From: a virus
Lineage: Duplodnaviria > Caudoviricetes
DNA: 64,000 bases
Direction: 5' to 3' (one strand)
IMG/VR virus record: IMGVR_UViG_3300035522_000179
Coordinates: 185,614 to 249,613 of that record
Positions 1-64,000 of the stretch are shown here, piece by piece. The notes under the pieces were generated by a model that had not been told where the DNA came from, ran no database searches, and saw nothing but the letters and a program-made list of their open reading frames with translations. Numbering within the stretch: the first letter of the stretch is position 1; each line of letters begins with the position of its first letter. Made by a program: the position numbers and the translations under genes.

Positions 1-2
1 TT

Positions 3-311
3 GGTTCTGTTGTTGTCAATGGTGGTAAGATTAAAGTCCTTCAGGGAATTAACCGTGGTAACATGGAGCAGATCAACATCGTTGTTAATGGTGGTAAGAT
101 TGAGTCTGCTTATGCTGGTGGCGAGGTTCCCTTCGTTGGAACTTCTGAGAAACCTAATGGTAATGATGCTAGTGGTAGCTTTACAAAATCTACCATGGAG
201 ATCAATGGTGGAACCATTACGACTCTTTCTCTTGGTGGAAATAACTATCAGGCGATTGAAGAGGGAACTGAAGAGGCAAATGCCGTTACGCTTGTCGATA
301 ATCGTAAGTAA
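3..311 (+). CDS. 3' end of a gene starting before the window; VNGG-repeat (beta-helix-like) protein
   Basis: The frame of ORF 63..311 is open back to the window start (GSVVVNGGKIKVLQG...IVVNGGKIESAYAGG...INGGTITTLSLGG) and is followed by a terminator hairpin. Confidence 0.6.
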   Translation, partial: GSVVVNGGKIKVLQGINRGNMEQINIVVNGGKIESAYAGGEVPFVGTSEKPNGNDASGSFTKSTMEINGGTITTLSLGGNNYQAIEEGTEEANAVTLVDNRK

Positions 312-312
312 T

Positions 313-351
313 AAGAAAAGAGGTATACGAATTTCGTATACCTCTTTTCTT
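313..351. terminator. bidirectional intrinsic terminator
   Basis: aagaaaagaggtatacgaa-t-ttcgtatacctcttttctt inverted repeat between convergent genes. Confidence 0.85.
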
Positions 352-1604
352 TACATTTTTCTTAGTTCAATTGCTCCAGCAATCTGGAAATCACCAGTAG
401 CATTCTCATTCAAGAATTTATACGTAACTGAAGTTAAGAAATAAGTTCCATTGTATTTATTTCCAATGCTTCCATCTTCAAATACCAAAGTCATCTTTTT
501 GTTTGGAGCAAGAGCAGAGATATCAAAGTCTGCTATGGTTCCACTCACGACGACGGAGGAAGAAGATGTCTGTGCAGTATAAGTAGAACCTAACCACTCA
601 TTATCGGTTGTATTTTCAATCACTGCTTTATTTGAACTTCCATTGGTCACCGTATTACTTGATGAAGTTGTAGTGGTTCCATCGGTTGCGTTTACTACCA
701 CAGCATCTGTTCCTTTTAATACATCGGTGGATACGGATTTATTAGAAAACGTAACTTTATCGTATTGCCAAGCAATGTAATACTTATCGTTGCTATCATT
801 ATCCACACTTCCTGCATTTGCAGTATTGTCCGATTCTGGAAGAGGGATTAAGAAAACCGTTTCTTGTTTTTCTCCACTTTCATATGCAGTACATCCACCT
901 TTGTATTTCAGGATGTAACTTCTTAAAAAATCAAAAAAGATAATGGATCCAGTTTTGTAAAAACCATAATAAGCATCCAGATGTGCAAGGCATCTGCTTA
1001 CTGTAAGCGGAGGAAGTAGCATAGTATCATAGGTCTTGTTATTCTCCAAAGGACTAATCAAACAGTTGTTAATTCCTCCTTTGGTCAGTAGATACCCAAT
1101 TGCAGATGTGAGTGTGGTATTTACTAGGACTTCATTAATCTGGGTTTTCATTGTCGTTGCTACTTCTTCTCTATATAAATACAACTCTAATTCATTCTGT
1201 GGTTCCTTCAAATTGTAAGTACTATCGGTTTGCGTTTGATTTTTTAACAATAACTGACTGGAATCTCTTTGAATATTTAAATCGTCTTCAATGGTTGCAA
1301 AAGTTGCATTGATAAAATCTTTTCTAGGAGAGTTATAAGTTTTCTCCGGATTTTGAAAATACTTTTGAAGATTCAAATTAATCTTTAATGTCGTTTTGTT
1401 TTGGGAAGCTGCATAATAAACTTCATTGTCCAATAAGAAAACGACTTTTAAAATCGAAAATGTATTAGTAAGAAAATCTGATTCGATCTCAATGGAAGAA
1501 ACGTTTCGCCCTTCCAACGAATAGGACTTTCCATTGATAATCATTGTGCAAGCATTTACTACGTATCTCCATTTCTGGATTGCACTTGGATTAAATAATG
1601 CCAT
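351..1604 (-). CDS. putative baseplate hub / tail protein
   Basis: 417-aa ORF with RBS. The C-terminus DISALAPNKKMTLVFED...YNGTYFLTSVTYKF resembles the end of gp27/gpD-like hub proteins. Confidence 0.5.
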   Translation of the reverse strand: MALFNPSAIQKWRYVVNACTMIINGKSYSLEGRNVSSIEIESDFLTNTFSILKVVFLLDNEVYYAASQNKTTLKINLNLQKYFQNPEKTYNSPRKDFINATFATIEDDLNIQRDSSQLLLKNQTQTDSTYNLKEPQNELELYLYREEVATTMKTQINEVLVNTTLTSAIGYLLTKGGINNCLISPLENNKTYDTMLLPPLTVSRCLAHLDAYYGFYKTGSIIFFDFLRSYILKYKGGCTAYESGEKQETVFLIPLPESDNTANAGSVDNDSNDKYYIAWQYDKVTFSNKSVSTDVLKGTDAVVVNATDGTTTTSSSNTVTNGSSNKAVIENTTDNEWLGSTYTAQTSSSSVVVSGTIADFDISALAPNKKMTLVFEDGSIGNKYNGTYFLTSVTYKFLNENATGDFQIAGAIELRKM

Positions 1605-1658
1605 AGTATTCCGTCCTTTCTATAAAAAAATAACCTTAGGAAATTGTCTTTCCTAAGG

Positions 1659-2753
1659 TTATACAGTTAATTCTTCAAGCATCAGTCGATTTTCAAAATA
1701 TGCGTGGTTATTATATTCCAAAAGTCCGTTGTTATTCGACCGATCAATCAGTTGCGCTTTGATATCATAGATCTGTTCTAGCGTCAAACGAGACACCATT
1801 GATTCAATATCCAAACACAAATAATTTGATTCCACATCCGGTTGAAGGTCTTCTGGAAAGATGGTCTTAAGCATATCGATTCCATTGGTATTCATAGTAA
1901 GATCATTGTTTCTCATACCATCTACAATCATTCGAAGAAGTCTACCACTTCCAATGTTTTGAATTCCATCTACACTTCGGTACTGTTCTCCAAGGGTTGC
2001 AAATAATAAAGAGTAATATCCTTTGTTCGAATAGATATTAATCTCTTCACTATAATCCTCATTGCTCTTCCTGATTAAAGAGCGTAAATGACCATCTACG
2101 GAACAACTGATGGTAGATGCCATAGGACTTCTCCTTATGTAATGGCATAAGAATCCACTGCACATGGAATACTCCGTGTCTACATATTCTGAGGTAACCA
2201 CCAGATTTTTTCTGGAACTATCCACTTGAGAGACAACAAACGGAACGACTGAACTATCAATATTCCGTGATGTAACGAAATAGACTCCACGAATATTTTC
2301 GGTAATCATTTTCACCCTAGGAATAATTTCATTTATTAGTTTCTCCCCCATCAAAGAATACTTTGGATTTTTCAAATACTTCACCAGATAATACGAACGA
2401 AAATCTGGATTGAATTGTGATTCATTAAATACGGTGGAATTGACGTCTGTCATATACAAAATGACATTAGTATCAAGTCCATCTGCTCGAAAGAATTTTC
2501 GATAATGTGCGGCAAGGTTCACAAGATTCGCCGCAATCATCATAGAAAAGGTATCTCCCGCATTGTAAACCTTTTTATCTACATCCTTCAAACTCGATAG
2601 CAATTTAAGAACAGATTCTACATTGACAAATACGTTGACTTTATCTCCAGGTCGCAAAAAATGAGAATCTTCAATGGTTTGAGCATATTGTGCATATCGA
2701 ATTTTCATGATATTGAAACAAATTGAAAAGGAATCAAAGTCCTGTGGTTCCAT
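1659..2753 (-). CDS. putative 5'-3' exonuclease/FEN-like (T4 RNase H-like) protein, divergent
   Basis: 364 aa, with N-terminal VFVNVES and an H3TH-like SVDGIQNIGSGRL motif; several expected acidic residues look degenerate. Confidence 0.4.
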   Translation of the reverse strand: MEPQDFDSFSICFNIMKIRYAQYAQTIEDSHFLRPGDKVNVFVNVESVLKLLSSLKDVDKKVYNAGDTFSMMIAANLVNLAAHYRKFFRADGLDTNVILYMTDVNSTVFNESQFNPDFRSYYLVKYLKNPKYSLMGEKLINEIIPRVKMITENIRGVYFVTSRNIDSSVVPFVVSQVDSSRKNLVVTSEYVDTEYSMCSGFLCHYIRRSPMASTISCSVDGHLRSLIRKSNEDYSEEINIYSNKGYYSLLFATLGEQYRSVDGIQNIGSGRLLRMIVDGMRNNDLTMNTNGIDMLKTIFPEDLQPDVESNYLCLDIESMVSRLTLEQIYDIKAQLIDRSNNNGLLEYNNHAYFENRLMLEELTV

Positions 2754-2853
2754 TTTATTCCTTTCCTTTCTTCATATTTTCTTAACAAAAAGTTCTTGTG
2801 TTGAAAAACGAGTATGGAGTAAACCAAAATGATTTACTCCATACCCTTTTATC

Positions 2854-3567
2854 TTACTGACGATTCAAGCTGCCGCGCAGGATCTTAGAAAGTTTATCAT
2901 TAACTCCCTCGTTCCTCTTTCTCTCACGGGGCTTCTTCATCACTCGGTAACTACAATTATCCCGGTCGATCTTCTCATATTCTGCCTCAACCACATAAGC
3001 CGGAGCATGAGTCTTCGGATTAATCTCACTCTGATTTTTCTTCACCATGGTGGAGAATACACGAATCGGGTCAATCAGGAATACCACCGTCTTAGAGTTG
3101 TGGTCTCCGATTCTCATCATCTTAGGAGAGCACAGTCCTGCAATCTCTCTTGCTGCTGTTGTGCTGATTCCAAGCTTTGCCTTGTAGTCACTGCTGTTTA
3201 AGAATGCTTTCTTATCACCCTTTACATAAACGAAGGAAGATACGGCATCCCAAACCGGCTCCTGCAAATTTGCAAGCTCTCTGTTTTCATCGTTCTGGAA
3301 CACTTTCATTACATGGTCTCCAGATTCACTGGTTCTCTTCTTGATTGCTTCCTCAGGAAGAACCGCTACGAAAGGAGCGAACTTCTTGGAATAAGGCATA
3401 CTGATCAAAGTGATCTGCACATCTTCGCAATTGCTCCCTTTCTGTCTTGCAGCGTTAATCATCATATTGATTCTTTGCTGCAGAAAATCTCTTACATCGT
3501 TCGTAGTGAACTTGTAAGTCTCAACAGTTTCAATCGGTGAATATCCGATTCTGTTTGTGTCGCTCAT
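2854..3567 (-). CDS. hypothetical early protein
   Basis: 237 aa, strong RBS (aaggagg), ATATATTAT promoter upstream and a terminator downstream. Confidence 0.8.
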   Translation of the reverse strand: MSDTNRIGYSPIETVETYKFTTNDVRDFLQQRINMMINAARQKGSNCEDVQITLISMPYSKKFAPFVAVLPEEAIKKRTSESGDHVMKVFQNDENRELANLQEPVWDAVSSFVYVKGDKKAFLNSSDYKAKLGISTTAAREIAGLCSPKMMRIGDHNSKTVVFLIDPIRVFSTMVKKNQSEINPKTHAPAYVVEAEYEKIDRDNCSYRVMKKPRERKRNEGVNDKLSKILRGSLNRQ

Positions 3568-3643
3568 AGTTTGAGCCCTCCTTTAATATAAATGATATGA
3601 TACTCAGATAGGAAATTTTTATCCCTCTGCTATATCCAAGTAA

Positions 3644-3652
3644 ATAATATAT
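3644..3652 (-). promoter_or_regulatory. early-type phage promoter ATATATTAT
   Basis: One of 10 intergenic copies, each oriented toward a downstream gene or transcript. Confidence 0.75.
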
Positions 3653-3702
3653 TGCTCAATCGATTTTTTCGATTACAATCTTGTTATGATTGGTATGCTT
3701 TT

Positions 3703-4473
3703 TTATTTAAAGAAGGAATGTCCAACCTCATCTGTAAACAGATAAGTTCCATAAAACTCTGTGACAGAGTTTGCTGCAAAGTAAAGTGCTCCATTGGTGT
3801 AATCCGGAGTACTTGCATCCAATGCTTCTTCTACTGCTTCTTTTGTTAAATCCGTAATTTCTACAGTGTAGTATCTTCCATCATTAAAGGAAGAACTTGC
3901 ATTTGGATAGGTGAGTGCATCATAGAGATTGTCCACACAACTGAAGGTTTCATCGTTTTCTACACGATTCATAAATACTTGGGCAACGCGAATTTTTGCT
4001 AGTTTCATTTCTTCTTCATTCACGTTATTTCCTTTGTACTTATACTTTTCTCCAGTGACTTCTGCTTCCACAACTCTTAATAGCACATTATAAGTTTCTT
4101 CATCGATTTCCATTCGATATGCTACGGTATCTTCTACTTCCTCTTCTGGAATTTCTTCTATAACAGGTTCGAAGATTTCATCTCCCTGTAATTCCATGAA
4201 ACTAGGATCTGCCATAATTGCATGATTGTAATACAATTTGTTTGTGACGACAACTACTTCGGAAGTAATTGGTTCACACTCTTCTTCCGGCGTAATCTCA
4301 ATAATTTGAGATTTGGTATGCCCAAAGAAATCTGTTATGTTTGAATACGTAGTGAATGCAAAAACGAATGATAACGCAAAAACAAGTTGTACCATAGATA
4401 CTCTAAGTAGTACCTCGATTTCATAGATGTCTTTCATGATGTTTCTCGGGTTTCGCATGTATGCGTTGTTCAT
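3703..4473 (-). CDS. membrane-anchored cell wall hydrolase (Hydrolase_2 / SleB-CwlJ family)
   Basis: N-terminal hydrophobic segment, then LLRVVEAE (catalytic Glu), VAQVFMNRV, DYTNGALYF and GHSFFK. Confidence 0.8.
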   Translation of the reverse strand: MNNAYMRNPRNIMKDIYEIEVLLRVSMVQLVFALSFVFAFTTYSNITDFFGHTKSQIIEITPEEECEPITSEVVVVTNKLYYNHAIMADPSFMELQGDEIFEPVIEEIPEEEVEDTVAYRMEIDEETYNVLLRVVEAEVTGEKYKYKGNNVNEEEMKLAKIRVAQVFMNRVENDETFSCVDNLYDALTYPNASSSFNDGRYYTVEITDLTKEAVEEALDASTPDYTNGALYFAANSVTEFYGTYLFTDEVGHSFFK

Positions 4474-4522
4474 GATTTTATGCCTCCAAATTCATTAATT
4501 AAGTATTTTCAGTTCTCTCTTT

Positions 4523-4870
4523 TTAGCTCTCGTCTTTTATCCTCTCGATCGCCGCCATATCACATTTTCTCATCCATATTCTTCCACCTTCCGCATGAAT
4601 ATTTGTAATTTTTTTATCATAGATTTCAAAATCAGAGAATAGCTTGTCTTGTGGATGAAGGAAGGATTTATCCAAATTTTGAGATATTAATAACGCATCC
4701 GCATTAACATATGCACGACGAGATCTAGGACAAGTTTTTGCCCATGCTTCTCGGTAGATTCTATTTTCTTCTAATTGGTATTTGGTTGCATTTGCTCGAT
4801 ACCCATTTGCCTCTCGAGAGCACCTGATCATATCCAGGAAGGCTTCTACGTCTTCCCCTGTGTATATCAT
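4523..4870 (-). CDS. hypothetical protein
   Basis: 115-aa ORF in a minus-strand operon; its start overlaps the upstream stop. Confidence 0.65.
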   Translation of the reverse strand: MIYTGEDVEAFLDMIRCSREANGYRANATKYQLEENRIYREAWAKTCPRSRRAYVNADALLISQNLDKSFLHPQDKLFSDFEIYDKKITNIHAEGGRIWMRKCDMAAIERIKDES

Positions 4871-5283
4871 TTCTCTTCTCCCATCATTCCATATTGATAA
4901 TTTCCAATAAAATGCCGAATCGCACTTTCTACACTAAGGACGCTAGTGTAATTAAAAATACTTTCCGTTTTTCTGGTATATGGAACCATCTCATATCGGA
5001 TAAATACCATCGAAGATAAAGATTTGTGGGGTCTACCATCAATATATGGCAACGACATATGCGCAGTCGTAACATAGTGCAATAAACTATCATATTCCAT
5101 TAAACTTGCACGGTTATCAACTATCGCCAAATAACGTTGAGAGTTTTGTATAGCATTCACATCGAGACCCATTGAATGAACATTTGAAATCTTCTTATTA
5201 AATGCCCTCTCACCAATATCATCAATTCGATAAAATTCTTTTAAATCGTGAAGATTCTTAAATATGTTTAAACTTTTATCCAT
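4867..5283 (-). CDS. hypothetical protein
   Basis: 138 aa with aaaggagg RBS. Confidence 0.7.
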   Translation of the reverse strand: MDKSLNIFKNLHDLKEFYRIDDIGERAFNKKISNVHSMGLDVNAIQNSQRYLAIVDNRASLMEYDSLLHYVTTAHMSLPYIDGRPHKSLSSMVFIRYEMVPYTRKTESIFNYTSVLSVESAIRHFIGNYQYGMMGEEK

Positions 5284-5308
5284 AGCATTTGTCCTCCTTT
5301 CCTTTTAC

Positions 5309-5728
5309 TTAACAGTGTGAACACCATTTTAAAGTGTAAGCGCCATTAACAAGAGTGCTACGACTCATAGAACGATATAAAACCTCTCCGGAAATAGCTT
5401 CTTCTAGTATATCAGAAGAACTGTGTAAGTTACTCGAGTGGCGATTGGTAACCGTTACATATTCACGATGTGTCAATAATGATGAAGACCGACTATTACA
5501 TTCATAATTGTGTATACCCACAACACAAGTAAATTTAAGATAAGGAGACTCAAATGGAGTGCAGTGGTTTCCAATCACCACTGCACGTTCATCCCAAAGC
5601 AATCTGGTATCATCACACTCCGGATTACTATTGATATAAATTTCATTCTTTTCATGATCCCCGATTTCTTGATCATGACCCACAACCCTATTACAACATT
5701 TATTTATTGATATTCTTTCTTGTAACAT
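5309..5728 (-). CDS. hypothetical protein
   Basis: 139 aa with gaggagg RBS. Confidence 0.7.
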   Translation of the reverse strand: MLQERISINKCCNRVVGHDQEIGDHEKNEIYINSNPECDDTRLLWDERAVVIGNHCTPFESPYLKFTCVVGIHNYECNSRSSSLLTHREYVTVTNRHSSNLHSSSDILEEAISGEVLYRSMSRSTLVNGAYTLKWCSHC

Positions 5729-5779
5729 TATACTCCTCCTCGATTTTATTTTATGCTGATATTATATCCATGCATAGTT

Positions 5780-6136
5780 TCAAACATCCATAGTTTCGTA
5801 AAAACAACTCTCATTGTTTATTTTTCTTATACTTTCTCTTCTTTCAAATGCATTCCAAGGGACTATGTCAAGCCACTTGTATTGTGTAGGGGTATTGTAC
5901 GGCTTACTATAGAAAATAGGGGTACCTCTTTCTTCTCCATAATTAAAATTCATCTTTACCCTAACGACTTCACCGTATTTATCAACTTCTTCAATCATAG
6001 ATGTAAATACATTCGTTGTATTATATTCATTTATAGGATACTCACTTGTTCCTATAAGATTACAACTTATATAATCACCACAACGCCTGTTATAGGTTGC
6101 AATGATTTGATGTACGGGTTCATAAGATTTATCCAT
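5780..6136 (-). CDS. hypothetical protein
   Basis: 118 aa with RBS; first gene after the ATATATTAT at 6184-6192. Confidence 0.7.
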   Translation of the reverse strand: MDKSYEPVHQIIATYNRRCGDYISCNLIGTSEYPINEYNTTNVFTSMIEEVDKYGEVVRVKMNFNYGEERGTPIFYSKPYNTPTQYKWLDIVPWNAFERRESIRKINNESCFYETMDV

Positions 6137-6183
6137 TGATTATCCTCTTTCTAACTTTATCTTACTTACACAAACTCAATAAA

Positions 6184-6192
6184 ATAATATAT
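6184..6192 (-). promoter_or_regulatory. early-type phage promoter ATATATTAT
   Basis: Intergenic copy upstream of the 6136->3703 operon. Confidence 0.75.
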
Positions 6193-6225
6193 CGATATTT
6201 GAAAAATCTGAATTTCCGTATTTAA

Positions 6226-6237
6226 AACAATCCTTTA
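6226..6237 (+). promoter_or_regulatory. late-type promoter AACA-N6-TA
   Basis: aaca-atcctt-ta upstream of ORF 6297. Confidence 0.6.
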
Positions 6238-6296
6238 ATGCAATGAATTCAATTTATTGAAATAAAATAACTATTTGAAAGTGAGGATAAAAGACT

Positions 6297-7178
6297 ATGT
6301 ATAAATTGGTCATGAACGACTCTACTACTTATGCATTGGCTTCGTTGCCCTATGAGGATACAATCACAAAGAAGGGTGTACAAAAGAGAGTATGGAGTAT
6401 TCCTTTCGGAAAAGAGATTACCACCATTGAGCAGGTGAAGACAATCGTAAATGATGAGCTTAAGTCATCGAATATGAAAGTTCTGGAGAACGATATTGAA
6501 GTCGCTGAGAGAAGCAATTATACCGTTCTGGAGCAGATCACAACTGGTGAGTATTCCGAAACCGTTGATGGTGAGGAGACAACCTATGATATTCTGATTG
6601 CTAAGGTTTCTCAGAGTTCTACCATTCCTGAGCAGATCCTTGCACTGGAAGATCAGTTGAAGGCTTTCAATGCCGCAGTAAATAATCTGTCTGATCAGAA
6701 TGCAAGTATCGTTACAGACAATACAGAGATCAAAGAGAATCTGAATGCTGCCACAACGGCTGTAGCAGAGATTCAGAAGAAAGTCGCTGATGTAAACGAG
6801 GATGATCTTTCTTTGGAAGATCTGAAAGCTTATCGGATTGCTCAGAGTAAGGTAAACCTTGCAAACTATCTGGCAACTCATCCAGTAACCAGTACTGCTC
6901 ACAAGAATACCGAGGCTTCTTACAGCATTACTCAGGAGAAGCAGAGTCTGCTCGTATCCATGATTATGATGTGCACCATCAATCCTGATTATCAGCCTAG
7001 CTGGAACGCAACGGGTGAGGCTTGCACCTATGATTGGACTTTGGAAGAGCTTCAGACTCTTGCAGCTGACATTGAAGCAGTGGTAAGACCTTTGGTATCC
7101 AAACAGCAGTCTATGGAAGTTGAAATCAACGCTGCTAGCACCATTGCTGCAGTAAAGAAAGTTTCGATTACTTTCTAA
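6297..7178 (+). CDS. coiled-coil protein with C-terminal DUF4376-like tail-fibre-associated domain
   Basis: C-terminal WNATGEACTYDWTLEELQTLAADI...KQQSMEVEINAASTIAAVKKVSITF. Confidence 0.6.
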   Translation: MYKLVMNDSTTYALASLPYEDTITKKGVQKRVWSIPFGKEITTIEQVKTIVNDELKSSNMKVLENDIEVAERSNYTVLEQITTGEYSETVDGEETTYDILIAKVSQSSTIPEQILALEDQLKAFNAAVNNLSDQNASIVTDNTEIKENLNAATTAVAEIQKKVADVNEDDLSLEDLKAYRIAQSKVNLANYLATHPVTSTAHKNTEASYSITQEKQSLLVSMIMMCTINPDYQPSWNATGEACTYDWTLEELQTLAADIEAVVRPLVSKQQSMEVEINAASTIAAVKKVSITF

Positions 7179-7278
7179 AATAAATTTGACAAGGAAGAGT
7201 ATTTGATTACTCTTCCTTGTCTTATATCTTATTTCTTTTTGCACAGTTTTGTAAGTATGAGTAAAGAAGGAATAAAAA

Positions 7279-8478
7279 ATGAAAAGAACCTATGAAAACG
7301 AATACGCTGGAATTGTACTAGCAGATTTACATTTTGGTGCGTCAGATCCAAATGATCTTAGACGAGAACTAAATGAGAATTTTTTCAAACCTCTCAAAGA
7401 GGATCGATATGATTTTATTATTATCGCTGGAGATTTCTGGGATAAGAAGATGTATTTAAATGATAGAGCGTGTGAGATTGGTTTATGGTTTATGAAAAAA
7501 CTTACCGTTCTTAGTAATAAGATTCGTGTGATTTATGGAACCGAATCACATGAAGTAGACCAGTATCATATCTTCAATGTATTTGGAGAACAAACGGATA
7601 TCGATTTTAAAGTAATCAAGACAGTTTCGGAAGAAGAATTGTTTCCCGGATTTCATGTTTTGTATCTTCCGGAAGAATATATCCAGGATAAAAACGAGTA
7701 TTACAAAGAGTACTTTGATAAGAAGGATTATTATGATTATATCTTTGGTCATGGGGTGATTGCAGAAGCAATGACCATGATAAAAAGAACCAAAGAAACA
7801 AAGAAAGATGGAAGATTAAAACCAGCTACTTTTACCACTGCAGATTTTAAGAAGTGTGTAAAAGGAGAAGTTTACTTTGGTCATTATCATATCCATACAG
7901 ATATTACGGATTGGTGTCACTACGTTGGAAGTTTCACGAGATGGATTCATGGAGAAGAAGAACCCAAAGGATTCTTTACTATTGCTTTTGATTATGAAGA
8001 TAAAAAATATTCTTCGGAGTTTCATGAAAATATGGATGCTCCTACTTATAAAACCTATTCTTTTGGATACAAGGATGAAATCTTTAAATCAGATGAGGAG
8101 TTTCATGGAAGATTGATCACCTTGTCTAATATTACAAAAACAGAGGATGAACCTCATGTAAGATTCATTTTTAACATACCAGAGGATTATCCAAATCCAG
8201 AAGCATTCATGGATACCATAAGAGAAATATTTCGGTATTCAAAAAACGTAACTTATGAGTTCGTAAATGGATATGTGGAAAAGAAGAAAGTAACCAATGC
8301 GAAAGCATTAAGTGAAATCTCAGATAAATATGATTATTTGTTTAATAAGAATTTGTCGGTAGGAGAAGTAGTAAATTCCTTTATTAAAGATACCAATGGA
8401 AAAGACCTTGGCGGAGATAATGTGAATACCTATCTTCATACCGATGTGATGCGATTAATAAATGAAGAACTTAGCTAA
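7279..8478 (+). CDS. sbcD: SbcD/Mre11-like metallophosphoesterase nuclease (T4 gp47-like)
   Basis: Motifs ADLHFG, IAGDFWD, GTESHE (variant of GNHD), FGHG, FGHYH and YVGS. Confidence 0.85.
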   Translation: MKRTYENEYAGIVLADLHFGASDPNDLRRELNENFFKPLKEDRYDFIIIAGDFWDKKMYLNDRACEIGLWFMKKLTVLSNKIRVIYGTESHEVDQYHIFNVFGEQTDIDFKVIKTVSEEELFPGFHVLYLPEEYIQDKNEYYKEYFDKKDYYDYIFGHGVIAEAMTMIKRTKETKKDGRLKPATFTTADFKKCVKGEVYFGHYHIHTDITDWCHYVGSFTRWIHGEEEPKGFFTIAFDYEDKKYSSEFHENMDAPTYKTYSFGYKDEIFKSDEEFHGRLITLSNITKTEDEPHVRFIFNIPEDYPNPEAFMDTIREIFRYSKNVTYEFVNGYVEKKKVTNAKALSEISDKYDYLFNKNLSVGEVVNSFIKDTNGKDLGGDNVNTYLHTDVMRLINEELS

Positions 8479-8505
8479 ATCAGCTAAGTTCTTCATTATT
8501 GTTTT

Positions 8506-10242
8506 TTACTCATCAAATTGAATTGACTTGTCCACATCGAATGGATCAAAGTCCATCATCTGATACATTTGATTTGCAGTTTTTACTTTCTCTTCTCTTT
8601 CAACCGCATTCTTCTTTCCTCTCTTCACATCTTCCAAAGCCATCATCTGATTACTCATACTCAATGTCATAAGAGGTTTCGTTAATCCTACATCATCCAT
8701 TAATTTGATTTCATTTCCTGGTTCATAAGGTTGGTTGAAATACTGAAGTTTCCGCATGTTCTCGTCTTCATCACTAGAACGGTATCTTCGTTTTAAAAGT
8801 TTAAAAGTCATAAATAATTCAAGAGTATCTTGCTTTACTTCTTGGTTCAATACGCACACCCAGTCTGAATTTTCAATTATCTCCCAGGCACCAGCAACAC
8901 CATCTCTTCCAATTAACTTTGTTACATCTTCTTTCTTTGCTTGAAGTGCAGTATCTACCACACTAGATGCGACACGGTTTAGCTGTTGTGCTGTAATGAC
9001 TGGGATGTCATAATACGTTGCAAGATTTTTCAATTCATTTGTAATATTCTTTAATTCTTCTTTTTCACTAGGAGCACTTTCTGCTGGAGCAATTCTCTTT
9101 ACATAATCCAGAATTAGTGCAATGGTTTCATCTCCACCATCATCCAACTCTTGGATAATTCCATACAGATCATTGGTGCTGATACTCCTATTGGGATAGT
9201 ACTTAATAATGATATTGATATTATTTTTATCTGTTAAAGTAAGTTTTCCATTGTTTCTTAACTTTTTGATTACTTGGTCCGGAGTAAAGTTTCGAATATC
9301 ATCTTGAGAAGCAACCATATTAAAGATTCTCTCAATGGTCTCTTCGATACTATTCTCCATTGTAATAAATGTGACACAAGGTCTTTTGTTTGGGTCCTTT
9401 GCTTTTACGTGCTCATTGTATTTCTTGATATCCAAAGCACTCTTTAATAAGATTTGAGATTTACCACCACCTGGGAATGCCAAATACATATAAAGACGTT
9501 TGGATAAATAAGCCGGAGCAAGAAATACATTTAACCCATAAATACCAGTCTTTAACATCTTCATTCTATCTTGAAGTTTTGTTACCGCACTGGTAATCAA
9601 ATCGTCCATTTTATCTGGATCCAAAGTAAACATCTCTTCGGAATCCATGCTATTTACATTTCGTCTGATATTTACAATCGAAATGCAAAGCTGTTCCAAA
9701 TCATTGGAAATCTCTTGAAAACTAGAATACTCTTCATCATCGATTGCATCTAAGAAATCTCTTAGAATTTCTTTTACGGTAATCACATACCCAAAGCGTA
9801 ATCTGTCGTCAATACGCTTTAATAACTTCTTACTATCTTCATATCCAATCTTTAAGTTCTCAATGGTATTTACATATTTACGAATCTCATCGTTTGCTTC
9901 CTTGTCTTCTGTCAATTCTGCTTTGATGGCATTCATAGATTCCAACCTACTATCTACCATGAGTGCCAAAGACTTTAAAATCACCCAGAACCTCGTATTC
10001 AAATCAGGATTCTTGCTGTATGGTTCTGGGTTTATATTCAAAAATAACTTATAAATATTCTTTAAAGCTTTCGGTGTTCTTAACACACTCTCTTTGTAGA
10101 TAAATGCTACAATTGAATCTAAGGAGAAAATTTCAAATCGCAAATTCACCTGTTTTAATTTTAAAGACTGAAAATTTGTGGATTCCCGGATTCTAAGCGA
10201 TATATCATTCTCCTTATCTTTTTTATTATTTTCGTTTGCCAT
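8506..10242 (-). CDS. DnaB-like replicative helicase
   Basis: Walker A AFPGGGKS, then FITMEN, LILDYVKRI, ELKNLATYYDIPVITAQQLNR and IIENSD. Confidence 0.9.
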   Translation of the reverse strand: MANENNKKDKENDISLRIRESTNFQSLKLKQVNLRFEIFSLDSIVAFIYKESVLRTPKALKNIYKLFLNINPEPYSKNPDLNTRFWVILKSLALMVDSRLESMNAIKAELTEDKEANDEIRKYVNTIENLKIGYEDSKKLLKRIDDRLRFGYVITVKEILRDFLDAIDDEEYSSFQEISNDLEQLCISIVNIRRNVNSMDSEEMFTLDPDKMDDLITSAVTKLQDRMKMLKTGIYGLNVFLAPAYLSKRLYMYLAFPGGGKSQILLKSALDIKKYNEHVKAKDPNKRPCVTFITMENSIEETIERIFNMVASQDDIRNFTPDQVIKKLRNNGKLTLTDKNNINIIIKYYPNRSISTNDLYGIIQELDDGGDETIALILDYVKRIAPAESAPSEKEELKNITNELKNLATYYDIPVITAQQLNRVASSVVDTALQAKKEDVTKLIGRDGVAGAWEIIENSDWVCVLNQEVKQDTLELFMTFKLLKRRYRSSDEDENMRKLQYFNQPYEPGNEIKLMDDVGLTKPLMTLSMSNQMMALEDVKRGKKNAVEREEKVKTANQMYQMMDFDPFDVDKSIQFDE

Positions 10243-10330
10243 TTCGTCGTCCTCTTTCTATAAGAGATTAAAACTTTGTTAAACCTATCATAAGACATTA
10301 TTATAACTATGAAAAAGGAGTGAAGGCAAT

Positions 10331-10768
10331 ATGTTACTTCCATTTGGTAAGGTCATTTCAGGGGGTGTCGTTAGTCCCTTTAAAGGAACCAAAGATTATA
10401 TATCCGTAGGATTTAAACTAAAAGAATATGAAAAGAAAAATAAAATAACCCCTCTAAAAAAGATGAAGAGGAAGTTATTTAAGTCGGATGAAAGAAATGT
10501 GGATTTGAATCAACAGATTGCAAATCCGTTACTGGTATTACTGAAAAGAAATTCTGCAAATACCACCGATGTGTTCTTTGTTGGAGATCGAGCAATGGTA
10601 TCTTGTTCCTATCAAATGAAACAAGGAATGATGAATAAGAAGACAAAGATTATCTGTAATTGTATTTCGGATGAAGCGAAAACTCACTCTGCTTATTACT
10701 ACATTGCTCTTTGTAGAAAATACAATATCGTCACAAGTAATATGGACGAATTGCTTGCAAAGCTTTAA
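10331..10768 (+). CDS. hypothetical protein
   Basis: 145 aa with RBS; GACA-N6-TA at 10294-10305. Confidence 0.7.
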   Translation: MLLPFGKVISGGVVSPFKGTKDYISVGFKLKEYEKKNKITPLKKMKRKLFKSDERNVDLNQQIANPLLVLLKRNSANTTDVFFVGDRAMVSCSYQMKQGMMNKKTKIICNCISDEAKTHSAYYYIALCRKYNIVTSNMDELLAKL

Positions 10769-10848
10769 TCGTATTTTCGGTGAAAATACTTCGTCATACT
10801 TTTTTATTTGTTTCTTCCCGAGAAATGAGTAGGCTAGTGTTACCTAGC

Positions 10849-11346
10849 CTACTCATTCTCCTTCTTTTTAAAAAGCTTTGATAATAATTTAAACGTTACT
10901 ACGTTGTATTTCTTCATTGGTTCATTGAATATCCACCACCGAATAAAGTCATCCGCAATGATTGCTGGAATCGCTAATAAAAACCAAAGAAATGCAAACA
11001 ACAAGCAAATCTGTCCATCTATATTCAGTGGTAGGCTAGAGTAATCCCACACATTTAATTCAAACGTCACATTGATAATTAAACCTGACAAATATTCAAT
11101 TGCAGTTACAACTAGGGAAGATATTAAACATTGTAATTCTAAAGCCATTTCATAAGTAAATAATTCATTGATTAATCCAATTAACGTAAAGCATATTCCA
11201 CCAACAATATTCATTGTCCAATGGGAATGCCCTCTCCATAACATCTCAACCAGTACATACAAAAATCCACCGATAAAGAATAACGTTAACTCTTTGCATA
11301 AGTAGCAAACAGATTTATGAATTTTTTCTAAAGCGGAATCAAACAT
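10849..11346 (-). CDS. membrane protein, putative ABC-transporter type IV (CmpB-like) family
   Basis: GGFLYVLVEMLWRGHSHWTM...EYLSGLIIN...WDYSSLPLNIDGQICLLF, with about four TM helices. Confidence 0.75.
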   Translation of the reverse strand: MFDSALEKIHKSVCYLCKELTLFFIGGFLYVLVEMLWRGHSHWTMNIVGGICFTLIGLINELFTYEMALELQCLISSLVVTAIEYLSGLIINVTFELNVWDYSSLPLNIDGQICLLFAFLWFLLAIPAIIADDFIRWWIFNEPMKKYNVVTFKLLSKLFKKKENE

Positions 11347-11414
11347 ACCTTATCCCTCCTTTAAAAGAACCCCAGGTATAAATTAATATACCTGGGGTCA
11401 TTGGTTGGTTTAAA

Positions 11415-11990
11415 TTAAACCTCCTGGAACAACAGATCGCTCTCAGTAACGTCGTCAGGAATCTGACTTTCAACATCGATGAACAGAACACGAGCACGTG
11501 CGCCTGTTGCAGTCTTCAGCTCTTCGATTGCATCCGCATTGGTCTTGATATCGGTCTCAGCAGTATCAACACGACCAGTCAGAGCATCCAGAGCATCCTT
11601 GTTAGCAGCAATCGCCTCTTTGTTGGTCTTGATATCAGCTTCGTTGGTATCAACACGACCAGTCAGTGTCTCAACGGTGCCAGACAGAGTATCAAGAGAA
11701 TCACCCAGCTCTTTCAGTCTACCAGCTACGGATGTAGCAACGTCCTCTTTGGACAGGTAATCGATAATCTCTCTCAGAGTATCCAGTGCAGAGTCAGTTC
11801 CTGCGAAGTCAACAGAAGCCTTGAAGTTGTTCCAAGACTCCAGATCCGTGTAAACAGTTGCCAGAGTAGTAGCCAGACTCTGTACAGTAGCACCGTAAGT
11901 TACGGTAACCTGCTCGCCAGTGGTCTTGGGCATCAACTCATAAATATCATTAGCGATTTTACGCTTGATAATAACATTTTTAGCACTCAT
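11415..11990 (-). CDS. coiled-coil virion / tail-fibre-associated protein
   Basis: Heptad repeats (LTGRVDT twice), plus ELMPKT and DTLREI motifs common in Firmicute phage fibre proteins. Confidence 0.55.
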   Translation of the reverse strand: MSAKNVIIKRKIANDIYELMPKTTGEQVTVTYGATVQSLATTLATVYTDLESWNNFKASVDFAGTDSALDTLREIIDYLSKEDVATSVAGRLKELGDSLDTLSGTVETLTGRVDTNEADIKTNKEAIAANKDALDALTGRVDTAETDIKTNADAIEELKTATGARARVLFIDVESQIPDDVTESDLLFQEV

Positions 11991-12080
11991 AGCATTTATC
12001 TCCTTGAATAAAATATTAATAGAGAAACATTTATTATGCTTCTCTATTAATATTATTGTTTTAAAAGTCTATAGGGATAT

Positions 12081-12407
12081 TTACTCGTCGTCTACCTCAG
12101 AGGTGGTTGGATCGTAAATGTTGAACCAATATCCACCAGAACTAAGAGAAGGCTTCACACTATCGGTAATGATTGTATTCTGAGCCATCTTATCATACTG
12201 CTTTTTCATATCCGGGGTAATAAACCCAGGTTTGTTCGTACTTGGATCCACTACTGCCAACTGATCCGTAATGTCTGAGAGTTGGTCTCTAAGGGGTACT
12301 CCACTTATCGGGTCAAGTACAGCATCAATCTGTGTCTCAGGATGGATCACATCTCTGTTACCACTCGAATCCTGAGGTGTATATTGTCTTCCGATTATTG
12401 TTCCCAT
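12081..12407 (-). CDS. small putative virion/tail protein
   Basis: DVIHPETQIDAV motif; AACA-N6-TA at 12453-12464. Confidence 0.5.
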   Translation of the reverse strand: MGTIIGRQYTPQDSSGNRDVIHPETQIDAVLDPISGVPLRDQLSDITDQLAVVDPSTNKPGFITPDMKKQYDKMAQNTIITDSVKPSLSSGGYWFNIYDPTTSEVDDE

Positions 12408-12504
12408 AATCAGTTTCCTCTCTTTCTTAACTTATTGAATTGGAAATCATTTTAGATAATTGTTTTCCATTCCTTTTCAGTGACGGAAAAACAACTGTTT
12501 AACA

Positions 12505-13155
12505 ATGTACGGAAAGGAAGTAATGAATATGCGATATCATAATATCGAAACAAATAATATGGAGAATGGATACGGACTAAGAGTATTGGTTTGGATATCC
12601 GGTTGTTTTCATAATTGTGATGAGTGTCAAAATCCCATTACTCATGATCCTAACGATGGTCTTGAATTTGGGGAAGATGAATCATGGGAAGTGTTAGATA
12701 ATTTAAAACCCGATTACATCAACGGTGTTACATTTACTGGTGGAGATCCCCTCTGTTATAGTGCACAAGACGTCAATCGTCTTATTTATAGAATTCGGAA
12801 TCTATTTGGTGATTCCAAAACAATTTGGATCTATACCGGATTTAAATTCGAAGATTTGTTAAAGAAAGCACTTGATGATAATCAGAAAGAAACCAAGGAT
12901 ATCATAGACTCGGTTTCTATCGCTAGGATTCTCAGCCATATCGATGTTCTCTGTGATGGCAAATATGAAAAAGACCATGCTTCCAAAGGATATCATTACG
13001 TAGGAAGTACCAATCAGAGAGTGATTGATGTAAAGAAAACTTTAGAAGAAGAAAGAATTGTATTCTTAGAGCCTGATCAGGAACAGTATTGTACTGCAAA
13101 AAAGATGGATGATGATGAGTTAAAAGATCTGATTCGGAAATTCAAAGAATTATAA
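12505..13155 (+). CDS. nrdG: anaerobic ribonucleotide reductase activating enzyme (radical SAM)
   Basis: NGYGLRVLVWISGCFHNCDECQN (CxxxCxxC), GVTFTGGDPL, IWIYTG, DVLCDGKY and GSTNQRVID. The true start is probably ~12523-12529. Confidence 0.92.
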   Translation: MYGKEVMNMRYHNIETNNMENGYGLRVLVWISGCFHNCDECQNPITHDPNDGLEFGEDESWEVLDNLKPDYINGVTFTGGDPLCYSAQDVNRLIYRIRNLFGDSKTIWIYTGFKFEDLLKKALDDNQKETKDIIDSVSIARILSHIDVLCDGKYEKDHASKGYHYVGSTNQRVIDVKKTLEEERIVFLEPDQEQYCTAKKMDDDELKDLIRKFKEL

Positions 13156-13204
13156 AAAAATAAGTGAATAGAAGTTTTGTCTTCTATTCACTTATTTTCT
13201 GTTT

Positions 13205-15301
13205 TTATAAAACCCCTTTGGATTCGTATTTGGGTTTCATCTTTTTGGGTCCATAAATATCATAAAGGTTCGGAACCTTCGGTTTCAAGAACGGATCAAT
13301 ATAAGAAGTTCCAGTCCTTTCTGTGACAATTTCATCACTCAACAACTGCCTCTTGATGTACTGAACCGATAAACCAAGCCCCGGAGATTTGTTCTCTTCC
13401 AAAGCTTTTGCAATTGTGATAATCTCGTAAGGCTCCAATTCTGGATTGGTAAAATCAGGTCTATCGTATTTATGCTTGATTGACCGAATCAACCGATTGA
13501 TAATAATCTCACCAGATAATGCGGATGCTTTAATTCCTGAGATCACTAAAAGCTCTGTAAATTTCTGTACCATTTCATCAATGGTTTGAATCTCACCATC
13601 TTTATGACTCTTATTCAAAAGACCCATCATCTCATAAAGAGGTTTCGTAAGTTCATCGTTTAAGATACTCATCTCAAAGATCTTTGTATCGTTCTCCAGA
13701 TCCTTGAATTTGATATATCCTTTTCCTTTCTTCATATAATCGATTACATCATCTGCAAGGAAGATTGCTTTTCCTTCGTTTTCCAATTTGATTTCTGTCA
13801 TCTCTTTGGTATCCAGATTTACAACGTAAAACATCCCGCCGCTGATGTAAGTATTGTAAGAGGATTCTTCGTCCATCTCATCCACTTTGTTAATTGTAGA
13901 AGGAGAGATGTAGATTGCATACTTGTTGATATCCACTTCATCATTGTCTTCTACAATAGGATAGACTTCTCCAGAATCCAAAGTAAAGAACTTGTCAAAG
14001 GCATCGTTAAACTTAAGCACTTCTGAGTGCGTTGTCAGTAGATGCTTTGAGGATAAGACATTCTGCTCCAATTCCTTTGTAATCTCTTCCGATTCAAATC
14101 CAGAGATACCGGCAGCAATATCATAATTAAGACCAGCCGTTCTTCCAACACATTTTGCACAGATTTTATCTCCCAGTGCACAAGTCACAGGAGAGCGAAG
14201 AATGATCTCTTCTCCAATTAAGAACTTATCGTTGTCTCCATCCAAGAGTTGGAAATCCTGATCTTCGGATACTTTGTAGTATCTGTGGTCGAACTTATGA
14301 AGCATCTTCTTATCCTGAATCTTAATCCTCAAGAAATGCTTGGTATCGCAGTCGTTTAACGTTGTAGATAATTCCAGAGTTCTCGCAAGCTGTAAGGTCA
14401 GCTTACCGAAGTTTCCAGCAGTTCCCATAACGGTCTTATTTAAAATCAAAGATTTTCTTGCTGCAGATCCGTCTATGTAAACATAAGAGGGTCTGTCCAA
14501 TCCGCGAATCAAAGTACTATTCTCAATGGGATGCGTCATGATCGCTCCATCCAAAGTAGGCTTCAATCCTTGTGCAATGGTGAACTCACCAAACTGCTTG
14601 ATCTTAATTCCTGTTTGGGCATTCATAATCACACCGATTGCATTTCTTGACTTCTTGTAGATATCTACCTCTTCTGCTAAGAGATTCTCAATCTTTAATT
14701 CTACGTCTCTAGGTTGCATCGCATCATCGAAAGAACACTCCATAATATCTTTTATCCTATCATTGTTGCGATACATATCATCAAAGGTGAAATATGAAAA
14801 ATTGAGATTCATAATCAAGGAAAAATCCAAGGAAATCCCTCTCAATTTATAACAAACCTTTGACACTGCCTTATTGATAGATACTTCCCTCACATTGAAA
14901 TTACGAAGGGGAATAATGATACGATAACTAATCCAGTTATCCAAATCATATTCCTTGGTCGCAATGATCTTCGTACCATCCATAATGTAATTCTTATTTA
15001 AGAACTTGATTGTATTTACCAATACAAACGGCTCCCATAAAATAAGATTGATGATGAAGTGACGAAGCTGAACCGTATAGGTTTCTGTGTCTTTCGTATA
15101 AAACTTAAAGGTAATCGGATACTCCCTACATTCTTTTATCTCGAAGCATCCTTTGATGATATTATACATCTTTTGGAAGAAGTCTTCATAGATCTCTTCC
15201 GTTGCCATAATCGGCTCTAGTGTGTAACACTTTTGAGTAAGTTTCTTTAAATCTTCCACACCATGAATTTCTGGTATGTTTTCATTTTGTATTGTATCCA
15301 T
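13205..15301 (-). CDS. multisubunit RNA polymerase beta' C-terminal subunit (probably non-virion RNAP)
   Basis: Bridge-helix-like AARKSLILNKTVMGTAGNFGK, DCDT, Zn site LRSPVTC...ICAKCVG and trigger-loop-like EQNVLSSKH. This is a split beta' as in phiKZ/AR9, and it lies in an ATATATTAT operon. Confidence 0.85.
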   Translation of the reverse strand: MDTIQNENIPEIHGVEDLKKLTQKCYTLEPIMATEEIYEDFFQKMYNIIKGCFEIKECREYPITFKFYTKDTETYTVQLRHFIINLILWEPFVLVNTIKFLNKNYIMDGTKIIATKEYDLDNWISYRIIIPLRNFNVREVSINKAVSKVCYKLRGISLDFSLIMNLNFSYFTFDDMYRNNDRIKDIMECSFDDAMQPRDVELKIENLLAEEVDIYKKSRNAIGVIMNAQTGIKIKQFGEFTIAQGLKPTLDGAIMTHPIENSTLIRGLDRPSYVYIDGSAARKSLILNKTVMGTAGNFGKLTLQLARTLELSTTLNDCDTKHFLRIKIQDKKMLHKFDHRYYKVSEDQDFQLLDGDNDKFLIGEEIILRSPVTCALGDKICAKCVGRTAGLNYDIAAGISGFESEEITKELEQNVLSSKHLLTTHSEVLKFNDAFDKFFTLDSGEVYPIVEDNDEVDINKYAIYISPSTINKVDEMDEESSYNTYISGGMFYVVNLDTKEMTEIKLENEGKAIFLADDVIDYMKKGKGYIKFKDLENDTKIFEMSILNDELTKPLYEMMGLLNKSHKDGEIQTIDEMVQKFTELLVISGIKASALSGEIIINRLIRSIKHKYDRPDFTNPELEPYEIITIAKALEENKSPGLGLSVQYIKRQLLSDEIVTERTGTSYIDPFLKPKVPNLYDIYGPKKMKPKYESKGVL

Positions 15302-15317
15302 TTTGTAAACCTACCTT

Positions 15318-15839
15318 CTAAAAATTATAAAGAACGTCATCATTGTTAACTGATTGTGGAAGCCATACTGAGTTTTCATAGTGATCATATTCTTTCTCCT
15401 CAATAAAAGTCTTCTTATTCAAATCAATAAACAACGACAAAGTATCGATTACCAGATGATTCTCACCATCATCGATAGTGGTTAGTCTAGTAATCGATTC
15501 CATGTATTTCTTTTTCACAGGATACTTTCGAAATACTTTCTCTATTTCTTCTACCATCTTTTCGATGTTCTCAATCTCTACAGATAAACGAACATCCTCA
15601 TCATAAGTTTCTGCAAAATCAATTACTGGAACTCCTTTTGTTTCTAAAGGAAATTTCCCAAGCATCTTTGATTTGTTATAACTCATGAATGCTCTTCCTT
15701 CGATGTCAGAAACTTTCTTTTTCTGGTAGATGAAGCATTTCATATTCCTTTGTAACATGAAGAGCTCAGCTGTCTCTTTCGTTAACGTATAGGCATAAAG
15801 TTCTTTCGTGGACTTTAAATAAAACATATAGATTTTCAT
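15318..15839 (-). CDS. hypothetical protein
   Basis: 173 aa, in an operon with the RNAP subunit. Confidence 0.75.
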   Translation of the reverse strand: MKIYMFYLKSTKELYAYTLTKETAELFMLQRNMKCFIYQKKKVSDIEGRAFMSYNKSKMLGKFPLETKGVPVIDFAETYDEDVRLSVEIENIEKMVEEIEKVFRKYPVKKKYMESITRLTTIDDGENHLVIDTLSLFIDLNKKTFIEEKEYDHYENSVWLPQSVNNDDVLYNF

Positions 15840-15845
15840 CGTTTC

Positions 15846-16157
15846 TCATCCTATCCATGTTTTTACGAATATGGGATCATTTGCAATGGATTCTTCCACC
15901 CGGTCAATATCAAATACCGTTTCAAGATTCTTTCCTTTCCGAAGTTTCTTGATTGCTTTCTTAATTTCTGAAACCGCCTCCTCATATTCTTTCTTGGTTA
16001 AGTTCTGACAATACAACAGATTATCATACATCTCAATATAAGTCTCTAACTGATCTGCCATAAGGTTTAACTTCTCTTGCGGAAATGGATTTTCCCAATC
16101 TTCATCAGTGAATCTCCCATAATAAGCTTCTCTTTTCTCCTTTTTCTTTTTGCCCAT
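15846..16157 (-). CDS. hypothetical protein
   Basis: 103 aa with aggagg RBS, behind the early promoter. Confidence 0.75.
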   Translation of the reverse strand: MGKKKKEKREAYYGRFTDEDWENPFPQEKLNLMADQLETYIEMYDNLLYCQNLTKKEYEEAVSEIKKAIKKLRKGKNLETVFDIDRVEESIANDPIFVKTWIG

Positions 16158-16199
16158 ATTTATTACCTCCTAAAAGTTATATTTTCTGTATTCAGAAAA

Positions 16200-16208
16200 A
16201 TAATATAT
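16200..16208 (-). promoter_or_regulatory. early-type phage promoter ATATATTAT
   Basis: Upstream of the operon containing the RNAP beta'-C gene. Confidence 0.75.
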
Positions 16209-16268
16209 AAGCAAAAGAAAAAGAACGAAGTGAATGTGATTTTTCACATTCACTTCGTTAAGTGGATT

Positions 16269-16937
16269 CTACTTATCAGCAATCTGCTTAGCAGCGTTTG
16301 CAATGGTAGGAGACTTAGATCTTCTCAGTCTCATTACATACTCTTTTGCTTTCTTCATAGCAGGCTGTTTGTATCTCTGACGAAGAACTGCCTTAAGACG
16401 TCTTCTCATGCCCTGCACCTTAGCCAGCTTGAAGTATACCGGATCTCTCTTTGCACGAGCGATTGCCTGTACACAAACCTCAAACAGCTGATTGGTTCTT
16501 GCCTGTTTGGTAAATCTTACCATATTCTTCTGATAGAACTTTGCTTCCATAAACAGGGAGTTGTCTACCATGAAGTTCGAACGAAACGCCTCCATAGCAA
16601 ATCCCTCATCTACTGCAATGTCAAACTCAGAACTCTCAGCAAACTCATTTACCTCATCCTGAGAAAGTACATCCTTCAAGATAATGGGAGTAGCGGCAAT
16701 GTTAATGATGGAATCTGCCTCAGCATCCTCATCCGGATTCAACTCCAGACCATTTTCAGGCTTCTCCATATCATCATTTACATCATCATTCTCCACGGGA
16801 GTGGTTATATCATCATTGTCATCGTATCCGGCTTCATCATCCTCATATCCATTATTTATCTCATCAATACCCTCTCTAAAGTAAGGATCATTGTGTCGAC
16901 TAGGAAGAGGATTTCTAAGTTCATCTAAAAAACTCAT
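16269..16937 (-). CDS. putative head protein (acidic propeptide, basic C-terminus)
   Basis: Acidic N-half, FME-A candidate cleavage site, very basic C-terminus; AACA-N6-TA at 16991-17002. Confidence 0.55.
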   Translation of the reverse strand: MSFLDELRNPLPSRHNDPYFREGIDEINNGYEDDEAGYDDNDDITTPVENDDVNDDMEKPENGLELNPDEDAEADSIINIAATPIILKDVLSQDEVNEFAESSEFDIAVDEGFAMEAFRSNFMVDNSLFMEAKFYQKNMVRFTKQARTNQLFEVCVQAIARAKRDPVYFKLAKVQGMRRRLKAVLRQRYKQPAMKKAKEYVMRLRRSKSPTIANAAKQIADK

Positions 16938-17030
16938 ATCTTTTCATTCCTTTCTTGTATTATATAAAATTACTTTTGTAATCTTAATATTAACACATTG
17001 TTTTTATTAGAAAGCAGATATTTCTTTCCA

Positions 17031-17672
17031 TCAATCCTTATTATCCAACTTTTCTTTCAGTTCTTCGATTTTTTCTTTGGTAGACTGAATCTCTTTGTTT
17101 CCACCAGAAACCTGTTCTTTTTTCTTTTCTTTAAGAACAGATTTTGCTTTCTGAGAAACTCCTTTGATAACAGATTTCAGTTTTCCTTTAAGAGAATTCA
17201 GCTCTTGAATTTCATCTCTCACATCATCCAGTTGTTTGCTGTCGATATCATCATAAGATTTAACAACGATATCTGCATACTCATCTTTCAGTGAAACGGT
17301 TAACTTATTAAGTTCGGTATCCAGCTTTATAATAAACTCTTCACAACATGCCTCGATATCCTTATCTGTAGTAGATCTCTTTGATAACAGGGACATGATT
17401 TTCTTTTCATATCCTTCCAATACACTTATAATACCTTTGAAATCACTAGCGTGTTTGGATTCTTTCAAATTCTTTATCTCGTTACGTATAAGAGAAATGA
17501 ACTTATAATCTGCGTAGGTAAGATCGTCACGAGGATTTCCCTCTGACATAACTCTCAAAACATCTCCAAGTTCCTCTATGGTCTCCGCACTTTCTACAAC
17601 CTCTATCAGATCGGTATCTTCGTCGAGACCTCTCTCATAAATCATTAATTTTACTCTATCTCTAATATCCAT
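17031..17672 (-). CDS. putative internal head protein
   Basis: 213 aa helical protein with VVE-SA and MSE-G motifs; AACA-N6-TA at 17707-17718. Confidence 0.5.
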   Translation of the reverse strand: MDIRDRVKLMIYERGLDEDTDLIEVVESAETIEELGDVLRVMSEGNPRDDLTYADYKFISLIRNEIKNLKESKHASDFKGIISVLEGYEKKIMSLLSKRSTTDKDIEACCEEFIIKLDTELNKLTVSLKDEYADIVVKSYDDIDSKQLDDVRDEIQELNSLKGKLKSVIKGVSQKAKSVLKEKKKEQVSGGNKEIQSTKEKIEELKEKLDNKD

Positions 17673-17746
17673 TTGTATGATCCTCCTAGATATATTTTCA
17701 CGATTTTAACAAATTGTTTTCTCCTGTTTTTATCAAGAAAATAAAG

Positions 17747-17755
17747 ATATATTAT
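17747..17755 (+). promoter_or_regulatory. early-type phage promoter ATATATTAT
   Basis: Upstream of three small plus-strand ORFs. Confidence 0.75.
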
Positions 17756-17872
17756 TCCTATGAATCCGAATAGATATAGATGCATATTTGCTCTAATATG
17801 ATAAAAAACTATATCGAGTACACAATAATAAAATCTTGTGTATAAAATACATGAGCAGAAAGGAGATTTGAT

Positions 17873-18154
17873 ATGAGTGTCAAGAAAAAAGTAAACAAAA
17901 CGTTTACAAAAGTCACCAAAGGAATGGGATTCAATGCACTTGAGAGACGCAAACTCAAAAAGACAGCAAAGCAGTTCACCTATGATGTTGCTGTAGAGTC
18001 TGCATCGGAACTGGTAGTGATGGGAACTTGCTGTGCCGCAAGGTATGCTTGGAATTTCGCTACTGCTGGAGTAAGGGTTGCAAAAGACGCATGGACGAAT
18101 GCTGTTATTGCAGCCGAGGTAAATGCGGAGATTTCTTCTGGTGAAGATGACTAG
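17873..18154 (+). CDS. small early protein
   Basis: 93 aa with gaaaggag RBS. Confidence 0.75.
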   Translation: MSVKKKVNKTFTKVTKGMGFNALERRKLKKTAKQFTYDVAVESASELVVMGTCCAARYAWNFATAGVRVAKDAWTNAVIAAEVNAEISSGEDD

Positions 18155-18227
18155 TACTACTTGGGTAGAATGATTGAGATAATCTCAATCATTCTATCAT
18201 TACTTAAAGTTCATAAGGAGGACAAAG

Positions 18228-18404
18228 ATGAAAGCAATCAAGAAATTATGGAAATTCGTCAACCGTAGAAAGGTGGAGATTCTCTTAGGAGGAGCGGCTG
18301 TTTACCTTATCTACTTTCTTTGCAAAATTGTTTTTGACAACGGTACTACCAAAGATGGTAGTTATTACTATGCTGATTTTGATAATATTATTGGGGAGGA
18401 ATAA
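18228..18404 (+). CDS. 58-aa single-TM protein (absent from the ORF track)
   Basis: aaggagg RBS; MKAIKKLWKFVNRRKVEILLGGAAVYLIYFLCKIVFD... Confidence 0.75.
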   Translation: MKAIKKLWKFVNRRKVEILLGGAAVYLIYFLCKIVFDNGTTKDGSYYYADFDNIIGEE

Positions 18405-18407
18405 ACT

Positions 18408-18584
18408 ATGAGACCGAGTGAAAGAAGAGCAAAAAGAGAGCAGCAGAAAGCAATTGGAACACTGATGGTTGGTGTTGGAACACTTGGATTGGCTGCCAGT
18501 ATTGGTATGAAGGTGTTTGCCGTGAAAAAGAAGAAAGCCATTGTTGATTCACTGAATGATGTGAAGGACGATCTGGCTGAGTAA
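18408..18584 (+). CDS. 58-aa single-TM protein (absent from the ORF track)
   Basis: ggagg RBS; MRPSERRAKREQQKAIGTLMVGVGTLGLAASIGMKVFAVKKKK...; terminator at ~18615-18650. Confidence 0.75.
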   Translation: MRPSERRAKREQQKAIGTLMVGVGTLGLAASIGMKVFAVKKKKAIVDSLNDVKDDLAE

Positions 18585-18653
18585 TCCGGCTGATCTATGT
18601 CTTATCTGGCACAGAATAAGGAGTACGCATTTATTTGCGTACTCCTTATTTTT

Positions 18654-19961
18654 TTAAATCATTCCAACTCTTTCCAGAGTATTCTTGATCTGATTAATCT
18701 CTTCATCTGAATAGATGCCATCATCCGCAGCTTCCTGAACGTAGTTCCAGATCTCATCATTCATAGCACTCTCATTGGTAGAAGTATCTCCAGAATCGTC
18801 AGAACCAGAATCATCGCTTCCATCATCGGCATTGTCACCGTCATCGCTCTTACTCTTCTTACCCTTCTTCTTACCAGAATCATCAGAGTCATCATCAGAA
18901 GAATCACCCGAGTCATCACTTCCGCCGCTCAGTGCTTTGGAAAGCTTCTCATCCAGCTTGTCAGCCAGCTTCTTCTCTTCGTCAGTAAGAGTGATTTTAG
19001 CCTCTTTAATTTTTTCTTTCAGACTAAAGGATTCTCCATCATCACAACCACCGTCATCTGCAGCATCCTGTACATCTTTTGCTTCATTAATCTTCTTTGC
19101 AGCTTCCTCTTTTCCTTCTTCGTCACCAGCCTCAGCAGCTTCCAGATACTGACGAACATAGTCGGGAATACGATCAGGTGTTGCCACACTGTACATATAA
19201 TCCTCGCTTGCAAGTTCAAGCATTACATCTCTTTGCAGATCTGTAATCAAACCAGCATTGTAAGACTCTACAATGTAATCTACGAACTGATCTCTCTGCT
19301 CTTCGATTGCTGCCTCTACAACAGAGTTTACTGCCTCGTTTTTCTCGACTTCATTCTCAACACTCTCAAGACGGAGTAACAAATAATCTCTGAAGTTATC
19401 TGAAATTTTTCCAGATGCTGACTCCTCAAATACATCGATCTTCATCTGTTTCAAATCCTGTGTTGTCATAGTTTTATACTCTCCTTCTTTTACAGATTCT
19501 TCGTATGTTTCATACTGAATTTTTCCATGCTTTAAAGCTTCCGGGTTTACATAAACTCCCATTTCTCCTAAAGCACGAACGATATCACCCCTCTTTTTTG
19601 TCAGGGTGTCTGCATATTTTAATCTGCCAGTTTTCTGAATCCCATATTCTGCTTGCTTTCTGGGATTCATGGCTTCTTTTTCGTTATCCGAAAGTTCTTT
19701 CATAGTATCGGACAGAGCTTTTTTCAAGTTCCGAACCGTTGCATCTACGTTATCGGAATTTAACCCTTTAAGGTAGTTTTCCTTTTTGTATTTTGTAGCA
19801 GCTCCGTGAATTGCATTTTTTCCATGGGGAGTTTGGTAGAATACCTTCTCTCCTTTTTTATTCAAGGAATATTCGGTGGAATTTCGATCAGTAAGAAACG
19901 CTTTCGTATCACGCTTTGCTCTACCAATGACTTTCCACGCGTCATTAATAATATTCGGCAT
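18654..19961 (-). CDS. putative head/scaffold or internal protein
   Basis: Immediately downstream of the prohead protease; many xxE-S/A motifs and a D/S/G-rich segment. Confidence 0.55.
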   Translation of the reverse strand: MPNIINDAWKVIGRAKRDTKAFLTDRNSTEYSLNKKGEKVFYQTPHGKNAIHGAATKYKKENYLKGLNSDNVDATVRNLKKALSDTMKELSDNEKEAMNPRKQAEYGIQKTGRLKYADTLTKKRGDIVRALGEMGVYVNPEALKHGKIQYETYEESVKEGEYKTMTTQDLKQMKIDVFEESASGKISDNFRDYLLLRLESVENEVEKNEAVNSVVEAAIEEQRDQFVDYIVESYNAGLITDLQRDVMLELASEDYMYSVATPDRIPDYVRQYLEAAEAGDEEGKEEAAKKINEAKDVQDAADDGGCDDGESFSLKEKIKEAKITLTDEEKKLADKLDEKLSKALSGGSDDSGDSSDDDSDDSGKKKGKKSKSDDGDNADDGSDDSGSDDSGDTSTNESAMNDEIWNYVQEAADDGIYSDEEINQIKNTLERVGMI

Positions 19962-19977
19962 TTATTTTTTCCTCCTT

Positions 19978-20916
19978 TTAAAATGAGCTGAGGAAATCTA
20001 TAACACTATGCTTCGTTTGGGGAGATATCTTTGCATAAATGGTATTGTCTCCGTCTCGAATAATCGTATGATCCAAATTGGAATCAAACCCAACCATATC
20101 TTCCAAAGATAAATCAAAGGATTCCATAATTGCATTGGTGTTTGGATCTTTGATTCCAACATGTTCCAAAATCTCTTTTAAGGGAATGAGAATATCTTTT
20201 GTATAAGACTCTCTCATATCCTCATGTTTTCCGTTGTCCACTCCAGCGGACTCTAATGCAACCAAAGCAGAACTCTTACTCATAAACTGAGGTGTTCCCT
20301 CCATATTTGCATCATGATGAGAAGGATAAAGAACCCAGTCGTAAGTAATCAACTTTCTTACGATTACATAAGGTTCCCCATTAATATTCTGGATTCCCGC
20401 AATTGCTCTACAGCTAAAGGAAGGAATCAGACCCTGCAAAATTTCATCACAAAATCCTTTTCCCCATTCGGTTCCAGAAGCAGTTTGAATGGTTGCTCTC
20501 AATATATCGCCCTTTACAGCAGGGTTCATAATTTTATGGGAACGTCTTGACATCTCAATCAATTGAATTCTTTCAGGTGATAACTTCTGATCCTGATAAG
20601 CAGCGTAGGGATGATCCATCTCACCGTACCATGCATTTGTTCTTAACATCGTAACGATTCTTTCTGCTTTCAGCATATCATCAATATTGGGACCCCAATA
20701 TTTTCTTTTATTTCTATTTAAACATCTGAAAGTTTGCAAAATTGTATCAAACTGTGCAAATTTTACTCCAGCTTTTTCCTGATATTTCAGGCTGTCTACC
20801 ACGTTATTCTCAGGGGAAACCTGCTCTGCGATAAACATAAGACCCATATCATCAGCCTTCTGGAGATTTGGCGCTACAGCTTGACTTGTAGCTAAACCAG
20901 CCATAATTTTGATCAT
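19978..20916 (-). CDS. prohead (capsid maturation) protease, T4 gp21-like
   Basis: NRNKRKY, WYGEMDHP (His), PSFSCRA (Ser) and ITYDWVLYPSH (Asp); AACA-N6-TA at 20937-20948. Confidence 0.85.
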   Translation of the reverse strand: MIKIMAGLATSQAVAPNLQKADDMGLMFIAEQVSPENNVVDSLKYQEKAGVKFAQFDTILQTFRCLNRNKRKYWGPNIDDMLKAERIVTMLRTNAWYGEMDHPYAAYQDQKLSPERIQLIEMSRRSHKIMNPAVKGDILRATIQTASGTEWGKGFCDEILQGLIPSFSCRAIAGIQNINGEPYVIVRKLITYDWVLYPSHHDANMEGTPQFMSKSSALVALESAGVDNGKHEDMRESYTKDILIPLKEILEHVGIKDPNTNAIMESFDLSLEDMVGFDSNLDHTIIRDGDNTIYAKISPQTKHSVIDFLSSF

Positions 20917-21025
20917 CCTTTCTTAAAATTCTGTATTAGCTTAATGTTTTTCAACAAAAAACAATAACTACGTGAATCTGTAAGAAAAATCCCTAACTCC
21001 ATAAAAGAAGTTAGGGATTTTGTTT

Positions 21026-22561
21026 TTAATATTTCTTTGCATAATCTCTAGCAAGTTCATCTACATCATGTAAGTGAAAACTCTCAAGATACAAAGCTTT
21101 CGACATATTAAGGAGTGTATACTCCACAACTGCATTATCAAAAGCAGACTCTTTTGCTTCGGTGTTAGAACCTTTCTTAATCAGATCCTCTGCGGTCTTT
21201 GCAAAAGACTCAATGAAGCTGATTGCTGCAGAATAAACACTCATTCTTGCCATGTAAACATCATGCGCAATCTGATAAATGGTAACGACCTCTTTTGGAG
21301 TTGTGCACTTATTTGCCTTCGGAACCACAAATGCGTTTGCTTTGTTCACAAACTTCTTTCCATCGGGCTCCTTGAAGAAATCATCCAAAAGCTTTACGTC
21401 TTTCTTAAACTCCCCAATGGCTTCTCCGATAGAATATACCTGAGTCTTTCCCTTAGGGACTCTGTATTTCTGATACTTGATGTTATCAAACATGGTCTTT
21501 GACAATGCCTCATAAGCATCTGCAACCTCTCTTACTTTGGAAGTGGAGATAGGAGCTTTTACCGTAAGACCGGTGGTACTAGCAGAAAGAGAACTTGTCA
21601 GAGCGCTCGTCAACTTATCCGTGTTGATTTTACTTACGCTTGCTCTATAAGCAGTATAAACTGCTTTGTACATCTCATCCACCGTTGCCAAGAACTCAGA
21701 GTTCTTATTTGCAATTGCGTCTCTTGATTTATCTTCCAACTTCTGGTCGTGCTTTTCTTTCATGTTGCTAAACACACCCTCAAAGATAGGAGCATACTCA
21801 CAAGTTTCGGTAACTGCCTGATAAGGAGCAATCTTATTAAACTCATGAATCATCACAGACTCAAACAAAGAAGGAGTGTAAACAGAAGTCTTATTCAAAC
21901 CTCTTGCTCTTACTGCCTCTTCTACATCGCTTTCAGAAGTGATAGACTCATCGTTGGTAAGTTCCTCTTCCAGTTTCTGTCGGTCTTCTTTTTCTTTCTT
22001 TGCAAGTTCTACCTCAGAGATTGCAGTATCTCTTACATTGTCTTTGATTACATCACTCAAATCATCCAGATTATTATCCCGGATAATTGTCGCGAGTTTG
22101 TCATCGATCTCAGGAGTAATCTTAAAAGTATAATCCTCCTCGGTAATGGAATTCGGATCCATGGATTTTGCACGATACTGATCGGATACGATCTTCTCCA
22201 CCGACTCCAAAATATTTTTCATTACCGAAGCATTCTTATTCTTCTTGATTGCTTCCTTTACATAAAACGTAGCATCATTTCCATTGGTTCTTCTGGAAAT
22301 GTAATCTGCTACCACTTTATCCAAATCATCTACGGAAGCAGTTCTTCCGTTTATCTCAGGAATGGAATCCTGACAAACCTTTGTAAAAATACTATTCAAA
22401 CAGGTGTTCACGCCATCCTTCTTAGTGTCCTCCAAACGGCGTGCTTTGATTACCGGATCTGCTTGGACATCGTCTATCGCATTCTGATACCGACGCTGTT
22501 TGTTGAGTTCATCTATAAAGTTAATAACGCTATTTTCTGAATCCACAACTGGGTTACCCAT
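21026..22561 (-). CDS. putative virion head protein
   Basis: 511 aa with SLFE-S, IFE-G and AKE-SA motifs; AACA-N6-TA at 22596-22607. Confidence 0.55.
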   Translation of the reverse strand: MGNPVVDSENSVINFIDELNKQRRYQNAIDDVQADPVIKARRLEDTKKDGVNTCLNSIFTKVCQDSIPEINGRTASVDDLDKVVADYISRRTNGNDATFYVKEAIKKNKNASVMKNILESVEKIVSDQYRAKSMDPNSITEEDYTFKITPEIDDKLATIIRDNNLDDLSDVIKDNVRDTAISEVELAKKEKEDRQKLEEELTNDESITSESDVEEAVRARGLNKTSVYTPSLFESVMIHEFNKIAPYQAVTETCEYAPIFEGVFSNMKEKHDQKLEDKSRDAIANKNSEFLATVDEMYKAVYTAYRASVSKINTDKLTSALTSSLSASTTGLTVKAPISTSKVREVADAYEALSKTMFDNIKYQKYRVPKGKTQVYSIGEAIGEFKKDVKLLDDFFKEPDGKKFVNKANAFVVPKANKCTTPKEVVTIYQIAHDVYMARMSVYSAAISFIESFAKTAEDLIKKGSNTEAKESAFDNAVVEYTLLNMSKALYLESFHLHDVDELARDYAKKY

Positions 22562-22676
22562 AGTTTTTTCACCCTTTCCTTATTATAGTTAAATTTAATA
22601 CAATGTTTTTTCAATATATACGAACTTGTGAAAATAAATCAGTAAAAAAGGGAGAGGAAACCCTCTCCCTAATAAG

Positions 22677-25600
22677 TTACTCCTCAATATAGAACGTTAA
22701 GCAAATCTGATCTTTGTTAATGCAAAGCATTTCAGGTACATAAGCAAAACGCTCTTCTTTACTAAGTTCATCCAAATCTTTCGTAATATTTTTAATGGAC
22801 TGATAATCAGAGGAATATCCCATCTCATCGGTTAATGCATAACTACCTGTAGACGATACTTCTCCATTGATACCAACGAACTTCAAATGATCTACATAAG
22901 CAAAGTTATTCTCAATAGACCGCATAAGGTTTGAAATATGGAAATCATTACTTCCATTCTCATTTAAGGTCTCGATACTATCTTTGATGTAGAGTTTGAG
23001 TTCATCTTGTACTTTCAGGATATCCGTACCGGCAACTAGATAAATACAAAATGCGATACTCATATTTACCCTGTCAATCAGTTCATCTTCATCTCCAATA
23101 ATATAATTCTTACTCTTTCCGTAAGTATTATAAAACTTCAAATCAATATAAGAAGCTTGACACAAAGAAGAAGAAAGTACGGTTTCCAAATGTTTGTACT
23201 GATCATAAAACGTACTGATCATGTAGGTAAACATCTCAAACTGCGTTACTCCAGACTCATTCTTTGCAAGCTCTCCTCTGGAATCATAATGCTGAAGCAG
23301 AGAGTATTTTACCATCGGAGAAGAATACAGATAAATATCTCCATAAGAGACATTATACAATCTGTCATCTCTAAAGTACATACTGCTTCGAACCATCGTC
23401 AGAGGTTTGATCAAATCCACTCGATCACTAAAGGTGGAATAAATATTGGTCCACTGATAGTTATAGAGGTTAAAGAATAATTCATTGGAAGGATAGTTGT
23501 TGGTAACACAATCATCCGGGTCCTCATATTCTTTGGTAAGTACGACAAATCGAATCTCCAAGTCTTCCATAGGAACCAACTTCGAAGAACTATTTGTTAC
23601 ATAAACAAAGTTTCCATGAATAGCAGAAGTATCTTCTTCCTCCTCATCGTCCTCTGTTTCTGTAGTAGTTCCTGTTGTGGAACTAGAAGAAGTGGACGAA
23701 GAACTTGAAGAAGTTTCACTATCCAGTGTGGAAACATCGGTTTCGTTATAGGATCCTTCTTCGGTTTCTCCGCTTTCGGATCCATCCATATATTCTCTTT
23801 CATTCACCCATACCTTCAACACTTCGGATTCATCCATCGTGTATTCAGTTCCTTCATCTTCTTCCAGGTGAATGGTATATCCAAGTTGTGTTGGCGTATA
23901 TTCATCCAACTGCATTTGATTTCCTAATGTCACATGGTCATTCACGATGAAACTACACTGGAAGGTAATCACATCATTTTCGGAATCATAAGCACTGGGA
24001 ACCATTTCAATATAACAAGCTTCTACTCCGCCATCCATAATCACCATCATCAAACGAAGATAATTGTTTTCCAACTGAGATCTTCTTGGTACATAACTTG
24101 ATTTCGAAATTCCAGGAATCAATAGATCTGGATTCCACTGCATGGAACTCATCATCTTTACCGTCACGGTATATTTCTTTTCTTGTGCAAGAGGTCTTTC
24201 AAACTTTGCAGAAGTCATTACAAACTGTAACGGCGTATCAATATTGTAATTTGTAAAATCAAGCAAAGACTCTTGATTGATAATTGTTAAGTAATAATTC
24301 ACTAAGCCAGGATGCTTCGTGATACTCATAAGAAACGGATTTGCATAAACAAAATCATTCGCTTGAATCCGATCTTCGATTTCATCGGTATCAAACACGG
24401 TACAACAAAAATCGTTGATATTCGTTTTTCCTTTGGAAATCATCTTCTGATGACAGCAATAACAAGTCTCTTCTCCATCTTCATTGATGAAGGTCTTATG
24501 AGAATGATATCCACAATCCGGATTTTCACAGGTATACATGATATTATTTACATAGTAAAGAAGGGTTTCATTCTCTTCTTTTGAGTAAACCCAATTCTCT
24601 TCCCAATCGGGATCATCCTTATCATAATCCGGATTTACAGAAGGGTCTACCTCATGCAACCATGCAAAATAATCTTTTACGATACACTCTGCAACGTTCT
24701 GACCTTGGAAGTTATGAATATATTTCACTTCATTAAATCCCAATTTGTAATAAGGTGTGACTCGATTTGTATTTCCATCATACGTATAAAGATGACCAGG
24801 TTCATGGGTATAAATATATCCACCATCTGGATTATTCCAATACGTATAGTTCATCGAGATATCCAGTGTGTTTGTGGGATAGACATAATCCTCATTCTTA
24901 CAAACCATATATCCCGTATAAAGTCTGGATGCTAAATCATCTCTTCTCTTAATGAAGTTGATGATGTTGTTATTTCGATTCTCATAAGCATTGAAGTAAA
25001 GTTCCAAATCGTTGTCTGTACTAAGTACATTTGCGGTACTAAATTGATTGGTAACTAACGTTCTCAACTCTTCAATGTCAATATTATCTTTACCACCAGA
25101 GGAAGCTCCATGAACCATTGCATTGATAATGAAGTTTTCATTATAAGAATAACTCTCTACATCTTTAGAAATGCTTACATCGGTTCCTGTATAAGTAGTA
25201 AAGTTTCCAGCTTCTCCTAACGTGGTATAAACGATTACTTTTACTTCCGAGTTAAACTCTGGTTGGAAGTAAGAATCTGACAAGGAGAAAAGTAATCGAA
25301 GGATGTTCTCATCCACGATCTTATAATAACAAAACGGATCTTTCTCCGGAAGGGAATTATCCACCTTTGTAATCATCTGCGTCCATTCGGTATCTCCAGG
25401 AGCTTTGTACCAAGCATCAAACCCAGCAATAATTCCACTAAACTCCACATCCACTACAGGATAGTTTAAAGCAGAGTTATCAATGATACTATAAGTCTCC
25501 TCATATCTCGTACACTGATGTGCGCGAATTTCCAAACCAAAGAATCCATCCACGGTTCTACGAATCTTGATATAAGGATTGGTAATTGTAGAAATGGAGT

Positions 25601-26132
25601 TGGTAAACTCTGTGGTTACATACTTTGCTCCATATACATATTCCGTAGAAGAAAGCTTCGTTTTCTTTCTGGTAATCTCAATATCATAATCCAAAATAAA
25701 TGGAATATCTTCTACATAAATCGTTGTGTTCTTTCCAATATAGATACAGTTTTCATTTCCCGGAGTAGCAGATAAGTTTGCTTCATCAAATACATCACTT
25801 AATTCGGACTCACTAAAAACCAAAAGGAAAGTACATTCAGCTGCAGAACCTTGCACGTCCGATAACTGGAAGATTGCTGCATAGCTATAAATAGATTCTG
25901 GCAAACTTGCCTTCGTAATAAAGAATTCTTTTAAAAGTGTCGATACGGCATTAAATCCATCTTCGGATATGACTGCCAACTGCTCTGTTGTCAAACCCAG
26001 TAATCCTGACATTCTCGTTGAGATGTCTTGGTCTGGGAAATATTTCGGTATTAATACGTCTGTGGTCAACTCTTTGAAATCAAAGTTGTCACGGTAATTT
26101 CTTGTAACAGATTGATCTGCCAACAGTTTCAC
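22677..26132 (-). CDS. baseplate wedge protein (T4 gp6-like) with insertions
   Basis: EFFITKASLPESIYSYA, YTTLGEAGN and ASSGGKDNIDIEELR motifs typical of gp6/J-like wedges. Confidence 0.7.
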   Translation of the reverse strand: MKLLADQSVTRNYRDNFDFKELTTDVLIPKYFPDQDISTRMSGLLGLTTEQLAVISEDGFNAVSTLLKEFFITKASLPESIYSYAAIFQLSDVQGSAAECTFLLVFSESELSDVFDEANLSATPGNENCIYIGKNTTIYVEDIPFILDYDIEITRKKTKLSSTEYVYGAKYVTTEFTNSISTITNPYIKIRRTVDGFFGLEIRAHQCTRYEETYSIIDNSALNYPVVDVEFSGIIAGFDAWYKAPGDTEWTQMITKVDNSLPEKDPFCYYKIVDENILRLLFSLSDSYFQPEFNSEVKVIVYTTLGEAGNFTTYTGTDVSISKDVESYSYNENFIINAMVHGASSGGKDNIDIEELRTLVTNQFSTANVLSTDNDLELYFNAYENRNNNIINFIKRRDDLASRLYTGYMVCKNEDYVYPTNTLDISMNYTYWNNPDGGYIYTHEPGHLYTYDGNTNRVTPYYKLGFNEVKYIHNFQGQNVAECIVKDYFAWLHEVDPSVNPDYDKDDPDWEENWVYSKEENETLLYYVNNIMYTCENPDCGYHSHKTFINEDGEETCYCCHQKMISKGKTNINDFCCTVFDTDEIEDRIQANDFVYANPFLMSITKHPGLVNYYLTIINQESLLDFTNYNIDTPLQFVMTSAKFERPLAQEKKYTVTVKMMSSMQWNPDLLIPGISKSSYVPRRSQLENNYLRLMMVIMDGGVEACYIEMVPSAYDSENDVITFQCSFIVNDHVTLGNQMQLDEYTPTQLGYTIHLEEDEGTEYTMDESEVLKVWVNEREYMDGSESGETEEGSYNETDVSTLDSETSSSSSSTSSSSTTGTTTETEDDEEEEDTSAIHGNFVYVTNSSSKLVPMEDLEIRFVVLTKEYEDPDDCVTNNYPSNELFFNLYNYQWTNIYSTFSDRVDLIKPLTMVRSSMYFRDDRLYNVSYGDIYLYSSPMVKYSLLQHYDSRGELAKNESGVTQFEMFTYMISTFYDQYKHLETVLSSSLCQASYIDLKFYNTYGKSKNYIIGDEDELIDRVNMSIAFCIYLVAGTDILKVQDELKLYIKDSIETLNENGSNDFHISNLMRSIENNFAYVDHLKFVGINGEVSSTGSYALTDEMGYSSDYQSIKNITKDLDELSKEERFAYVPEMLCINKDQICLTFYIEE

Positions 26133-26141
26133 CTCATTTCA

Positions 26142-27554
26142 TTATTCAGGTCTAAACCTTAATTTATAAACGAGCTTTCCGTTTTCTGTAACGGACTCAA
26201 TAAAGGGTGCTCCTACCCAGGTATTTCCTGTACCAAAAAACTCATCATTATAAGTTTTTTCGTAAGTAAATCCAGTTCCTACTTCTGAGTTTGCATTAAA
26301 CTCAGTAATTAACTCTACTTCGTTATCTCTCTTCCAAGAGTATTGATAAGTAATGCTCATACTTGGATTTGATAGTTGTTCTCCCTTGGTCCAACTAAGG
26401 ACAGAATCTGGAACATTGGTTGGAAAGATTCCATAAAGTTTCGCCCAATAGATAATATCTTCACCATTCTCTCCACATAAAATATAGTAGCAAGAAGCAG
26501 CATAATCCAATTCTTTGTTGAATAGATGGTTATCATTTGGACGATAGACTCCTTTTTTCACTCCATCAATGTAATTAATCCATAGTTGATGCAATCTTAA
26601 AATGCTAAGATTCTTATCCTCTGAAAAGCTAATAGATACATCTGATGCAGCAACAGAACTATCGATTGTTTTACCATAAGCAATTGTGTATCCATAAAAG
26701 TTTCTTCCATACACATCGGTATTTAAAGATCGATCTCTCGTCTCAAAACTAGTCACTTGGTTCGAAGGAAGCATCATGAAATCATGATCAAACCCAACGG
26801 TACTACATAATTGCATCAATAGTTCTTTTCGGTTTTTAAATTCCAACTTAAAGTCACTATTATTGGCAACCGTTTTTGTCAGTTCATAAGTATTCGAACC
26901 AAGGTAATTTAAGATATTACAATCTGGTCTGGTAAAAAATACATGACCAAAGGTTTTTGCCAATGCAATATCCGGAACTGGAACTTTGAACCGGTTATAA
27001 AGCGTTGAGTTTTTAGCAACTAAAGAATCCACGCTTCCTGTTATAATATTGACGCTTCTTCTTAAATCTTGCAATGCGTCAGATAAATAATAAGAAGATC
27101 TCTCCAGTTTATCAAAACTTTCTAACTTTCCAGGGGTTACCTCAACCGTATTTCCTGTCTGTTCAGTTACGATATTACTAGCCATACCAGATGTAGTTCT
27201 GGCAACTGCAACGTAAGAATCCGAAGAGGGATTGTTATCTCCTCCGGTTGCTTTGGAAGATACCGTCGTTGTAGAAGAACTTGTAGTAGATGCTGCTCTA
27301 GCTGCAGCTCTTCTGGAAGTAGATGCTACTTTTAAGTAAGCATAACTAAGAGATGGGTGTTGCTGTATAACCCATCCCGAATAAGTGTCTGAAGTAATTC
27401 TAGCCCACTGAATATTATTAATCACTTTGGTTTCTTCAATTGTCACAGTGGTTCCTTTTTCCAAGGTACCGATTAAGTTTGTATCTCTTGCACTTGCAAC
27501 AGAGTAAACCTTTAGTGAAGATCTTTTGGTATCTACGACTGCTATTGTACTCAA
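26142..27554 (-). CDS. SH3b-containing tail tube / baseplate junction protein
   Basis: N-terminal SH3b-like GTLEKGTTVTI...WARI...YSGWV; C-terminal tube-like YWAKLYGIFPTNVP; AACA-N6-TA at 27589-27600. Confidence 0.6.
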   Translation of the reverse strand: MSTIAVVDTKRSSLKVYSVASARDTNLIGTLEKGTTVTIEETKVINNIQWARITSDTYSGWVIQQHPSLSYAYLKVASTSRRAAARAASTTSSSTTTVSSKATGGDNNPSSDSYVAVARTTSGMASNIVTEQTGNTVEVTPGKLESFDKLERSSYYLSDALQDLRRSVNIITGSVDSLVAKNSTLYNRFKVPVPDIALAKTFGHVFFTRPDCNILNYLGSNTYELTKTVANNSDFKLEFKNRKELLMQLCSTVGFDHDFMMLPSNQVTSFETRDRSLNTDVYGRNFYGYTIAYGKTIDSSVAASDVSISFSEDKNLSILRLHQLWINYIDGVKKGVYRPNDNHLFNKELDYAASCYYILCGENGEDIIYWAKLYGIFPTNVPDSVLSWTKGEQLSNPSMSITYQYSWKRDNEVELITEFNANSEVGTGFTYEKTYNDEFFGTGNTWVGAPFIESVTENGKLVYKLRFRPE

Positions 27555-27627
27555 TATCTATACACCTTCTTTCCGTCGTTTATACACTTAACCTATTGTT
27601 TTTTCTAGGGATTTTAACCACTTATTG

Positions 27628-27636
27628 ATATATTAT
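27628..27636 (+). promoter_or_regulatory. early-type phage promoter ATATATTAT
   Basis: Upstream of the acidic-tail ORF; lies inside the TTG-extended ORF call, so the true start is downstream. Confidence 0.7.
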
Positions 27637-27675
27637 ATTCATAGAAATAAAGAAAAAGAAAGGATGGATTCAGTT

Positions 27676-28065
27676 ATGAAAATATCTTTAGACGTATTAC
27701 TAGCTGCTGGAAAAGGGATTCTTACAGGAGTAGAAAAGCATATATCTGAAAGTGATGATGCTCAGAAAATGATATTTGGCTCCTATACAAATGGAAAACC
27801 TAGAAGTCTTGCGGATGCAATCAGTGGGGAAATCATTCACCCGGAGGACAAGTTACTTATTACACAGCGGTTGGAAGAGCACAAGAAATTAAAAGAAGCA
27901 AAGGAGAAGAAAGGAAAGAAGTATGCAAAGATAGACATGGATGAGTTGGATTCCGTATTTTATGACGATGATGAAGATGACGACGATGAGTATGATGAAT
28001 GGGATGATGATGACGACGACGAGGATGATGATGACGGTTATAATGTGAACGTCACCTTCTTTTAA
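27676..28065 (+). CDS. early protein with poly-Asp/Glu C-terminal tail
   Basis: Start revised to the ATG after the gaaagga RBS; C-terminal run YDDDEDDDDEYDEWDDDDDDEDDDDG. Confidence 0.7.
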   Translation: MKISLDVLLAAGKGILTGVEKHISESDDAQKMIFGSYTNGKPRSLADAISGEIIHPEDKLLITQRLEEHKKLKEAKEKKGKKYAKIDMDELDSVFYDDDEDDDDEYDEWDDDDDDEDDDDGYNVNVTFF

Positions 28066-28168
28066 ATAAACATAGAAAGAATAGCTGGTTTTATTGGGCT
28101 ATTCTTTTTTTCGTTTCTTTTTAGATTTGGACAATTTATTAAAAATGAAATGAAAGGACGAAACGATT

Positions 28169-29398
28169 ATGGCATTCTTATTGGACGAAGAACGTTTTGT
28201 AGAAGAGAATATCCTTAAGTATGATGAACGCTTAGAGAATCCTTCTATTCGTTTTTTAGAGCAAACACCTACCTTCGTAACATATTTTCATATTAACATA
28301 AATGAATCCACATCCGATGAAGGATTCAAAGACATTGAAACCGTGATTGGAAATAAGTCTCCTCTTCGGTTTCAGAAGATTGAGAAGTTTCCGATTTATG
28401 GATTAGACCAAATCATTCTTCAGTTGGAAGATACTGATGTGGGAATTGATTCCTCTTATGAAGGGGAAGCAGTAATCCTTCCAAATACTGTAAAAGCACT
28501 TCCGAATGATTACTTTGTGATTCCTTATGTGGGAGAATCTCATTTATTTCGAGTAACCAGTATTGAGCATGATAATATCCGACCGGATAACTTTTATAAG
28601 ATTCATTTCAAACTGGATACCATTGATGAAGATAAAAGAGAATCTTTAGATAAACAGGTTCATGATAAGTACACTTGTATCATGGAAAACATTGGAAGTG
28701 AAAACAAGTGTATCATTCAAGAAGATTACAAAGAGAGATTAGATATTATCGATAAGATGTATTCCGACATGGTAAGTCTGTATCTTTCTATTTTTTACAA
28801 CGACCGATACAATATCCTTCTTGGAGAAATGGACAACGGATACAGTTTGTATGATCCGTACATGACAACATTCATCAACAACCATTCTTTATTCCAAAAG
28901 AAAAATAGTTTGGAAACGATCTTCTTAGAAGAAGATGAGTTCTTTGATAATAAGAAGACACTCAAATACGAAAGAAGTATTTATCGCTTCTTTGAAAGAA
29001 AAGATATCAATCTCTTAAAACCGTTTCTTTATACAACCTTTAAAGGAATGGGACGAAAAGAATCTGCATTTGCAAAGTGGGAAGATGAATCTGTTTATGT
29101 AGTGGATCTTCCTTCGATGATCAATCCGGAAAACTGTTATCGGATTCTTTCAGATCATGCAGTAGAAACGATTCGATTAAATGGACCAACCAATTCAAAG
29201 TATATGGAGTTGATCAAGAAGTTCATTCGAAATGAAAAGATTGGACTCTTTGATATTGATACTTCCTTAAACGATGAACTGATTAAATTAGATGCAAATC
29301 TGGAAATGTTCTTTATTACTCCTCTTCTTCTTTATATCATTAAAGAAGTAATCAAAGAGTTTTATAAGACTGGTGTGGAATTTGCAGATGAAGTGTAA
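28169..29398 (+). CDS. putative virion structural (neck/head-completion-like) protein
   Basis: 409 aa; GACA-N6-TA at 28130-28141; GEAVILP...DYFVI...FRVTSIE beta-barrel-like pattern. Confidence 0.45.
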   Translation: MAFLLDEERFVEENILKYDERLENPSIRFLEQTPTFVTYFHININESTSDEGFKDIETVIGNKSPLRFQKIEKFPIYGLDQIILQLEDTDVGIDSSYEGEAVILPNTVKALPNDYFVIPYVGESHLFRVTSIEHDNIRPDNFYKIHFKLDTIDEDKRESLDKQVHDKYTCIMENIGSENKCIIQEDYKERLDIIDKMYSDMVSLYLSIFYNDRYNILLGEMDNGYSLYDPYMTTFINNHSLFQKKNSLETIFLEEDEFFDNKKTLKYERSIYRFFERKDINLLKPFLYTTFKGMGRKESAFAKWEDESVYVVDLPSMINPENCYRILSDHAVETIRLNGPTNSKYMELIKKFIRNEKIGLFDIDTSLNDELIKLDANLEMFFITPLLLYIIKEVIKEFYKTGVEFADEV

Positions 29399-29439
29399 AA
29401 ATATCCCTACTCACAAAATATGTGAGTAGGGATTTCTTA

Positions 29440-29727
29440 TTACTGCTCTACCAGTGATTCATCATTAGAATCATCTTCTGTTGCATCATAAACCACTTCA
29501 TCAGCCGGTTTAAAAGATTCTGCTTCTACTACCTCAGCATTCTTTGTCTCATTGGGATAAACCACCTGAGCCTGCTGAACAGTACCACCCTTGGAAAGGG
29601 TATTGAAGATGTCAACGATCACTTTCATGTTATCGATTCCTCTTACCGGAATCTCCGTATCAATTCTTTCCAGCAAATTTTCAATCAGATCCTTGTCATA
29701 AACAACAACGTCCTTCATCTCTGCCAT
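29440..29727 (-). CDS. small protein, paralogue of 49450..49674
   Basis: VVYDKDLIENLLERIDTEIPVRGIDN aligns with IVYTKDDIDECLESFNTLTITGWEN. Confidence 0.7.
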   Translation of the reverse strand: MAEMKDVVVYDKDLIENLLERIDTEIPVRGIDNMKVIVDIFNTLSKGGTVQQAQVVYPNETKNAEVVEAESFKPADEVVYDATEDDSNDESLVEQ

Positions 29728-29811
29728 TTTAAATATCCTCCTTTTGGATTTAAAGTATTAAAGATATGTATTGATTCTAATAAAAAATAAAAAAAGAGGG
29801 AAACCCTCTTT

Positions 29812-30810
29812 TTATACAATCTTTTGAATGATCTTTTTGATCTTCTTATTTCCAGATAAGAACCCGACATAACTGAGTGCTCTACATCCTTCTCTCAAAT
29901 ACGGATTGTAGTTCACATCCGAAAAATCATATGCAAGAATCGGAAGGGATCCAACGTAGCACTGATACATCGTTTGCTCATTCCCATAATTTTTCTTATC
30001 GAGAATGCAAGACCCCAAAACTTCCAAGATCGTTTTAATCGCATCACGATCTTTAAATCTGGTCCCTTCCGGCACCATCAACTTGTTCTTTACATCTCCA
30101 CATCCAGTGGTTACAATATATCCCAACATACAGATGTTTTGAATGAATGCATCATCCGGAACTTTTGCTCCTGCGAAAAATCCAGTATCTACCATTTCCT
30201 CCAAATGATCCAGTTCTTTAAGCACCACATTAACAACTTTCTTTTTCGCCTTCTGTTCCCTGGAGGTTCCCATAATGTCGAGTTCGAAAAGTTTCCTAAG
30301 TTCATCCTCACAATCTTCACCTTTCATAAATTTCGTAGAGAAATTCGTAATACACGAAGAGATCTGAAAGATCAAATTCAGTTCTCCTTTTGCTGTTGAT
30401 TTCTCAGATCGATAAGACATCTCGCTTGCTAAGATTTCCGATATCCGATCATCAATAGAAGAGATGATCATACTGATAAATCTTCCTTTGAAGATTTCAC
30501 TGTTTTCTTCAACAGAATTAAATCTCCCTTTCCAAAGTTTAGATGCATAGAATCTTTCTGATTCATCTAAACCTGTTGCTTTCCCAGTCTCCAAAAAGGT
30601 AGGACTAAGAACTGGAAATCCATGAACCACTTTCATCAAGTTCTCCACGGTTTTATGGAACTCTCTTAACGCCACATTCACCTTGATTTCGTTATCTAGT
30701 CTTTTATTGATTGGTGTAAGAGCGAAGTTGGTATCACTGGATACGGAAGCTACTGGAGAAGATAGATACTGTATTACATCCATAGATGTGATTGCTTCTT
30801 TCTTTTTCAT
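29812..30810 (-). CDS. hypothetical early protein
   Basis: 332 aa, aggagg RBS, ATATATTAT at 30837-30845. Confidence 0.8.
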   Translation of the reverse strand: MKKKEAITSMDVIQYLSSPVASVSSDTNFALTPINKRLDNEIKVNVALREFHKTVENLMKVVHGFPVLSPTFLETGKATGLDESERFYASKLWKGRFNSVEENSEIFKGRFISMIISSIDDRISEILASEMSYRSEKSTAKGELNLIFQISSCITNFSTKFMKGEDCEDELRKLFELDIMGTSREQKAKKKVVNVVLKELDHLEEMVDTGFFAGAKVPDDAFIQNICMLGYIVTTGCGDVKNKLMVPEGTRFKDRDAIKTILEVLGSCILDKKNYGNEQTMYQCYVGSLPILAYDFSDVNYNPYLREGCRALSYVGFLSGNKKIKKIIQKIV

Positions 30811-30836
30811 TTTAAAACCTCCTTTTCTCTAATAAA

Positions 30837-30845
30837 ATAATATAT
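30837..30845 (-). promoter_or_regulatory. early-type phage promoter ATATATTAT
   Basis: Intergenic copy. Confidence 0.75.
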
Positions 30846-30877
30846 GATTTCTTTCAAATCCCATCAAATCTAGATAT

Positions 30878-31254
30878 TTATGCAGGGTTGCAACACGGGC
30901 AGGTTTCTTCCGGTAACATAAAATCCCTTGAAACATATCCTGTGTGCCTTCTATAAAATATCGGATGATTAGATATTTCGGATTTAGCAGGATCAACATG
31001 ATGACCTGATTCAAGATATCTTGTTAAATCACTTTCACTAACTGATAAGAAGAACCTATTTTCATCCCTTATGAATTTCGTACTTCCAGAGGATTGCTCA
31101 TGAACATATCTTAAATTATGGGTTTTGAAGGTGTCATCAATAACATAATAGTTATCTTTACAAATTTCTACCTCTGACGTAAGTAAAATATGATAAAATG
31201 AAGATACACATTGATTTTTGGCAGTATCTTCTGTCTTGTCTATATTTACATGCA
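30878..31254 (-). CDS. hypothetical protein with C-terminal CPCC
   Basis: ORF 30878..31279; the probable start is MHVNID (near 31252), overlapping the upstream stop. Start coordinate is approximate. Confidence 0.55.
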
Positions 31255-31722
31255 TTCTGATCCCCTCCCCTCTGCACATCCTTCCGTATTGATAAATTCT
31301 CCACTTCCTTCCACTTCCATCATCATTGCATATCTTGAAACCTGCTTTGACATGAAATTGTATTTCTTAAGTTCCATATTCACTCCTAATATCGTATCTA
31401 GACCTGGATCAAAATCTTCTTCATCTCTTATCCATAATTCATGTGATGAGTAAATCAGATCTTCTTCACTCCTCATATATTTTCTTGTGATACGCTGACG
31501 TACATCATCAGATTTATAAATCTTTTGTCTTTCAATAGACAAAGACCTTACGAGTCTAACTTCATTATCAAATGCCTTAATTGGAGTTGTTTCTCTTAAA
31601 CGAAAGTTTTCAGTCCATATCTGGCTTCTACTCGGGAATTCACGGGTTGGTAACATCACTATACTCCTTCGATTGGTTTTGGTGAATAAATTCACTATGT
31701 TGCTCATTGTAACTTTTGTCAT
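31246..31722 (-). CDS. hypothetical protein
   Basis: 158-aa ORF in an early operon; start uncertain. Confidence 0.55.
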   Translation of the reverse strand: MTKVTMSNIVNLFTKTNRRSIVMLPTREFPSRSQIWTENFRLRETTPIKAFDNEVRLVRSLSIERQKIYKSDDVRQRITRKYMRSEEDLIYSSHELWIRDEEDFDPGLDTILGVNMELKKYNFMSKQVSRYAMMMEVEGSGEFINTEGCAEGRGSECM

Positions 31723-32044
31723 ACTCTATTAATGCCATATGTCTTGATTCCGTTTCCCTGAGTGCACATTCACATACTTCCGTGATTGTATTGGATATGA
31801 TTCCACAGTCATCTGTTGGTATCGTGTTACCGGAATGTGCATAGATAGCTCTTTCTTCATAAAGACCTTCTGCAGGGACATAATGTATTCCATAGAGTTC
31901 AGGATCTCCATGAGATGCTAGATAAAACGGAAATACGGAAACGATTCTGAAGGGAAACGTTGTTATGCCATCTTGGATTTCTGCATGGCATGAATACCTA
32001 AAATCATCGCTTTCATCATAATATTCTGTCAATTCTTCTGTCAT
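31640..32044 (-). CDS. hypothetical protein
   Basis: 134 aa with aggag RBS. Confidence 0.65.
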   Translation of the reverse strand: MTEELTEYYDESDDFRYSCHAEIQDGITTFPFRIVSVFPFYLASHGDPELYGIHYVPAEGLYEERAIYAHSGNTIPTDDCGIISNTITEVCECALRETESRHMALIEYDKSYNEQHSEFIHQNQSKEYSDVTNP

Positions 32045-32062
32045 AATTTATCTCCTATTATT

Positions 32063-32311
32063 TTATTCACAGCAACCAGTATACCTAGATAATACAAGCT
32101 TGTAAAGATCACCAATCTGATCGTCAAATACTTTCGAGAACATACTTCTAGGAACAATCCTTTCTATTTCGCCAAGTTCAAAGGAAGTCCTATACAATCT
32201 GTCTCCACAAGTTTTCTCCCAATAGTGATTTACAATACATTGCGTATCTCGAAATATATTATCTGATTCGAAATCATGTAAAAAGATTAAAGCATCTCCA
32301 TTGTAGTTCAT
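32063..32311 (-). CDS. hypothetical protein
   Basis: 82 aa, gaaagga RBS, first gene behind the early promoter. Confidence 0.65.
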   Translation of the reverse strand: MNYNGDALIFLHDFESDNIFRDTQCIVNHYWEKTCGDRLYRTSFELGEIERIVPRSMFSKVFDDQIGDLYKLVLSRYTGCCE

Positions 32312-32355
32312 TCTAGTTTTCCTTTCTAAATCTTTATCGTGTTATAATCAATAAA

Positions 32356-32364
32356 ATAATATAT
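32356..32364 (-). promoter_or_regulatory. early-type phage promoter ATATATTAT
   Basis: Intergenic copy. Confidence 0.75.
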
Positions 32365-32455
32365 TTCTATTTTACTTAATTAGATTTTCCTAAAAAATAT
32401 GACTTCGTATTTCTTAGGGGACAAAACCTTAATCAATTTAGAAAGGGTTTACGTT

Positions 32456-35044
32456 ATGAAAATATGTGAACTTGAATTAACAAATTTTGCTGGTATCTAT
32501 GCTACCATGCACAGAACTTTTGTAAGACTGAATTTAAGAAAGTCAAAAAATAAGATTTGTTTGATTACTGGTCCGAATGGACACGGTAAGACAGTGTTAC
32601 TGTCACAGTTAAACCCTTTCGCCACACTCGGAACTGTGGATGAAAGGGATTCTCTTCAACTTATATTGGAAGGGAAAGAGGGACATAAAAAAATTATCAT
32701 TCAAGATGAAGAAAACGAATATGAAATCGACCATTTCTATTCACCAAATAAATCCACACATTCTGTGAAGTCTTACATTAAGAAAAATGGAGACGAATTA
32801 AATCCAAATGGAAATGTCACTTCCTTTAAGGAAATTATCAAGAATGAACTGGATATGGAACAAGAGTATATGAAACTTGTTCGTTTAGGAAATAATGTAA
32901 CCAATCTCATTGAGCTTAAGAGTTCTGAGAGAAAGACCTTTATGTCAAAGATCTTAGAAGATGCGGATATCTATCTTAAGTATTATAAGAAGATTAATAT
33001 GGAAGTAGGAACCTTAAAGACATTAATCTCTCATACAACGGATAAAATCAATAAGCTTAATGTAGATGATGTGGATGGAGTAAAAGAGAAACTAAAGAAA
33101 GAAGAAAAAGAATTAAAAGAACTGGACGAATCCATTTTGAAATTAAACGATACGATATCGGTAATTGAATTTCAGATTGGGTCGATTCCCCCAGTAGACA
33201 TGGAGAAACTTCTGGATTCTGAAGTGAAACTAAAGAAGATGGAAAAGAAGCTAAAAGAGAAATCTTCAATATCTGTAGAATCTCTTAAGAATGACGAAGT
33301 GGAATTGTCTTTACGAATTGCTACAAACACAGAGAGATTACGGAGTTTAAAATCTTCTTTGGATAACTCTCTGGATACCATGGATTCCACAAGGTCTTCG
33401 ATTAATATCTTGAGTCAACAGCTGAGTCGAATTGAAGATTCTACCGATATTATTGGTTTAACGAATATCATCGTTTCCTTAGAAAAGACTATTAAGGAAG
33501 AAGAGGAACGTTTCAAACCTTATGGAGAAATTGGATATACTAGAAAAGATATTGAAAACTTCTTAGCATTCATTAAAGAAAAGCAAGAGGTTTTAAATAC
33601 AACTTATGAGTTTGGTTCGGAAGTTGTAAAGAAAGTCTGTGATCTTTTGATGAAAGATAAGAACGTGATTTCTTATATTGAAGATCATTTGAGGAAAGCA
33701 ACTGAGGATGAAGAGATTGACAATGGAAAGTCGATTATTAAAAGAGTCTTTTCCAGATATCCGAAGTTTTCGATTCCTTCCAAATGTACAAGTTGTGAAG
33801 CAATGGAAATCATCAACGACTTTCAGATGATTGCGAACATTGAAAAAGATAGTGAGTTAAAGTCAAAAGAGTTCTATACTTATATGAATATGGCTTATAA
33901 CAACATCAAAGGAGTTTTACTGTCTTTTTCGGAAAACAAAGAGTTGTTTTTAAAACTTCCTGAGTATATCAGGAAGGAATATAAAACAGATGTCCTTCTT
34001 AAAAAGATTGGGAAAACCGAAATGGTTTATGATCAAAAGTTAATCTTTGATGAGTTATCGTTTATCACAGATTACGAGTTGTATTTATCTCATCAAGAAG
34101 AATTAGAAAATAAAGAAACTGAATTAAAAACAATGGCTCATGAATCTTCTTTGAAATCTTTGAAAAAACAGATTAAAGAGCTGTCCCTGAAGTTAGAGCA
34201 AACAACGAGCAATTATTCCAAAGAGACAGAACTTTTCGCTGAAATTTCACGCAGTTTAGAGAAAGATAAAGATGAATTAAGTGAATTACATACATTGATA
34301 GAGGCTCTGGAAAATAAAAACGAATTGGAATCTTTTGTAAAAGAAAGCAATGATTCTTTGAAAAAGAAAGATCAGTATAAAGAAGAGAAGTTTACCAAAA
34401 CAAAACTTCGAGATTCCATGTCACTTGAAAAAAATAAAATCACAAGAGATATTTCCTTAATTCAATACACTTTAAAACAACTGGAAGAATTTAAAAAAGA
34501 ATTAAAGGTTTATCAGAAATACTATGATGAATGGATTTTGATGAAGGAATCTCTTTCCGCGAATAAGGGAATTCCTTTGATCTTCATTGACCTTTATTTA
34601 AAGAAATCTTTGAATGTGGTGAATGCATTACTGGATAGAATATATAATGGAAGAGTATATGTAGAGAAGTTTGATATTGCGGCAGATTCGTTTACAATTC
34701 CTTTTGTAAAAGAGGGAACGAATGTACCGGATATTCGGTATGCTTCTCAGGGAGAGAAATCCTTCTTTTCCATTAGTTTATCTTTTGCAATCTCTTTTCA
34801 AAGTATGAGTAAATATAACATCATGTTATTGGATGAGTTAGACTCGGTGTTGGATGAGTCCAATCGATCGAACTTTATTCAGATTATTGAAGAATTGATT
34901 GATATGATAAATGCGGATCAAATCTTTATTATCTCTCATAACAACATGTTTTCCATGTATCCAGTGGATGTGGTTTCTGTTGTAAATGAATTACCGAAAG
35001 ATAATAATCTTGCAAACTATATTGAAATCGAGTATGAGCAATAA
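32456..35044 (+). CDS. sbcC: SbcC/Rad50-like SMC ATPase (T4 gp46-like)
   Basis: Walker A GPNGHGKT, long coiled coils, central CTSC zinc hook, signature ASQGE, Walker B LLDELD and H-loop ISH. Start revised from the RBS and the GACA-N6-TA at 32420-32431. Confidence 0.9.
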   Translation: MKICELELTNFAGIYATMHRTFVRLNLRKSKNKICLITGPNGHGKTVLLSQLNPFATLGTVDERDSLQLILEGKEGHKKIIIQDEENEYEIDHFYSPNKSTHSVKSYIKKNGDELNPNGNVTSFKEIIKNELDMEQEYMKLVRLGNNVTNLIELKSSERKTFMSKILEDADIYLKYYKKINMEVGTLKTLISHTTDKINKLNVDDVDGVKEKLKKEEKELKELDESILKLNDTISVIEFQIGSIPPVDMEKLLDSEVKLKKMEKKLKEKSSISVESLKNDEVELSLRIATNTERLRSLKSSLDNSLDTMDSTRSSINILSQQLSRIEDSTDIIGLTNIIVSLEKTIKEEEERFKPYGEIGYTRKDIENFLAFIKEKQEVLNTTYEFGSEVVKKVCDLLMKDKNVISYIEDHLRKATEDEEIDNGKSIIKRVFSRYPKFSIPSKCTSCEAMEIINDFQMIANIEKDSELKSKEFYTYMNMAYNNIKGVLLSFSENKELFLKLPEYIRKEYKTDVLLKKIGKTEMVYDQKLIFDELSFITDYELYLSHQEELENKETELKTMAHESSLKSLKKQIKELSLKLEQTTSNYSKETELFAEISRSLEKDKDELSELHTLIEALENKNELESFVKESNDSLKKKDQYKEEKFTKTKLRDSMSLEKNKITRDISLIQYTLKQLEEFKKELKVYQKYYDEWILMKESLSANKGIPLIFIDLYLKKSLNVVNALLDRIYNGRVYVEKFDIAADSFTIPFVKEGTNVPDIRYASQGEKSFFSISLSFAISFQSMSKYNIMLLDELDSVLDESNRSNFIQIIEELIDMINADQIFIISHNNMFSMYPVDVVSVVNELPKDNNLANYIEIEYEQ

Positions 35045-35213
35045 AAAGGCTCCTAGAGAACTGAACGTTCTAAGGTTCTCTAGGAGTCTAGTAATGCGTC
35101 AGGCTTCACGAAAGGAGCGGTATTTTCAATAAATCATAAATTGCAAATTGCGAGTCTGTACATTTATTAAGAAGTTTACCATAGGCAAAAGACTTTTTCT
35201 ACCCAACGCATTA
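35043..35213 (-). ncRNA. candidate late small RNA (rod-shaped, central bubble)
   Basis: AACA-N6-TA at 35212-35223; 13-bp terminal stem with 3 G.U pairs on the minus strand; terminator 35048-35088 with a U-run; no ORF in the track. Confidence 0.6.
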
Positions 35214-35272
35214 ACATTTTGTTTTTGAAAAATCCCCTGTATGAGAAATCAATCTCATACAGGGGATTTTAA

Positions 35273-36220
35273 TTACTTATTGGTTGATGCGAACATCGCA
35301 CGAAGTGTTGCACTTCCAGCGTATCCATCAGCAGCCAAACCTCTGGTATCATTCTGATATTTCGAAACATATGCTTTTGTGATGTCGCTATAATTGGTAG
35401 ACACCTTCGTGGAATTGATAATTCCTTTCATGTCATATCTCATGACAGCATACAGATAAACATGAACGATATAAGTAATATCTGCAAAAGCAGTAGTGTT
35501 TTTCTTCATTGCAGAATAAGCAGGGCAAGCTGCAATTGTTTTGGTACCATACTTTCCATCAATCGAAAGCTTCGTGTTGGTCTTATACTCTTTTACAAAC
35601 AACGTCTGAAGAACCTTTACAGTTGCTTTCAAAGTGTTATCTCCGTAACTTCCATCTACTTTAATCTCTTCTTTTCCAAGTTTCGTATTCACCCAAGTCT
35701 GATAATTGGTTACGATAACATCGGACGAAGTGGTATCCGTAGCTTTTTCTGTTTCGGTATACTCTACAAAAGAGGGAATCCCATAATAATACCATCTACT
35801 GATCTTGAGATCCTCTTTGTAAACATTGAGTTTAGAGTCTCTCATCTCAACGGTACATCCATTTCCAAGGTATGCACCCATATGGGTCAGGTTTTTATTG
35901 AAAACCATACAAACCTTGTTTTTCGGAATGGCACCAATCAGACCCTTCTCTGTGCAATCGTTATAAAAGCCAGAGGCAGATCTGTCTACACCAGAAAGAG
36001 GATAGAAGGCACCACTACAGTCTGCACCAATCTTTCCTTTTCCTTCTGCGAGTTTCGCATTGTAATAATCTTTGTTGTAAGTTGCTGATCCAAATTGCTT
36101 GTACAATTTATCCGTAAGGGTTTTTGTGATGGTCTCACCGTTTGCTCCCCACAGATAGATTGCTCCATTGTTGTAAAGATCTTCGAAATACTTTACGAAC
36201 TTTTCACTACTTACACTCAT
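35273..36220 (-). CDS. endolysin: NlpC/P60-like (CHAP-type) peptidase plus peptidoglycan-binding repeats
   Basis: YLWGANG...ADCSG...THMGAYLGNG; C-terminal VDGSYGDNT, IDGKYGTKT and ADGYAGSAT PG-binding motifs. Confidence 0.85.
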   Translation of the reverse strand: MSVSSEKFVKYFEDLYNNGAIYLWGANGETITKTLTDKLYKQFGSATYNKDYYNAKLAEGKGKIGADCSGAFYPLSGVDRSASGFYNDCTEKGLIGAIPKNKVCMVFNKNLTHMGAYLGNGCTVEMRDSKLNVYKEDLKISRWYYYGIPSFVEYTETEKATDTTSSDVIVTNYQTWVNTKLGKEEIKVDGSYGDNTLKATVKVLQTLFVKEYKTNTKLSIDGKYGTKTIAACPAYSAMKKNTTAFADITYIVHVYLYAVMRYDMKGIINSTKVSTNYSDITKAYVSKYQNDTRGLAADGYAGSATLRAMFASTNK

Positions 36221-36393
36221 GATAAATCTTCCTTTCTTATAATTGGTTTCTTCTTTATGGGATTTTTAACCACCCCTTGGTTACTTAAATAATAAGGTTT
36301 CCTTCTTCCACATATTTTTGCAGATTCAGGAACGTTTTCTTCTTTTGACATTTTTGTTAAATCATTATCTGAAAATTCTCTGTACTTCACCAT
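36217..36393 (-). CDS. 58-aa basic ORF translationally coupled to the endolysin
   Basis: MVKYREFSDNDLTKMSKEE...; its TGA overlaps the endolysin ATG (ATGA). Confidence 0.45.
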   Translation of the reverse strand: MVKYREFSDNDLTKMSKEENVPESAKICGRRKPYYLSNQGVVKNPIKKKPIIRKEDLS

Positions 36394-36508
36394 GTCGTTT
36401 TACCATCCTTAACTATTTAATATTTACGAAGCAATTATTACAAAAAAGACTGACTTAGGATACTGTCCAATGCAAAACATATTTTTAATAGAGAAATGAG
36501 GTGAAAAT

Positions 36509-37228
36509 ATGAATTTATCAAAACTCATGACACGTATTAAAACAGAACTTGGATTATATGCTATCGCTCTTCCGATAGATGATTTAGATGGTACCATTCG
36601 AACTACAATCAAAGAAATGACACTTCGTGTGTATTCTCAGTATTTCCCACAGTATGAAATTGTGAGAAAGTCTGCTTCGGAACTTGACAAAGCAGAACGA
36701 AATCTAGAGTATACCGATTTGTATTTGGATGTACCAGATGGAACGGAGATCTTGTCCATTGAAGATATCTATTATGATGCAAGTGATATATCTGGAATTG
36801 GATATTACGGAGCGGGTATGCCACTCTTTGAGCCAAATATGATTCAGGATTTGCTTACAACGAATATTGGAGCAAACATGTCAAACATGATGTTTCCAAA
36901 ACCTACTTGGGAATTCTTTTATCCCAGAAAGGTTCGCGTATATAACCTATATGGTGGAAGTATTTTCATTAAGTATGCAAAGCTTCATGATTTATCTTTA
37001 TCGTCCATTCCTTTTTCACAAGAAGAGACATTCACTCAACTTGCAATCTTGGATGTAAAGAAAGTTCTTTACAATGTCGTGAAGCATTACAATGAGTTGG
37101 AAACTGCTCATGGTAGAATTACTCTTAAGATTGATGATTGGGCGGAAGCCGCCAATGAAAGACGAGATATTATCAACCAGTGGGATGATAATTATCATCT
37201 GGAAAGAAAAACGATTTATTATGCATAA
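36509..37228 (+). CDS. putative neck / head-tail connector protein
   Basis: N-terminal LMTRIKTELG...YSQYFP pattern reminiscent of T4 gp13-like proteins; AACA-N6-TA at 36476-36487. Confidence 0.5.
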   Translation: MNLSKLMTRIKTELGLYAIALPIDDLDGTIRTTIKEMTLRVYSQYFPQYEIVRKSASELDKAERNLEYTDLYLDVPDGTEILSIEDIYYDASDISGIGYYGAGMPLFEPNMIQDLLTTNIGANMSNMMFPKPTWEFFYPRKVRVYNLYGGSIFIKYAKLHDLSLSSIPFSQEETFTQLAILDVKKVLYNVVKHYNELETAHGRITLKIDDWAEAANERRDIINQWDDNYHLERKTIYYA

Positions 37229-37269
37229 TAAAAGAACTCATGCAATTTTTCGTTGCATGAGTTCTTTTA

Positions 37270-37716
37270 TTATTTTTCATATAGTTTTTCTGCAATGGTA
37301 TTTACTACATTTACCAAATTGATATGAATCGTTCCATAAAATACACTTGATTCATTATTCGCAGCCAGTAATGTGAATAAGATATAACTTTCATCCAAAG
37401 TATATTTCATCCATAAGAGAAATCGTTTCATTTCATCTTTTAGTATATGAAACTTCTCAAGTACTTTTTCATCATGAAATACTTTTACAATGATCGCCGT
37501 CCAAACAACTTCAAATTTTGAGAAATCAAAGATTGGACGAATCCTCACTTGCTTCGTTTCTTTATCGATCTGCTCTTTGTATAAATGGGTAAAATTCTCA
37601 TCATTTACAAATAACGATGGATGATCCATTACTACCTGGCAGTATTCTTCTGTGACAATATAATTGAATAAAGATTTGAATCGTTCTAAATCATATAAAT
37701 CTTTATAGGTTGACAT
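37270..37716 (-). CDS. hypothetical protein
   Basis: 148 aa with aaggag RBS. Confidence 0.7.
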   Translation of the reverse strand: MSTYKDLYDLERFKSLFNYIVTEEYCQVVMDHPSLFVNDENFTHLYKEQIDKETKQVRIRPIFDFSKFEVVWTAIIVKVFHDEKVLEKFHILKDEMKRFLLWMKYTLDESYILFTLLAANNESSVFYGTIHINLVNVVNTIAEKLYEK

Positions 37717-37792
37717 AATTAAAACTCCTTTATTTTGTTATTATACCATTAACGTAATAGTTAAATATAAAATGAGAAAGGAGACATGAATC

Positions 37793-38089
37793 ATGGAAGA
37801 TATGGAAATTTATAGGGGGATGTTCGCTAATACAAAATTTATGGTAGATACCTACACAAATCTTCTTACTATAATAGAACTCCTCTTAGAAAAAGGAATT
37901 TTGACCAATGAGGAACTTCTCACAATGAAAGAAAAAATGAAACAAAGACCGGAAATCGCATCCATGCAAAAGGTATTGGATGAGCAGGAAGAACTATTAA
38001 GTGGTCTGGAAAAAGATCCGGATGATGATCCTGAAGCATTAGATGATGCATTAGAGGAGTATTTAAATAATATAGTAGAGGAGGAATAA
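37793..38089 (+). CDS. hypothetical acidic protein
   Basis: 98 aa with gaaaggag RBS. Confidence 0.7.
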   Translation: MEDMEIYRGMFANTKFMVDTYTNLLTIIELLLEKGILTNEELLTMKEKMKQRPEIASMQKVLDEQEELLSGLEKDPDDDPEALDDALEEYLNNIVEEE

Positions 38090-38090
38090 T

Positions 38091-38246
38091 ATGGAAGAAA
38101 ACCATGCAAAGAAAGCACACCATATTAAAACAATCAAACGATCTGAGATTAGTTCTTTGAAATCAGAATACATCAATACCTTAATTGATCACAGTGATTC
38201 CACCTTACGATATATTAGAAAAAGAAAAGAGCAAAGGAATAAATAA
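38091..38246 (+). CDS. 51-aa basic protein (absent from the ORF track)
   Basis: gaggagg RBS; MEENHAKKAHHIKTIKRSEI...; followed by the hairpin at 38252-38287. Confidence 0.55.
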   Translation: MEENHAKKAHHIKTIKRSEISSLKSEYINTLIDHSDSTLRYIRKRKEQRNK

Positions 38247-38404
38247 TAACTATGGATCCATCGAGAATTTAATCTCGATGGATCCATGTTGTTGAGGAAG
38301 GTTACATAGAATACTCTAAGCAAATTTAATTGCTAAATAATTGTTATTCAAAAATATAAAATAAGAACTAGAGTAGAAATGAATCTACTCTAGTTCTTTT
38401 ATGA

Positions 38405-40156
38405 TTACTCCTTACGGATAAAAGTGCTATCAATGAACTCAGCATTGCTGAACGTAATCTGACCCTGAATACCCTGAACAGCTGCATCAGTGTAACGAGA
38501 CAGACCTACCAAGTTCGTGTAAGAACCGCCGGGAAGATCCGGAGCCTTGTAAGCAGAGTCCTTAGCGGTAAGGATGTGAGTGTTGTACTTATAGTGCTTA
38601 AAGGTCATCTGCTGAGGATCCAAAGCGATAGGTACAATTCTCAGACCCCTGTGGTTCGGACGACGCTCATCAAACTTCAGAGCGGATACAACCTGGATCT
38701 TTACATTACCGGTATTCATAACGCCATAAGCATAGTTATGCTTGATACCGCCTGTGCTGCTACCCTGAGACAATACCCAGTTCACGTTCTTGCCAAGCAA
38801 GGAAACATACTTAGGGTTACCGTAAATAACGAAGGTCAGATCCTCCATCTTAGCGGTGTTGGTCAGGTCAATTACGAAACGATCAATCGTCCACTTCAGC
38901 TGCTTCTCGATGAACTCGGAAGGCAGAGCAGTGGTCTGAGTGCTAGAATCGCAGTTGAAATCCTGGAATCTTACGAAGCTATTCCACTGAAGGGGATCCA
39001 GCTCCAAACCAGCGAAATACTCGAACTGATCATCCAGGAAGTCGATAATCTTAGAGTCCTCCATCTGAGTGAGGTACTCAGCCATGTTGTCATAGGTCTT
39101 CTTGTAAAGATCCATGTTCAACAGAGCCTTATGGTCATCCAACTCCTCGATAGAGTAAGGAATGTTTACTCTGTGAGAGTCCTCGATCTTCCATTCCTTC
39201 TCTTCTCTGGTGTAATCGAAGCTAACGGATCTCTCGTTCTTCTCGTTGCTCAGATAACCATCAAATACAACAGACTTAATCTTGCCAGCAGCAGAAGACA
39301 GGGATACGGTGTTGCTGATGAAGTCAACATCACCAGTGATTGCATCCTGGATCTCTACAGGCTCGCCGTCTGCATTCTGAACGGTAACATCGATCTTACC
39401 GCCAATCCACTGAGAAGTATGAAGGTTGATGTACATATCAACAGGGATCTCAATGCCATCGGTAGTGATAGCCTTAACAATCTTCAGGTTGATTGTAAAC
39501 TTCTCTCTCTCAGGAACAACGGCGTCGGTCAACTTGCCGATAATGTCGTAGTTAAATACAGGCAGATCAACAGGGGTATTCTTAATAGGAAGACCCTTAC
39601 CTGCCTCATAGATATCCTTGTACTCATCGTTGTAGAAGCACTGAGGATATCTCCATCTCTGCTTGGTCTGATTGTCAACGATCCAAACCTGCTCCATCTG
39701 CTTCTTAATAACAGGGGACTTGGTCACCTCTGTCTGAAGGATGTCCTTCGTAGCCAGAGACAGATGCTGCTTTACCAGGATAGGATAGTCGATTGCCTTA
39801 ATAGGCATCAACTGACCAACAGTAGCGGACTCACGAACGAAGTCAGTCGTGCAGTTATCCCACAGCTGGCTAACCTGATCGTACATATTGGAGTAAGAAC
39901 CCCAAACGTCGCTATCAGAACGCTCTGCAGACTCAGCCCGAAGACCGGACAGGGCGCTCTCCTTAAATGCCTCCATGATATCAGGATTCTTCACCATGGT
40001 AGCAATATCCATGAAATAATTAATCTTTGCTCTCTCAAGGTCAGCCACTGCCTCAGCGAAAACGTTATCGAAACTATTCTCATTGTTCGCGGCTGTAAAG
40101 CCACCTACGGTAGCGGTCTCCTCAAAGTTAGCAGATTCAAGAAATGCCAATGACAT
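38405..40156 (-). CDS. major capsid protein
   Basis: 583 aa with the strongest C-ending codon bias in the window, N-terminal xxE-SA propeptide sites, own terminator, and a position within a head-gene cluster. Confidence 0.7.
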   Translation of the reverse strand: MSLAFLESANFEETATVGGFTAANNENSFDNVFAEAVADLERAKINYFMDIATMVKNPDIMEAFKESALSGLRAESAERSDSDVWGSYSNMYDQVSQLWDNCTTDFVRESATVGQLMPIKAIDYPILVKQHLSLATKDILQTEVTKSPVIKKQMEQVWIVDNQTKQRWRYPQCFYNDEYKDIYEAGKGLPIKNTPVDLPVFNYDIIGKLTDAVVPEREKFTINLKIVKAITTDGIEIPVDMYINLHTSQWIGGKIDVTVQNADGEPVEIQDAITGDVDFISNTVSLSSAAGKIKSVVFDGYLSNEKNERSVSFDYTREEKEWKIEDSHRVNIPYSIEELDDHKALLNMDLYKKTYDNMAEYLTQMEDSKIIDFLDDQFEYFAGLELDPLQWNSFVRFQDFNCDSSTQTTALPSEFIEKQLKWTIDRFVIDLTNTAKMEDLTFVIYGNPKYVSLLGKNVNWVLSQGSSTGGIKHNYAYGVMNTGNVKIQVVSALKFDERRPNHRGLRIVPIALDPQQMTFKHYKYNTHILTAKDSAYKAPDLPGGSYTNLVGLSRYTDAAVQGIQGQITFSNAEFIDSTFIRKE

Positions 40157-40296
40157 ATTCTCTTACCTCCTATAAACTTTTATTAATTGTTGGTTTTGTT
40201 TAACGAAAACGAAATCAATCAAATAAATTTGTTTTATACAGGTATTTTCTTCACTTTTTATAAAATTAAATATTCTTTCGAATAAATAACTTTAAT

Positions 40297-41499
40297 TTAC
40301 TGTTTATCTTCCGTATTTTTGATTTTATTTTGATTGAGCAATTCCAGTACCAGCATACAGTTCGCTTTGATCTTCTCATAGAAGAAAGAATTCTGCAAAT
40401 AACTATCGGACTGGAATTTCAATACCATATAGTCTCTCATCATATCTTCAATCTTTTTAAAGGTTTTTAAAGCTTTATGAGAAGCAGCTTCAAAGACTTC
40501 ATCATCAGTTGTTAAAATATCCAATTTATCGATAAAGTATTTTACAGCATTATATAAGTTCATGAACCTCATAAAGAGCTGATACTTTCGCATACTGTCT
40601 TTGGTATAAGGTTCTGAATTATTTTGGTCTCCTCCATTTGGATCACCATTTGAATCACCGCCTTGCGCATTTGGATCCGATCCATCATCGGAGTTCGAAT
40701 CCACTTCTGCACCATAATCCATATCATTGGAGGTGTCTGCTCCAGTGGCATCAATGGTTCCACCATCTCCACCATCTGCATTACCATCACCACCGTCGCC
40801 ACCAGCATCTCCTGATCCATCTCCAGAGGCATCAGCACCTCCGTCTGTGGTTCCATCACCACCATCTGTAGTACCATCAGTTCCACCGGAAGCGTCTCCA
40901 GTAGTGTCTCCCCCAGAAGCATCCCCTCCGGAAGTATCTGTTGAAGTGTCTCCACCATCTGATGCGGCAGCTGCTGTTGCAGCGTTCGCCTTATCTGCAG
41001 CGGATTGCTCTCCGGTATCTCCGGTATCATCTGTTTGATTATCCTGAGTTTCATCATCTTCTGTATTATCATCATCGGATGCTGCAGCAGTTGCTGCATT
41101 TGCTTTGTCAGCGGCAGACTGTTCCTGAACCTCTGTTCCTTCTGAATCATCGTCTGAAGTTTGTGTATCGTTTTCTTCTTGGGATACATCATTCTCCATG
41201 TTATCCATTTCTTCATCAGAAACATCATCGTTATTTCCGTCATCATCTGGGATGGTATCTGCTAAGTTATCCAGATCATCATCTGTGATATTGATAAAGG
41301 AATTGTAATCAGAGTAATCTTCATCGTCATCTTCCGTTGCATCATACTCTTCATCAGGTGTAATATATTTATCGTAATCTTTTTTAATGGGACGAACCGA
41401 AATTACTTTCGGCTTCTTTTTCTTTTTCTTTTTTGGGGCTTCTGTGAAAAGTCCCAATTTCTCAAAAAGAGGAACTTCTCGTTCTATCAGTTCAATCAT
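40297..41499 (-). CDS. putative head protein with D/G-rich low-complexity core
   Basis: LFTE-A followed by poly-K, EQSAADKANAATAAA twice, and a DGG-rich tract. Confidence 0.55.
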   Translation of the reverse strand: MIELIEREVPLFEKLGLFTEAPKKKKKKKPKVISVRPIKKDYDKYITPDEEYDATEDDDEDYSDYNSFINITDDDLDNLADTIPDDDGNNDDVSDEEMDNMENDVSQEENDTQTSDDDSEGTEVQEQSAADKANAATAAASDDDNTEDDETQDNQTDDTGDTGEQSAADKANAATAAAASDGGDTSTDTSGGDASGGDTTGDASGGTDGTTDGGDGTTDGGADASGDGSGDAGGDGGDGNADGGDGGTIDATGADTSNDMDYGAEVDSNSDDGSDPNAQGGDSNGDPNGGDQNNSEPYTKDSMRKYQLFMRFMNLYNAVKYFIDKLDILTTDDEVFEAASHKALKTFKKIEDMMRDYMVLKFQSDSYLQNSFFYEKIKANCMLVLELLNQNKIKNTEDKQ

Positions 41500-41510
41500 G
41501 ATAATCCCCC

Positions 41511-43463
41511 TTAAATAGCTTTACTATTGATAAGAACTCTCTCACGCTCTCTAGCGTATTGATCTTTCAAACGCATCAATTGATATTTCTCTCTTTTGTC
41601 CATATTGCCTGCGGCATCCTGAATCTTTTCTTCACAGATTTTGATCTCTGTCTCCAATTCAGAAGCAAACTCATTTCGAATTCGCTTATCCTTTTCCTTT
41701 GAAAGTTTTCTGGAAAACCATACAACAGGAACAAAGAGTTTGTTGACATAAAAAGCAAGACCATAAGTACATGCCACACGAAGGTTCTTCATGATTTTCT
41801 TTCGATAACCGGGCTTTAACATATACTCTTTACGTCGGTTATCATCCATCTCATCAAATCCATGGATAATACTTTTGAATCCTTCTACAAGTCCAGAGGG
41901 AATTTTTAACACTGCTTTACCAGCATTCTTAATTCCGGTTCCGAGTTGACGAACTTTCTGAGCACCTGCTCTGCTTACCTTATGAGCTTCCATTCCAGCA
42001 TTTTGAACTTTTCCAATCAGTCCCGGTTTTGCTTTCACCGGTTTCTTGGAATTTGGATTGGATGCACTGGGCATTCCATTACTGGAGACTTTATTCGAAT
42101 TGGAAATATTCTGATTGTCGTTATTATCCGAATTATCCCCATCGTCATCATCTTCATCATCGTCGTCATCATTCGAGGTGGTATTGTTGTTGTTCTGATT
42201 TTGAGCTTTGTTCTTATTCGGAACCTCTCCATACATCACATGTCTTTTTGCCAATACCTTATTGGGCGCCCCCGTCGCCGTGTATTCAAAAAAATGGTTT
42301 TCCTCTAAGGATGCCTCAACTTCAGCAACTGCTTCGTTGATAATTAATTCTCCTTCTTCTACGGTAACCGAACCAGTAATTCCCATGGATTCCTTGATTG
42401 TAGTAAAGAGAGGAGTCTCCATCAAGATCTCATCGGTATCTCTTAACACATACTGCTCATGAACGTTATTTCTTACACACTCATACATTGCATGTTTAAA
42501 ACCAATCAAATCACTATGGAGTTTTTCTCTATCCTCTCTGTACAAATCATCGTATACAGATTCCTCCATGATAGAGTTTACTGCACTCTTCTGATCATAA
42601 TAAACGGGATTGATGGTATCATCAGCAGCTTCATTAAATGCAGAAATCATTTCACTTCCAATGTCGGCATTTAAAATACCATGTGCAACGGAACGAAGAT
42701 TTGCATTACTGAAGCTATTGACTCCTTCCATAAATCGATCGGAGAAAGCAAGGGTTTGAACCTTCTCACAAGCAAGAAGATTATTGGTCTTATCTTCGAT
42801 ATTATTTCCAGTATTGCTATTTATAATATCTAAATAAGACTCACACATTTCTTTTTCCAAATCCAATTCTTTTGCATAAGGAGTTAAATAAGTAACCTTT
42901 GCCATAGAAGGATACTTACTGATAAAATCCTGGTAGTTATCACATTCTCCAGCATAAGGTTTATCTTCTCCAAAAATCTTACAAGCCTCTTCATCTCCAG
43001 AATCAATTCTCGATTTGCAAAGTCTTGCATAAGTCTCATCAAAGAACTTATCATCTACAGCATCCGATAAACTAGATACTTCAATAGTTCCTTCCGGAGA
43101 TCTGGAATCTACTAAAGAATCCATATCTGAGATTGCATTTCCATAAAGATCTTTTAAGAAAGGATTCATCTTATCTTGTGCATCTGAATAATATCCTTTC
43201 ACAGAATCTCTCAAATTACAAAGAGAATCATATCTCATCGGAACGTTCTTTGCAGTCCATGACATAAAGGGCAATCCGTACTGAGGCTCAGCGGAAATAT
43301 ATTTTGCATTCTTTACAATAAAGGAAAGAGGCTTTCCAATAAAGCATTTACGATAATTTTGTACTGCATCATCTGTGTACTCAGTCTTTAATTCTTCGTA
43401 AGAATTTTTCAGACGCTTAGAATCGGTACCATTGATGATTTTCTCAGTGTCCAATATAGCCAT
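41511..43463 (-). CDS. putative virion head protein
   Basis: 650 aa with multiple xxE-A/S/G motifs and a basic C-terminal domain; AACA-N6-TA at 43492-43503. Confidence 0.55.
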   Translation of the reverse strand: MAILDTEKIINGTDSKRLKNSYEELKTEYTDDAVQNYRKCFIGKPLSFIVKNAKYISAEPQYGLPFMSWTAKNVPMRYDSLCNLRDSVKGYYSDAQDKMNPFLKDLYGNAISDMDSLVDSRSPEGTIEVSSLSDAVDDKFFDETYARLCKSRIDSGDEEACKIFGEDKPYAGECDNYQDFISKYPSMAKVTYLTPYAKELDLEKEMCESYLDIINSNTGNNIEDKTNNLLACEKVQTLAFSDRFMEGVNSFSNANLRSVAHGILNADIGSEMISAFNEAADDTINPVYYDQKSAVNSIMEESVYDDLYREDREKLHSDLIGFKHAMYECVRNNVHEQYVLRDTDEILMETPLFTTIKESMGITGSVTVEEGELIINEAVAEVEASLEENHFFEYTATGAPNKVLAKRHVMYGEVPNKNKAQNQNNNNTTSNDDDDDEDDDDGDNSDNNDNQNISNSNKVSSNGMPSASNPNSKKPVKAKPGLIGKVQNAGMEAHKVSRAGAQKVRQLGTGIKNAGKAVLKIPSGLVEGFKSIIHGFDEMDDNRRKEYMLKPGYRKKIMKNLRVACTYGLAFYVNKLFVPVVWFSRKLSKEKDKRIRNEFASELETEIKICEEKIQDAAGNMDKREKYQLMRLKDQYARERERVLINSKAI

Positions 43464-43640
43464 CGCGGCTACCTCCTTTTCATTTTTTCGTTACATATTT
43501 GTTGAATTACTATACTTTCAGCGCAGGTAGTGGGATATCAAAAAAACATTTATAATAAGCAGTATTTGTAAAAATACTAACAAAAATATGCAAAGAAAGT
43601 AATCACTTTCAGGAATAATAAAGAAAGGAAGATAAGGAAT

Positions 43641-44915
43641 ATGAGTCCTGTAAATACAGATCAAGATTTTTCTGTTTTGATCAGTCAAGTGAAAGACGGG
43701 AAAACTCTTTATTTATATCCTGTCGTTCGAGATATTGATGTACTACTTAGTACAGAAGAAGATGGTGTTGATACCTTGGGAGATTTATTAGCAAACGGGG
43801 TGACTCCTAGTATTTCTTCTATGAAAGCAATCTTTGTAGACAGCGATGATTTGAAAATTAGTTTTGATGAGGAAGCGAAAACGGGTTCGGTTTCTCATAA
43901 AAATTTAATTCCTGCTGGGTCTACAAATGGTACCAATGGAAATGTGGAACATGGTGGAGATATCAAGATCCCTTCTTTTAGTGTGGATAAGAACGGTCAC
44001 ATTACAGAGTTGGGACTTGCAACGGTTACCCTTCCCGAAGGGTATACCTTGCCAACCGCTAGTACCGAGGAACTTGGTGGAATTAAAATTGGAAATGGCT
44101 TTGTGATTGATAAAACTGGATCTGCATCTATTAAGGAAGCAACAGAAACTGAAGTTGGTGGAGTGCTTCTTACCAATGAGTATGGGGAAGACTTAACAAA
44201 TAAAGCGGCTTCTGGATCTTCCGTGTATTCTGCACTTGTTGCAGCAAATGAATATGCAGATACGGGGATTAAAAATCTGAAAGAGAGTGGAATCTCACCA
44301 GATTTTAATGAACTGGTTGCTATCATTGCAGAATCCAATGGAATCTCGATATCCGTAAATGATGAAAATAAGACCATTACCTTTGGACACAAAAATACGG
44401 TTGAAGCTGGATCGAGTGATGGATCCAATGGGGAATTAAACTATGGAGATTCCATAAAGATTCCTTCTTTTACGTTTGATGAAAACGGTCACATTACTGC
44501 AGTGTCTACAACTGAAGCAACACTTCCAGAGGCTTACTCTCTTCCTATTGCAACACACAACACCCTTGGTGGTGTAATTATTGGAGATAGCATATCGCTT
44601 GATTCCGAAACAGGAAAAATTACGTTGGATGTGGCAACCTTAACAAGCAAAGGAATTGTAATGCTTTCAAACAGTACGGATTCCGATGAGGAAAATATCG
44701 CTGCAACATCTTTTGCAGTAAAGACTGCTTATGGCAATTCAAAAAACTATACCGATACAGCAATTAGTGAATTAACAAATGCGTTTTTGAATGAATTCGT
44801 TTCGGTATCTGGTGGAGATGTAACAGGAAGTTTAAATTTAGAAAAAGGATTAACCATTTCAAATGATGTTTCTATCTCGTATAATACAGACAATGATGAG
44901 GTTAGTTTCTCTTAA
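43641..44915 (+). CDS. tail fibre protein (proximal)
   Basis: LPxA...LGGIxIG repeats, duplicated IKIPSFxxDxNGHIT module, and ATLTSKGIVMLS...AATSFAVKTAY fibre repeat. Confidence 0.75.
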   Translation: MSPVNTDQDFSVLISQVKDGKTLYLYPVVRDIDVLLSTEEDGVDTLGDLLANGVTPSISSMKAIFVDSDDLKISFDEEAKTGSVSHKNLIPAGSTNGTNGNVEHGGDIKIPSFSVDKNGHITELGLATVTLPEGYTLPTASTEELGGIKIGNGFVIDKTGSASIKEATETEVGGVLLTNEYGEDLTNKAASGSSVYSALVAANEYADTGIKNLKESGISPDFNELVAIIAESNGISISVNDENKTITFGHKNTVEAGSSDGSNGELNYGDSIKIPSFTFDENGHITAVSTTEATLPEAYSLPIATHNTLGGVIIGDSISLDSETGKITLDVATLTSKGIVMLSNSTDSDEENIAATSFAVKTAYGNSKNYTDTAISELTNAFLNEFVSVSGGDVTGSLNLEKGLTISNDVSISYNTDNDEVSFS

Positions 44916-45039
44916 AAACAAGAAAACACGTGAAGATTAAAAGTTATCTTCACGTGTTTTTTCAAGGACAATACTATTAATTACACTTTAAGTATTGCTA
45001 AAATACTGAAATTTTAAAATAAATAAAGGAGATCATAAA

Positions 45040-47115
45040 ATGTCAAGAAGTTGGAATTTTAATGGTTATCTGAAAGAAAATGGAAAACGGGTTGTAACCG
45101 ATGCCGCAGCTACCATTACTCAGATCGACAGTTCTGAGAAGCCATCTGCGGAGGTCACAACCGATGAAGAAAGTGGAAAATTATTATTTAATTTAAATAT
45201 ACCAAAATCCGGAGGAGTATCCGGTGATTACCTTCCGTTAGCAGGAGGAAGTCTGAGTGGTAGTATTATCACTCCAGCGAGTAAAACCTTAGGAATTTAT
45301 CCTTCTGAAAATAGTACAGGTCAGATCGGATCTTCTGATAAAAAATTTTATCAGATCTATGGCGATAATCTCGTTATAGGAGATGATGCATCGCGGACGG
45401 TATCTATATCTTCTGGAACGATTCAGATAAATGCTCATAGTTATGTCAATTCAGATGGTGAAGAGTGTTATGATCATGTCTATTTTGGAATTGGTGATGC
45501 CTCCATGCAACAAATAAAAGGAGGTCAGTTAAATATTGAATCAAGTAGAATAAAAGTATGGGGTTCCAAAAAAGCTATGATTCATGGGTCAAGTTCTTGT
45601 ATTGATTTGACTGAAGGCGGTAAAATTATCATGAGAGCCACCAATGGAATTACTTTTGACGATGCCGTTACATTTAATGATGAAGTTACAGCAAAAACTA
45701 CCGTAACCATGGGAGGGAATATTATATTACCTGCAAGTAATAGTAAAGGAATCTATCCCGCAAGCAATAACTATGGACAGATTGGTTCCCCTAATAAGAA
45801 CATCTATCAGATTTATGCTACAAATATAAATGCTAGTCAATTATATACAAACGATATAGTATTAGGAATTCATAACAAAAAACATATAAAATTCGGAGAT
45901 ATGGCATATATCGATTATAATACTGATACTGATTATAGGCTTGAAATAGCATCCTCATCGTGCATGGTAATATATAATACCGTTAAGGATAACAATATTG
46001 TTTTAAAGGATAACGGTTCTATTCATATATCTGTCCCAACCAATAATACTATTCGGCTTCAATCTTCACCTACCGGAGACTGTGGTAGCTTAGAGATACA
46101 CAACCAAAATGCGACACTTCACTTAAATAACTTTACAATGACAACACCATATGGGGTTATAGATGGGAGTTTTTCAGATGAAGATCCTTATTTGTTATCC
46201 TTATATTCTAACGTAACACGTAATCGGGTGACTGACAGTTCGGCATGTTCACAAAGACGTGTTAGAATGCGAGGAGACTTTATATATAGATCGGATGATA
46301 CAAAAATTACTGTACAATATGAAGGTGGGACTATTTACCTATTATCAAATCATTATAAGGAAGGGTCAAGTTATAATACTTCATCTGGTACGTTTTCTCA
46401 TGCAGAAGGTTCTAACACGACGGCATCAGGTTTCTATTCTCATGCAGAAGGTTGTAACACGACGGCAGGTTCCTATTCTCATGCAGAAGGATATTACACG
46501 ACGGCATCAGGTTCCTATTCTCATGCAGAAGGATATTACACGACGGCACCTTACGCTTCTCATGCAGAAGGATATTACACGACGGTATCAGGTTCCTATT
46601 CTCATGCAGAAGGATATTACACGACGGCACCAGGTTCCTATCAACACATACAAGGAAAATTCAATACATCTGATGCATCCTCAGCTCACATAGTTGGTGG
46701 TGGTACTTCATCCGTTTCCAGGAAAAATATTCATACCTTAGACTGGTCTGGAAACGGATGGTTTGCAGGAGATGTTACCACCAATACCCATAAATTGAAT
46801 TCTTCTCTTCAACTTTATGCGGAAGCGTATGATATCAGTACCACTGCACAAACGTTCACTTTAGGTGTTGGAAAGACTTATTTACTTATGGTATATGCAC
46901 GTACGGAATCAACCAACGCTGTTTATGGAATGAGCGCACGTATGATTGCTACACCGGATTCATCATCTAGTACTGCAAATGTAACGATACTTGCTATGGG
47001 AACGACATCCAATACTGGATTTACGATTACCGCTGGTAATTTCCAAGTATCTGTAAAAGCATCTTCATCTACCTATGAAGTAGACTGTGTACTTTATGAA
47101 ACAAGCGGAGATTAA
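45040..47115 (+). CDS. tail fibre / receptor-binding protein with YadA-head-like SHAEG repeats
   Basis: YLPLAGGSLSG, duplicated GIYP..GQIGS module, six SHAEG repeats, and IVGGGTS...TLDWSGNGWFAG. Confidence 0.75.
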   Translation: MSRSWNFNGYLKENGKRVVTDAAATITQIDSSEKPSAEVTTDEESGKLLFNLNIPKSGGVSGDYLPLAGGSLSGSIITPASKTLGIYPSENSTGQIGSSDKKFYQIYGDNLVIGDDASRTVSISSGTIQINAHSYVNSDGEECYDHVYFGIGDASMQQIKGGQLNIESSRIKVWGSKKAMIHGSSSCIDLTEGGKIIMRATNGITFDDAVTFNDEVTAKTTVTMGGNIILPASNSKGIYPASNNYGQIGSPNKNIYQIYATNINASQLYTNDIVLGIHNKKHIKFGDMAYIDYNTDTDYRLEIASSSCMVIYNTVKDNNIVLKDNGSIHISVPTNNTIRLQSSPTGDCGSLEIHNQNATLHLNNFTMTTPYGVIDGSFSDEDPYLLSLYSNVTRNRVTDSSACSQRRVRMRGDFIYRSDDTKITVQYEGGTIYLLSNHYKEGSSYNTSSGTFSHAEGSNTTASGFYSHAEGCNTTAGSYSHAEGYYTTASGSYSHAEGYYTTAPYASHAEGYYTTVSGSYSHAEGYYTTAPGSYQHIQGKFNTSDASSAHIVGGGTSSVSRKNIHTLDWSGNGWFAGDVTTNTHKLNSSLQLYAEAYDISTTAQTFTLGVGKTYLLMVYARTESTNAVYGMSARMIATPDSSSSTANVTILAMGTTSNTGFTITAGNFQVSVKASSSTYEVDCVLYETSGD
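46396..46640 (+). repeat. tandem in-frame repeats of 42/39 nt (SHAEGYYTTASGSY)
   Basis: tctcatgcagaagg starts at 46396, 46438, 46477, 46519, 46558 and 46600. Confidence 0.95.
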
Positions 47116-47129
47116 GGAGGATAACCATA

Positions 47130-47825
47130 ATGCCCTATATTAAATTTAATAACACCGACGTAACTATGCCGTTATCCCGGTGTGTACTTTATCGTGATCG
47201 TGTAGAAATCTTCGGGGAAGGAATCAAAGAATTTGCAGAAGAATACATCGCAAGTATCCCGGAAGATTTTCAGATCTTTGTAATAAAAGAAAAACCTAAA
47301 ACAGAAGAAGTTGTAGATCCCAAAATCGAAGAGATTACCGAAGATACCGATGAAACAACCAATGAAACTAGTGATTCTGAAATCACAGAAACAACAGAAG
47401 ATTCTACTGAAGAAAATGATGAGGAACCTACTGAAGAAGTAATAGAAGAAGTATCAGAAGAAACAACTTCCGAAGATGATGAACCTACAGAAGAAGAGGC
47501 TACTTTAGAAGAAACGAAAGAACCCGAGGAGCCAGTATTCGAAGAGCCTGAGATCGAAACCAGAGAATATCCTGGATTTAGGATCTTAAGAGACGACGAT
47601 ACCGTATTGAAAGATTGTGAGAATTTCATTTACAAATGGAATATTTACACAGACTACGAAGATGGTATTGTTTTAACCTCTTCAAAAACGGATCGAGAGC
47701 GCAAGCCAGTTGAGAATGCAGACGAACCTGTGGAAGTTGTAGATCCATTAAATAACGATGATCTGACCGAATGTGTAGCAGATCTGATGTATGAACTTAG
47801 CTGTAATGAGCTTGGCTTATCATAA
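47130..47825 (+). CDS. tail-fibre-associated protein with E/T-rich insert
   Basis: Follows the fibre gene; C-terminal DLTECVADLMYE as in XkdW-like chaperones. Confidence 0.55.
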   Translation: MPYIKFNNTDVTMPLSRCVLYRDRVEIFGEGIKEFAEEYIASIPEDFQIFVIKEKPKTEEVVDPKIEEITEDTDETTNETSDSEITETTEDSTEENDEEPTEEVIEEVSEETTSEDDEPTEEEATLEETKEPEEPVFEEPEIETREYPGFRILRDDDTVLKDCENFIYKWNIYTDYEDGIVLTSSKTDRERKPVENADEPVEVVDPLNNDDLTECVADLMYELSCNELGLS

Positions 47826-47846
47826 AATAAGAAAGGAAGAAAAATC

Positions 47847-47987
47847 ATGGCTTATAAAATCATGAAAAAACTGATTACCGATAGAAAAAAGACAAAAGAC
47901 GAACTGATCAATATGGCAGATGTTTATTATGGTGCTGGAAGACTCACAGATGAGGAGTATCAGGAAATCATCACATTGATTGGTTAA
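47847..47987 (+). CDS. XkdX-like small protein (46 aa, absent from the ORF track)
   Basis: gaaagga RBS; MAYKIMKKLI...DVYYGAGRLTDEEYQEIITLIG. Confidence 0.75.
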   Translation: MAYKIMKKLITDRKKTKDELINMADVYYGAGRLTDEEYQEIITLIG

Positions 47988-48079
47988 GTTCGTTCACTAC
48001 AAGATAATATGGAAGAGGTATTTAGTCTCTTCCATATTATCTTTTCATTTCACACGGTGTATTCTTATTATTTTTAATG

Positions 48080-48088
48080 ATATATTAT
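48080..48088 (+). promoter_or_regulatory. early-type phage promoter ATATATTAT
   Basis: Followed by ~270 nt of structured sequence with no ORF in the track, then a terminator. Confidence 0.7.
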
Positions 48089-48366
48089 TATCGTGTATGA
48101 GAGTAATCATTATACATTATTCTTCATACAGAAAAGATAACATACAAAGTATGTAGTGTGGGTATGGAACTTTAGACTGCTCAAAACAAAAAATAACAGC
48201 CTACTATGAATCAACAATAATTCAGGCGAAATGCTCATCCGTCACTTGTTTGCGGATGAGTTCCCTGTAAGTCCTGATGAGCACTATAACAGACCGGTGA
48301 AAGTGCGAGCCGGAGCAGTCCATAGTAGGCAAAATAATTAGTTAAAAACAACTGATTATTTTTTTG
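48089..48366 (+). ncRNA. candidate early structured RNA with crossing helices
   Basis: Helices 48175-48182/48313-48320, 48199-48208/48321-48330, ctcatccg/cggatgag and tcagg/cctga; terminator aataattagtt/aactgattatt plus T-run. Confidence 0.65.
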
Positions 48367-48448
48367 TATTTTTTTTGTACCTCCCTACTTTTCTATTCTC
48401 AAAAAGACAATATAAAATAAAAAGATTAATATAAATGGAGGAAACAAA

Positions 48449-49441
48449 ATGGAAATTATTGATCTTGATAAATCCTGTACTATCAAATGGAGATTAACTG
48501 ATGCATGTAATTACCATTGTAGTTACTGTATCAGAAGACCATTTATCACAGATCAACCCAGTGGTCTTTTGGATATGAAGGAGTGCGAAGATGCCATTCC
48601 TCAGATCTGTAGAATTTCAGAAGAATTAAAAGAAATCAATCAAAAGAATGTAAAGATTGATTTGATTGGTGGAGAGGTTGCGATCTATCCAAGACTCAAT
48701 AAGATTCTGGATAGACTCTATCAGTGCGATGCCATTGGTAGTGTAAATATCACAACCAACCTCTTTAATACTGTAGAGTATTATCTGGATCTCTTTTCGG
48801 TTGCGGATAGTTACAATAAGTCTCTTTCTATGACAGCAAGTTTTCACATTGAATTTGCGAAGTTGGATGAGTTCATTGAAAAATCAAAAGCAATCAATGC
48901 AAAGTATCATCCGAAGTTTAAATGTGAAACCGTTGTGACGCCGATCAATACTCAGTATCAGGAGTTCATTGATCTTTGTGAAGCAAACGATATCTACTAC
49001 ATGGCAGAAGAGGATCTCTTTAACCAAAACTACCGTGGACAGAAGTTATCTAATAAGAAAACTGCTCCAAGATATCTAGTAAAGGACGACTTTGGAAATG
49101 AAGAGTATTTCAATACCAGAAATGAGTACTTAAAGAAGTATGGTGTGAATGGATACTGCATTCCTTCCAGAGGTGGAAAGTGTACCAGAGATATGAACTA
49201 TGTTTACATTGAAAAGAACGTTGTATTTCGATGCACTGATCAGGTTCCTATCGAGAAGTTCCATGTGAGCAAGGAACGTAGAACTTGTGTAAGGGATTCT
49301 TGTACTTTGTGTGGGCATATGAGTATTTCCATACCGAAAAGGAGTACCATTGCAAAGCAGGAGTCCGTTACCAATGAAACTCAGAAACCTACAAAAAAGA
49401 AAAGTTACTTGGACGAATGTCCTAGAGTCGATCGACTCTAG
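48449..49441 (+). CDS. radical SAM enzyme with Cys-rich C-terminal (twitch/SPASM-like) extension
   Basis: WRLTDACNYHCSYC, LIGGEV, ITTN and ASFH; C-terminal C...C...C...CxxxxCxxC. Confidence 0.85.
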   Translation: MEIIDLDKSCTIKWRLTDACNYHCSYCIRRPFITDQPSGLLDMKECEDAIPQICRISEELKEINQKNVKIDLIGGEVAIYPRLNKILDRLYQCDAIGSVNITTNLFNTVEYYLDLFSVADSYNKSLSMTASFHIEFAKLDEFIEKSKAINAKYHPKFKCETVVTPINTQYQEFIDLCEANDIYYMAEEDLFNQNYRGQKLSNKKTAPRYLVKDDFGNEEYFNTRNEYLKKYGVNGYCIPSRGGKCTRDMNYVYIEKNVVFRCTDQVPIEKFHVSKERRTCVRDSCTLCGHMSISIPKRSTIAKQESVTNETQKPTKKKSYLDECPRVDRL

Positions 49442-49449
49442 AAAGGAGA

Positions 49450-49674
49450 ATGAATATGACTGAACCGAAAAATACAACTACAAATGAGGAAACTTTAACA
49501 GAAGGTCTTACCCCTATGACTCCTTGCATTGTTTACACAAAAGATGATATCGATGAATGTCTGGAATCGTTCAATACCCTTACTATAACTGGTTGGGAGA
49601 ACGTGTGTAAACTCGCAAAGATTCATTCCATCCTTGCAGAGAAAGGGATTAACGCTTCTCTACAACAAAAATAA
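49450..49674 (+). CDS. small protein, paralogue of 29440..29727
   Basis: Shared YxKDxI...GxxN pattern. Confidence 0.65.
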   Translation: MNMTEPKNTTTNEETLTEGLTPMTPCIVYTKDDIDECLESFNTLTITGWENVCKLAKIHSILAEKGINASLQQK

Positions 49675-49724
49675 ATAAAAAAAGATACATAAACCTGAAA
49701 ATAGGTTTATGTATCTTTTTTGTT

Positions 49725-52145
49725 TTAACGATTGATTACCATCGAAATGACGCAATCTCCCTTAGGACATTTGATCATCTTCTCGGCTTTTGACACTCTA
49801 AGTTTCAACGGAATATCATTTACACTCAAAGTTTCCGGATTTGAATTCTTCTTAAAGAACGTAAGCTTTTCATTTCCTTTTACAGACTTTACGGAAACCA
49901 GATATTCATTTCCATCCAGGTTCACCAAACACAACGGTTCATCCTTTTTCTGCATCGTAGGGAACAGCTTAAGCTCCGTCTTTTTCACTTTACCAGAGGA
50001 AGTTACATACACTAAGAACTTATCATCCGATTCCATGAGATTCGCACCAACGATGTTCTCTCTGGATATCAAGTTGACAATCTTAGAACCTTTACTTCCA
50101 GGGAGTTGCAGAGGAATATCCTCTAGCTTCAAACGAACTCCATTACCAAAGTCGGTAAACAGAATCAGTTCTTTCTTAAGGTCTGCTACACAAATCGCGA
50201 CACTGAGTTCATCATCGTTATTTAAGATGAGTGCATTTCCAATAGGAGACTTAGTTGTCTTGTCAGACTTAAGCATTACGGATGTCAGAACTCTCTTTGC
50301 AATCCCTTTCTTGGTAATGCATACATACTGATATTTCTCAGTGGTCTCTGCAATCTTAGGAGCAATGGATACGGACACTACCTTTCCATTCTCTACTACA
50401 TCAATAAACTTATTGATTAAGATTCCAGGATCTTTCTCTTTCAAAAGAGGAATCTTAGAGATTGGTAACAAGAACACCTGCCCAGCACTATCAAAGATCA
50501 CCAGTGTATCACTATCTCTTGACTGAATCGGCATAATCGGTGTATTCTTTGCTTTGGTCACATATCCCATCAATGTTCCATCATTTGCAATCTTCTTGAT
50601 GTAACCATCTTCGGAAATGCCAACCACAACCTCTTTATCTGAGATGATCTCATTCTCATCGTTGATAATTCTGGACTTTCTGGGTGTGCCGTACTTATCA
50701 ATTCCTTCTTTTAGCTCTCTAATAATCTCCTTATCAATTTTACCATCAGACTTAAGAATCTCATTAATACGGTCGATATCATTTCGAAGCGCCTCCTTCT
50801 TTTCTACGTATCCTTGATAAGCATCTTTCGTAAATGCTGACGTAGGAAGACCTGCAATGATTCCAGCTTGTAAACTACTGATGTTATAGGTCTTCATCAA
50901 CCGCTCAATGTAAACTTTCTTATTCTCTGACGTTCTGGAAATCTCAAGCGTCTTATTCAAGTTGTCTTTACCAAAGATAAAGAGCTTGATATCATTGATG
51001 TGCTCTTCCTCCAATAACTGCATCAGTCGGTTGTTAAAGGAGGAACGAAGAGTATCTCTTCTGTAGTCAATCCAACTTGTCAGGAAAGATCTTACGGAAT
51101 ACTCATACGAGATGTAATCATCAATCAATGTGATGGAAGCGCCATTGGTCTTCTTTAACATTGCTTTTGATTTGTAGAGTCTCTCCAGTACATCTTCTGG
51201 ATTTGCTTTCGGATCCAGAATCACTTGTAAGATCAATCCATCTTGGTCTGTAGTTCTATCGTTTACTTCTTTGATCTCAGGAAACTTTCCTGCTAACCGA
51301 AGTTTCACTAATGCTGATACAATCATTCCAGTACTTGTCTGCATCGGAATCGATGTGAACGTAATGATGTTATTGATATGATCAATTTCTGCATGAGCTC
51401 TCATTGTGATCTTTGTATCGGACATAGGATCTTCACACAATGATTTTGCTTGCTTCTTTGTCATAATCAAATCTGCACCTGTTGCTAAATCCGGATAAAG
51501 TAAGATTTTAGATGTCGGATCTTTGATCAGTTGAATCGTTGCTTCGCATACCTCTTTAAAATTATACGGAGGGATGTTGGATGCAAACGCATAACCGATA
51601 CTGGAAAATCCACCATTGATAATCCCTACAGGGAACTTTGCCGGTAAGTATTCCGGCTCTACACTTTCTCCAGTGTATGCAACCTTCATATCTACATTCG
51701 AGTTTGCAAAGTCTTTAAAGTAACAGTCGTATGCAAAGTCACTAAGACATACATCCAAATAACGAGGAGCCGCAGGAGCATCCCCTCTGATGGATCCATT
51801 ATTACCAGGTGCATGGATCAAAGGAACGTTATTTACCCATTCCTGACTCAATGCAATGCCAACATCAGAGATCGATACGTCTCCATGAGGGTGAAACTCT
51901 ACTGCATTGGTTGCTGCTCTCGCTAACTTTAACAGGTTGCCATGATACTTCTTTGCGATATACAACCCGTAAAGAAATCTTCTCTCTACGGGTTTCAATC
52001 CATCAATCATAGAAGGAAAGTATCGATACAAATTCTTATTTGCGCCATAAATCTTTTGATAGTCTTCAGCCTTCTCCGCAATATTCGCTGTGTTGATCTT
52101 CTCTTTAAATAAAGAAGGATCTACTTTTTGATTGTTCGTTGCCAT
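49725..52145 (-). CDS. gyrA: type IIA topoisomerase subunit A (GyrA/ParC-like, with beta-pinwheel CTD)
   Basis: DGLKPVERR, FHPHGD, catalytic AAPRY, IPPYN and C-terminal pinwheel repeats. Confidence 0.9.
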   Translation of the reverse strand: MATNNQKVDPSLFKEKINTANIAEKAEDYQKIYGANKNLYRYFPSMIDGLKPVERRFLYGLYIAKKYHGNLLKLARAATNAVEFHPHGDVSISDVGIALSQEWVNNVPLIHAPGNNGSIRGDAPAAPRYLDVCLSDFAYDCYFKDFANSNVDMKVAYTGESVEPEYLPAKFPVGIINGGFSSIGYAFASNIPPYNFKEVCEATIQLIKDPTSKILLYPDLATGADLIMTKKQAKSLCEDPMSDTKITMRAHAEIDHINNIITFTSIPMQTSTGMIVSALVKLRLAGKFPEIKEVNDRTTDQDGLILQVILDPKANPEDVLERLYKSKAMLKKTNGASITLIDDYISYEYSVRSFLTSWIDYRRDTLRSSFNNRLMQLLEEEHINDIKLFIFGKDNLNKTLEISRTSENKKVYIERLMKTYNISSLQAGIIAGLPTSAFTKDAYQGYVEKKEALRNDIDRINEILKSDGKIDKEIIRELKEGIDKYGTPRKSRIINDENEIISDKEVVVGISEDGYIKKIANDGTLMGYVTKAKNTPIMPIQSRDSDTLVIFDSAGQVFLLPISKIPLLKEKDPGILINKFIDVVENGKVVSVSIAPKIAETTEKYQYVCITKKGIAKRVLTSVMLKSDKTTKSPIGNALILNNDDELSVAICVADLKKELILFTDFGNGVRLKLEDIPLQLPGSKGSKIVNLISRENIVGANLMESDDKFLVYVTSSGKVKKTELKLFPTMQKKDEPLCLVNLDGNEYLVSVKSVKGNEKLTFFKKNSNPETLSVNDIPLKLRVSKAEKMIKCPKGDCVISMVINR

Positions 52146-52157
52146 GTTTGTTTCCTC

Positions 52158-54629
52158 CTAGTTATCCAAATCATCCGGTTTGATATGGTACTCTCGCATC
52201 ATTTTCTTTCGAAGCTCTTTGTCTTTCTTCTTCTTTCCATGAAGTACATCAAAGACTTTCATCTCTTTCTTAAGATCTTCGGAAGTAAGCTGAATGAGTA
52301 CTCTAGAATAAGGATCCAGTGTTGTAGCATACAAATCTTCCGGAGTCATTTCTCCAAGTCCCTTAAAACGCTGGGAGATCTTAGGAATGTACTTCTGATA
52401 TCTTTCCGTAAACATTCCAATCGAAAGATCTTTCACTGGTTCATTATTCTCTTTCACTAATAATGTATAACCGTATTTCTTATACGTATCCAGCAAAGGA
52501 GTAATCTTTCTCATAAACTTGGAGTTTAACTCAATGGATCCAAAGTGTCCTTCTGCAACACCAAACAAAGCACAATCCTTATCATTAAACTTAATTTCCG
52601 GATAGAGCTTCTGAATAGTTGCCATCAGCTCCGTAACGAACTTCTGGTCTTTTAATCTTTCTCCAATATCAAACGTAGAATCAATGGTCGGATATTTCCA
52701 AACCAAGAAGGATGCAACTCGCTCAATCAAAAACTTGCTAATTCGGTAATGATTAGAAACCGAAGACAAATCTCTTAAATAAGATTCGGTATCAAATAAG
52801 AACTCTTTAAAATCTTTCTTATTGATAAATTCCTTTCCATGTGCAAGAATTGCAATCTCATAGTTCTTTACGACCTTATCCAAATAAAGGTCAACATACT
52901 CCTCCTTATCGTGAACAAACTTTTCTTTGTTACCGTCTTTAATTTTATAAAGAGGAGGAAGTGCTTTGTATAGATATCCTGCTTCTACTACCTGCGGTAA
53001 GCATTTCATAAAGAATGCCGCAATTGCAGAAGTAATTCCAGAACCATCAATATCTGCATCTGTTAAGATGATAATCTTATTAAAGTAAAGCTTTGACAAA
53101 TCAAAGTTCTTTCCAATTCCACAACGAAGTACTTGAACGAACGTTCTCCATTCCTTATTACCAGACTCTGGATCCATCATCTGAACCAAAGACTTATTGT
53201 AAGGATTGGCTGTCATACCACGAACTGCAAAGAATGCCTGAAAATTCGGATCTCTTCTTCTGGATGCACTACCCTTTGCGGAGTCACCCTCGACGATGAA
53301 GATTTCCCGGTAGTCATTCTTTCCCGTATTCAAAGCTCTGTCATAGTTTGGAATCTGTTGTTCTTTGATCGAAGTCATGGTTTCTTTTGCTGTTGCAACA
53401 CGTACTTTGTTTGCTTCAATACGAGCTTTTGCATTTCCTTTGACCAGTTTCACAATCGCTTTTAACTTATCTGGATTTTCCTCAAAGTACTTTACGATCT
53501 CTTCCGAAATTCCTGCACTCATAATGGGTGTCAGAATCTTTGCATTGATCTTTTCCTTTACGTTTCCTTCAAACTGTACGTTTGCATTGGTATTCAAATA
53601 CACTACCATCTTAAGACCCTGACGAATATCATTCCAGAGAATGTCGATCTTTTCTTTCTCTTTGTCCGTCATAGAATCTTTGATTGCTTTCTGAATGTAA
53701 TTACAAAAAGCTTTCTCAGCCGCATCCACATGAACACCACCTTCTGTGGTATTTGCAAAATTACAATAAGAATCATAACAAGGATCCAGACTATCATCAT
53801 AAGCAATCATCACTCCATAAGTAGCTCTTCTGTGTTTGATTACTGTAGGAGCATCAATCTTACTATCGGTATTGATTACTTCCTCATCAAACTCATCGGA
53901 TCTTACAAAATGAATCGGTTTAATAATGATCTCATCCGAACAGATATCTTCAAGAAGTCCAATTGGATCTCTCTTTTCAAACTTCCGTTTGGTGATTACC
54001 TTAAGACCTTCTCTGATCTCAAAGTGAATCTTTACATGGTCTGCAATAAAATACGAAATCTTCTCTACCCATGTCTCAATGGTATCCACCGGTAAATGCG
54101 CAGTTGCTCCCAAAAACTTCTTACTGGGAATCATCTTCGTATACATTCCATGTTTCTTATCTTTCTTGGTAAGAGGTCTCTTTTCATCTAAGACCTTCTT
54201 TCCTAACTGAAATGAGATCGTATGAACAGTCTTTTCTTTCTCACGAAAAGAGGTCATCGTAAACTCATCACTTAATGCATTACAGCAGGTAATTCCAATG
54301 CCAAACTCTCCAGCAGAATCACTTCCTGCATCTCTCATAAATTTGGAACCTGACTGTAATTTGGTACAACAAATATCAAGAGGATAGTCATCTTCTGGAA
54401 TTCCTCTTCCATCATCTTCTACGACAACGGAATCCTCTAACTTATCACAAATGATAACAATATCACTGCCGTTTGATTCCGGGTCAATGACTTCATCTAC
54501 ACTGTTTTGTACCACTTCTTTGGTAAGATGAAATTCCCCTTCTGGACCATAGCTCTTTAGATATAAATTGGTTTTCATTTGAATCTTTTCGATGTCATCT
54601 TCGATGTACATCATCTTTGCATCTGCCAT
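52158..54629 (-). CDS. gyrB: type IIA topoisomerase subunit B
   Basis: EVVQNSVDE, DDGRGIP, EGDSA, TDADIDG and RFKGLGEM. Start revised to MADAK; AACA-N6-TA at 54707-54718. Confidence 0.92.
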   Translation of the reverse strand: MADAKMMYIEDDIEKIQMKTNLYLKSYGPEGEFHLTKEVVQNSVDEVIDPESNGSDIVIICDKLEDSVVVEDDGRGIPEDDYPLDICCTKLQSGSKFMRDAGSDSAGEFGIGITCCNALSDEFTMTSFREKEKTVHTISFQLGKKVLDEKRPLTKKDKKHGMYTKMIPSKKFLGATAHLPVDTIETWVEKISYFIADHVKIHFEIREGLKVITKRKFEKRDPIGLLEDICSDEIIIKPIHFVRSDEFDEEVINTDSKIDAPTVIKHRRATYGVMIAYDDSLDPCYDSYCNFANTTEGGVHVDAAEKAFCNYIQKAIKDSMTDKEKEKIDILWNDIRQGLKMVVYLNTNANVQFEGNVKEKINAKILTPIMSAGISEEIVKYFEENPDKLKAIVKLVKGNAKARIEANKVRVATAKETMTSIKEQQIPNYDRALNTGKNDYREIFIVEGDSAKGSASRRRDPNFQAFFAVRGMTANPYNKSLVQMMDPESGNKEWRTFVQVLRCGIGKNFDLSKLYFNKIIILTDADIDGSGITSAIAAFFMKCLPQVVEAGYLYKALPPLYKIKDGNKEKFVHDKEEYVDLYLDKVVKNYEIAILAHGKEFINKKDFKEFLFDTESYLRDLSSVSNHYRISKFLIERVASFLVWKYPTIDSTFDIGERLKDQKFVTELMATIQKLYPEIKFNDKDCALFGVAEGHFGSIELNSKFMRKITPLLDTYKKYGYTLLVKENNEPVKDLSIGMFTERYQKYIPKISQRFKGLGEMTPEDLYATTLDPYSRVLIQLTSEDLKKEMKVFDVLHGKKKKDKELRKKMMREYHIKPDDLDN

Positions 54630-54775
54630 TGGTCTTAGATCCTTTCTTTTAGTTTTTATCAAAATAATAATAAATCAATTAAATAAAAAACAGGCTTTAA
54701 TTGATTTATTATTCTGTTATTCCAATAATAAGATATTATCCCTACCCTTGTAGGGTTATTTAATTTTATATAAAA

Positions 54776-54809
54776 AAAGAAACAGAGAAATTTTTATCTC
54801 TGTTTCTTT
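54776..54809 (-). terminator. intrinsic terminator
   Basis: aaagaaacagaga/tctctgtttcttt stem with a T-run on the minus strand. Confidence 0.8.
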
Positions 54810-55608
54810 CTTTTGGTACTAACCATATTTTTCTTATTATTATGACAAAAGGTATTTTCATTGTAGTCGCGTTTTTGTAGGGACGTCTCTTTAAAATATT
54901 CTTGGTCTTTAGCGAGTAAAGGTTGTGACTACCTTCTGAAAACTCTAAAGAGACGAAAAACACAACTTAATCACACTGTAGGATATGGTCTTTCCGGCAG
55001 TCTAAGTCATGGCTGTGACTTTTTTACCAATAAACACATCTACAGATTTATGTTCAGTAACCGGTAAAGTTTACTGATTGTGTGTATTTTCATATACGCT
55101 TTTTACTTATTCTCCATATAGACAGCTTGGAGGAATGAATCTTAAATAGGAAAGATGACCTTAACCCAAGATTTGAATGACACATCATATTTCAAATCTA
55201 ACAAGACCCCCTAAATGGGTCTGGTTTACATTTAATATCGTGCTTAATCTCCCGGCTCTCTGTGCTCTACGATTAACCCACGAATAACTCACATCGTAAC
55301 AATTTTACATCGTAACAGTTAACAGTTGACATTTTAGAATTATAATTGATTAACTGTCAATTATACATGTATAAATCAGGGTACTCGCCCGATATACACC
55401 TAAATAAGTTATTCTATATGTCTCGAAGAATTTATTTCACTTCGATTCTCCGACCCTCGAAGCCTATTTATTTTCATTTCGTCTATATAGAGAATGTGTT
55501 AGGAAACGTATTTCCTTTCACTTTATCCTTCCTAATTACTTAGAAAGGAGAACCCTTGCACAGTTCATTTCCCATGCAAGGAGCAACCATCTCAGGCACG
55601 TAGCAAGC
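54776..55608 (-). ncRNA. candidate large multi-helix structured RNA (~800 nt)
   Basis: No credible ORF; at least 10 helices, including a 15-bp long-range helix 55109-55123/55481-55495; most imperfect pairs are G.U on the minus strand. Confidence 0.65.
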
Positions 55609-56097
55609 TTATCTCCAGCTTCCCAGACTCGAATAATTATCGTTGTCTCTGTTCTTCTTTTTCTTCTTTACAGATTCTACTTTCTCTGCAATCGAAGCCA
55701 GCTTACGATAGTTCTTCGGGAACAGCTCAATCATAGAGCCCAACTCTGAGAAGTATCTGATATTCTCATTTGCAGTTCCAAGAGCCACAGCCAGATACTT
55801 CGCCTGGTTGTTGATCTCTCTCATTCCTTTAATCTTATTCTCAGCAGCCTCCTTATCATAGGTAGACGGCTTAAACGTACCTCCACACAAACGGCATCTG
55901 CAAACCTTTCCATCGTTATTTCCAATGGTGGGTTTTACTTTACCCTTGTGGTTGGTGGTGTGATGAACACATGCACCGCGCAGGACCTTTGTCTGCTTTT
56001 TGTTCTTACCTTTGATCTTGCCGTGCTTGGTAGTGTTCTCTTTGATGATGGATATTACGGATCCATCTCCTGCTTTATAAATTGGTTTCTTAGCCAT
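55609..56097 (-). CDS. basic Cys/His (putative Zn-binding) nucleic-acid-binding protein
   Basis: 162 aa, very Lys-rich, with ACVHH...VCRCRLCGG; gaaaggag RBS; early promoter upstream. Confidence 0.75.
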   Translation of the reverse strand: MAKKPIYKAGDGSVISIIKENTTKHGKIKGKNKKQTKVLRGACVHHTTNHKGKVKPTIGNNDGKVCRCRLCGGTFKPSTYDKEAAENKIKGMREINNQAKYLAVALGTANENIRYFSELGSMIELFPKNYRKLASIAEKVESVKKKKKNRDNDNYSSLGSWR

Positions 56098-56130
56098 AAT
56101 CTCATGACTCCTTTCGATTTATTCAATATT

Positions 56131-56139
56131 ATAATATAT
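56131..56139 (-). promoter_or_regulatory. early-type phage promoter ATATATTAT
   Basis: Intergenic, upstream of the 162-aa gene. Confidence 0.7.
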
Positions 56140-56160
56140 TACTAAATGCAAATATCCAAA

Positions 56161-57222
56161 TCAATTTGTTTTGAAGCATTTGAGTCTTGTTGCCGCCGGA
56201 GTATCGATATCCGACCGATCACAAGTAAAGATATAAAGCGGCTTCAAATCACCATAATAGCCGTTCGGAATTTTGCAATCCACCAAAGTAAATGCTTTCA
56301 CCTTTGCCTTGGTCAGATTATTGATAGTGTCTTCGAAGACATTATCTTTTATTACAAGTCCATGCTCATCCACATTGATGGGATAAACATGAATAGAAAC
56401 ATCCTCATCCAATGCCGAACTGATATTTCTCTCATTGATGATTCTGCTGATCTCTTCGGAAGACATCTTGTTTGCAGGATAGATAAATGTCGAGGTGATC
56501 CAAGAGCTACTAAGTCTCATGAATCTTCTTGAAGTTCTCTTCTTCTCCAGATTTCCATCCAGTGAAGAAAGCTTCTCAATGACATTTAACTTCTTTACAA
56601 AGGATTCTGTAAGAGCAATGTCGTAAGGGTTGGAAGTATTGAGTTCAAGTCGAATGTGCTTGTAGCAATCTCCTTCCTTCGTGTCAATCTTAATCAGAGG
56701 AAATCTCTCGTTTCCGTTACTGGTTGAAACCAGCTCATCAAATCTGTCCTGATACACCTGGAGAACACATGCGATTCCGTTATTTGTCCGGAATGTACAA
56801 ATGATCTCTGCCAGGTTATGATTTACATTGGAACGGATATATTGATGATCTTCTCCAAGAATCATAACAACGATTCTGTCTTTCCTCGTAGCAGTATCCT
56901 CTTCATCGACAAATCCAGCGATGTAAGGATTTAAGTTTTTCGGGTTTACAAACACCGAAGAAAATGGAAGATCGATGGACTGAATCGTGTAATCTCCCTC
57001 TTCCACTTTACCATGGTCAGTAACCATGCTTCCGTCAAATTTTGTATCCAAAGGATAATTCTTTTCATTCCCGCCAATCTTAATCTTTTGACTGGTTCCA
57101 TTATCCTCAGACTCTAAGAAATATACGGTATTTTCATTGCCATTCTTTGCTTTTACGACGGAAGGTGCAACATGCCAACTGGCTTTTGTTGTCTTTCCTA
57201 CATTCACGATTTGAACTCTCAT
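56161..57222 (-). CDS. hypothetical protein
   Basis: 353 aa, third gene of the tubulin operon. Confidence 0.75.
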   Translation of the reverse strand: MRVQIVNVGKTTKASWHVAPSVVKAKNGNENTVYFLESEDNGTSQKIKIGGNEKNYPLDTKFDGSMVTDHGKVEEGDYTIQSIDLPFSSVFVNPKNLNPYIAGFVDEEDTATRKDRIVVMILGEDHQYIRSNVNHNLAEIICTFRTNNGIACVLQVYQDRFDELVSTSNGNERFPLIKIDTKEGDCYKHIRLELNTSNPYDIALTESFVKKLNVIEKLSSLDGNLEKKRTSRRFMRLSSSWITSTFIYPANKMSSEEISRIINERNISSALDEDVSIHVYPINVDEHGLVIKDNVFEDTINNLTKAKVKAFTLVDCKIPNGYYGDLKPLYIFTCDRSDIDTPAATRLKCFKTN

Positions 57223-57268
57223 CTTTCAATACCCTCTTTTCTTTGTATTTGCATTTCTTGAGATCTGA

Positions 57269-58219
57269 TTAGAGAAACTCTTCGATGGTATTGTCGGCTG
57301 CTTTCATCTTCTCGACTACCTTGGTGATATTCGGGAACTCATCAGCCGGGAGAGTACCAATAAAGAATCTTCTGTTGGAATCCTTGTTCTGCTGTTTGTC
57401 TCTCTTACGATAGTTGAAGTAAGTCTTCAAGATCTCTCGGATCTCCTCTTTCTCCAATCCTTCCATCGTATTGAAACACCAGTCGGTAACCTTGTTAAAG
57501 AATTCCTTCTGTTTCTCATCGTAGTTTACATAATCAGATTTCTTCTCCAGAAGCAAATATGCGATCAAAGAAGGATAATAGTCGGATGATACGACATACT
57601 TGATCAGCTTATCGAAGTCGATATCAACGGTCTTAGAGTAGTTGTAAAGAACCATCATCATCTGACGAAGTCTGTACATTCCATGGTTCTTCAACACACT
57701 GTTGGAAGGAATGATGGACAGTACGTCAAATGCCAGGTCCTCGTTTACTCCGGCTTTCACCAGCTTCTTCAACTTCTTCTTCAGGATCAGTCTGCTCAAA
57801 TCAACGACGTCGGTCAGATCAAAATCAGCTGCCTTCTCATCGTCCTTAAGCTCTTCTGAATGAACTTTGTTTGCCTCCTTGATCACATCATAAATGATAA
57901 TAGGAAGCAGACATATATTCTCAATCTCGTCGATATCGTTCTCGACGATCTTTGTGATCTTCTTAATCAGCTTCTTATCAAACAAACGCTCATAAATGTC
58001 GTGCTTCATATCTACAACCTCTCTTACGTTTGAATAGTTGACAAGTAACTTGATAACCGCAGGAAGCTCATCAATGAGCATGTCATAATAAGCTTTCTTC
58101 TTCTCATCCTTACTCATGTAAGGATCTGCGTACTTCTTTTCATACTTTTTCTTTGTTAACGAAGCGAAATCTTTTACATCGTTAGGAATCTTAAATTCCT
58201 TTTTGTTTTCGTTAGCCAT
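57269..58219 (-). CDS. hypothetical helical protein, highly expressed codon bias
   Basis: Start revised to MANENK after the aaggag RBS. Confidence 0.75.
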   Translation of the reverse strand: MANENKKEFKIPNDVKDFASLTKKKYEKKYADPYMSKDEKKKAYYDMLIDELPAVIKLLVNYSNVREVVDMKHDIYERLFDKKLIKKITKIVENDIDEIENICLLPIIIYDVIKEANKVHSEELKDDEKAADFDLTDVVDLSRLILKKKLKKLVKAGVNEDLAFDVLSIIPSNSVLKNHGMYRLRQMMMVLYNYSKTVDIDFDKLIKYVVSSDYYPSLIAYLLLEKKSDYVNYDEKQKEFFNKVTDWCFNTMEGLEKEEIREILKTYFNYRKRDKQQNKDSNRRFFIGTLPADEFPNITKVVEKMKAADNTIEEFL

Positions 58220-58337
58220 AACGTTCTCCTTCTCTTTCTTCATAAAAATTTTTAAAGTAACGTCGAAACTAAGTAGTTCGGATTTACTTTTCGTCCTAAT
58301 ACTTAATTTCAACGTTACCTAATTAATAATTTATTAT

Positions 58338-59495
58338 TTAAACCTTATTCCGGAATTTGTTAAAGATTGCTCCGATGTCTACCTGGGTATCTTTCGGAGC
58401 CGACTCAGAATCTCTGTACTTTCTCTTGGACTGTACTTGGGAAAGCATATCGGAATCCAACTCCATATCATCTTCCTTCTTCTTCTGCAACTCATTGATC
58501 TCATCAATACGATCTTTGATCTTCCGGATGCGATCATTGATCGGAGTTAAACCTGAAGCAATGAAGAAGATGTTGTTTGCAAGTTTCCTGTCAGAGTTTA
58601 CAGAAACGTGCTCAAACTCCTCAATGGGAGAACCGATCAACTTCTGTACCTTCGGAACATGGGTGTCGAACTTTCCGAGCATAGAGTCAGAAAGGTTCAC
58701 AATCACACCGGTTCTGTTTACGATGCCATCCATCTGGATCTCCGCCTGAGCGTTCTTCTTGATCTCCGTGATCAACTTATCCTCCAGCGTGATATCATCG
58801 TCGATATCTTTCTCCTTTACATCGAATAAGGAAGCCACGAATAATCTTCCGGCAGTTGCAATCAGTGTCATAGCATCTCTTTCGTCAATGGAATTGTAAG
58901 TGGTGATTCCATTGTAATATCCACGCAGGATATTGATGTCCTCCACAATTGCTTCATTGACTTTCTTAAGCATCTCCACCGTGTAGAGCTTACTCATCTT
59001 GTCATTGTCGTAAAGCATATACGTAGAAGACGTACTGAGCTCATAAAGCTCCTGAAGATAGCTCAAGGAATTTGCCTGAGTAGACAGACCTTCTTTCATA
59101 GTAGGAAGAACTCCAACTGTAATCGGAAGAACCCCGTCAGTTCCATAGATCTCCTGAATTACATTCGAAAGAATGATACTGATTCCAGATCCGGTTCCAC
59201 CACCAGTGCTACTTACAATAAACACAATGTCCAGATCAGCAAGAAGCTGTTTTACCGACTGGTTTGAAACCAATTCTACAATAGAGTCTTCGAGGAATTT
59301 TTTAGCCTCTTCTCTATTCTTACCGGCACCTTTACCGTCACCAATCAAAAACTTCTGAATGGTATTGGGCAAGGATACCATGTCATTCTCGCTGCAGTTA
59401 ATTGCAACGACCGGAATATCAGGATATTTATTTGCACAATAAGCACAAACCTGATTTCCCGTATTTCCGCAACCAATAATACCAACGTTTAACAT
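58338..59495 (-). CDS. tubulin/FtsZ-family GTPase (PhuZ/TubZ-like)
   Basis: GIIGCGNTGNQ, GAGKN, signature GGGTGSG and T7-loop-like SIDERD. Confidence 0.9.
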   Translation of the reverse strand: MLNVGIIGCGNTGNQVCAYCANKYPDIPVVAINCSENDMVSLPNTIQKFLIGDGKGAGKNREEAKKFLEDSIVELVSNQSVKQLLADLDIVFIVSSTGGGTGSGISIILSNVIQEIYGTDGVLPITVGVLPTMKEGLSTQANSLSYLQELYELSTSSTYMLYDNDKMSKLYTVEMLKKVNEAIVEDINILRGYYNGITTYNSIDERDAMTLIATAGRLFVASLFDVKEKDIDDDITLEDKLITEIKKNAQAEIQMDGIVNRTGVIVNLSDSMLGKFDTHVPKVQKLIGSPIEEFEHVSVNSDRKLANNIFFIASGLTPINDRIRKIKDRIDEINELQKKKEDDMELDSDMLSQVQSKRKYRDSESAPKDTQVDIGAIFNKFRNKV

Positions 59496-59573
59496 CTTAA
59501 TTCTCCTTCCTATTTTTACATTCGGTATATTGTTGATACGAATATGTATACAGTTGTATATCGCATCAGTAAA

Positions 59574-59582
59574 ATAATATAT
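59574..59582 (-). promoter_or_regulatory. early-type phage promoter ATATATTAT
   Basis: Upstream of the tubulin operon. Confidence 0.75.
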
Positions 59583-59634
59583 AACTGAAGTGAAAAACCA
59601 AGGGAGATCGATTTTTCACTTCAGTATTTTTAAG

Positions 59635-60651
59635 TTATGAGCTGTAAACTCTGTAAATAATAATAAAGTCTTTTGTCAAAGACAAAGGATTTACAGGGAA
59701 GCAAAGCTTCGAGAACAGTCGTACGTTTTCGTAGTCTCCAGAAAGCTTATTGTATCTTCCTGTAAAGAGGGCAATGGTATTTACTCTTACGGAGTCAATA
59801 TTATCCGTTGCCTCAAACCACTCCTTCATATCCTTCGGAGTGATCTTAAGAATCATCTCGGTATAAGTCTCAATCGTAGAGGAGTTACTGGTATTCTCTC
59901 TGGGATAATACTCGTTCTGAGAAACCTCATTGGTACTCTCTGTCTCATCGGTTGTTGCTTTCCAGAAATGATTGATGGTAGGATCCTCTTCGAACTTCTT
60001 CAAATAGTATCCAATCTTATCTGTGGTACTAGCTGTCCAGGTGTCAGTCTTTCCGAAATACTTAATCTGATCTGTCTCAGAAAGCTGATTTGCTGTATAA
60101 CGGAAAGGAATCATAACACCGCTCATCTCATGTCCGTCTTCTACTGAAAGACTATTCTGGATTGCATACTCCTTATAGTCTACGGAAGGCTTTGTGAGAA
60201 CATTGGTTGCAGAACCAGTAAGACCCACACCAAACAAGCAAACATACTCACCAAGAGGATGAATAATCTGCTTGGTATTTACATCACCGTTTACGGCAGG
60301 GATACTGTAAGTAACCGTCTCACCATTTGCCTTATAATCCAAAACGGATACATCAGGGATTCCAATGGTACCACCAGAAATCTCATACAAAGTAGGAACC
60401 TTAAGAGGTCCTTCGATTCCGTAAAGCTGCTCAAAAGAATACTGGCAACCGCCAATGGGAACCATATTTTTCTCAGAAAATACTGTCTCTCCCAAAGAAG
60501 AAACTCCAAGCTTATTATAGCGGAGATCATATCCACCCATAACCGCTGTTTTCTGGAATATTCCACTTCTATGAAGTTGAGGCATAGGAACAAGCATGTC
60601 TTTCATTCCAACGCCGTCATTCAAAATCAAATTAGACATTTGTCTTACCAT
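59635..60651 (-). CDS. putative baseplate / tail-fibre attachment protein
   Basis: KNMVPIGG...LFGVG...VNTIALFTG...LFSKLCF...IIYRVY pattern; follows the baseplate wedge gene. Confidence 0.55.
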   Translation of the reverse strand: MVRQMSNLILNDGVGMKDMLVPMPQLHRSGIFQKTAVMGGYDLRYNKLGVSSLGETVFSEKNMVPIGGCQYSFEQLYGIEGPLKVPTLYEISGGTIGIPDVSVLDYKANGETVTYSIPAVNGDVNTKQIIHPLGEYVCLFGVGLTGSATNVLTKPSVDYKEYAIQNSLSVEDGHEMSGVMIPFRYTANQLSETDQIKYFGKTDTWTASTTDKIGYYLKKFEEDPTINHFWKATTDETESTNEVSQNEYYPRENTSNSSTIETYTEMILKITPKDMKEWFEATDNIDSVRVNTIALFTGRYNKLSGDYENVRLFSKLCFPVNPLSLTKDFIIIYRVYSS

Positions 60652-60710
60652 CCTTTCTTTTTATGGTATAATTAATAAGATTGTTTTCAGCTTATATTCA
60701 TAGCGTATTT

Positions 60711-63700
60711 TCATTCTGGATCTTTTTCTAAGAAGATTAACTCTTCCCGAAATCCCATGTGATCCAAAACGATATCTGTCTGGAATACCTCACTGAAGGT
60801 ATCAAACAAACAACGAACGTTGTCTTTACCGATTGCAGTTACGTCCATTCCAATTTCTTCTGCAAATTTAAGTAAGGTGGGTTCATCCATAATCTCATGC
60901 TCAATGCATTTATTGATTTCATCCTTTGAGAAGAGATGATAAGATCCAAGCCATGCTTTTGCATAGAGTCCGATCTCTTCCACATATTTGAAAGGTTTAT
61001 CAGATTCCAATACAATATCAAGCAGTCTTGCTTCATCTTTTGTGTAACGGATATTACAGATCTTTTCTCTACAAGGATAATTCTTATTTGTGCAGATTCT
61101 AGGAATCTCGGAATCTTTCTTTGTTAATAGCGTAATCCATTTCTCAATTCCTTGGCAACCCACATCTGTGATAAAAGGAAATCCTTCGTGTTTTCCAATC
61201 ACATCATTTAATCGATTCAAACTATCATAAACGAGATCAATCAACGTTGTCGTATCAAATGTCTGATCTTCATCATAATAAGGATTATATCCCGTAACCA
61301 ACTTATATGCATAATACACATAAGATAGATGAGACCTGATCATACAATGAATATCGGAAAAGTCTTTGTAGTCTGCGGATAATAAAAGATCTCGATAGGA
61401 ACTAATGTATTTGTAGAACCCCGAAGAATCGTATCCATAAAATCTACATGCAATATCTTTTCCTTCATCGCGATAAAATCCTTCGCAGGTATTCTTATCG
61501 TTTCTACAGTATTTCCTACAAGCGTTAAAGTTTTTACAAGTCTTACAATTCAGATGATTGATACTAGCACCATCCGTGATAAATTCAGTCTCATGAATAT
61601 GATGAATAATCTCTTTGTATTTTAAAGGATCCGTTTCTTTGTAAGTCTCAATTACTTTTGCAGTATCTGCATACATCAGTTTGTAAACGTCCTTGTTGAT
61701 GTCTACTTCAAACATCTTATAATACTCCACCAACTTGAATAAGTTATCCGGACGCATATCAAAGACGTATTGCGTGGTCACATCAATCAAATCTGTGGTA
61801 TAAGACTTAAAGAACTTCACAAGCTTAATCAAGTAATCCAGCAAAGAGGAGTTACTATCATTCACGGTATAAAGAGTTTTCAAATCATGAATTACCTTTT
61901 CCAAACGAGAAATTGCGTGGTCAATCATCGTATAAAGATGAACATCATCTGCTTCATCAATCGCATTATATAAAGAAGGATTCATTACTTTCAAGTACTC
62001 AAGATATGTGGTTGCAACTGTTCCCGTATTTCCAAGGGTAAACATCTCATTGTTTTCTTGACCAATGAAGAGAGCTTCATAAAAATCTCTCCAAGCTCGA
62101 TATTCCATCAGGTTTTCTGCTTCTGACATCTTTCTTCCGATATAATAACCAAGACCTTTGATGTCTGAATACATATCGTTTAGAGCATCTACTTTTTCAG
62201 ATACTGTAGCCTGATTGATGGTAAGGGAATTAAGATAACTCTTAAAGGTTTCTAACTCATCCGGTTTAATATATCGGCTGGGATTCTTCATCAGTTCTTT
62301 GTAAGTTTCTGCATTAGTAAGTTTTTCAAAGTTAAATACCAAGGTATCACATGGTCTATATCCATCTACATCTTCTGTGATATAACCCATCACATCCAAA
62401 ATACTAGAATACTTTGTAAGGATTTCTCCCGAAAGATTATACTGCTTACTGATTGCCGCACATAAAAATGCAATCAAATCAAACAGACTTACGTCTGCTG
62501 TTCCAGTAATTTTCGGGAGGGTGACAGTGATATCGGCAACTTCATCTTTCTTATCAAAGATTGCACGAAGTAACAGGATGTTTTCATAGATCACTTCCGA
62601 CATCTTGTAACTAATAGAAATACCAAGGTATTTTGTTTCCATGTAGTTGTATTGTCTGTGATATACACTTCCCTCATTGTCTGCAGTATATTTGGTAGAA
62701 TCTCCATACACCTCTTCAAAGGTTTCATCATCATCCCACCATAAGGGATCATTCATTACAATCGAATCATAGTCCACTCGGTTTTCTGCATCGACCAAAG
62801 CATTCTGGAAGTTTGTTTCTTTTAAATCTACCTTTTGGAAATACACATCATACATCTTTTCCAGATTATTGATGACTGTCATTTCTTCTGCTAATTCTCC
62901 AGCAGAATTAAGGACGATTTCTTTTGAGATCTCATCTTCATTGTAAAGAGCCTCATCTGAGTCAAATAATCTTTCTTTTACAAGATAATATTTATACACC
63001 TTGATATCATGATATCCAAGAATACTTGCAATATCATACACAACGGTGTTGGTTGCTTTATTTCGAATCAAAAGATTCAAACTCTTTACAAGTCTTCGTT
63101 GGGTCTGATAAGGAAGATCCGAATAGTAAGGTATTCCATACATCTCAAAAAGATATCTTACCATAATCTCGTCATAGAAGTCTCTGTCAAGAGCGGTCTC
63201 CATACTTCTTGTGATTACCTGAGTAACGGTCATCTGCACAATTGCAAGTCCAATGAAATTATCATAGTAATCATAGATATCTCGATAGTAATAGTTGTAA
63301 ATGGTATTTACAAAATAATCTCGACATCCGGAATAGATCGTTGCAAACTTCCATCCAATCACTTCTCGGTTACAAGAAGGCATGTAAAGAATATCAAAGT
63401 TCTTTGCTTTTCTTGCTGTAATATTATCAATTTTCTTTGATCCGATGAAGTTTAAATACTTTGCTGTCGGATGTGATGCAATCAAGGAATCAATAAATCC
63501 AGATGCTTCTAAGATATCGATAAACTGGGTATCATAATACGTAGAGATTAAATGAATGGGAACCTTGGTAGAAATTCCATAGGTATCCTCAATCTCATCG
63601 GTTACGTAAAAATAAGAACCCAAAATCAAATGATCTCCTACAACACATTCCTTATTATTTAAGATGGCTTCACTGTATTTAATCATCGTAGTTCGATCAT

Positions 63701-64000
63701 AGTTTTCTTCATCGTCTTCCACCACATCAAACCCAGAAGTATAATAATCTGTCGTATCCAAAGTATCTGACAAGTGGGTAAAGAAATATTTACCAATCAG
63801 ATCCTCATCAGAATACGGTGGTTCTTCTCCCATGGAATAATAAATACTCTTTACATCTCTTAAATAGATTGCTTTCATACTTCGATCAATCGGAAATTCA
63901 TCCGGAGCAATCAAAAGAGATCTAGAGTAGTTTGTCTTTTCTTTTTGGATAAATGCATGGAAAATCGCAATCTTATTTCCAGCAATATACAATTCCGAAC
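60711..64000 (-). CDS. large baseplate wedge protein (gene starts beyond the window)
   Basis: More than 1090 aa; LFEMYGIPY...RRLVKSLNLLIRNKATN resembles the P2 gpI / T4 gp7-type wedge motif. Confidence 0.55.
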   Translation of the reverse strand, partial: SELYIAGNKIAIFHAFIQKEKTNYSRSLLIAPDEFPIDRSMKAIYLRDVKSIYYSMGEEPPYSDEDLIGKYFFTHLSDTLDTTDYYTSGFDVVEDDEENYDRTTMIKYSEAILNNKECVVGDHLILGSYFYVTDEIEDTYGISTKVPIHLISTYYDTQFIDILEASGFIDSLIASHPTAKYLNFIGSKKIDNITARKAKNFDILYMPSCNREVIGWKFATIYSGCRDYFVNTIYNYYYRDIYDYYDNFIGLAIVQMTVTQVITRSMETALDRDFYDEIMVRYLFEMYGIPYYSDLPYQTQRRLVKSLNLLIRNKATNTVVYDIASILGYHDIKVYKYYLVKERLFDSDEALYNEDEISKEIVLNSAGELAEEMTVINNLEKMYDVYFQKVDLKETNFQNALVDAENRVDYDSIVMNDPLWWDDDETFEEVYGDSTKYTADNEGSVYHRQYNYMETKYLGISISYKMSEVIYENILLLRAIFDKKDEVADITVTLPKITGTADVSLFDLIAFLCAAISKQYNLSGEILTKYSSILDVMGYITEDVDGYRPCDTLVFNFEKLTNAETYKELMKNPSRYIKPDELETFKSYLNSLTINQATVSEKVDALNDMYSDIKGLGYYIGRKMSEAENLMEYRAWRDFYEALFIGQENNEMFTLGNTGTVATTYLEYLKVMNPSLYNAIDEADDVHLYTMIDHAISRLEKVIHDLKTLYTVNDSNSSLLDYLIKLVKFFKSYTTDLIDVTTQYVFDMRPDNLFKLVEYYKMFEVDINKDVYKLMYADTAKVIETYKETDPLKYKEIIHHIHETEFITDGASINHLNCKTCKNFNACRKYCRNDKNTCEGFYRDEGKDIACRFYGYDSSGFYKYISSYRDLLLSADYKDFSDIHCMIRSHLSYVYYAYKLVTGYNPYYDEDQTFDTTTLIDLVYDSLNRLNDVIGKHEGFPFITDVGCQGIEKWITLLTKKDSEIPRICTNKNYPCREKICNIRYTKDEARLLDIVLESDKPFKYVEEIGLYAKAWLGSYHLFSKDEINKCIEHEIMDEPTLLKFAEEIGMDVTAIGKDNVRCLFDTFSEVFQTDIVLDHMGFREELIFLEKDPE

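Follow-up and report, generated by a model that had tools for sequence, protein, structure and literature searches.

The interval between an endolysin gene and a convergent SbcC-like gene in the genome of a Caudoviricetes phage raises the question of whether it holds a gene of its own and, if so, how the product might act. The initial annotation of this DNA, a window of 64,000 nt from IMG/VR record IMGVR_UViG_3300035522_000179 (positions 185,614 to 249,613), had proposed a late, rod-shaped small RNA serving either as a repressor of translation, possibly of early genes, or as a 6S-like mimic of an open promoter. We examined the locus, its counterparts in related phages, and the ribosome-binding sites that such an RNA could reach.

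A late promoter between the endolysin and sbcC genes

The endolysin gene occupies 35273-36220 on the minus strand, and its open reading frame (ORF) matches Pfam PG_binding_1 (E = 4e-9) and the endolysin family phrog_2649 (E = 1.4e-7). It is followed by terminator T1 (35229-35270), an 18-bp stem called on the plus strand by the terminator scan and on the minus strand by reading of the sequence; because T-runs flank this stem on both sides, the hairpin probably works in both directions. On the far side lies the convergent SbcC-like gene (ORF 32399-35044, plus strand; phrog_77, E = 3e-59). The SbcC proteins of relatives align from residue 15 of the window ORF, and the true sbcC start is likely 32456; a search for the early motif found an early-promoter-like TATATTAT before the gene at 32255 (+). 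In three relatives, SbcC is 52 to 56% identical to the window protein. The capsid gene, whose product is 23 to 25% identical to those of AR9 and Staphylococcus jumbo phages, lies 3 kb from the RNA locus here and more than 100 kb away in the record of one relative (L005).

Between T1 and the end of sbcC, the AACA promoter named by the initial annotation is present as AACAAAATGTTA at 35223-35212 (-), an AR9-type late promoter of the form AACA-N6-TA with its predicted start at the A at 35212. The late consensus given for Bacillus phage AR9 is AACA-(6N)-TA/G, the last base being the start site (PMC5312081). As a 12-mer alone, AACAAAATGTTA is not rare, with at least one match at no more than one mismatch in 78 of 100 shuffles. 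Genome-wide, 56 of the 144 AACA-N6-TA sites of the window phage (39%) are intergenic, compared to 9% of its DNA and to 10 to 19% for five control patterns, and two relatives share this intergenic enrichment (62/183 and 79/223 sites). The sites mostly lie 12 to 50 nt 5' of a Shine-Dalgarno (SD) sequence and start codon, and a called gene start is found within 90 nt of 39 of the 56 intergenic sites, among which the promoter of the RNA ranks 18th in a leave-one-out weight matrix. Furthermore, RNA_pol_Rpb2_6 has two matches, in beta-like genes, in each of three genomes (G000, G006, and G007), with both matches exceeding the cut-off in G000 and G006 but a single one doing so in G007. Judged from sequence, the promoter of the RNA gene belongs to the late class that is recognized by the non-virion RNA polymerase of the phage itself.

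Predicted transcript, closing helix, and terminator

The predicted transcript starts at 35212, runs along the minus strand for about 165 nt, and in the predicted fold is paired from its first base: nt 1 to 12 (AAUGCGUUGGGU, 35201-35212) form a closing helix with nt 109 to 120 (GCCUGACGCAUU, 35093-35104), including three G.U pairs that would read A.C on the opposite strand. The initial annotation had counted 13 bp; the stem and its three G.U pairs were recovered, while only 12 bp lie within the transcript and the 13th is gained only by counting the U at -1. Such pairing is infrequent by chance, since 18 of 5,000 random genome positions had a 12/12 match to their first 12 nt within 320 nt, and 26 of 7,500 random intergenic starts had a stem of at least 12 bp together with a terminator. 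An inner 9-bp helix that had also been claimed appears in the centroid fold and is absent from the minimum free energy fold.

The RNA has its own terminator, as the initial annotation held: T2 (35045-35089, minus strand) folds as a 12-bp stem (CUCCUAGAGAAC/GUUCUCUAGGAG) with a 13-nt loop and a U-run, and it was missed by the consensus terminator scan because the scan takes loops of 3 to 8 nt only. T2 lies directly against the stop codon of sbcC and is probably the terminator of both converging units. Altogether, most of the elements that had been described were found in the sequence where they had been placed. Comparison of the homologues found no conserved or SD-led ORF within the RNA on either strand, and a small ORF as the product of the locus was rejected, none being conserved.

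Homologues in related phages

Homologues were found in L003 (identical to L004), L005, and L059, making only four RNAs including that of the window, with L003 and L005 close kin. The order of endolysin gene, terminator, late promoter, RNA, terminator, and convergent sbcC is kept in the three relatives; the RNA gene lies downstream of the endolysin gene on the same strand in 4/4 phages, and a T2-like arrangement recurs in L003, L005, and L059. Known phages gave no DNA match to 34900-35400, and neither an endolysin probe nor an exact 23-nt pattern recovered relatives or a match, respectively, in viral contigs. A degenerate promoter-plus-arm pattern returned five loci, three of them already known and two (L012 and L015) rejected as chance matches rather than homologues. 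A metagenome scan with the SbcC C terminus yielded two loci with more distant sbcC relatives (L009 and L010), in which other genes occupy the place of the RNA. BLAST searches of two full relatives and five related fragments recovered no further copy of the RNA.

The initial annotation had staked its reading on conservation of the stem in relatives, and the closing helix is kept in all four loci with quite different sequences, comprising 12, 13, 10, and 23 pairs. At all 10 shared pair positions, at least two pair types occur among the four homologues, and each of the five non-Watson-Crick positions is a G.U on the promoter strand. The helix begins at the predicted start site or within 3 nt of it in 4/4 loci. 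By comparison, the interiors differ strongly in length (cores of 121, 168, 232, and 178 nt), and that of L003 is branched, folding as several hairpins. MAFFT and RNAalifold gave no consensus structure for the four cores because the interiors do not align, and the helices were therefore taken from single folds.

Rfam gave no match at the gathering score in the window and none of relevance at E ≤ 10 in three loci. Because the layout and helix are kept in relatives, no ORF is conserved, and Rfam holds no relevant match, the locus is very probably a real and new non-coding RNA gene, independently transcribed, of an AR9-like jumbo phage. The stand-alone, late-promoter-driven, non-coding RNA with paired ends that had been proposed thus gains the support of 4/4 homologues.

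Conserved blocks and an accessible copy of the 16S tail

Within the variable interiors, shared k-mers and comparison by eye revealed a block, CUUUUGCCUAUGG (35179-35191, minus strand), of the form CUUUU(U)G/A ... YGG in 4/4 homologues, with a similar block in two paralogue-like RNAs. A box, GAAAAUACC (35119-35127, minus strand), reads AAAAU(A/U)CC in all four. The box sequence AAAAUACC occurs a second time in this genome, at about 15140 (-), but this copy adjoins an ordinary ribosome-binding site and was rejected as fortuitous. The idea that this box is a degenerate early promoter was dropped after comparison by eye with the early consensus, because spacing and bases misfit in the relatives.

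Next to the box lies the anti-SD-like element CUCCUUUC (35117-35110, minus strand), an exact 8-nt copy of a segment of the 16S 3' tail motif; the complement of the element, GAAAGGAG, reads at 35110-35117 on the plus strand. All four RNAs retain 7 to 9 nt of the 16S 3' tail, as CACCUCC (3/4), CUCCUUUC (2/4), or both, at two different places in the molecule. In dinucleotide shuffles, the observed length of the tail match was reached in 25, 10, 147, and 52 of 5,000 for the four RNAs, the first count being that for the 8 nt of the window element.

These motifs are predicted to be accessible. The mean unpaired probability of CUCCUUUC in the window RNA is 0.76, compared to 0.40 for the core, and across the four RNAs the motifs range from 0.46 to 0.83 against 0.36 to 0.43 for the cores, above the core average in 5/5 cases; the probability that all 8 nt of the window element are unpaired simultaneously is only 0.042. 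The initial annotation had placed the element in a bubble that exposes it: CUCCUUUC is indeed mostly unpaired, whereas the position of the bubble is kept in just one of three relatives.

GGAG usage in early and late genes and predicted pairing

The window contains 8 copies of the complement GAAAGGAG, compared to 3.2 expected. This sequence had been named as the ribosome-binding site of genes starting at 17873, 37793, and 56097, and it was located just upstream of each, at 17858, 37776, and 56108. More broadly, GGAG at -20 to -1 is far commoner in first genes behind early promoters than in those behind late ones in three genomes (early versus late, 10/14 versus 11/43, 14/17 versus 13/54, and 16/25 versus 8/51; pooled, 40/56 versus 32/148, P = 7.5e-11), and a fourth phage that bears the RNA shows the same bias (5/8 versus 4/23, P = 0.027). 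AR9 showed no significant difference (14/21 versus 38/79, P = 0.15). Other causes could produce such a bias, among them competition of early messages with host mRNAs and an unknown nuclease; a homologue of the T4 nuclease RegB was found in none of the three genomes.

We further compared the predicted pairing of the RNAs with early and late ribosome-binding sites. The window RNA, through its own anti-SD segment, pairs better with early sites (P = 0.002). The relatives gave P = 0.013 for element 1 and P = 0.88 for element 2 of L003 and P = 0.07 for L005, and with looser promoter classes none of three tests in relatives was significant (P = 0.67, 0.33, and 0.69). No target stood out for the window RNA, the best duplex scoring -24.3, while shuffled seeds averaged -21.0 for their best duplex and reached -26.5 at the extreme, and its genome holds no complement longer than 13 nt elsewhere. 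The neighboring genes were set aside as targets on account of unremarkable ranks, both sbcC (235/236, 150/291, 236/280, and 111/139) and the endolysin gene (22/236, 162/291, 67/280, and 16/139). The suggestion of a repressor of early-gene translation thus stands in part: the accessible anti-SD element in 4/4 RNAs, the early GGAG bias in four phages, and the pairing preference of the window RNA speak for it, while the pairing results in relatives and the lack of an outstanding target speak against it.

Candidate late RNAs with closing stems

The box also links the RNA to other predicted late transcripts. Of 9 late closing-stem RNAs put forward as candidates, 7 contain AAAAUAC, compared to 0.39 expected; four of these candidates were identified independently of the motif, and the box itself led to one of the nine. 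Downstream of late-promoter-like sites, the box occurs in sense orientation 7, 5, and 7 times, compared to 3, 0, and 3 for its complement, and across the paralogue-like RNAs it is steadier than any anti-SD element. The arms of the closing stem differ among paralogue-like copies in one genome.

A descriptor requiring a stem of at least 9 bp and a terminator matched 12 of 268 late-promoter-like sites in four phages and 172 of 7,500 random intergenic starts, so that the rate at late-promoter sites is only about twofold higher, and weight is given to the longer-stem matches only. In AR9, the descriptor matched none of 104 late-promoter-like sites. A late-promoter site at genome position 58912 carries a 9-bp stem antisense to ORFs, with no Rfam or tRNA match.

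Proposed role and alternative explanations

We propose that, late in infection, an abundant RNA with protected ends would pair through its CUCC-containing anti-SD element with ribosome-binding sites of the GGAG type. GGAG cores are typical of early and presumably of host genes, whose translation would be lowered by the pairing, while late genes, largely devoid of such cores, would escape. The box AAAAU(A/U)CC may serve the late closing-stem RNAs in common as a module for protein binding or processing. Taken as a whole, the statement that a real non-coding RNA gene represses GGAG-type messages late in infection is tentative, and we regard it as possible rather than probable. We counted against repression that a single RNA would need to act on many messages, that the anti-SD element lies at two places, each filled in only part of the set, that its 8 nt in the window RNA are seldom free together, and that the box is steadier than any anti-SD element among the paralogue-like RNAs. 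A wider version, which we consider a rather unlikely extension, is that gut jumbo phages run a temporal translation switch written in their SD sequences: late genes would have evolved away from GGAG, and a family of late RNAs copying the 16S tail would mask GGAG sites, so that ribosomes pass to late messages. Such a switch would do with RNA alone what T4 does with RegB, the RNA being a product of the polymerase that the phage itself encodes.

The RNA might instead be a structured late transcript that acts through a protein, its helix and box forming a ribonucleoprotein, decoy, or scaffold; one version would have it mimic the 16S 3' end and titrate a factor or a host defence nuclease, the pyrimidine motif being a protein site or incidental. 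The recurrence of AAAAUAC in late closing-stem RNAs and its sense bias behind late-promoter-like sites point this way, as do the mixed anti-SD pairing tests and the want of a target. Against it, no candidate partner protein was identified, with no TROVE/Ro gene in 3/3 genomes, the box is short and helped to select one of the RNAs, and the 16S tail kept in 4/4 RNAs goes unexplained unless the mimic version holds; we judge action through a protein somewhat unlikely. It is improbable that the RNA lacks a function in trans, being a cis buffer between the late endolysin and early sbcC units, by transcriptional interference or insulation, or else a stable by-product of the endolysin message or an extension of its 3' end. 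Its place between these two genes in 4/4 phages, though other genes have moved, the terminator shared with sbcC, and the early-type promoter of sbcC would suit a buffer, which nonetheless would need neither a closing helix maintained by compensatory change nor conserved internal blocks, and the more distant sbcC relatives L009 and L010 do without the RNA.

The 6S-like open-promoter mimic of the initial annotation, which would sequester the RNA polymerase of host or phage, was not supported and is very improbable. For the window RNA, a structure with a closing stem, large asymmetric loop, inner stem, and terminal loop can be drawn, and late expression from a strong promoter is predicted; yet no 6S match was obtained at the gathering score in the window or at E ≤ 10 in three loci, and the branched L003 interior and core lengths from 121 to 232 nt show that the rod is not conserved. 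Moreover, UGUU is the template-strand element recognized by the AR9 late polymerase, and it is absent from the window RNA, which therefore does not mimic the template-strand late-promoter element. Promoter recognition by the AR9 polymerase has been placed on the template strand (PMC9209446). That the locus is an element of DNA, be it a site bound by a protein or the paired inverted repeats belonging to a small mobile element, is the faintest of the prospects. Its arms could be read as inverted repeats of 10 to 23 bp around a variable core; however, the 5/5 non-Watson-Crick positions are G.U on the promoter strand and A.C on the other, the helix keeps its place at or near the predicted start, the arms, in contrast to the ends within a transposon family, vary among paralogue-like copies of one genome, and BLAST found no repeats elsewhere in three genomes.

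Regulatory RNAs of phages are poorly known, and no function is known for the few that have been mapped in jumbo phages. Here, the locus offers a conserved and well-delimited RNA gene with a testable idea, the masking of GGAG-type ribosome-binding sites, and the early-rich, late-poor GGAG pattern is an independent genomic fit in four phages (not significant in AR9). If masking proved true, it would be a new viral way of timing translation and would furnish a compact RNA with which to shut off the translation of a given class of messages in Gram-positive bacteria. Should masking be disproved, the family is still a new structured RNA whose AAAAU(A/U)CC box points to an unknown partner.

Comparison with known systems

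Like 6S RNA (RF00013), the window copy has paired ends and a large internal loop, and its expression is predicted to be late; unlike 6S RNA, it has no model match, its rod shape is not conserved, and no polymerase-mimic element was identified. Y RNA and YrlA likewise gave no Rfam match, nor was a TROVE (Ro) domain present in 3/3 genomes. The RsaE/RoxS family of Firmicutes (RF01820) acts by blocking ribosome-binding sites, and the RNA described here resembles it in being short, with its own terminator, an accessible pyrimidine-rich motif complementary to ribosome-binding sites, and an AU-rich remainder. The two differ in that the motif here copies the 16S tail (CUCCUUUC, CACCUCC), whereas that of RsaE/RoxS is UCCC, and in that the present RNA has paired ends, is encoded by a phage, and has a phage-polymerase promoter. 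No covariance model of RF01820 or another described small RNA family matched it; a different candidate late RNA from this phage gave a far sub-threshold RF01820 match (22.3 bits versus 79, E = 0.68).

With the late units of AR9, the locus shares the promoter word, the predicted start base, and the two-polymerase type of phage, and the early motif TATATTAT-N6-G is common to both. By contrast, the excerpted text of the AR9 report describes late antisense RNAs and makes no mention of non-coding or small RNAs (PMC5312081). In the Pseudomonas phage 201phi2-1, eleven short RNAs, three of them intergenic, are reported, all without known function (PMC11512511). That phage and phiKZ, also of Pseudomonas, are, like the present one, jumbo phages with their own polymerases, and have short RNAs lying between a start site and a terminator; these two belong to another group of phages, whose promoters and hosts are different, and the conserved RNA described for them derives from a 5' untranslated region, whereas here a stand-alone gene would yield an RNA with paired ends (PMC11512511). 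A purely functional analogue of the proposed switch is T4 RegB, which is described as cutting GGAG in the ribosome-binding sites of early messages and inactivating many of them; late messages are spared (PMC3014915). The present phages likewise carry GGAG cores typically in front of early genes and seldom in front of late ones; RegB is a protein nuclease, whereas the RNA proposed here would pair with GGAG and leave the message uncut.

A predicted late RNA gene between endolysin and sbcC

The window makes up the final 64 kb of an IMG/VR phage record that is 249.6 kb long. Its capsid protein is 20 to 25% identical to the capsids of Staphylococcus, Bacillus (AR9/PBS1), and Listeria jumbo phages, and two RNA-polymerase beta-like genes are present in the window phage genome and in each of two relatives; thus, judged from its sequence, this is an AR9-like jumbo phage encoding two polymerases of its own. 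The endolysin gene (35273-36220, minus strand) converges with an SbcC-like gene (plus strand, ending at 35044). On the minus strand, the endolysin stop codon is followed by a strong hairpin terminator (35270-35229), the late promoter AACAAAATGTTA (35223-35212), an RNA body, and finally another hairpin and U-run (about 35089-35045); this terminator marks the predicted 3' end of the RNA and adjoins the sbcC stop codon.

The promoter 12-mer taken alone is not rare. The late word AACA-N6-TA occurs at 144 sites genome-wide, 56 of them intergenic, where intergenic DNA makes up 9% by a crude gene call; for five control words, only 10 to 19% of sites were intergenic. The intergenic late words have the extended consensus aaaAACAat.t.TTAa, and the majority lie 12 to 50 nt upstream of a Shine-Dalgarno (SD) sequence and start codon. 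These counts argue for a real promoter class, within which the site at 35223-35212 ranks 18th of 56 by a leave-one-out matrix. According to the AR9 study (PMC5312081), the AR9 late promoter is AACA-(6N)-TA/G and transcription starts at its last base; therefore, the predicted 5' end is the A at 35212, in agreement with the initial annotation.

Relatives were sought by synteny, with SbcC as the probe. Viral contigs yielded L005 and L003, the latter having the same sequence here as L004, and a metagenome-assembled genome yielded L059, on a contig of 136 kb. SbcC identities are 52 to 56%. All three distinct relatives have the layout of the window (endolysin, terminator, AACA-N6-T[A/T], RNA body, terminator, and converging sbcC). 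The element that had been sighted between the endolysin terminator and the end of sbcC is confirmed. The RNA bodies are hardly alignable, the four cores measuring 121, 168, 232, and 178 nt. The L059 contig (G008:C129) is part of a closely related jumbo phage and was binned under the title 'uncultured Lachnospiraceae bacterium', which hints weakly at the group of the host, unless the contig was simply misbinned.

In the predicted fold of the window RNA, nt 1-12 pair with nt 109-120, and 3 of the 12 pairs are G.U (A.C on the opposite strand). Of 5000 random positions, 18 had a comparable perfect match of 12 nt within 320 nt, and at random intergenic starts 26 of 7500 trials gave a stem of at least 12 with a terminator after it. 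As in the window, the first bases of the predicted L003, L005, and L059 transcripts pair with the bases directly 5' of the terminator, giving closing helices of 12, 13, 10, and 23 pairs in the four RNAs. The helix sequences are of three unrelated kinds (window, L003/L005, and L059). Each of ten shared pair positions is occupied by two or more pair types, and a compensatory change (A-U to G-C) separates L003 from L005. The end-pairing stem described previously at the predicted start thus holds in 4/4 RNAs. Of the inner helices proposed with it, GGUA/UACC and a 9-bp helix, the latter is present in the centroid fold only, and conservation could not be demonstrated for them.

The four RNAs have no common open reading frame (ORF) and no SD-led ORF on the sense strand. 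An Rfam search of the window gave zero matches at the gathering score, a search of three loci at E up to 10 gave scattered chance matches only, and ARAGORN found no match. Because of the conserved layout, the end-pairing helix with changed sequence, and the lack of ORFs and of Rfam or ARAGORN matches, we judge this to be a real, conserved, stand-alone gene for a putative late non-coding RNA, new and without a described family. In L009 and L010, two more distant sbcC loci, protein genes occupy the position of the RNA gene; therefore, the RNA is limited to a narrow clade.

Conserved elements and candidate family members

Ordered blocks are common to the four RNAs: CUUUU(U)G/A ... YGG on the 5' side, the box AAAAU(A/U)CC near the 3' arm, and one or two stretches of 7 to 9 nt identical to the 16S rRNA 3' tail (the anti-SD element). 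These stretches are CUCCUUUC in the window (35117-35110, minus strand), CACCUCCU plus CUCCUUUCU in L003, CACCUCC in L005, and CACCUCCU in L059; their common core is CUCC, the complement of GGAG. The observed match length was attained in 25, 10, 147, and 52 of 5000 dinucleotide shuffles of the respective cores, and the window contains 8 copies of GAAAGGAG, the complement of CUCCUUUC, versus 3.2 expected. The mean predicted unpaired probability of the motif exceeded the core average in 5/5 cases; for the window motif, all eight bases are predicted to be unpaired simultaneously with a probability of just 0.042. On the sbcC strand (35103-35127, plus), the sequence opposite the anti-SD element and box forms a small 5-bp hairpin followed by GGTATTTTCA, terminator-like by a consensus scan, which may contribute to termination of sbcC read-through.

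A descriptor combining a late-promoter word, a stem of at least 9 beginning in the first 8 nt, and a terminator within 75 nt recovered the window and L003 RNAs, as well as intergenic candidates in the relatives' genomes G006 (56171+) and G007 (44344+, 142148+, and 257235-); at 104 AR9 sites it gave 0 candidates. Stems of at least 9 were obtained at 12/268 sites, about twice the random rate (172/7500), so only long-stem hits are convincing. G006:56171+ and G007:44344+ have stems of 12 and 14 bp, and both are flanked by two minus-strand genes. AAAAUAC is present in 7/9 candidate RNAs versus 0.39 expected, one of the nine having been chosen via the motif itself, and the box downstream of late-promoter words numbers 7, 5, and 7 in the sense versus 3, 0, and 3 in the antisense orientation. 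These data point to the box as a family signature, indicating a common partner or processing step.

Candidate late-promoter RNAs with paired ends, an AAAAUAC box, and their own terminators were seen at G006:C1:56171-56400 (+), G007:C1:44344-44590 (+), a unit from about 44694 (-), G007:C1:142148 (+), and 257235 (-); the converging 44344-44590 and 44694 RNAs share a terminator. In the window, the late word AACAATTATTTA lies between the capsid gene stop codon (38405) and the capsid terminator hairpin, and a candidate small late RNA of ~90 nt (38334-38240, minus strand), with a small 5' hairpin and single-stranded CCUUCCUC, is predicted from it. Elsewhere in the window phage genome, an orphan late promoter at G000:C1:41667-41800 (+) (L083) precedes AAUGAAAAUACC... 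and a CUCCC stretch; the predicted RNA (~110-125 nt) has a terminator of its own and a far sub-threshold match to RsaE/RoxS (22.3 bits against 79, E 0.68). At G000:C1:58912-59165 (+) (L082), a late word is followed by a ~240-nt G+C-rich stretch that has GAAAAUACC, a terminator, and ends pairing over 9 bp; it is antisense to called ORFs and had no match to Rfam or tRNA/tmRNA. A 42-nt palindrome (CCTGTATAAAACAATAATACT..AGTATTATTGTTTTATACAGG) has at least 4 copies within ~11 kb (G000:C1:33692-44270), seen on both strands.

GGAG usage in early genes and possible roles of the RNA

The AR9-type early word TATATTAT-N6-G is also present in the window phage, for example, at 32255(+), which belongs to sbcC, 32363(-), 56138(-), and 17748(+). 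We sorted first genes by early or late promoter word and scored GGAG at -20 to -1. GGAG was found in 10/14 early versus 11/43 late genes in the window phage (P = 0.0035), 14/17 versus 13/54 in G006 (P = 2.7e-5), and 16/25 versus 8/51 in G007 (P = 4.4e-5), or 40/56 versus 32/148 for these three pooled (P = 7.5e-11). The L059 contig agreed (5/8 versus 4/23; P = 0.027), and the AR9 difference was not significant (14/21 versus 38/79; P = 0.15). Late genes lean to GAAAG..GGTG forms instead of GGAG. This contrast could have other causes.

The initial annotation had proposed either a translation repressor of early genes or a 6S-like open-promoter mimic. A 6S-like RNA is very improbable: there is no covariance-model match, a rod-shaped interior is not conserved, and the window RNA lacks UGUU, which we take to be the template-strand late-promoter element, so that it could not copy this element. 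As a repressor, the late RNA would mask GGAG-type ribosome-binding sites via its CUCC motif. In favor, GGAG marks early genes in four RNA-bearing phages, and with strict classes the window RNA's own motif segment showed stronger predicted pairing to early than to late start regions (P = 0.002); but the corresponding tests in relatives were mixed (P = 0.07 for L005; P = 0.013 and 0.88 for the two L003 elements). With looser classes, the window phage gave P = 0.02 and three tests in relatives were not significant (P = 0.67, 0.33, and 0.69). No single target stood out, the best duplex (-24.3) falling inside the shuffled-seed range; the sbcC and endolysin start regions had unremarkable ranks, and no complement longer than 13 nt was found elsewhere in the window phage genome. 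The picture fits a GGAG-masking late RNA and falls short of proof. Translation repression is the best available mechanism, a tentative one that we consider more probably wrong than right; it is almost equally likely that the box acts through a protein.

Our open-access text search on jumbo-phage late-promoter non-coding RNAs and phage anti-SD small RNAs returned no such RNA described for AR9-like phages. The nearest published case is Pseudomonas phage 201phi2-1, in which 11 small RNAs of unknown function have been mapped (PMC11512511). In T4, early messages are inactivated at GGAG by a protein enzyme, RegB (PMC3014915). The phages here have GGAG cores enriched in their early genes and a RegB homologue in 0/3 genomes.

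Follow-up and report, generated by a model that had tools for sequence, protein, structure and literature searches.

A predicted stand-alone structured RNA with two interleaved pseudoknots, carried on an apparently movable cassette in an AR9-like jumbo phage

The phage and the RNA locus

The window, by which is meant the whole stretch of DNA that was analysed, comprises the last 64 kb of the 249.6-kb IMG/VR virus record IMGVR_UViG_3300035522_000179, a genome of ~250 kb with a G+C content of 36%. Two matches over the cut-off to the RNA polymerase beta-like domain Rpb2_6 lie at 138.6 kb and 178.2 kb of the genome, and a domain search of the phage genome detected no Rpb1_2 domain, as is possible where subunits are very diverged. 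A tubulin, gyrase and tail genes are also encoded. Two promoter-like motifs that recur through the genome are the same as the early and late promoters of the Bacillus jumbo phage AR9, which were both defined by experiment, the early one as AAATATATATTAT-(6N)-G+1 and the late one as AACA-(6N)-TA/G (PMC5312081). From the Rpb2_6 matches, these genes and the promoter motifs equal to those of AR9, the phage can therefore be assigned to the AR9-like jumbo phages. Its host is uncultured and probably a Firmicute.

The genes upstream of the RNA are those for a tail fibre, phrog_25468 and an XkdX-like 46-aa protein (phrog_2310). A terminator ends this late tail-fibre operon and insulates the RNA unit from it; beyond the RNA, in the same orientation, follows a gene for a radical SAM protein. 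The features of the locus, in window coordinates, are as follows, where A8 denotes the alignment with homologues described below.

48001-48043, + strand: strong terminator hairpin (terminator scan; -23.2 kcal/mol)
48080-48094, + strand: putative early promoter of the virion RNA polymerase type, ATATATTAT at 48080-88 plus 6 nt (AR9 consensus)
48095-48129, + strand: 5'-terminal hairpin, 13 bp with one bulge (RNAfold, -11.4 kcal/mol)
48140-48154, + strand: weak, version-specific 6-bp hairpin (RNAfold, -3.0 kcal/mol)
48175-48182, + strand: 5' strand of helix A, GACUGCUC (gactgctc), pairing with 48313-48320 (-12.6 kcal/mol; pseudoknot 1)
48183-48198, + strand: A-rich linker L1 (alignment A8 and strain comparison)
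48199-48208, + strand: 5' strand of helix B, GCCUACUAUG (gcctactatg), pairing with 48321-48330 (-14.8 kcal/mol)
48209-48222, + strand: A/U-rich single-stranded junction (alignment A8)
48223-48267, + strand: P2, a long hairpin of 45 nt with CGAAA and CUCAUCCG/CGGAUGAG (-20 kcal/mol)
48274-48283, + strand: CUGAUGAGCA, alternative partner of 48232-48239, directly 5' of P3 (repeat search)
48281-48313, + strand: inner pseudoknot of P3 and P4 (alignment A8, covariation)
48313-48320, + strand: 3' strand of helix A, A', GAGCAGUC (gagcagtc) (pairing and covariation)
48321-48330, + strand: 3' strand of helix B, B', CAUAGUAGGC (catagtaggc), contiguous with A' (covariation)
48331-48378, + strand: AU-rich 13-bp terminator hairpin (48331-48362, -9.6 kcal/mol) and U7-GUA-U8 tract
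48449-49441, + strand: radical SAM gene (Pfam and NCBIfam)

Promoter, ends and identity of the RNA

The motif ATATATTAT occurs 32 times in the genome, in most cases 20-80 nt ahead of a start codon. The copy at 48080, ATATATTAT-N6-G, agrees exactly with the core of an AR9-type early promoter, and AATG stands upstream in place of the AAAT of AR9; the AR9 rule predicts G48095 as +1, which is also the base at which the 5' hairpin begins. The two Rpb2_6 matches point to the multisubunit RNA polymerase that belongs with an early unit of the AR9 type. The 48080 motif is thus a candidate AR9-type early promoter, which would be active, and active early, in this phage. The 5' hairpin that would open the transcript is identical in the nearest strain (L032, see below) and particular to this phage's version of the RNA.

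At the 3' end, the hairpin at 48331-48362 is followed by a U tract on the + strand only. The terminator scan demands three G-C pairs and hence left this hairpin unflagged; the terminator at 48331-48378 is probably leaky. The RNA is modelled to run from 48095 to about 48370 (+), a length of about 270-285 nt. The early promoter, the 5' hairpin, the GC-richer core and the RNA's own terminator had all been noticed in the initial annotation, and each was located where that annotation had placed it. An internal AACA-GCCTAC-TA at 48195-48206 resembles the late-promoter consensus of the phage, AAAACA-ATTTTT-TAA, poorly; as a late promoter it was rejected, the match being probably due to chance.

A search of the whole window against Rfam 15, whose classes include riboswitches, ribozymes, tmRNA, RNase P, 6S, pRNA, xrRNA, GOLLD/ROOL and others, gave no match at gathering scores and only chance-level matches at E values up to 10. 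ARAGORN reported no tRNA or tmRNA. The Rfam comparison that had been proposed at the outset thus named no known family. Judged from its sequence, the region from 48095 to about 48370 (+) appears to be a gene whose product is a structured non-coding RNA from a family without an Rfam entry. A weak match to the Rfam entry CRISPR-DR63, at 16.6 bits, is of the level expected by chance.

Fold of the core in this phage

The RNA unit has a folding z score of -5.7 on the + strand and of -4.6 on the - strand. Its GC-rich core spans 48170-48335, and the core G+C content of 52.8% is the joint highest among non-coding 108-nt segments of the whole genome. Here helices A and B cross in the order A-B-A'-B', and A' and B' follow each other on an unbroken strand; the adjacency of these two segments, noted in the initial annotation, is exact, as 48313-20 and 48321-30 are contiguous. 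None of 2000 dinucleotide shuffles contained 18 exact pairs in an adjacent crossing arrangement, and the maximum of 17 was reached four times. Inside the pseudoknot of helices A and B lies a second one, in which P3 (GCACU at 48281-85 with AGUGC at 48302-06) is crossed by P4, formed by (C)CGG at 48294-97 with CCG(G) at 48310-13. Among the alternative pairings, a repeat search finds both TGCTCATC/GATGAGCA and CTCATCCG/CGGATGAG to be present. Forcing the alternative fold, in which 48232-39 pairs with 48276-83, makes the structure less stable by 8 kcal/mol.

Homologues and how they are related

Neither the RNA region, in a DNA similarity search, nor the radical SAM protein has a match in cultured phages, and no paralogue of the RNA was detected in its own genome by nhmmer, blastn or a covariance model. 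The same phage is present in three other samples, in which the RNA is 100% identical and hence uninformative. Strain L032 is 97% identical genome-wide and 98% identical in the RNA, where it carries seven changes; helices A, B, P3 and P4 and the terminator stem are all free of them, a distribution that is uninformative at p about 0.1.

The RNA was not found in relatives anchored on the radical SAM gene (14 viral loci, 12 whole records and Logan contigs), nor in two relatives, L033 and L034, reached through the upstream gene. Relatives identified through GyrA (57-61% identity) are jumbo phages with genuine synteny, which takes in the tubulin, a small Zn protein, a large RNA gap, gyrB, gyrA and the tail fibre; where this phage has the radical SAM gene and the RNA, they have a 391-aa gene, which lies between gyrA and the tail-fibre module. 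When a covariance model of the single sequence was run over the whole IMG/VR records of this GyrA group, it gave one clear hit, at 44.8 bits, elsewhere in the 279-kb IMG/VR phage G013, which scores 101 bits with model R2. A scan for a pattern of conserved words then led to six identical copies of the G013 type. A third type of the RNA, at 89.6 bits, is found on a contig binned in a Lachnospiraceae metagenome-assembled genome (MAG); the genes on either side of it there share 67-79% protein identity with genes of the phage studied here, which identifies the contig as phage DNA. In the core, this phage is 64% identical to both homologues, and G013 is 87% identical to the MAG copy. Together these sequences appear to define a new jumbo-phage RNA family, with three sequence types so far. 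As a point of method, a pseudoknot predicted from a single sequence can be tested via relatives that are reached through a conserved neighbouring gene, and not through the adjacent one.

Wider searches added no further type. The RNA was not found in 150 other sampled Lachnospiraceae genomes, and model R2 detected none on other related viral records, including a complete 275-kb phage with a GyrA 59% identical. An 18-mer pattern covering A' and B' retrieved nothing from viral contigs and seven chance hits from metagenome contigs, three further patterns applied to viral contigs retrieved the G013 type and chance hits only, and one pattern scan of genome contigs retrieved the MAG copy and 15 chance hits. 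Within the phage itself, a 17/19 antisense match between the RNA and the tail-fibre mRNA lies at chance level (E 0.68).

Covariation and the conserved parts

Covariation was assessed in a four-row alignment, A8, of the three sequence types, with the pseudoknots written into the structure; three types provide two independent comparisons, and the covariation statistics are correspondingly thin. For the 26 pairs tested, 99% of the pair cells form standard pairs, and nine pairs are changed on both sides. As a control, sliding the same structure by 1-3 columns leaves 27-39% of cells paired and zero or one pair changed on both sides. The helices differ in the extent of this support, with one compensated pair each in helices A, P3 and P4 and changes on both sides in six of the ten pairs of helix B. 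Helix A is 100% paired, and its pair 48176/48319 is A-U here and G-C in both homologues; in P3 a G-C pair becomes C-G in the MAG copy, and in P4 a C-G pair becomes G-C in both homologues. The support for helix A and P4 is independent of model fitting, because both were left out of the alignment and search model. Helix B requires a 1-nt register shift or a bulge in the homologues, where the 5' domain offers a second possible partner for its 3' strand. A lack of compensatory change in the two crossing helices had been set beforehand in the initial annotation as what would refute the fold, and the presence of such change in one pair of A and six pairs of B, compared with zero or one pair in the slid controls, upholds the crossing arrangement. 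In the two diverged homologues, all four conserved helices (A, B, P3 and P4) thus appear to have been preserved through compensating changes.

Invariant in all three types are the loop words AACAGAC (48288-94) and GGUGA (48296-300), together with most of A/A' and the word AAACAAA in the linker. The homologues have 7 nt fewer in linker L1, and L032 has 1 nt fewer; the junction word AAUCAA is common to this phage and G013, the MAG copy having AAUUAA. The most conspicuous difference concerns P2, which in the homologues is a hairpin of 5-6 bp with the loop ACUAGCCAC, replacing the long 45-nt hairpin of 48223..48267. This short P2 itself covaries, as GUGGA/UCCAC in one version corresponds to UAUGGG/CCCAUA in the other around the same loop. 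The long P2 of this phage is a lineage-specific expansion. At the position of the 3' strand of the homologues' P2 this phage has CUGAUGAGCA, a word that is not conserved in sequence, and the alternative pairing of 48232-39 with 48276-83 may be a relic of the short P2 after an insertion. A conformational switch had been suggested, in which ctcatc would pair with either cggatgag or ctgatgagca; these segments lie in or next to the 45-nt hairpin that the homologues do not have, and the switch is rejected as a feature of the family.

Comparison of G013 with the MAG copy over their full length reveals 18 pairs changed on both sides, including those in the short P2. The two share a 5' domain of 180 nt, with three covarying hairpins, that is missing from this phage's copy, and the 5' third of the RNA has no homology between this phage and the other two types. 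What is common to all three is a conserved core of about 100-165 nt, or about 100 nt without P2, with two interleaved pseudoknots.

A stand-alone cassette at different loci

In each homologue, G013 and the MAG contig alike, the gene upstream of the RNA is divergent and the one downstream convergent; the RNA is therefore a stand-alone unit in these phages, and not a 5' leader. An early motif with one mismatch precedes both homologues at an equal distance from the G (ATATAATAT-N6-G and ATATATAAT-N6-G), and the ATATAATAT variant recurs elsewhere in G013. A hairpin and a U tract come right after B' in both. The claim that this is a stand-alone RNA with an early promoter therefore stands, on the AR9-type motif, the terminator of its own and the convergent genes in the homologues.

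Homology between G013 and the MAG contig extends over ~530 nt, which take in the promoter region, the RNA and the terminator, and then ends, as the flanking gene pairs differ. Both flanking pairs also occur in the phage studied here, where the two genes of each pair adjoin with no RNA in between (a 90-nt gap at 60449-60540; overlapping matches at 21227-21274 of the genome). The occupation of three loci in three related phages, the empty sites here and the other relatives without the RNA together argue that the cassette of promoter, RNA and terminator is an accessory, movable unit. The radical SAM gene is outside the unit of the RNA family.

Alternative explanations

The explanation that probably accounts best for these observations as a whole is a stand-alone, movable, early gene for a structured RNA with a double pseudoknot, for which a role in trans is envisaged. 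It has to be weighed against a cis-acting leader, either riboswitch or attenuator, whose folded domain would decide whether transcription stops at 48331-48362 before the radical SAM gene at 48449. Such a leader is unlikely, despite several attractions in this phage: the gene has the same orientation as the RNA, its start codon is 82 nt from the terminator, that terminator is weak (-9.6 kcal/mol), alternative pairings exist, 48379-48448 has no early or late promoter motif when compared with the consensus by eye, and 5' UTRs reach 491 nt in AR9 (PMC5312081). With a co-oriented gene lacking a visible promoter next in line, a cis role is possible in this one phage. In both homologues, however, the convergent gene after the RNA leaves nothing to regulate, and homologues of the radical SAM protein (49-53% identity, in phages of about 145 kb) are encoded within about 60 nt of the previous gene, for a tail spike, without the RNA and behind a sigma-A-like promoter of their own with an extended -10. 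Attenuation of the radical SAM gene, which the initial annotation had offered as an alternative, can thus be dismissed as a property of the family. The leader reading also sits poorly with an alternative pairing that is not conserved and comes at a cost of 8 kcal/mol, with the lack of any match to an Rfam riboswitch family, and with the search for an antiterminator, in which no clear candidate was found and only weak AU-rich alternatives of about -9 kcal/mol, involving the 5' hairpin region, emerged. The terminator abuts B' without overlapping it.

Three other readings have still less in their favour. Small ribozymes typically have compact nested pseudoknots with invariant loop nucleotides, and a self-cleaving RNA, whether a degenerate type II hammerhead or a new double-pseudoknot class, would fit the compact nested pseudoknots and the invariant AACAGAC and GGUGA seen here; moreover, 48224-48290 can be aligned with Hammerhead_II (RF02276) such that the core words C-GAAA, GUC and CUGAUGA-G of this phage's copy stand in type II order. 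Self-cleavage is nevertheless very unlikely. At 14.5 bits (E 1.5-4.5) the alignment falls far short of the gathering score of 37, its stems would have two (II), three (III) and four (I) pairs, leaving stems II and III nearly absent, and it competes with the -20 kcal/mol hairpin. The words CUGAUGA and CGAAA, to which attention had been drawn initially, are lost in the homologues, where CCUGAUGAG reads CACUCCACA (G013) or CACCCCAUA (the MAG copy) and the GAAA hairpin is missing from both, so that the RNA is not a member of the hammerhead type II family; for a new ribozyme class there is no positive evidence at all. A DNA-level element, such as a recombination site, an origin or a packaging signal, would be in keeping with a cassette that lies at the boundaries between modules and has changed locus, and with the good folding of both strands. 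Yet G-U pairs retained in the homologues pair only as + strand RNA, the promoter and the U tract are strand-specific, and crossing, non-nested helices with compensating changes have no rationale at the level of DNA; chance inverted repeats are excluded by the shuffles, and this pair of readings is accordingly given very little weight. Least probable of all, and rejected, is a small protein gene with incidental RNA structure. The earlier statement that the region contains no ORF is nearly correct, in that there is a 36-codon ATG ORF at 48231-48341, which has poor codon usage and no homologue and is not conserved. Its only two substitutions relative to L032 (48263 C>U and 48266 U>C) are both at synonymous third positions, a weak hint of coding, and the gene caller gave a 58-aa ORF there in L032. 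Against this, the start of the ORF lies inside the hairpin missing from the homologues, which hold 22-codon ORFs only, a 1-nt indel in L032 shifts the upstream frame, its codon score ranks at the 4.5th percentile among real genes, and the Shine-Dalgarno sequence is weak. A search of 1.84 billion protein representatives with the translated ORF returned only the query itself, and no PHROG match was obtained.

Proposed role of the RNA

If the locus is indeed a stand-alone early RNA gene, the AR9 model suggests that the virion RNA polymerase would transcribe it immediately after infection. The class to which such an RNA belongs, being early, accessory and compactly folded, suggests that it would be trans-acting, in the form of a compact folded particle. 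In that capacity it would most probably bind or titrate a host or phage protein, in takeover or counter-defence, or else persist as a nuclease-resistant RNA. This trans-acting role is our best guess and purely inferential; a combination of accessory distribution and very early expression is the pattern expected of host-takeover or counter-defence factors. In this phage only, leakage through the weak terminator probably supplies early radical SAM transcripts as well, read-through being suggested because the terminator is weak and no other promoter can be recognised before 48449. Such read-through to the radical SAM gene would be a local side effect rather than the function of the family.

Giant phages with their own RNA polymerases carry many non-coding RNAs, almost none of which has a known role. 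The core described here, at ~100 nt without P2, is small enough for direct structural and biochemical work.

Comparison with known systems

RNAs C and D of phage T4 are stand-alone, small, stable phage RNAs. Among jumbo phages, 11 small RNAs have been described in 201phi2-1 and one from the gp182 leader in phiKZ, some of them arising by premature termination (PMC11512511). Like the RNA described here, those of 201phi2-1, phiKZ and T4 are phage-encoded and non-coding, possess a start and a terminator of their own and lack a known function, and some are conserved among related jumbo phages. They have no relation to it in sequence or structure, however, being mostly of the hairpin type or derived from tRNAs, and they are syntenic, whereas the new RNA has a double pseudoknot supported by covariation and occupies a different locus in each phage.

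A structural parallel is provided by the class 1 flaviviral exoribonuclease-resistant RNAs (xrRNAs), which consist of a three-way junction with two interwoven pseudoknots, one of them formed by the 5' flank, and make a ring about the 5' end (PMC8571300). In both RNAs a closing helix surrounds two hairpins, and a stretch on the 5' side of this helix forms pairs with the strand immediately ahead of the helix's 3' strand; the second interwoven pseudoknot uses a hairpin loop in each case, and the order of the paired segments is analogous. The differences are nonetheless considerable. The first pseudoknot of the xrRNAs has 1-2 bp, compared with 8 bp in the phage RNA, their second pseudoknot extends outside the closing helix where that of the phage RNA stays inside, and they measure about 70 nt against a phage core of 100-165 nt. 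There is also no sequence similarity between them, nor a match of the phage RNA to an Rfam xrRNA family. The likeness is consequently treated as an analogy only, and as a lead. A bold extension of it, which we regard as speculative and rather improbable, is that the core represents a new functional class of RNA on a hopping cassette, being either a knotted exoribonuclease-resistant module, the counterpart of xrRNAs against RNase J-type 5'-3' decay in Firmicutes, or a new small ribozyme. If so, a nuclease-resistant module would leave a stable early decoy RNA.

In its mobility, the cassette is comparable to the moron-like or PeSL-type cassettes of large phages, which are likewise short units of promoter and terminator inserted between different gene pairs in related phages. 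The payload of those cassettes is a protein gene, whereas here it is a structured RNA.

Gene content and possible regulation at the radical SAM site

Two ORFs at window 48449-49674, the radical SAM gene and one of 74 aa, are confined to the lineage of this phage. In syntenic relatives, whose GyrA is 57-61% identical, their place is taken by a gene for a 391-aa protein of unknown family, which runs in the same direction as gyrA (L046:12512-13687). Among the loci carrying radical SAM homologues elsewhere, four from phages of about 145 kb (L002, L006, L013 and L025) have a canonical sigma-A-type promoter, in which a 17-nt spacer separates TTGATT or TTGCTT from TGaTATAAT, approximately 60 nt 5' of the radical SAM start. 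The presence of such a promoter 5' of each suggests that these homologues would be expressed early by the host polymerase. A further homologue, on a 102-kb contig (L005, Logan SRR33454271), is translatable only if TAG is read as Gln and has gyrB then gyrA directly 3' of it, which marks it as a stop-codon-recoded relative.

Immediately 3' of the terminator of the double-pseudoknot RNA, CCUCC (window 48383-48387) is complementary to GGAGG at 48437-48441, which lies 50 nt further downstream and is the radical SAM gene's Shine-Dalgarno sequence. In read-through transcripts this pairing, of just 5 bp, could make the site inaccessible to ribosomes. There is also a perfect 9-nt complementarity between the A-rich linker separating helices A and B (window 48188-48196) and 48356-48364, where the terminator ends and the U tract starts; as the sequence is of low complexity, this match may mean nothing.

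Alternative pairings and promoter-like words

In both homologues of the RNA, at loci L067 and L083, the 3' strand of helix B has an alternative partner, UAUACAAG, within the 5' domain (columns 102-109 with 285-292 of their alignment, A9). Both segments are invariant between the two loci, hence the helix B pairing and the UAUACAAG pairing are indistinguishable by this comparison.

The word AACA-GCCTAC-TA inside the RNA (window 48195-48206) satisfies the minimal AR9 late-promoter rule; it is a poor fit to this phage's own extended late consensus, AAAACA-ATTTTT-TAA. In the 279-kb phage G013, the 16-nt promoter word of the homologue RNA, ATATAATATTTTAGTG, recurs once, unchanged, 161 kb away (G013:C1:7882-7897), where the covariance model detected no further RNA core.

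Other features of the genome

Besides the core of the RNA, the only non-coding 108-nt segment of this phage genome (G000) with a G+C content of 52.8% lies outside the window, at genome positions 18630-18776 on the minus strand (L043, about 430-580). It too is preceded by the early promoter motif ATATATTAT (genome 18905, minus strand), the next long ORF follows after a gap of 449 nt, and no match to the segment was found in Rfam. This locus may encode another early structured RNA, one that has no sequence relationship with the double-pseudoknot RNA.

The tail-fibre module (window 43641-47987) is strongly diverged from that of strain L032 (L032:3241-7795), although the two strains are 97% identical elsewhere: its 231-aa protein shares just 72% identity, and its 691-aa protein has been partly replaced. 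The divergence looks like the exchange of a host-range cassette with its boundary exactly at the XkdX-like gene 5' of the RNA.

What the first reader, a model, noticed from the sequence alone, without database searches (positions are those of the whole stretch)
54776..56139. Candidate new ribonucleoprotein system: ~800-nt ornate RNA directly behind a basic Zn-finger-like protein
Seen in sequence: an ATATATTAT promoter (56131) drives a Lys-rich 162-aa protein with CxHH...CxCxxC. Its stop is followed by ~830 nt lacking a credible ORF and ending at a terminator (54776-54809), which is unusual in such a gene-dense genome. On the minus strand this tract folds into nested helices. These include AUUCUCUAUAUAGAC/GUCUAUAUGGAGAAU (15 bp, enclosing ~360 nt), GAAUAACUU/GAGUUAUUC, UGUAUA-UCGGG/CCUGA-UAUACA, UAUAAUUGA/UCAAUUAUA (its loop CAGUUAA can pair with a downstream UUAACUG, a pseudoknot), AGAUUUGAA/UUCAAAUCU, CUUGGGU/AUUUAAG, UCAGUAA/UUACUGA and CGUCUCUUUAGAG/UUUUAAAGAGACG (54884-54955). 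Most imperfect positions are G.U on the minus strand but A.C on the plus strand, favouring selection on RNA rather than DNA structure. AGUCACA occurs in two hairpins. Established: Firmicute phages carry large ornate RNAs (ROOL, GOLLD) of unclear function. Inference: this is such an RNA, possibly a new class, and the upstream protein is its partner.
Basis: partly seen in the sequence, partly recalled or inferred. Interest (0 to 1): 0.88.

Follow-up and report, generated by a model that had tools for sequence, protein, structure and literature searches.

The report
Large tRNA-mimic RNA in jumbo phages
The gene-free stretch behind a small zinc-binding protein gene of this 250-kb phage encodes a real, conserved, highly folded RNA of a class not in Rfam, which carries look-alikes of tRNA anticodon loops (real tRNAs in some relatives) and may act as a decoy, but it is probably not an obligate partner of the neighbouring protein.

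Summary
Window 54776-55608 (minus strand) has no usable ORF under any stop-codon reading and folds far better than shuffles (z -8.5).

Eleven related jumbo-phage loci carry a homologous RNA at the same place. The 15-bp closing helix P1, hairpin H1 and helices Pa/Pb covary (0 of 500-1000 shuffles reach the observed score). P1 has 14 G.U and no A.C pairs, so selection acts on RNA of this strand.

No Rfam family matches, including GOLLD, ROOL, introns and ribozymes.

New findings:
- The conserved core is about 500 nt (55105-55600). The 3' 300 nt has no counterpart in the fetched relatives.
- The core holds anticodon-arm-like hairpins. Three relatives have a true tRNA at that place.
- The core holds an array of 6-13 single-stranded UGUNA units, the U33-G34-U35-N36-A37 signature of GUN-anticodon tRNAs.
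- The 5' two-hairpin module recurs in unrelated large phages beside RNA-ligase, RlaP and PTH2 genes.

The zinc protein also occurs in at least nine relatives that lack the RNA, so the RNP idea is weak.

Best reading, at low to moderate confidence: a multivalent tRNA-mimic decoy or sponge.

Earlier scan notes described other structured RNAs near phuZ in Klebsiella jumbo phages. A sequence look-up found no look-alike, so this is a different RNA.

The parts
56131..56139 (-). ATATATTAT motif upstream of the Zn-protein gene. It is the candidate phage promoter for a joint mRNA-ncRNA transcript.
   Evidence: 11 copies in the window against 2.07 expected. No further copy lies between the CDS and the RNA. 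Promoter function was not tested.
55609..56097 (-). 162-aa Lys-rich zinc-binding protein: an N-terminal Zn knuckle, a long helical hairpin and a basic tail.
   Evidence: ORF. 18 homologues with invariant C43, H45, H46, C68 and C71. AF2 model pLDDT 82.6. No Pfam match above the curated cut-off (only PF23228, E 0.066, below it) and no informative fold match.
55585..55598 (-). Hairpin Ha, NNCC[UGAGAU]GGNN. This is the first half of the conserved 5' module and starts 13 nt after the stop codon.
   Evidence: CUGAGA and UG(G) are invariant in 16 sequences. The flanking pairs covary (A-U, G.U, G-C, U-A) and L023 has GC..GC (reading). Ha is paired in the MFE (not).
55553..55582 (-). Hairpin H1 with the octaloop GAAAUGAA. 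This is the second half of the 5' module.
   Evidence: All 7 pairs show changes on both sides. Covariation is 0.80 against 0.25 in shuffles, reached by 0 of 500. The CM R1 gives one strong hit per RNA-bearing genome.
55526..55550 (-). Pyrimidine tract CUCCUUUCUA, resembling an anti-Shine-Dalgarno sequence. In the window it is paired locally with UUAGGAAGGA (hairpin H2).
   Evidence: A tract CUCCUUYYU is present in all members. Its pairing partner is not conserved (my reading of those alignments).
55496..55521 (-). Hairpin H3.
   Evidence: A hairpin lies at this place in all members. Relatives have loops GAGUCACA or GCCUCAAAAC. In the window an AGUCACA loop occurs in the 3' extension instead.
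55481..55495 (-). P1, 5' strand (AUUCUCUAUAUAGAC).
   Evidence: It pairs with 55109-55123. Over 10 sequences 97% of cells are paired. Compensatory changes occur at 9 of the 14 positions scored (3-6, 9-11, 14, 15), and a U.G wobble is conserved in 9 of 10 sequences.
55368..55398 (-). Hairpin UGUAUA-UCGGG[CGAGUAC]CCUGA-UAUACA. It corresponds to the 5-bp, 7-nt-loop hairpin [CUNAUAC] of relatives.
   Evidence: The stems covary in relatives: CGGG/CCUG, CGUG/CACG and UUGG/CCAG.
55341..55365 (-). Anticodon-arm-like hairpin with the 7-nt loop CAGUUAA (55350-55356).
   Evidence: The same loop with different stems occurs in L005, L006 and L185. L017 and L020 have CUUUUAA, L023 has AUUUUAA and L018 has CUUUCAA. 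A complete tRNA sits at this place in L024, L025 and L026.
55199..55332 (-). Array of UGUNA units: 6 in tandem at 55289-55332, then 2 more. It is interrupted by an inserted hairpin at 55239-55282 whose loop is GGAG-rich.
   Evidence: The window has 9 UGUNA in the P1 domain against 2.4 expected (z = 4.6). Across the 10 members the count is 6-13 (z 1.3-5.8), and all four N occur across the family. The reverse-complement motif is not enriched.
55126..55170 (-). Helix Pa (CUUGG 55166-55170 with CCAAG 55126-55130) enclosing hairpin Pb.
   Evidence: 82.5% of cells are paired against 58.8% in shuffles. Covariation is 0.64 against 0.24, reached by 0 of 500. Sliding one strand gives 0.09-0.21.
55109..55123 (-). 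P1, 3' strand (GUCUAUAUGGAGAAU). This is the end of the conserved core.
   Evidence: In L005, L020, L024, L025 and L026 a terminator follows within about 50-130 nt.
54810..55108 (-). A 3' extension with no counterpart in the fetched relatives. It has several predicted hairpins, including GAAGGU[AGUCACA]ACCUUU.
   Evidence: It is stably folded, but there is no counterpart in any fetched relative, so comparison can neither support nor refute it.
54776..54809 (-). Intrinsic terminator: a 13-bp hairpin followed by a U-tract.

Best explanation
Window 55105-55600 (minus strand) encodes the conserved core of a previously undescribed large structured RNA. In this phage it continues to the terminator at 54776-54809. 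The class belongs to one clade of tubulin-encoding jumbo phages.

Transcription (inferred): the RNA is made as the 3' part of the Zn-protein transcript. No promoter motif or terminator lies between the two, and the conserved 5' module starts 12-45 nt after the stop codon in most members (about 170 nt in L009).

Architecture (shown by comparison):
- a 5' two-hairpin module (UGAGAU loop, then GAAAUGAA loop);
- a pyrimidine tract;
- a domain of about 370-440 nt closed by the long-range helix P1.
The P1 domain displays one or two anticodon-arm look-alikes, or a complete class-II tRNA in three relatives. It also carries a mostly single-stranded array of 6-13 UGUNA units.

Mechanism (inferred, not shown): the folded scaffold presents many copies of the U33-G34-U35-N36-A37 anticodon-loop signature. 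It would act as a multivalent decoy or sponge for a factor that reads such loops or short UGU-containing single strands. The leading candidate is a host anticodon nuclease or another tRNA-directed defence or modification enzyme. The second candidate is a RegA-like single-strand RNA-binding translational repressor.

My confidence that this is a real, selected, new structured RNA is about 0.9. The confidence figure below refers to the decoy/sponge mechanism.
For: The RNA is real and selected:
- There is no ORF in any frame under any stop-codon reading.
- Fold z-scores are -8.5 for the whole tract, -5.4 for the core, -5.4 for L020 and -6.5 for L025.
- Homologous ORF-free tracts lie at the same place in L005, L006, L017, L018, L020/21, L023, L024, L025, L026 and L185.
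- P1 is 97% paired over 14 bp in 10 sequences. Its covariation is 0.62 against 0.22, reached by 0 of 1000 shuffles. It has 14 G.U and 0 A.C pairs.
- H1 and Pa/Pb covary.
- Terminators in the same orientation follow the core in relatives.

The tRNA theme:
- ARAGORN and Rfam find tRNA-Ile(GAU), tRNA-Tyr(GUA) and tRNA-Ser(UGA) inside the P1 domain of L024, L025 and L026.
- The other members have a 5-bp, 7-nt-loop hairpin there, with loops CAGUUAA, CUUUUAA or CUUUCAA, and a second one with CUNAUAC.
- UGUNA is enriched in arrays of up to 12 units per 130 nt, on this strand only.
- The complete RNA-bearing genomes G000-G003 have no tRNA gene, while the RNA-less relative G004 has three.

Precedents:
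- GOLLD RNAs sometimes embed tRNAs (10.1101/2024.12.08.627333; PMC12990946).
- The best T4 RegA ligand, aaAAUUGUUAUGUAA, is unstructured RNA made of two UGUNA units (PMC3014915).

Context of the 5' module in unrelated large phages: it lies beside RNA ligase, PTH2 and RT+RlaP genes, which are RNA-repair or tRNA-related functions.

From memory, not checked here: bacterial TGT and colicin E5 recognise U33-G34-U35 or G34-U35 of Asn, Asp, His and Tyr tRNAs. Phage tRNAs are known to counter tRNA-cleaving defences.
Against: - No binding partner is identified.
- The phage genomes encode neither TGT (PF01702) nor RegA (PF01818). The RegA search had no positive control.
- The base before UGU is mostly A, not the Y32 of real anticodon loops.
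- The window's own hairpin loop has A33 instead of the universal U33.
- UGUNA enrichment is modest in L018 and L023 (z 1.3-1.5).
- The host and its defence systems are unknown.
- The motif reading is pattern matching. An array of AUGU-type units could serve other ends, such as RNA-RNA contacts in an oligomer.
- Only about 13 members are known, and parts of the alignment were anchored by hand.
Confidence: 0.35

Rival explanations
1. A self-assembling RNA-only particle of the GOLLD/ROOL kind. The RNA oligomerises into a cage or ring, with the embedded tRNA or tRNA-like arm stored or displayed. The repeat array and the conserved loops (UGAGAU, GAAAUGAA, AGUCACA) mediate RNA-RNA contacts rather than protein binding.
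For: It has the same size class and a phage origin, it is multi-helix and ornate, and a tRNA is embedded in some members, as in GOLLD (10.1101/2024.12.08.627333; PMC12990946). Its hairpin loops are conserved and purine-rich, as is typical of tertiary or kissing contacts. ACAUGU palindromes occur in the array (output).
Against: There is no similarity to the GOLLD or ROOL covariance models even at E<=10. Oligomerisation cannot be inferred from sequence. A C-poor, single-stranded repeat array is not a feature reported for those RNAs.
Confidence: 0.2
2. A ribonucleoprotein with the upstream Zn protein. The dimeric or oligomeric basic Zn-knuckle protein binds the UGUNA array or the 5' module of the RNA that is made from the same transcript.
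For: Protein and RNA are probably co-transcribed and adjacent in all 12 RNA-bearing loci. The protein has a Zn knuckle, a long helical hairpin and a Lys-rich tail, a make-up compatible with nucleic-acid binding. A repeat array suits an oligomeric binder.
Against: The protein is kept, in the same gene block, in at least nine loci with no RNA: L007, L008, L010-L013, L015/16 and L029. A terminator follows the stop codon directly in those whose downstream sequence was read (L007, L008, L010-L013, L015). One of them is nested in the RNA-bearing clade. R1 finds only weak hits (<=19 bits, E>=0.003) in the RNA-less genome G004. The 5' module occurs in other phages without this protein nearby. No RNA-binding family or fold was matched.
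Confidence: 0.15
3. A cis-acting regulatory RNA. The 5' module and the body would control read-through or translation of the downstream gyrB-gyrA genes, or the stability of the upstream mRNA. Examples are a processive antitermination signal of the put/nut type or a long leader.
For: In phage G005 the module, with an identical 60-nt upstream stretch, precedes two different genes by about 90 nt, like a leader. H1 plus the pyrimidine tract scores as terminator-like. The RNA lies between two transcription units.
Against: The core ends in its own strong terminator 110 nt or more before gyrB in the window and in relatives. A 400-nt domain with tRNA mimics and a repeat array far exceeds known leaders. 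RNA-less relatives express the same gyrB without it.
Confidence: 0.1
4. A DNA-level element. The 7-8-bp iterons and inverted repeats would form a replication origin or a centromere for the neighbouring tubulin (TubZ/PhuZ-like) system.
For: The tandem short repeats lie next to a tubulin gene cluster. In TubZRC systems centromeres are iteron arrays (from memory).
Against: Long-range and local helices are kept by compensatory changes. G.U pairs occur on one strand only (14 against 0 A.C). Terminators and tRNA genes share the orientation. Relatives with the same tubulin block lack the tract. The 7-8-bp period does not match the DNA helical repeat.
Confidence: 0.04

Closest known systems
GOLLD RNA (Rfam; Weinberg et al. 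2009; Kretsch et al. 2025)
   Same: It is phage-encoded, a very large multi-domain structured RNA of unknown function, and some members carry a complete tRNA inside the RNA (10.1101/2024.12.08.627333; PMC12990946).
   Different: There is no match to the GOLLD covariance model at E<=10 in the window or in L025. The architecture differs: a 5' two-hairpin module, then one domain closed by P1. It has a UGUNA repeat array. It occurs in genomes without tRNA islands. Oligomerisation is unknown.
ROOL RNA (Rfam; Weinberg et al. 2017)
   Same: It is a large, ornate RNA of about 500-600 nt with a phage or prophage origin and no known protein partner.
   Different: There is no match to the ROOL model. It is not near tRNA arrays. 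The conserved motifs are different.
Protein-sponge RNAs with repeated single-stranded sites (CsrB/RsmZ-type). The T4 RegA operator is the nearest sequence analogue.
   Same: It has many copies of a short single-stranded motif on a folded scaffold. The T4 RegA SELEX ligand aaAAUUGUUAUGUAA equals two UGUNA units and is unstructured (PMC3014915).
   Different: The motif is not GGA. No RegA (PF01818) was found in these genomes (no positive control). The scaffold is several times larger and carries tRNA mimics.
Bacterial and phage Y RNAs (YrlA type) with a tRNA-like module, encoded in RNA-repair operons (from memory)
   Same: It is a non-coding RNA that mimics part of a tRNA. The 5' module of the present RNA is found beside RNA-repair genes (RNA ligase, RlaP) in other phages.
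   Different: No Y-RNA family was matched in Rfam. The size is 5-8 times larger. No Ro/Rsr gene was looked for. The mimic here is of the anticodon arm, not of the acceptor/T-arm.
Phage-encoded tRNAs that replace or shield host tRNAs attacked by anticodon nucleases (PrrC, PARIS, Retron-Eco7/PtuAB; from memory)
   Same: The anticodon loops displayed (UUU, UUC, GUU, GUA) belong to tRNA species that known anticodon nucleases target. Relatives carry real tRNAs at the same place.
   Different: In the window and in most members the element is not a tRNA. It is only an arm embedded in a large RNA, together with a linear array. A decoy role has not been shown for any such RNA.

Membership tests
GOLLD RNA | Match to the Rfam GOLLD covariance model (conserved 3' domain) | tested here: not met
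   There were no hits at gathering score in the window or in 15 related loci. There were none at E<=10 in window 54600-55700 or L025 3490-4240.
GOLLD RNA | Large phage- or prophage-encoded RNA that can embed or adjoin tRNAs | tested here: met
   The source is a 249.6-kb phage record. A tRNA lies inside the homologous RNA in L024, L025 and L026. The window itself has only an anticodon-arm-like hairpin.
GOLLD / ROOL RNA | Homo-oligomeric nanocage | not testable with these tools
   This needs native gels or cryo-EM.
ROOL RNA | Match to the Rfam ROOL covariance model | tested here: not met
   Searches gave no hit.
tRNA (for the hairpin at 55341-55365) | Cloverleaf recognised by ARAGORN or Rfam RF00005 | tested here: not met
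   There is no tRNA in the window or in the whole genome G000. The feature is met in relatives L024, L025 and L026 at the homologous place.
tRNA anticodon arm (mimicry, not membership) | 5-bp stem, 7-nt loop with U33 and purine 37 | tested here: inconclusive
   The window has a 9-bp stem and the loop CAGUUAA, with A at position 33 and A at 37. L017, L018 and L020 have canonical 5-bp stems with CUUUUAA or CUUUCAA; L023 has a 4-bp stem with AUUUUAA.
Self-cleaving ribozymes (hammerhead, twister, pistol, hatchet) at the 5' module | Match to the Rfam models; the CUGANGA...GAAA core for hammerhead | tested here: not met
   There were no ribozyme hits at E<=10 (window, L025), E<=1 (L031) or E<=5 (L158). 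CUGAGAU lacks the G8-A9 of the hammerhead core (read from the sequence).
Group I / group II intron | Match to Rfam Intron_gpI or group-II models | tested here: not met
   There is none in the tract. The same searches do find group I introns in the gyrB region of L018 and at L008 5062-5350, so the method works on these genomes.
Type III antitoxin RNA (ToxI-like) | Tandem repeats of about 34-36 nt next to an endoribonuclease toxin gene | tested here: not met
   The repeat unit is 7-8 nt. The neighbouring genes are the Zn protein and gyrB.
Obligate RNP with the 162-aa Zn protein | Protein and RNA co-occur across genomes | tested here: not met
   The RNA always has the protein upstream (12 of 12 loci). 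The protein occurs without the RNA in at least 9 loci, including one inside the RNA-bearing clade.

The most novel reading that the evidence does not exclude
The RNA is the first RNA-based counter-defence of its kind. It would be a folded scaffold displaying a dozen anticodon-loop look-alikes (UGUNA units plus anticodon-arm hairpins, or a real tRNA) that soaks up a host tRNA-cleaving or tRNA-modifying defence enzyme during jumbo-phage infection. Its 5' two-hairpin module would be a portable handle shared with RNA-repair loci of unrelated large phages.
Probability: 0.15. Interest if true: 0.92.

Novelty: new variant of a known kind. Interest (0 to 1): 0.8.

Why it matters
Only a handful of very large structured RNAs are known in bacteria and phages (GOLLD, ROOL, OLE, raiA, HEARO), and the function of most of them is still open.

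This tract adds a further class with comparative support and an unusually readable anatomy. A true tRNA in some members is replaced by a bare anticodon arm in others. Next to it lies a linear array of the anticodon-loop signature of Asn, Asp, His and Tyr tRNAs.

That anatomy gives testable hypotheses (decoy, sponge, tRNA storage). These could also bear on why GOLLD carries tRNAs.

The 5' module, shared with RNA-ligase, RlaP and PTH2 neighbourhoods in other large phages, is a second undescribed motif. It could link these RNAs to conflicts over RNA damage.

Tried and rejected
- Stop-codon recoding: rejected. All three stop codons are frequent in all six frames.
- tRNA gene in the window: none.
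- Rfam at gathering and E-value thresholds on the window, L025, L031 and L158: only chance-level hits.
- Hammerhead at the 5' module (a lead from earlier scan notes): no model hit, and the core is not matched.
- blastn against phage GenBank records: no match.
- Public sequencing runs: no RNA holder listed, and one DNA run with a small share that I did not lay.
- First IMG/VR pattern: too loose, mostly chance hits.
- Metagenome pattern scan: 16 hits, of which 1 is real (L185). The 15 chance hits lacked the module, the P1 partner and the array.
- Protein function: no Pfam match above the curated cut-off (only PF23228, E 0.066, below it); PHROGs gave only two unknown-function families at E 0.011 and 0.042. 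Foldseek PDB, VIA-align wide, the ESM atlas and a PDB sequence profile gave only generic helical-hairpin or weak Zn-finger rows.
- TGT and RegA genes in G000-G004: none found.
- RNAalifold on plain MAFFT alignments recovered only a few helices. Helices were therefore tested one by one on anchored sub-alignments.
- Pairing of the pyrimidine tract with the GGAG-rich loop of the inserted hairpin: plausible in several members but not consistent across them, so I make no claim.
- CAGUUAA/UUAACUG pseudoknot: not conserved.
Full report
WHAT IS THERE

The window is the last 64 kb of a 249.6-kb virus record rated complete. On the minus strand the gene order is as follows:
- a tubulin/FtsZ-like gene (58338-59495; Pfam Tubulin 3e-14);
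- two unknown genes of 347 and 353 aa;
- the 162-aa Lys-rich protein (55609-56097);
- the ORF-free tract (54776-55608);
- GyrB-like (52158-54662) and GyrA-like (49725-52145) topoisomerase genes.

The tract carries every stop codon several times in all six frames, so a recoded gene is excluded. It has no tRNA and no Rfam family at gathering score or at E<=10.

Its minus-strand MFE is -236.9 kcal/mol (z = -8.5). The plus strand gives -201.9 (z = -6.5). The hairpin and U-tract at 54776-54809 and the ATATATTAT motif at 56131-56139 are present. That motif occurs 11 times in the window against 2.07 expected.

RELATIVES

The protein has 17 homologues in public data at 37-66% identity, with invariant C43, H45, H46, C68 and C71. 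I fetched their loci and one more by a DNA pattern (L185). All keep the block tubulin, two genes, Zn protein, gyrB.

In L005, L006, L017, L018, L020/L021, L023, L024, L025, L026 and L185 the Zn-protein gene is followed by an ORF-free tract of 0.8-1.4 kb.

In L007, L008, L010-L013 and L015/L016 a terminator hairpin follows the stop codon directly, and gyrB or the next gene starts 150-300 nt later. L029 likewise has only about 200 nt before the next gene.

blastn sees no similarity between the tracts. Alignment nevertheless shows a common set of motifs in a fixed order.

ARCHITECTURE AND COVARIATION

The elements, from 5' to 3', are:

1. Hairpin Ha. It lies 12-45 nt after the stop codon and has the form NNCC[UGAGAU]GGNN. 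Its flanking pairs vary as A-U, G.U, G-C and U-A, and in L023 CC..GG becomes GC..GC.

2. Hairpin H1, with the octaloop RAAAYGAA. On 16 sequences all 7 pairs show changes on both sides. 83.9% of cells are paired against 54.4% in shuffles. Covariation is 0.80 against 0.25, reached by 0 of 500 shuffles. Slid controls give at most 0.23.

3. A pyrimidine tract, CUCCUUYYU.

4. Hairpin H3.

5. The long-range helix P1. In 10 sequences 97% of 140 cells pair. Nine positions show compensatory changes, for example AGAC/GUCU to AAAC/GUUU, and CUAAGUACAC/GUGUGCUUGG in L025. One U.G wobble is kept in 9 of 10 sequences. Covariation is 0.62 against 0.22, reached by 0 of 1000 shuffles. Slid controls give at most 0.15. 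There are 14 G.U pairs and no A.C pair. That strand asymmetry, the terminators and the tRNA genes in the same orientation show that selection acts on the RNA of this strand and not on DNA.

6. The interior of P1 (370-440 nt). It holds several hairpins, the repeat array (described below), the invariant AAAUCC, and helices Pa and Pb. For Pa and Pb, 82.5% of cells are paired against 58.8% in shuffles. Covariation is 0.64 against 0.24, reached by 0 of 500 shuffles. Slid controls give at most 0.21.

In L005, L020, L024, L025 and L026 an intrinsic terminator follows P1 within about 50-130 nt. The conserved unit is therefore about 500-650 nt. In the window it spans 55105-55600, and this core alone folds with z = -5.4. 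L020 gives -5.4 and L025 gives -6.5.

The window's further 300 nt (54810-55108) has no counterpart in any fetched relative. It does contain one hairpin with the AGUCACA loop that relatives carry in H3.

THE tRNA THEME

In L024, L025 and L026 both ARAGORN and the Rfam tRNA model find a complete class-II tRNA inside the P1 domain. They are Ile-GAU, Tyr-GUA and Ser-UGA, at 45-60 bits.

At the corresponding place most other members have a hairpin with a 5-6-bp stem and a 7-nt loop shaped like an anticodon loop; the window's stem is 9 bp and L023's is 4 bp:
- CAGUUAA in the window, L005, L006 and L185, with different, compensating stems;
- CUUUUAA in L017 and L020, and AUUUUAA in L023;
- CUUUCAA in L018.

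A second such hairpin has the loop CUNAUAC. Its stems are CGGG/CCUG, CGUG/CACG and UUGG/CCAG.

Downstream lies a C-poor array of (A)UGUNA(N) units with a period of 7-8 nt. There are 5-12 units within 130 nt and 6-13 in the domain, against 2.4-3.9 expected (z up to 5.8). All four bases occur at N across the family. The reverse-complement motif is not enriched.

UGUNA is the U33-G34-U35-N36-A37 signature of the Asn, Asp, His and Tyr tRNAs. From memory, this is the element read by bacterial TGT and by colicin-E5-type anticodon nucleases. It is also, twice over, the best known ligand of the T4 RegA repressor, aaAAUUGUUAUGUAA, which binds as unstructured RNA (PMC3014915).

The complete RNA-bearing genomes G000-G003 contain no tRNA gene at all. 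The RNA-less relative G004 has three.

THE 5' MODULE ELSEWHERE

The covariance model R1 (Ha plus H1) gives one strong hit per RNA-bearing genome and only weak hits (<=19 bits, E>=0.003) in G004. L009 (34% protein identity) has the module followed by a different body.

Pattern scans of IMG/VR also found the module in unrelated phage records of 13-281 kb, most of them over 100 kb. There are one or two strong copies per record searched (G005-G009). They are always intergenic and always on the sense strand of the flanking genes.

The neighbouring genes there are:
- an RNA ligase (L141; PF09414, 2.5e-21);
- PTH2 (L031; 9e-24);
- a reverse transcriptase upstream and an RlaP RNA-repair nucleotidyltransferase downstream (L158);
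- an AAA_5 ATPase (L132).

In G005 two copies share an identical 60-nt upstream stretch and each lies about 90 nt before a gene start. Rfam has no family for these either. The module is thus a portable, undescribed motif. Its link to RNA-repair and tRNA genes fits the tRNA theme but rests on few cases.

THE PROTEIN

AlphaFold2 on the 18-sequence alignment gives pLDDT 82.6. The model has a small Zn-binding beta domain (residues about 43-71), a long helical hairpin (82-105 and 110-147) and a disordered Lys-rich tail ending in G-S-W-K/R.

Foldseek against the PDB, VIA-align wide, the ESM atlas, Pfam, PHROGs and a PDB sequence profile gave nothing specific.

On the protein tree the RNA-bearing loci form two groups: the window group and the tRNA-carrying group. 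Nine RNA-less or unknown rows form a third group. P0014/L007, which has no RNA, sits inside the window group (support 95/95), although on a long branch. The protein therefore persists without the RNA. The RNA was never seen without the protein upstream, but that is expected from synteny alone. The RNP idea is not excluded, but nothing beyond adjacency supports it.

WHAT IT IS AND HOW IT MAY WORK

Shown: this is a conserved structured RNA of a class absent from Rfam. It has the anatomy described above and is restricted to one clade of tubulin-encoding jumbo phages. About 13 members are known, and it is rare in the JGI metagenome collection (1 true hit).

Inferred: it is co-transcribed with the Zn-protein gene, because no promoter motif or terminator lies between them.

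Proposed (confidence about 0.35): a decoy or sponge. It would present many anticodon-loop look-alikes to a tRNA-directed host enzyme, or to a UGU-reading RNA-binding protein.

Rivals:
- a GOLLD/ROOL-like RNA-only assembly that stores or displays the tRNA (0.2);
- an RNP with the Zn protein (0.15);
- a cis-regulatory leader or antiterminator (0.1);
- a DNA element (0.04).

COMPARISON WITH KNOWN FAMILIES

The RNA works most like GOLLD in kind: it is phage-borne, very large, and has a tRNA embedded in some members. It fails the only testable membership criterion, the covariance model, and it has features not reported for GOLLD or ROOL.

I file it as a new class within the known kind 'large ornate phage RNAs'.

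LIMITS
- There are no expression data.
- The host is unknown.
- Sequences are few.
- Sub-alignments were anchored by hand.
- The interior of P1 is only partly resolved.
- The functional reading of UGUNA is pattern-based.

Noticed in passing
L031:4689-4830, L141:3843-3975, L158:4162-4470, L132:2583-2667, L160 (second copy in the same phage), L159:4265-: The two-hairpin module CC[UGAGAU]GG plus a stem with loop GAAAUGAA occurs in intergenic regions of unrelated phage records of 13-281 kb (most over 100 kb). It lies beside RNA ligase, PTH2, RT+RlaP and AAA_5 genes. It is not in Rfam. In L158 it is followed by AUCACCUCCUUU, identical to the 3' end of 16S rRNA (the anti-SD sequence).
   Followed up: partly
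L020:4631-6489, L018:4497-4956, L008:5062-5350, L007: In several relatives gyrB is split. An N-terminal HATPase fragment is followed by a group I intron, an HNH endonuclease ORF in L020, and then the rest of the gene. The window's gyrB (52158-54662) is uninterrupted.
   Followed up: partly
whole records G000-G004: The four complete RNA-bearing jumbo genomes (220-280 kb) have no tRNA gene by the Rfam tRNA model. The RNA-less relative G004 has three.
   Followed up: partly
L017:4127-4285, L018:4199-4333, L020:4279-4404, L021:4277-4402 (minus strand of the loci): A small reverse-strand ORF of 41-52 aa lies between the RNA's terminator and gyrB in four relatives (L005 aligns over the same stretch). 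It is absent from the window.
   Followed up: no
window 55609-55625 and homologues: The protein's last residues, G-S/G-W-K/R, are nearly invariant, and the stop codon follows directly in RNA-bearing loci. In the window the codons UGGAGAUAA can pair with the UCUCC of the pyrimidine tract. The CDS end may therefore be part of the RNA fold.
   Followed up: no
window 55553-55582 plus 55541-55552: H1 followed by UUCUCCUUUC is scored as terminator-like by the consensus scan. It could attenuate read-through from the protein gene into the RNA.
   Followed up: no
L158:2892-3929: A 345-aa reverse transcriptase (RVT_1, 7.7e-15) lies directly upstream of the module-bearing 310-nt non-coding region and the RlaP gene, in a record classed as a provirus. 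This may be an RT-ncRNA system.
   Followed up: no
window 48449-49441 (+): A 330-aa protein has a weak Radical_SAM match (2.8e-05, below the curated cut-off). It lies just downstream of the 270-nt RNA candidate that the first stage noted at 48080-48366.
   Followed up: no
protein residues 100-112 (window about 55762-55800): The tip of the predicted helical hairpin carries a conserved G-x-G-x-[ED] motif. A coiled-coil hairpin with an acidic tip recalls RNA-polymerase secondary-channel factors of the DksA/Gre type. No fold or sequence match supports this.
   Followed up: no
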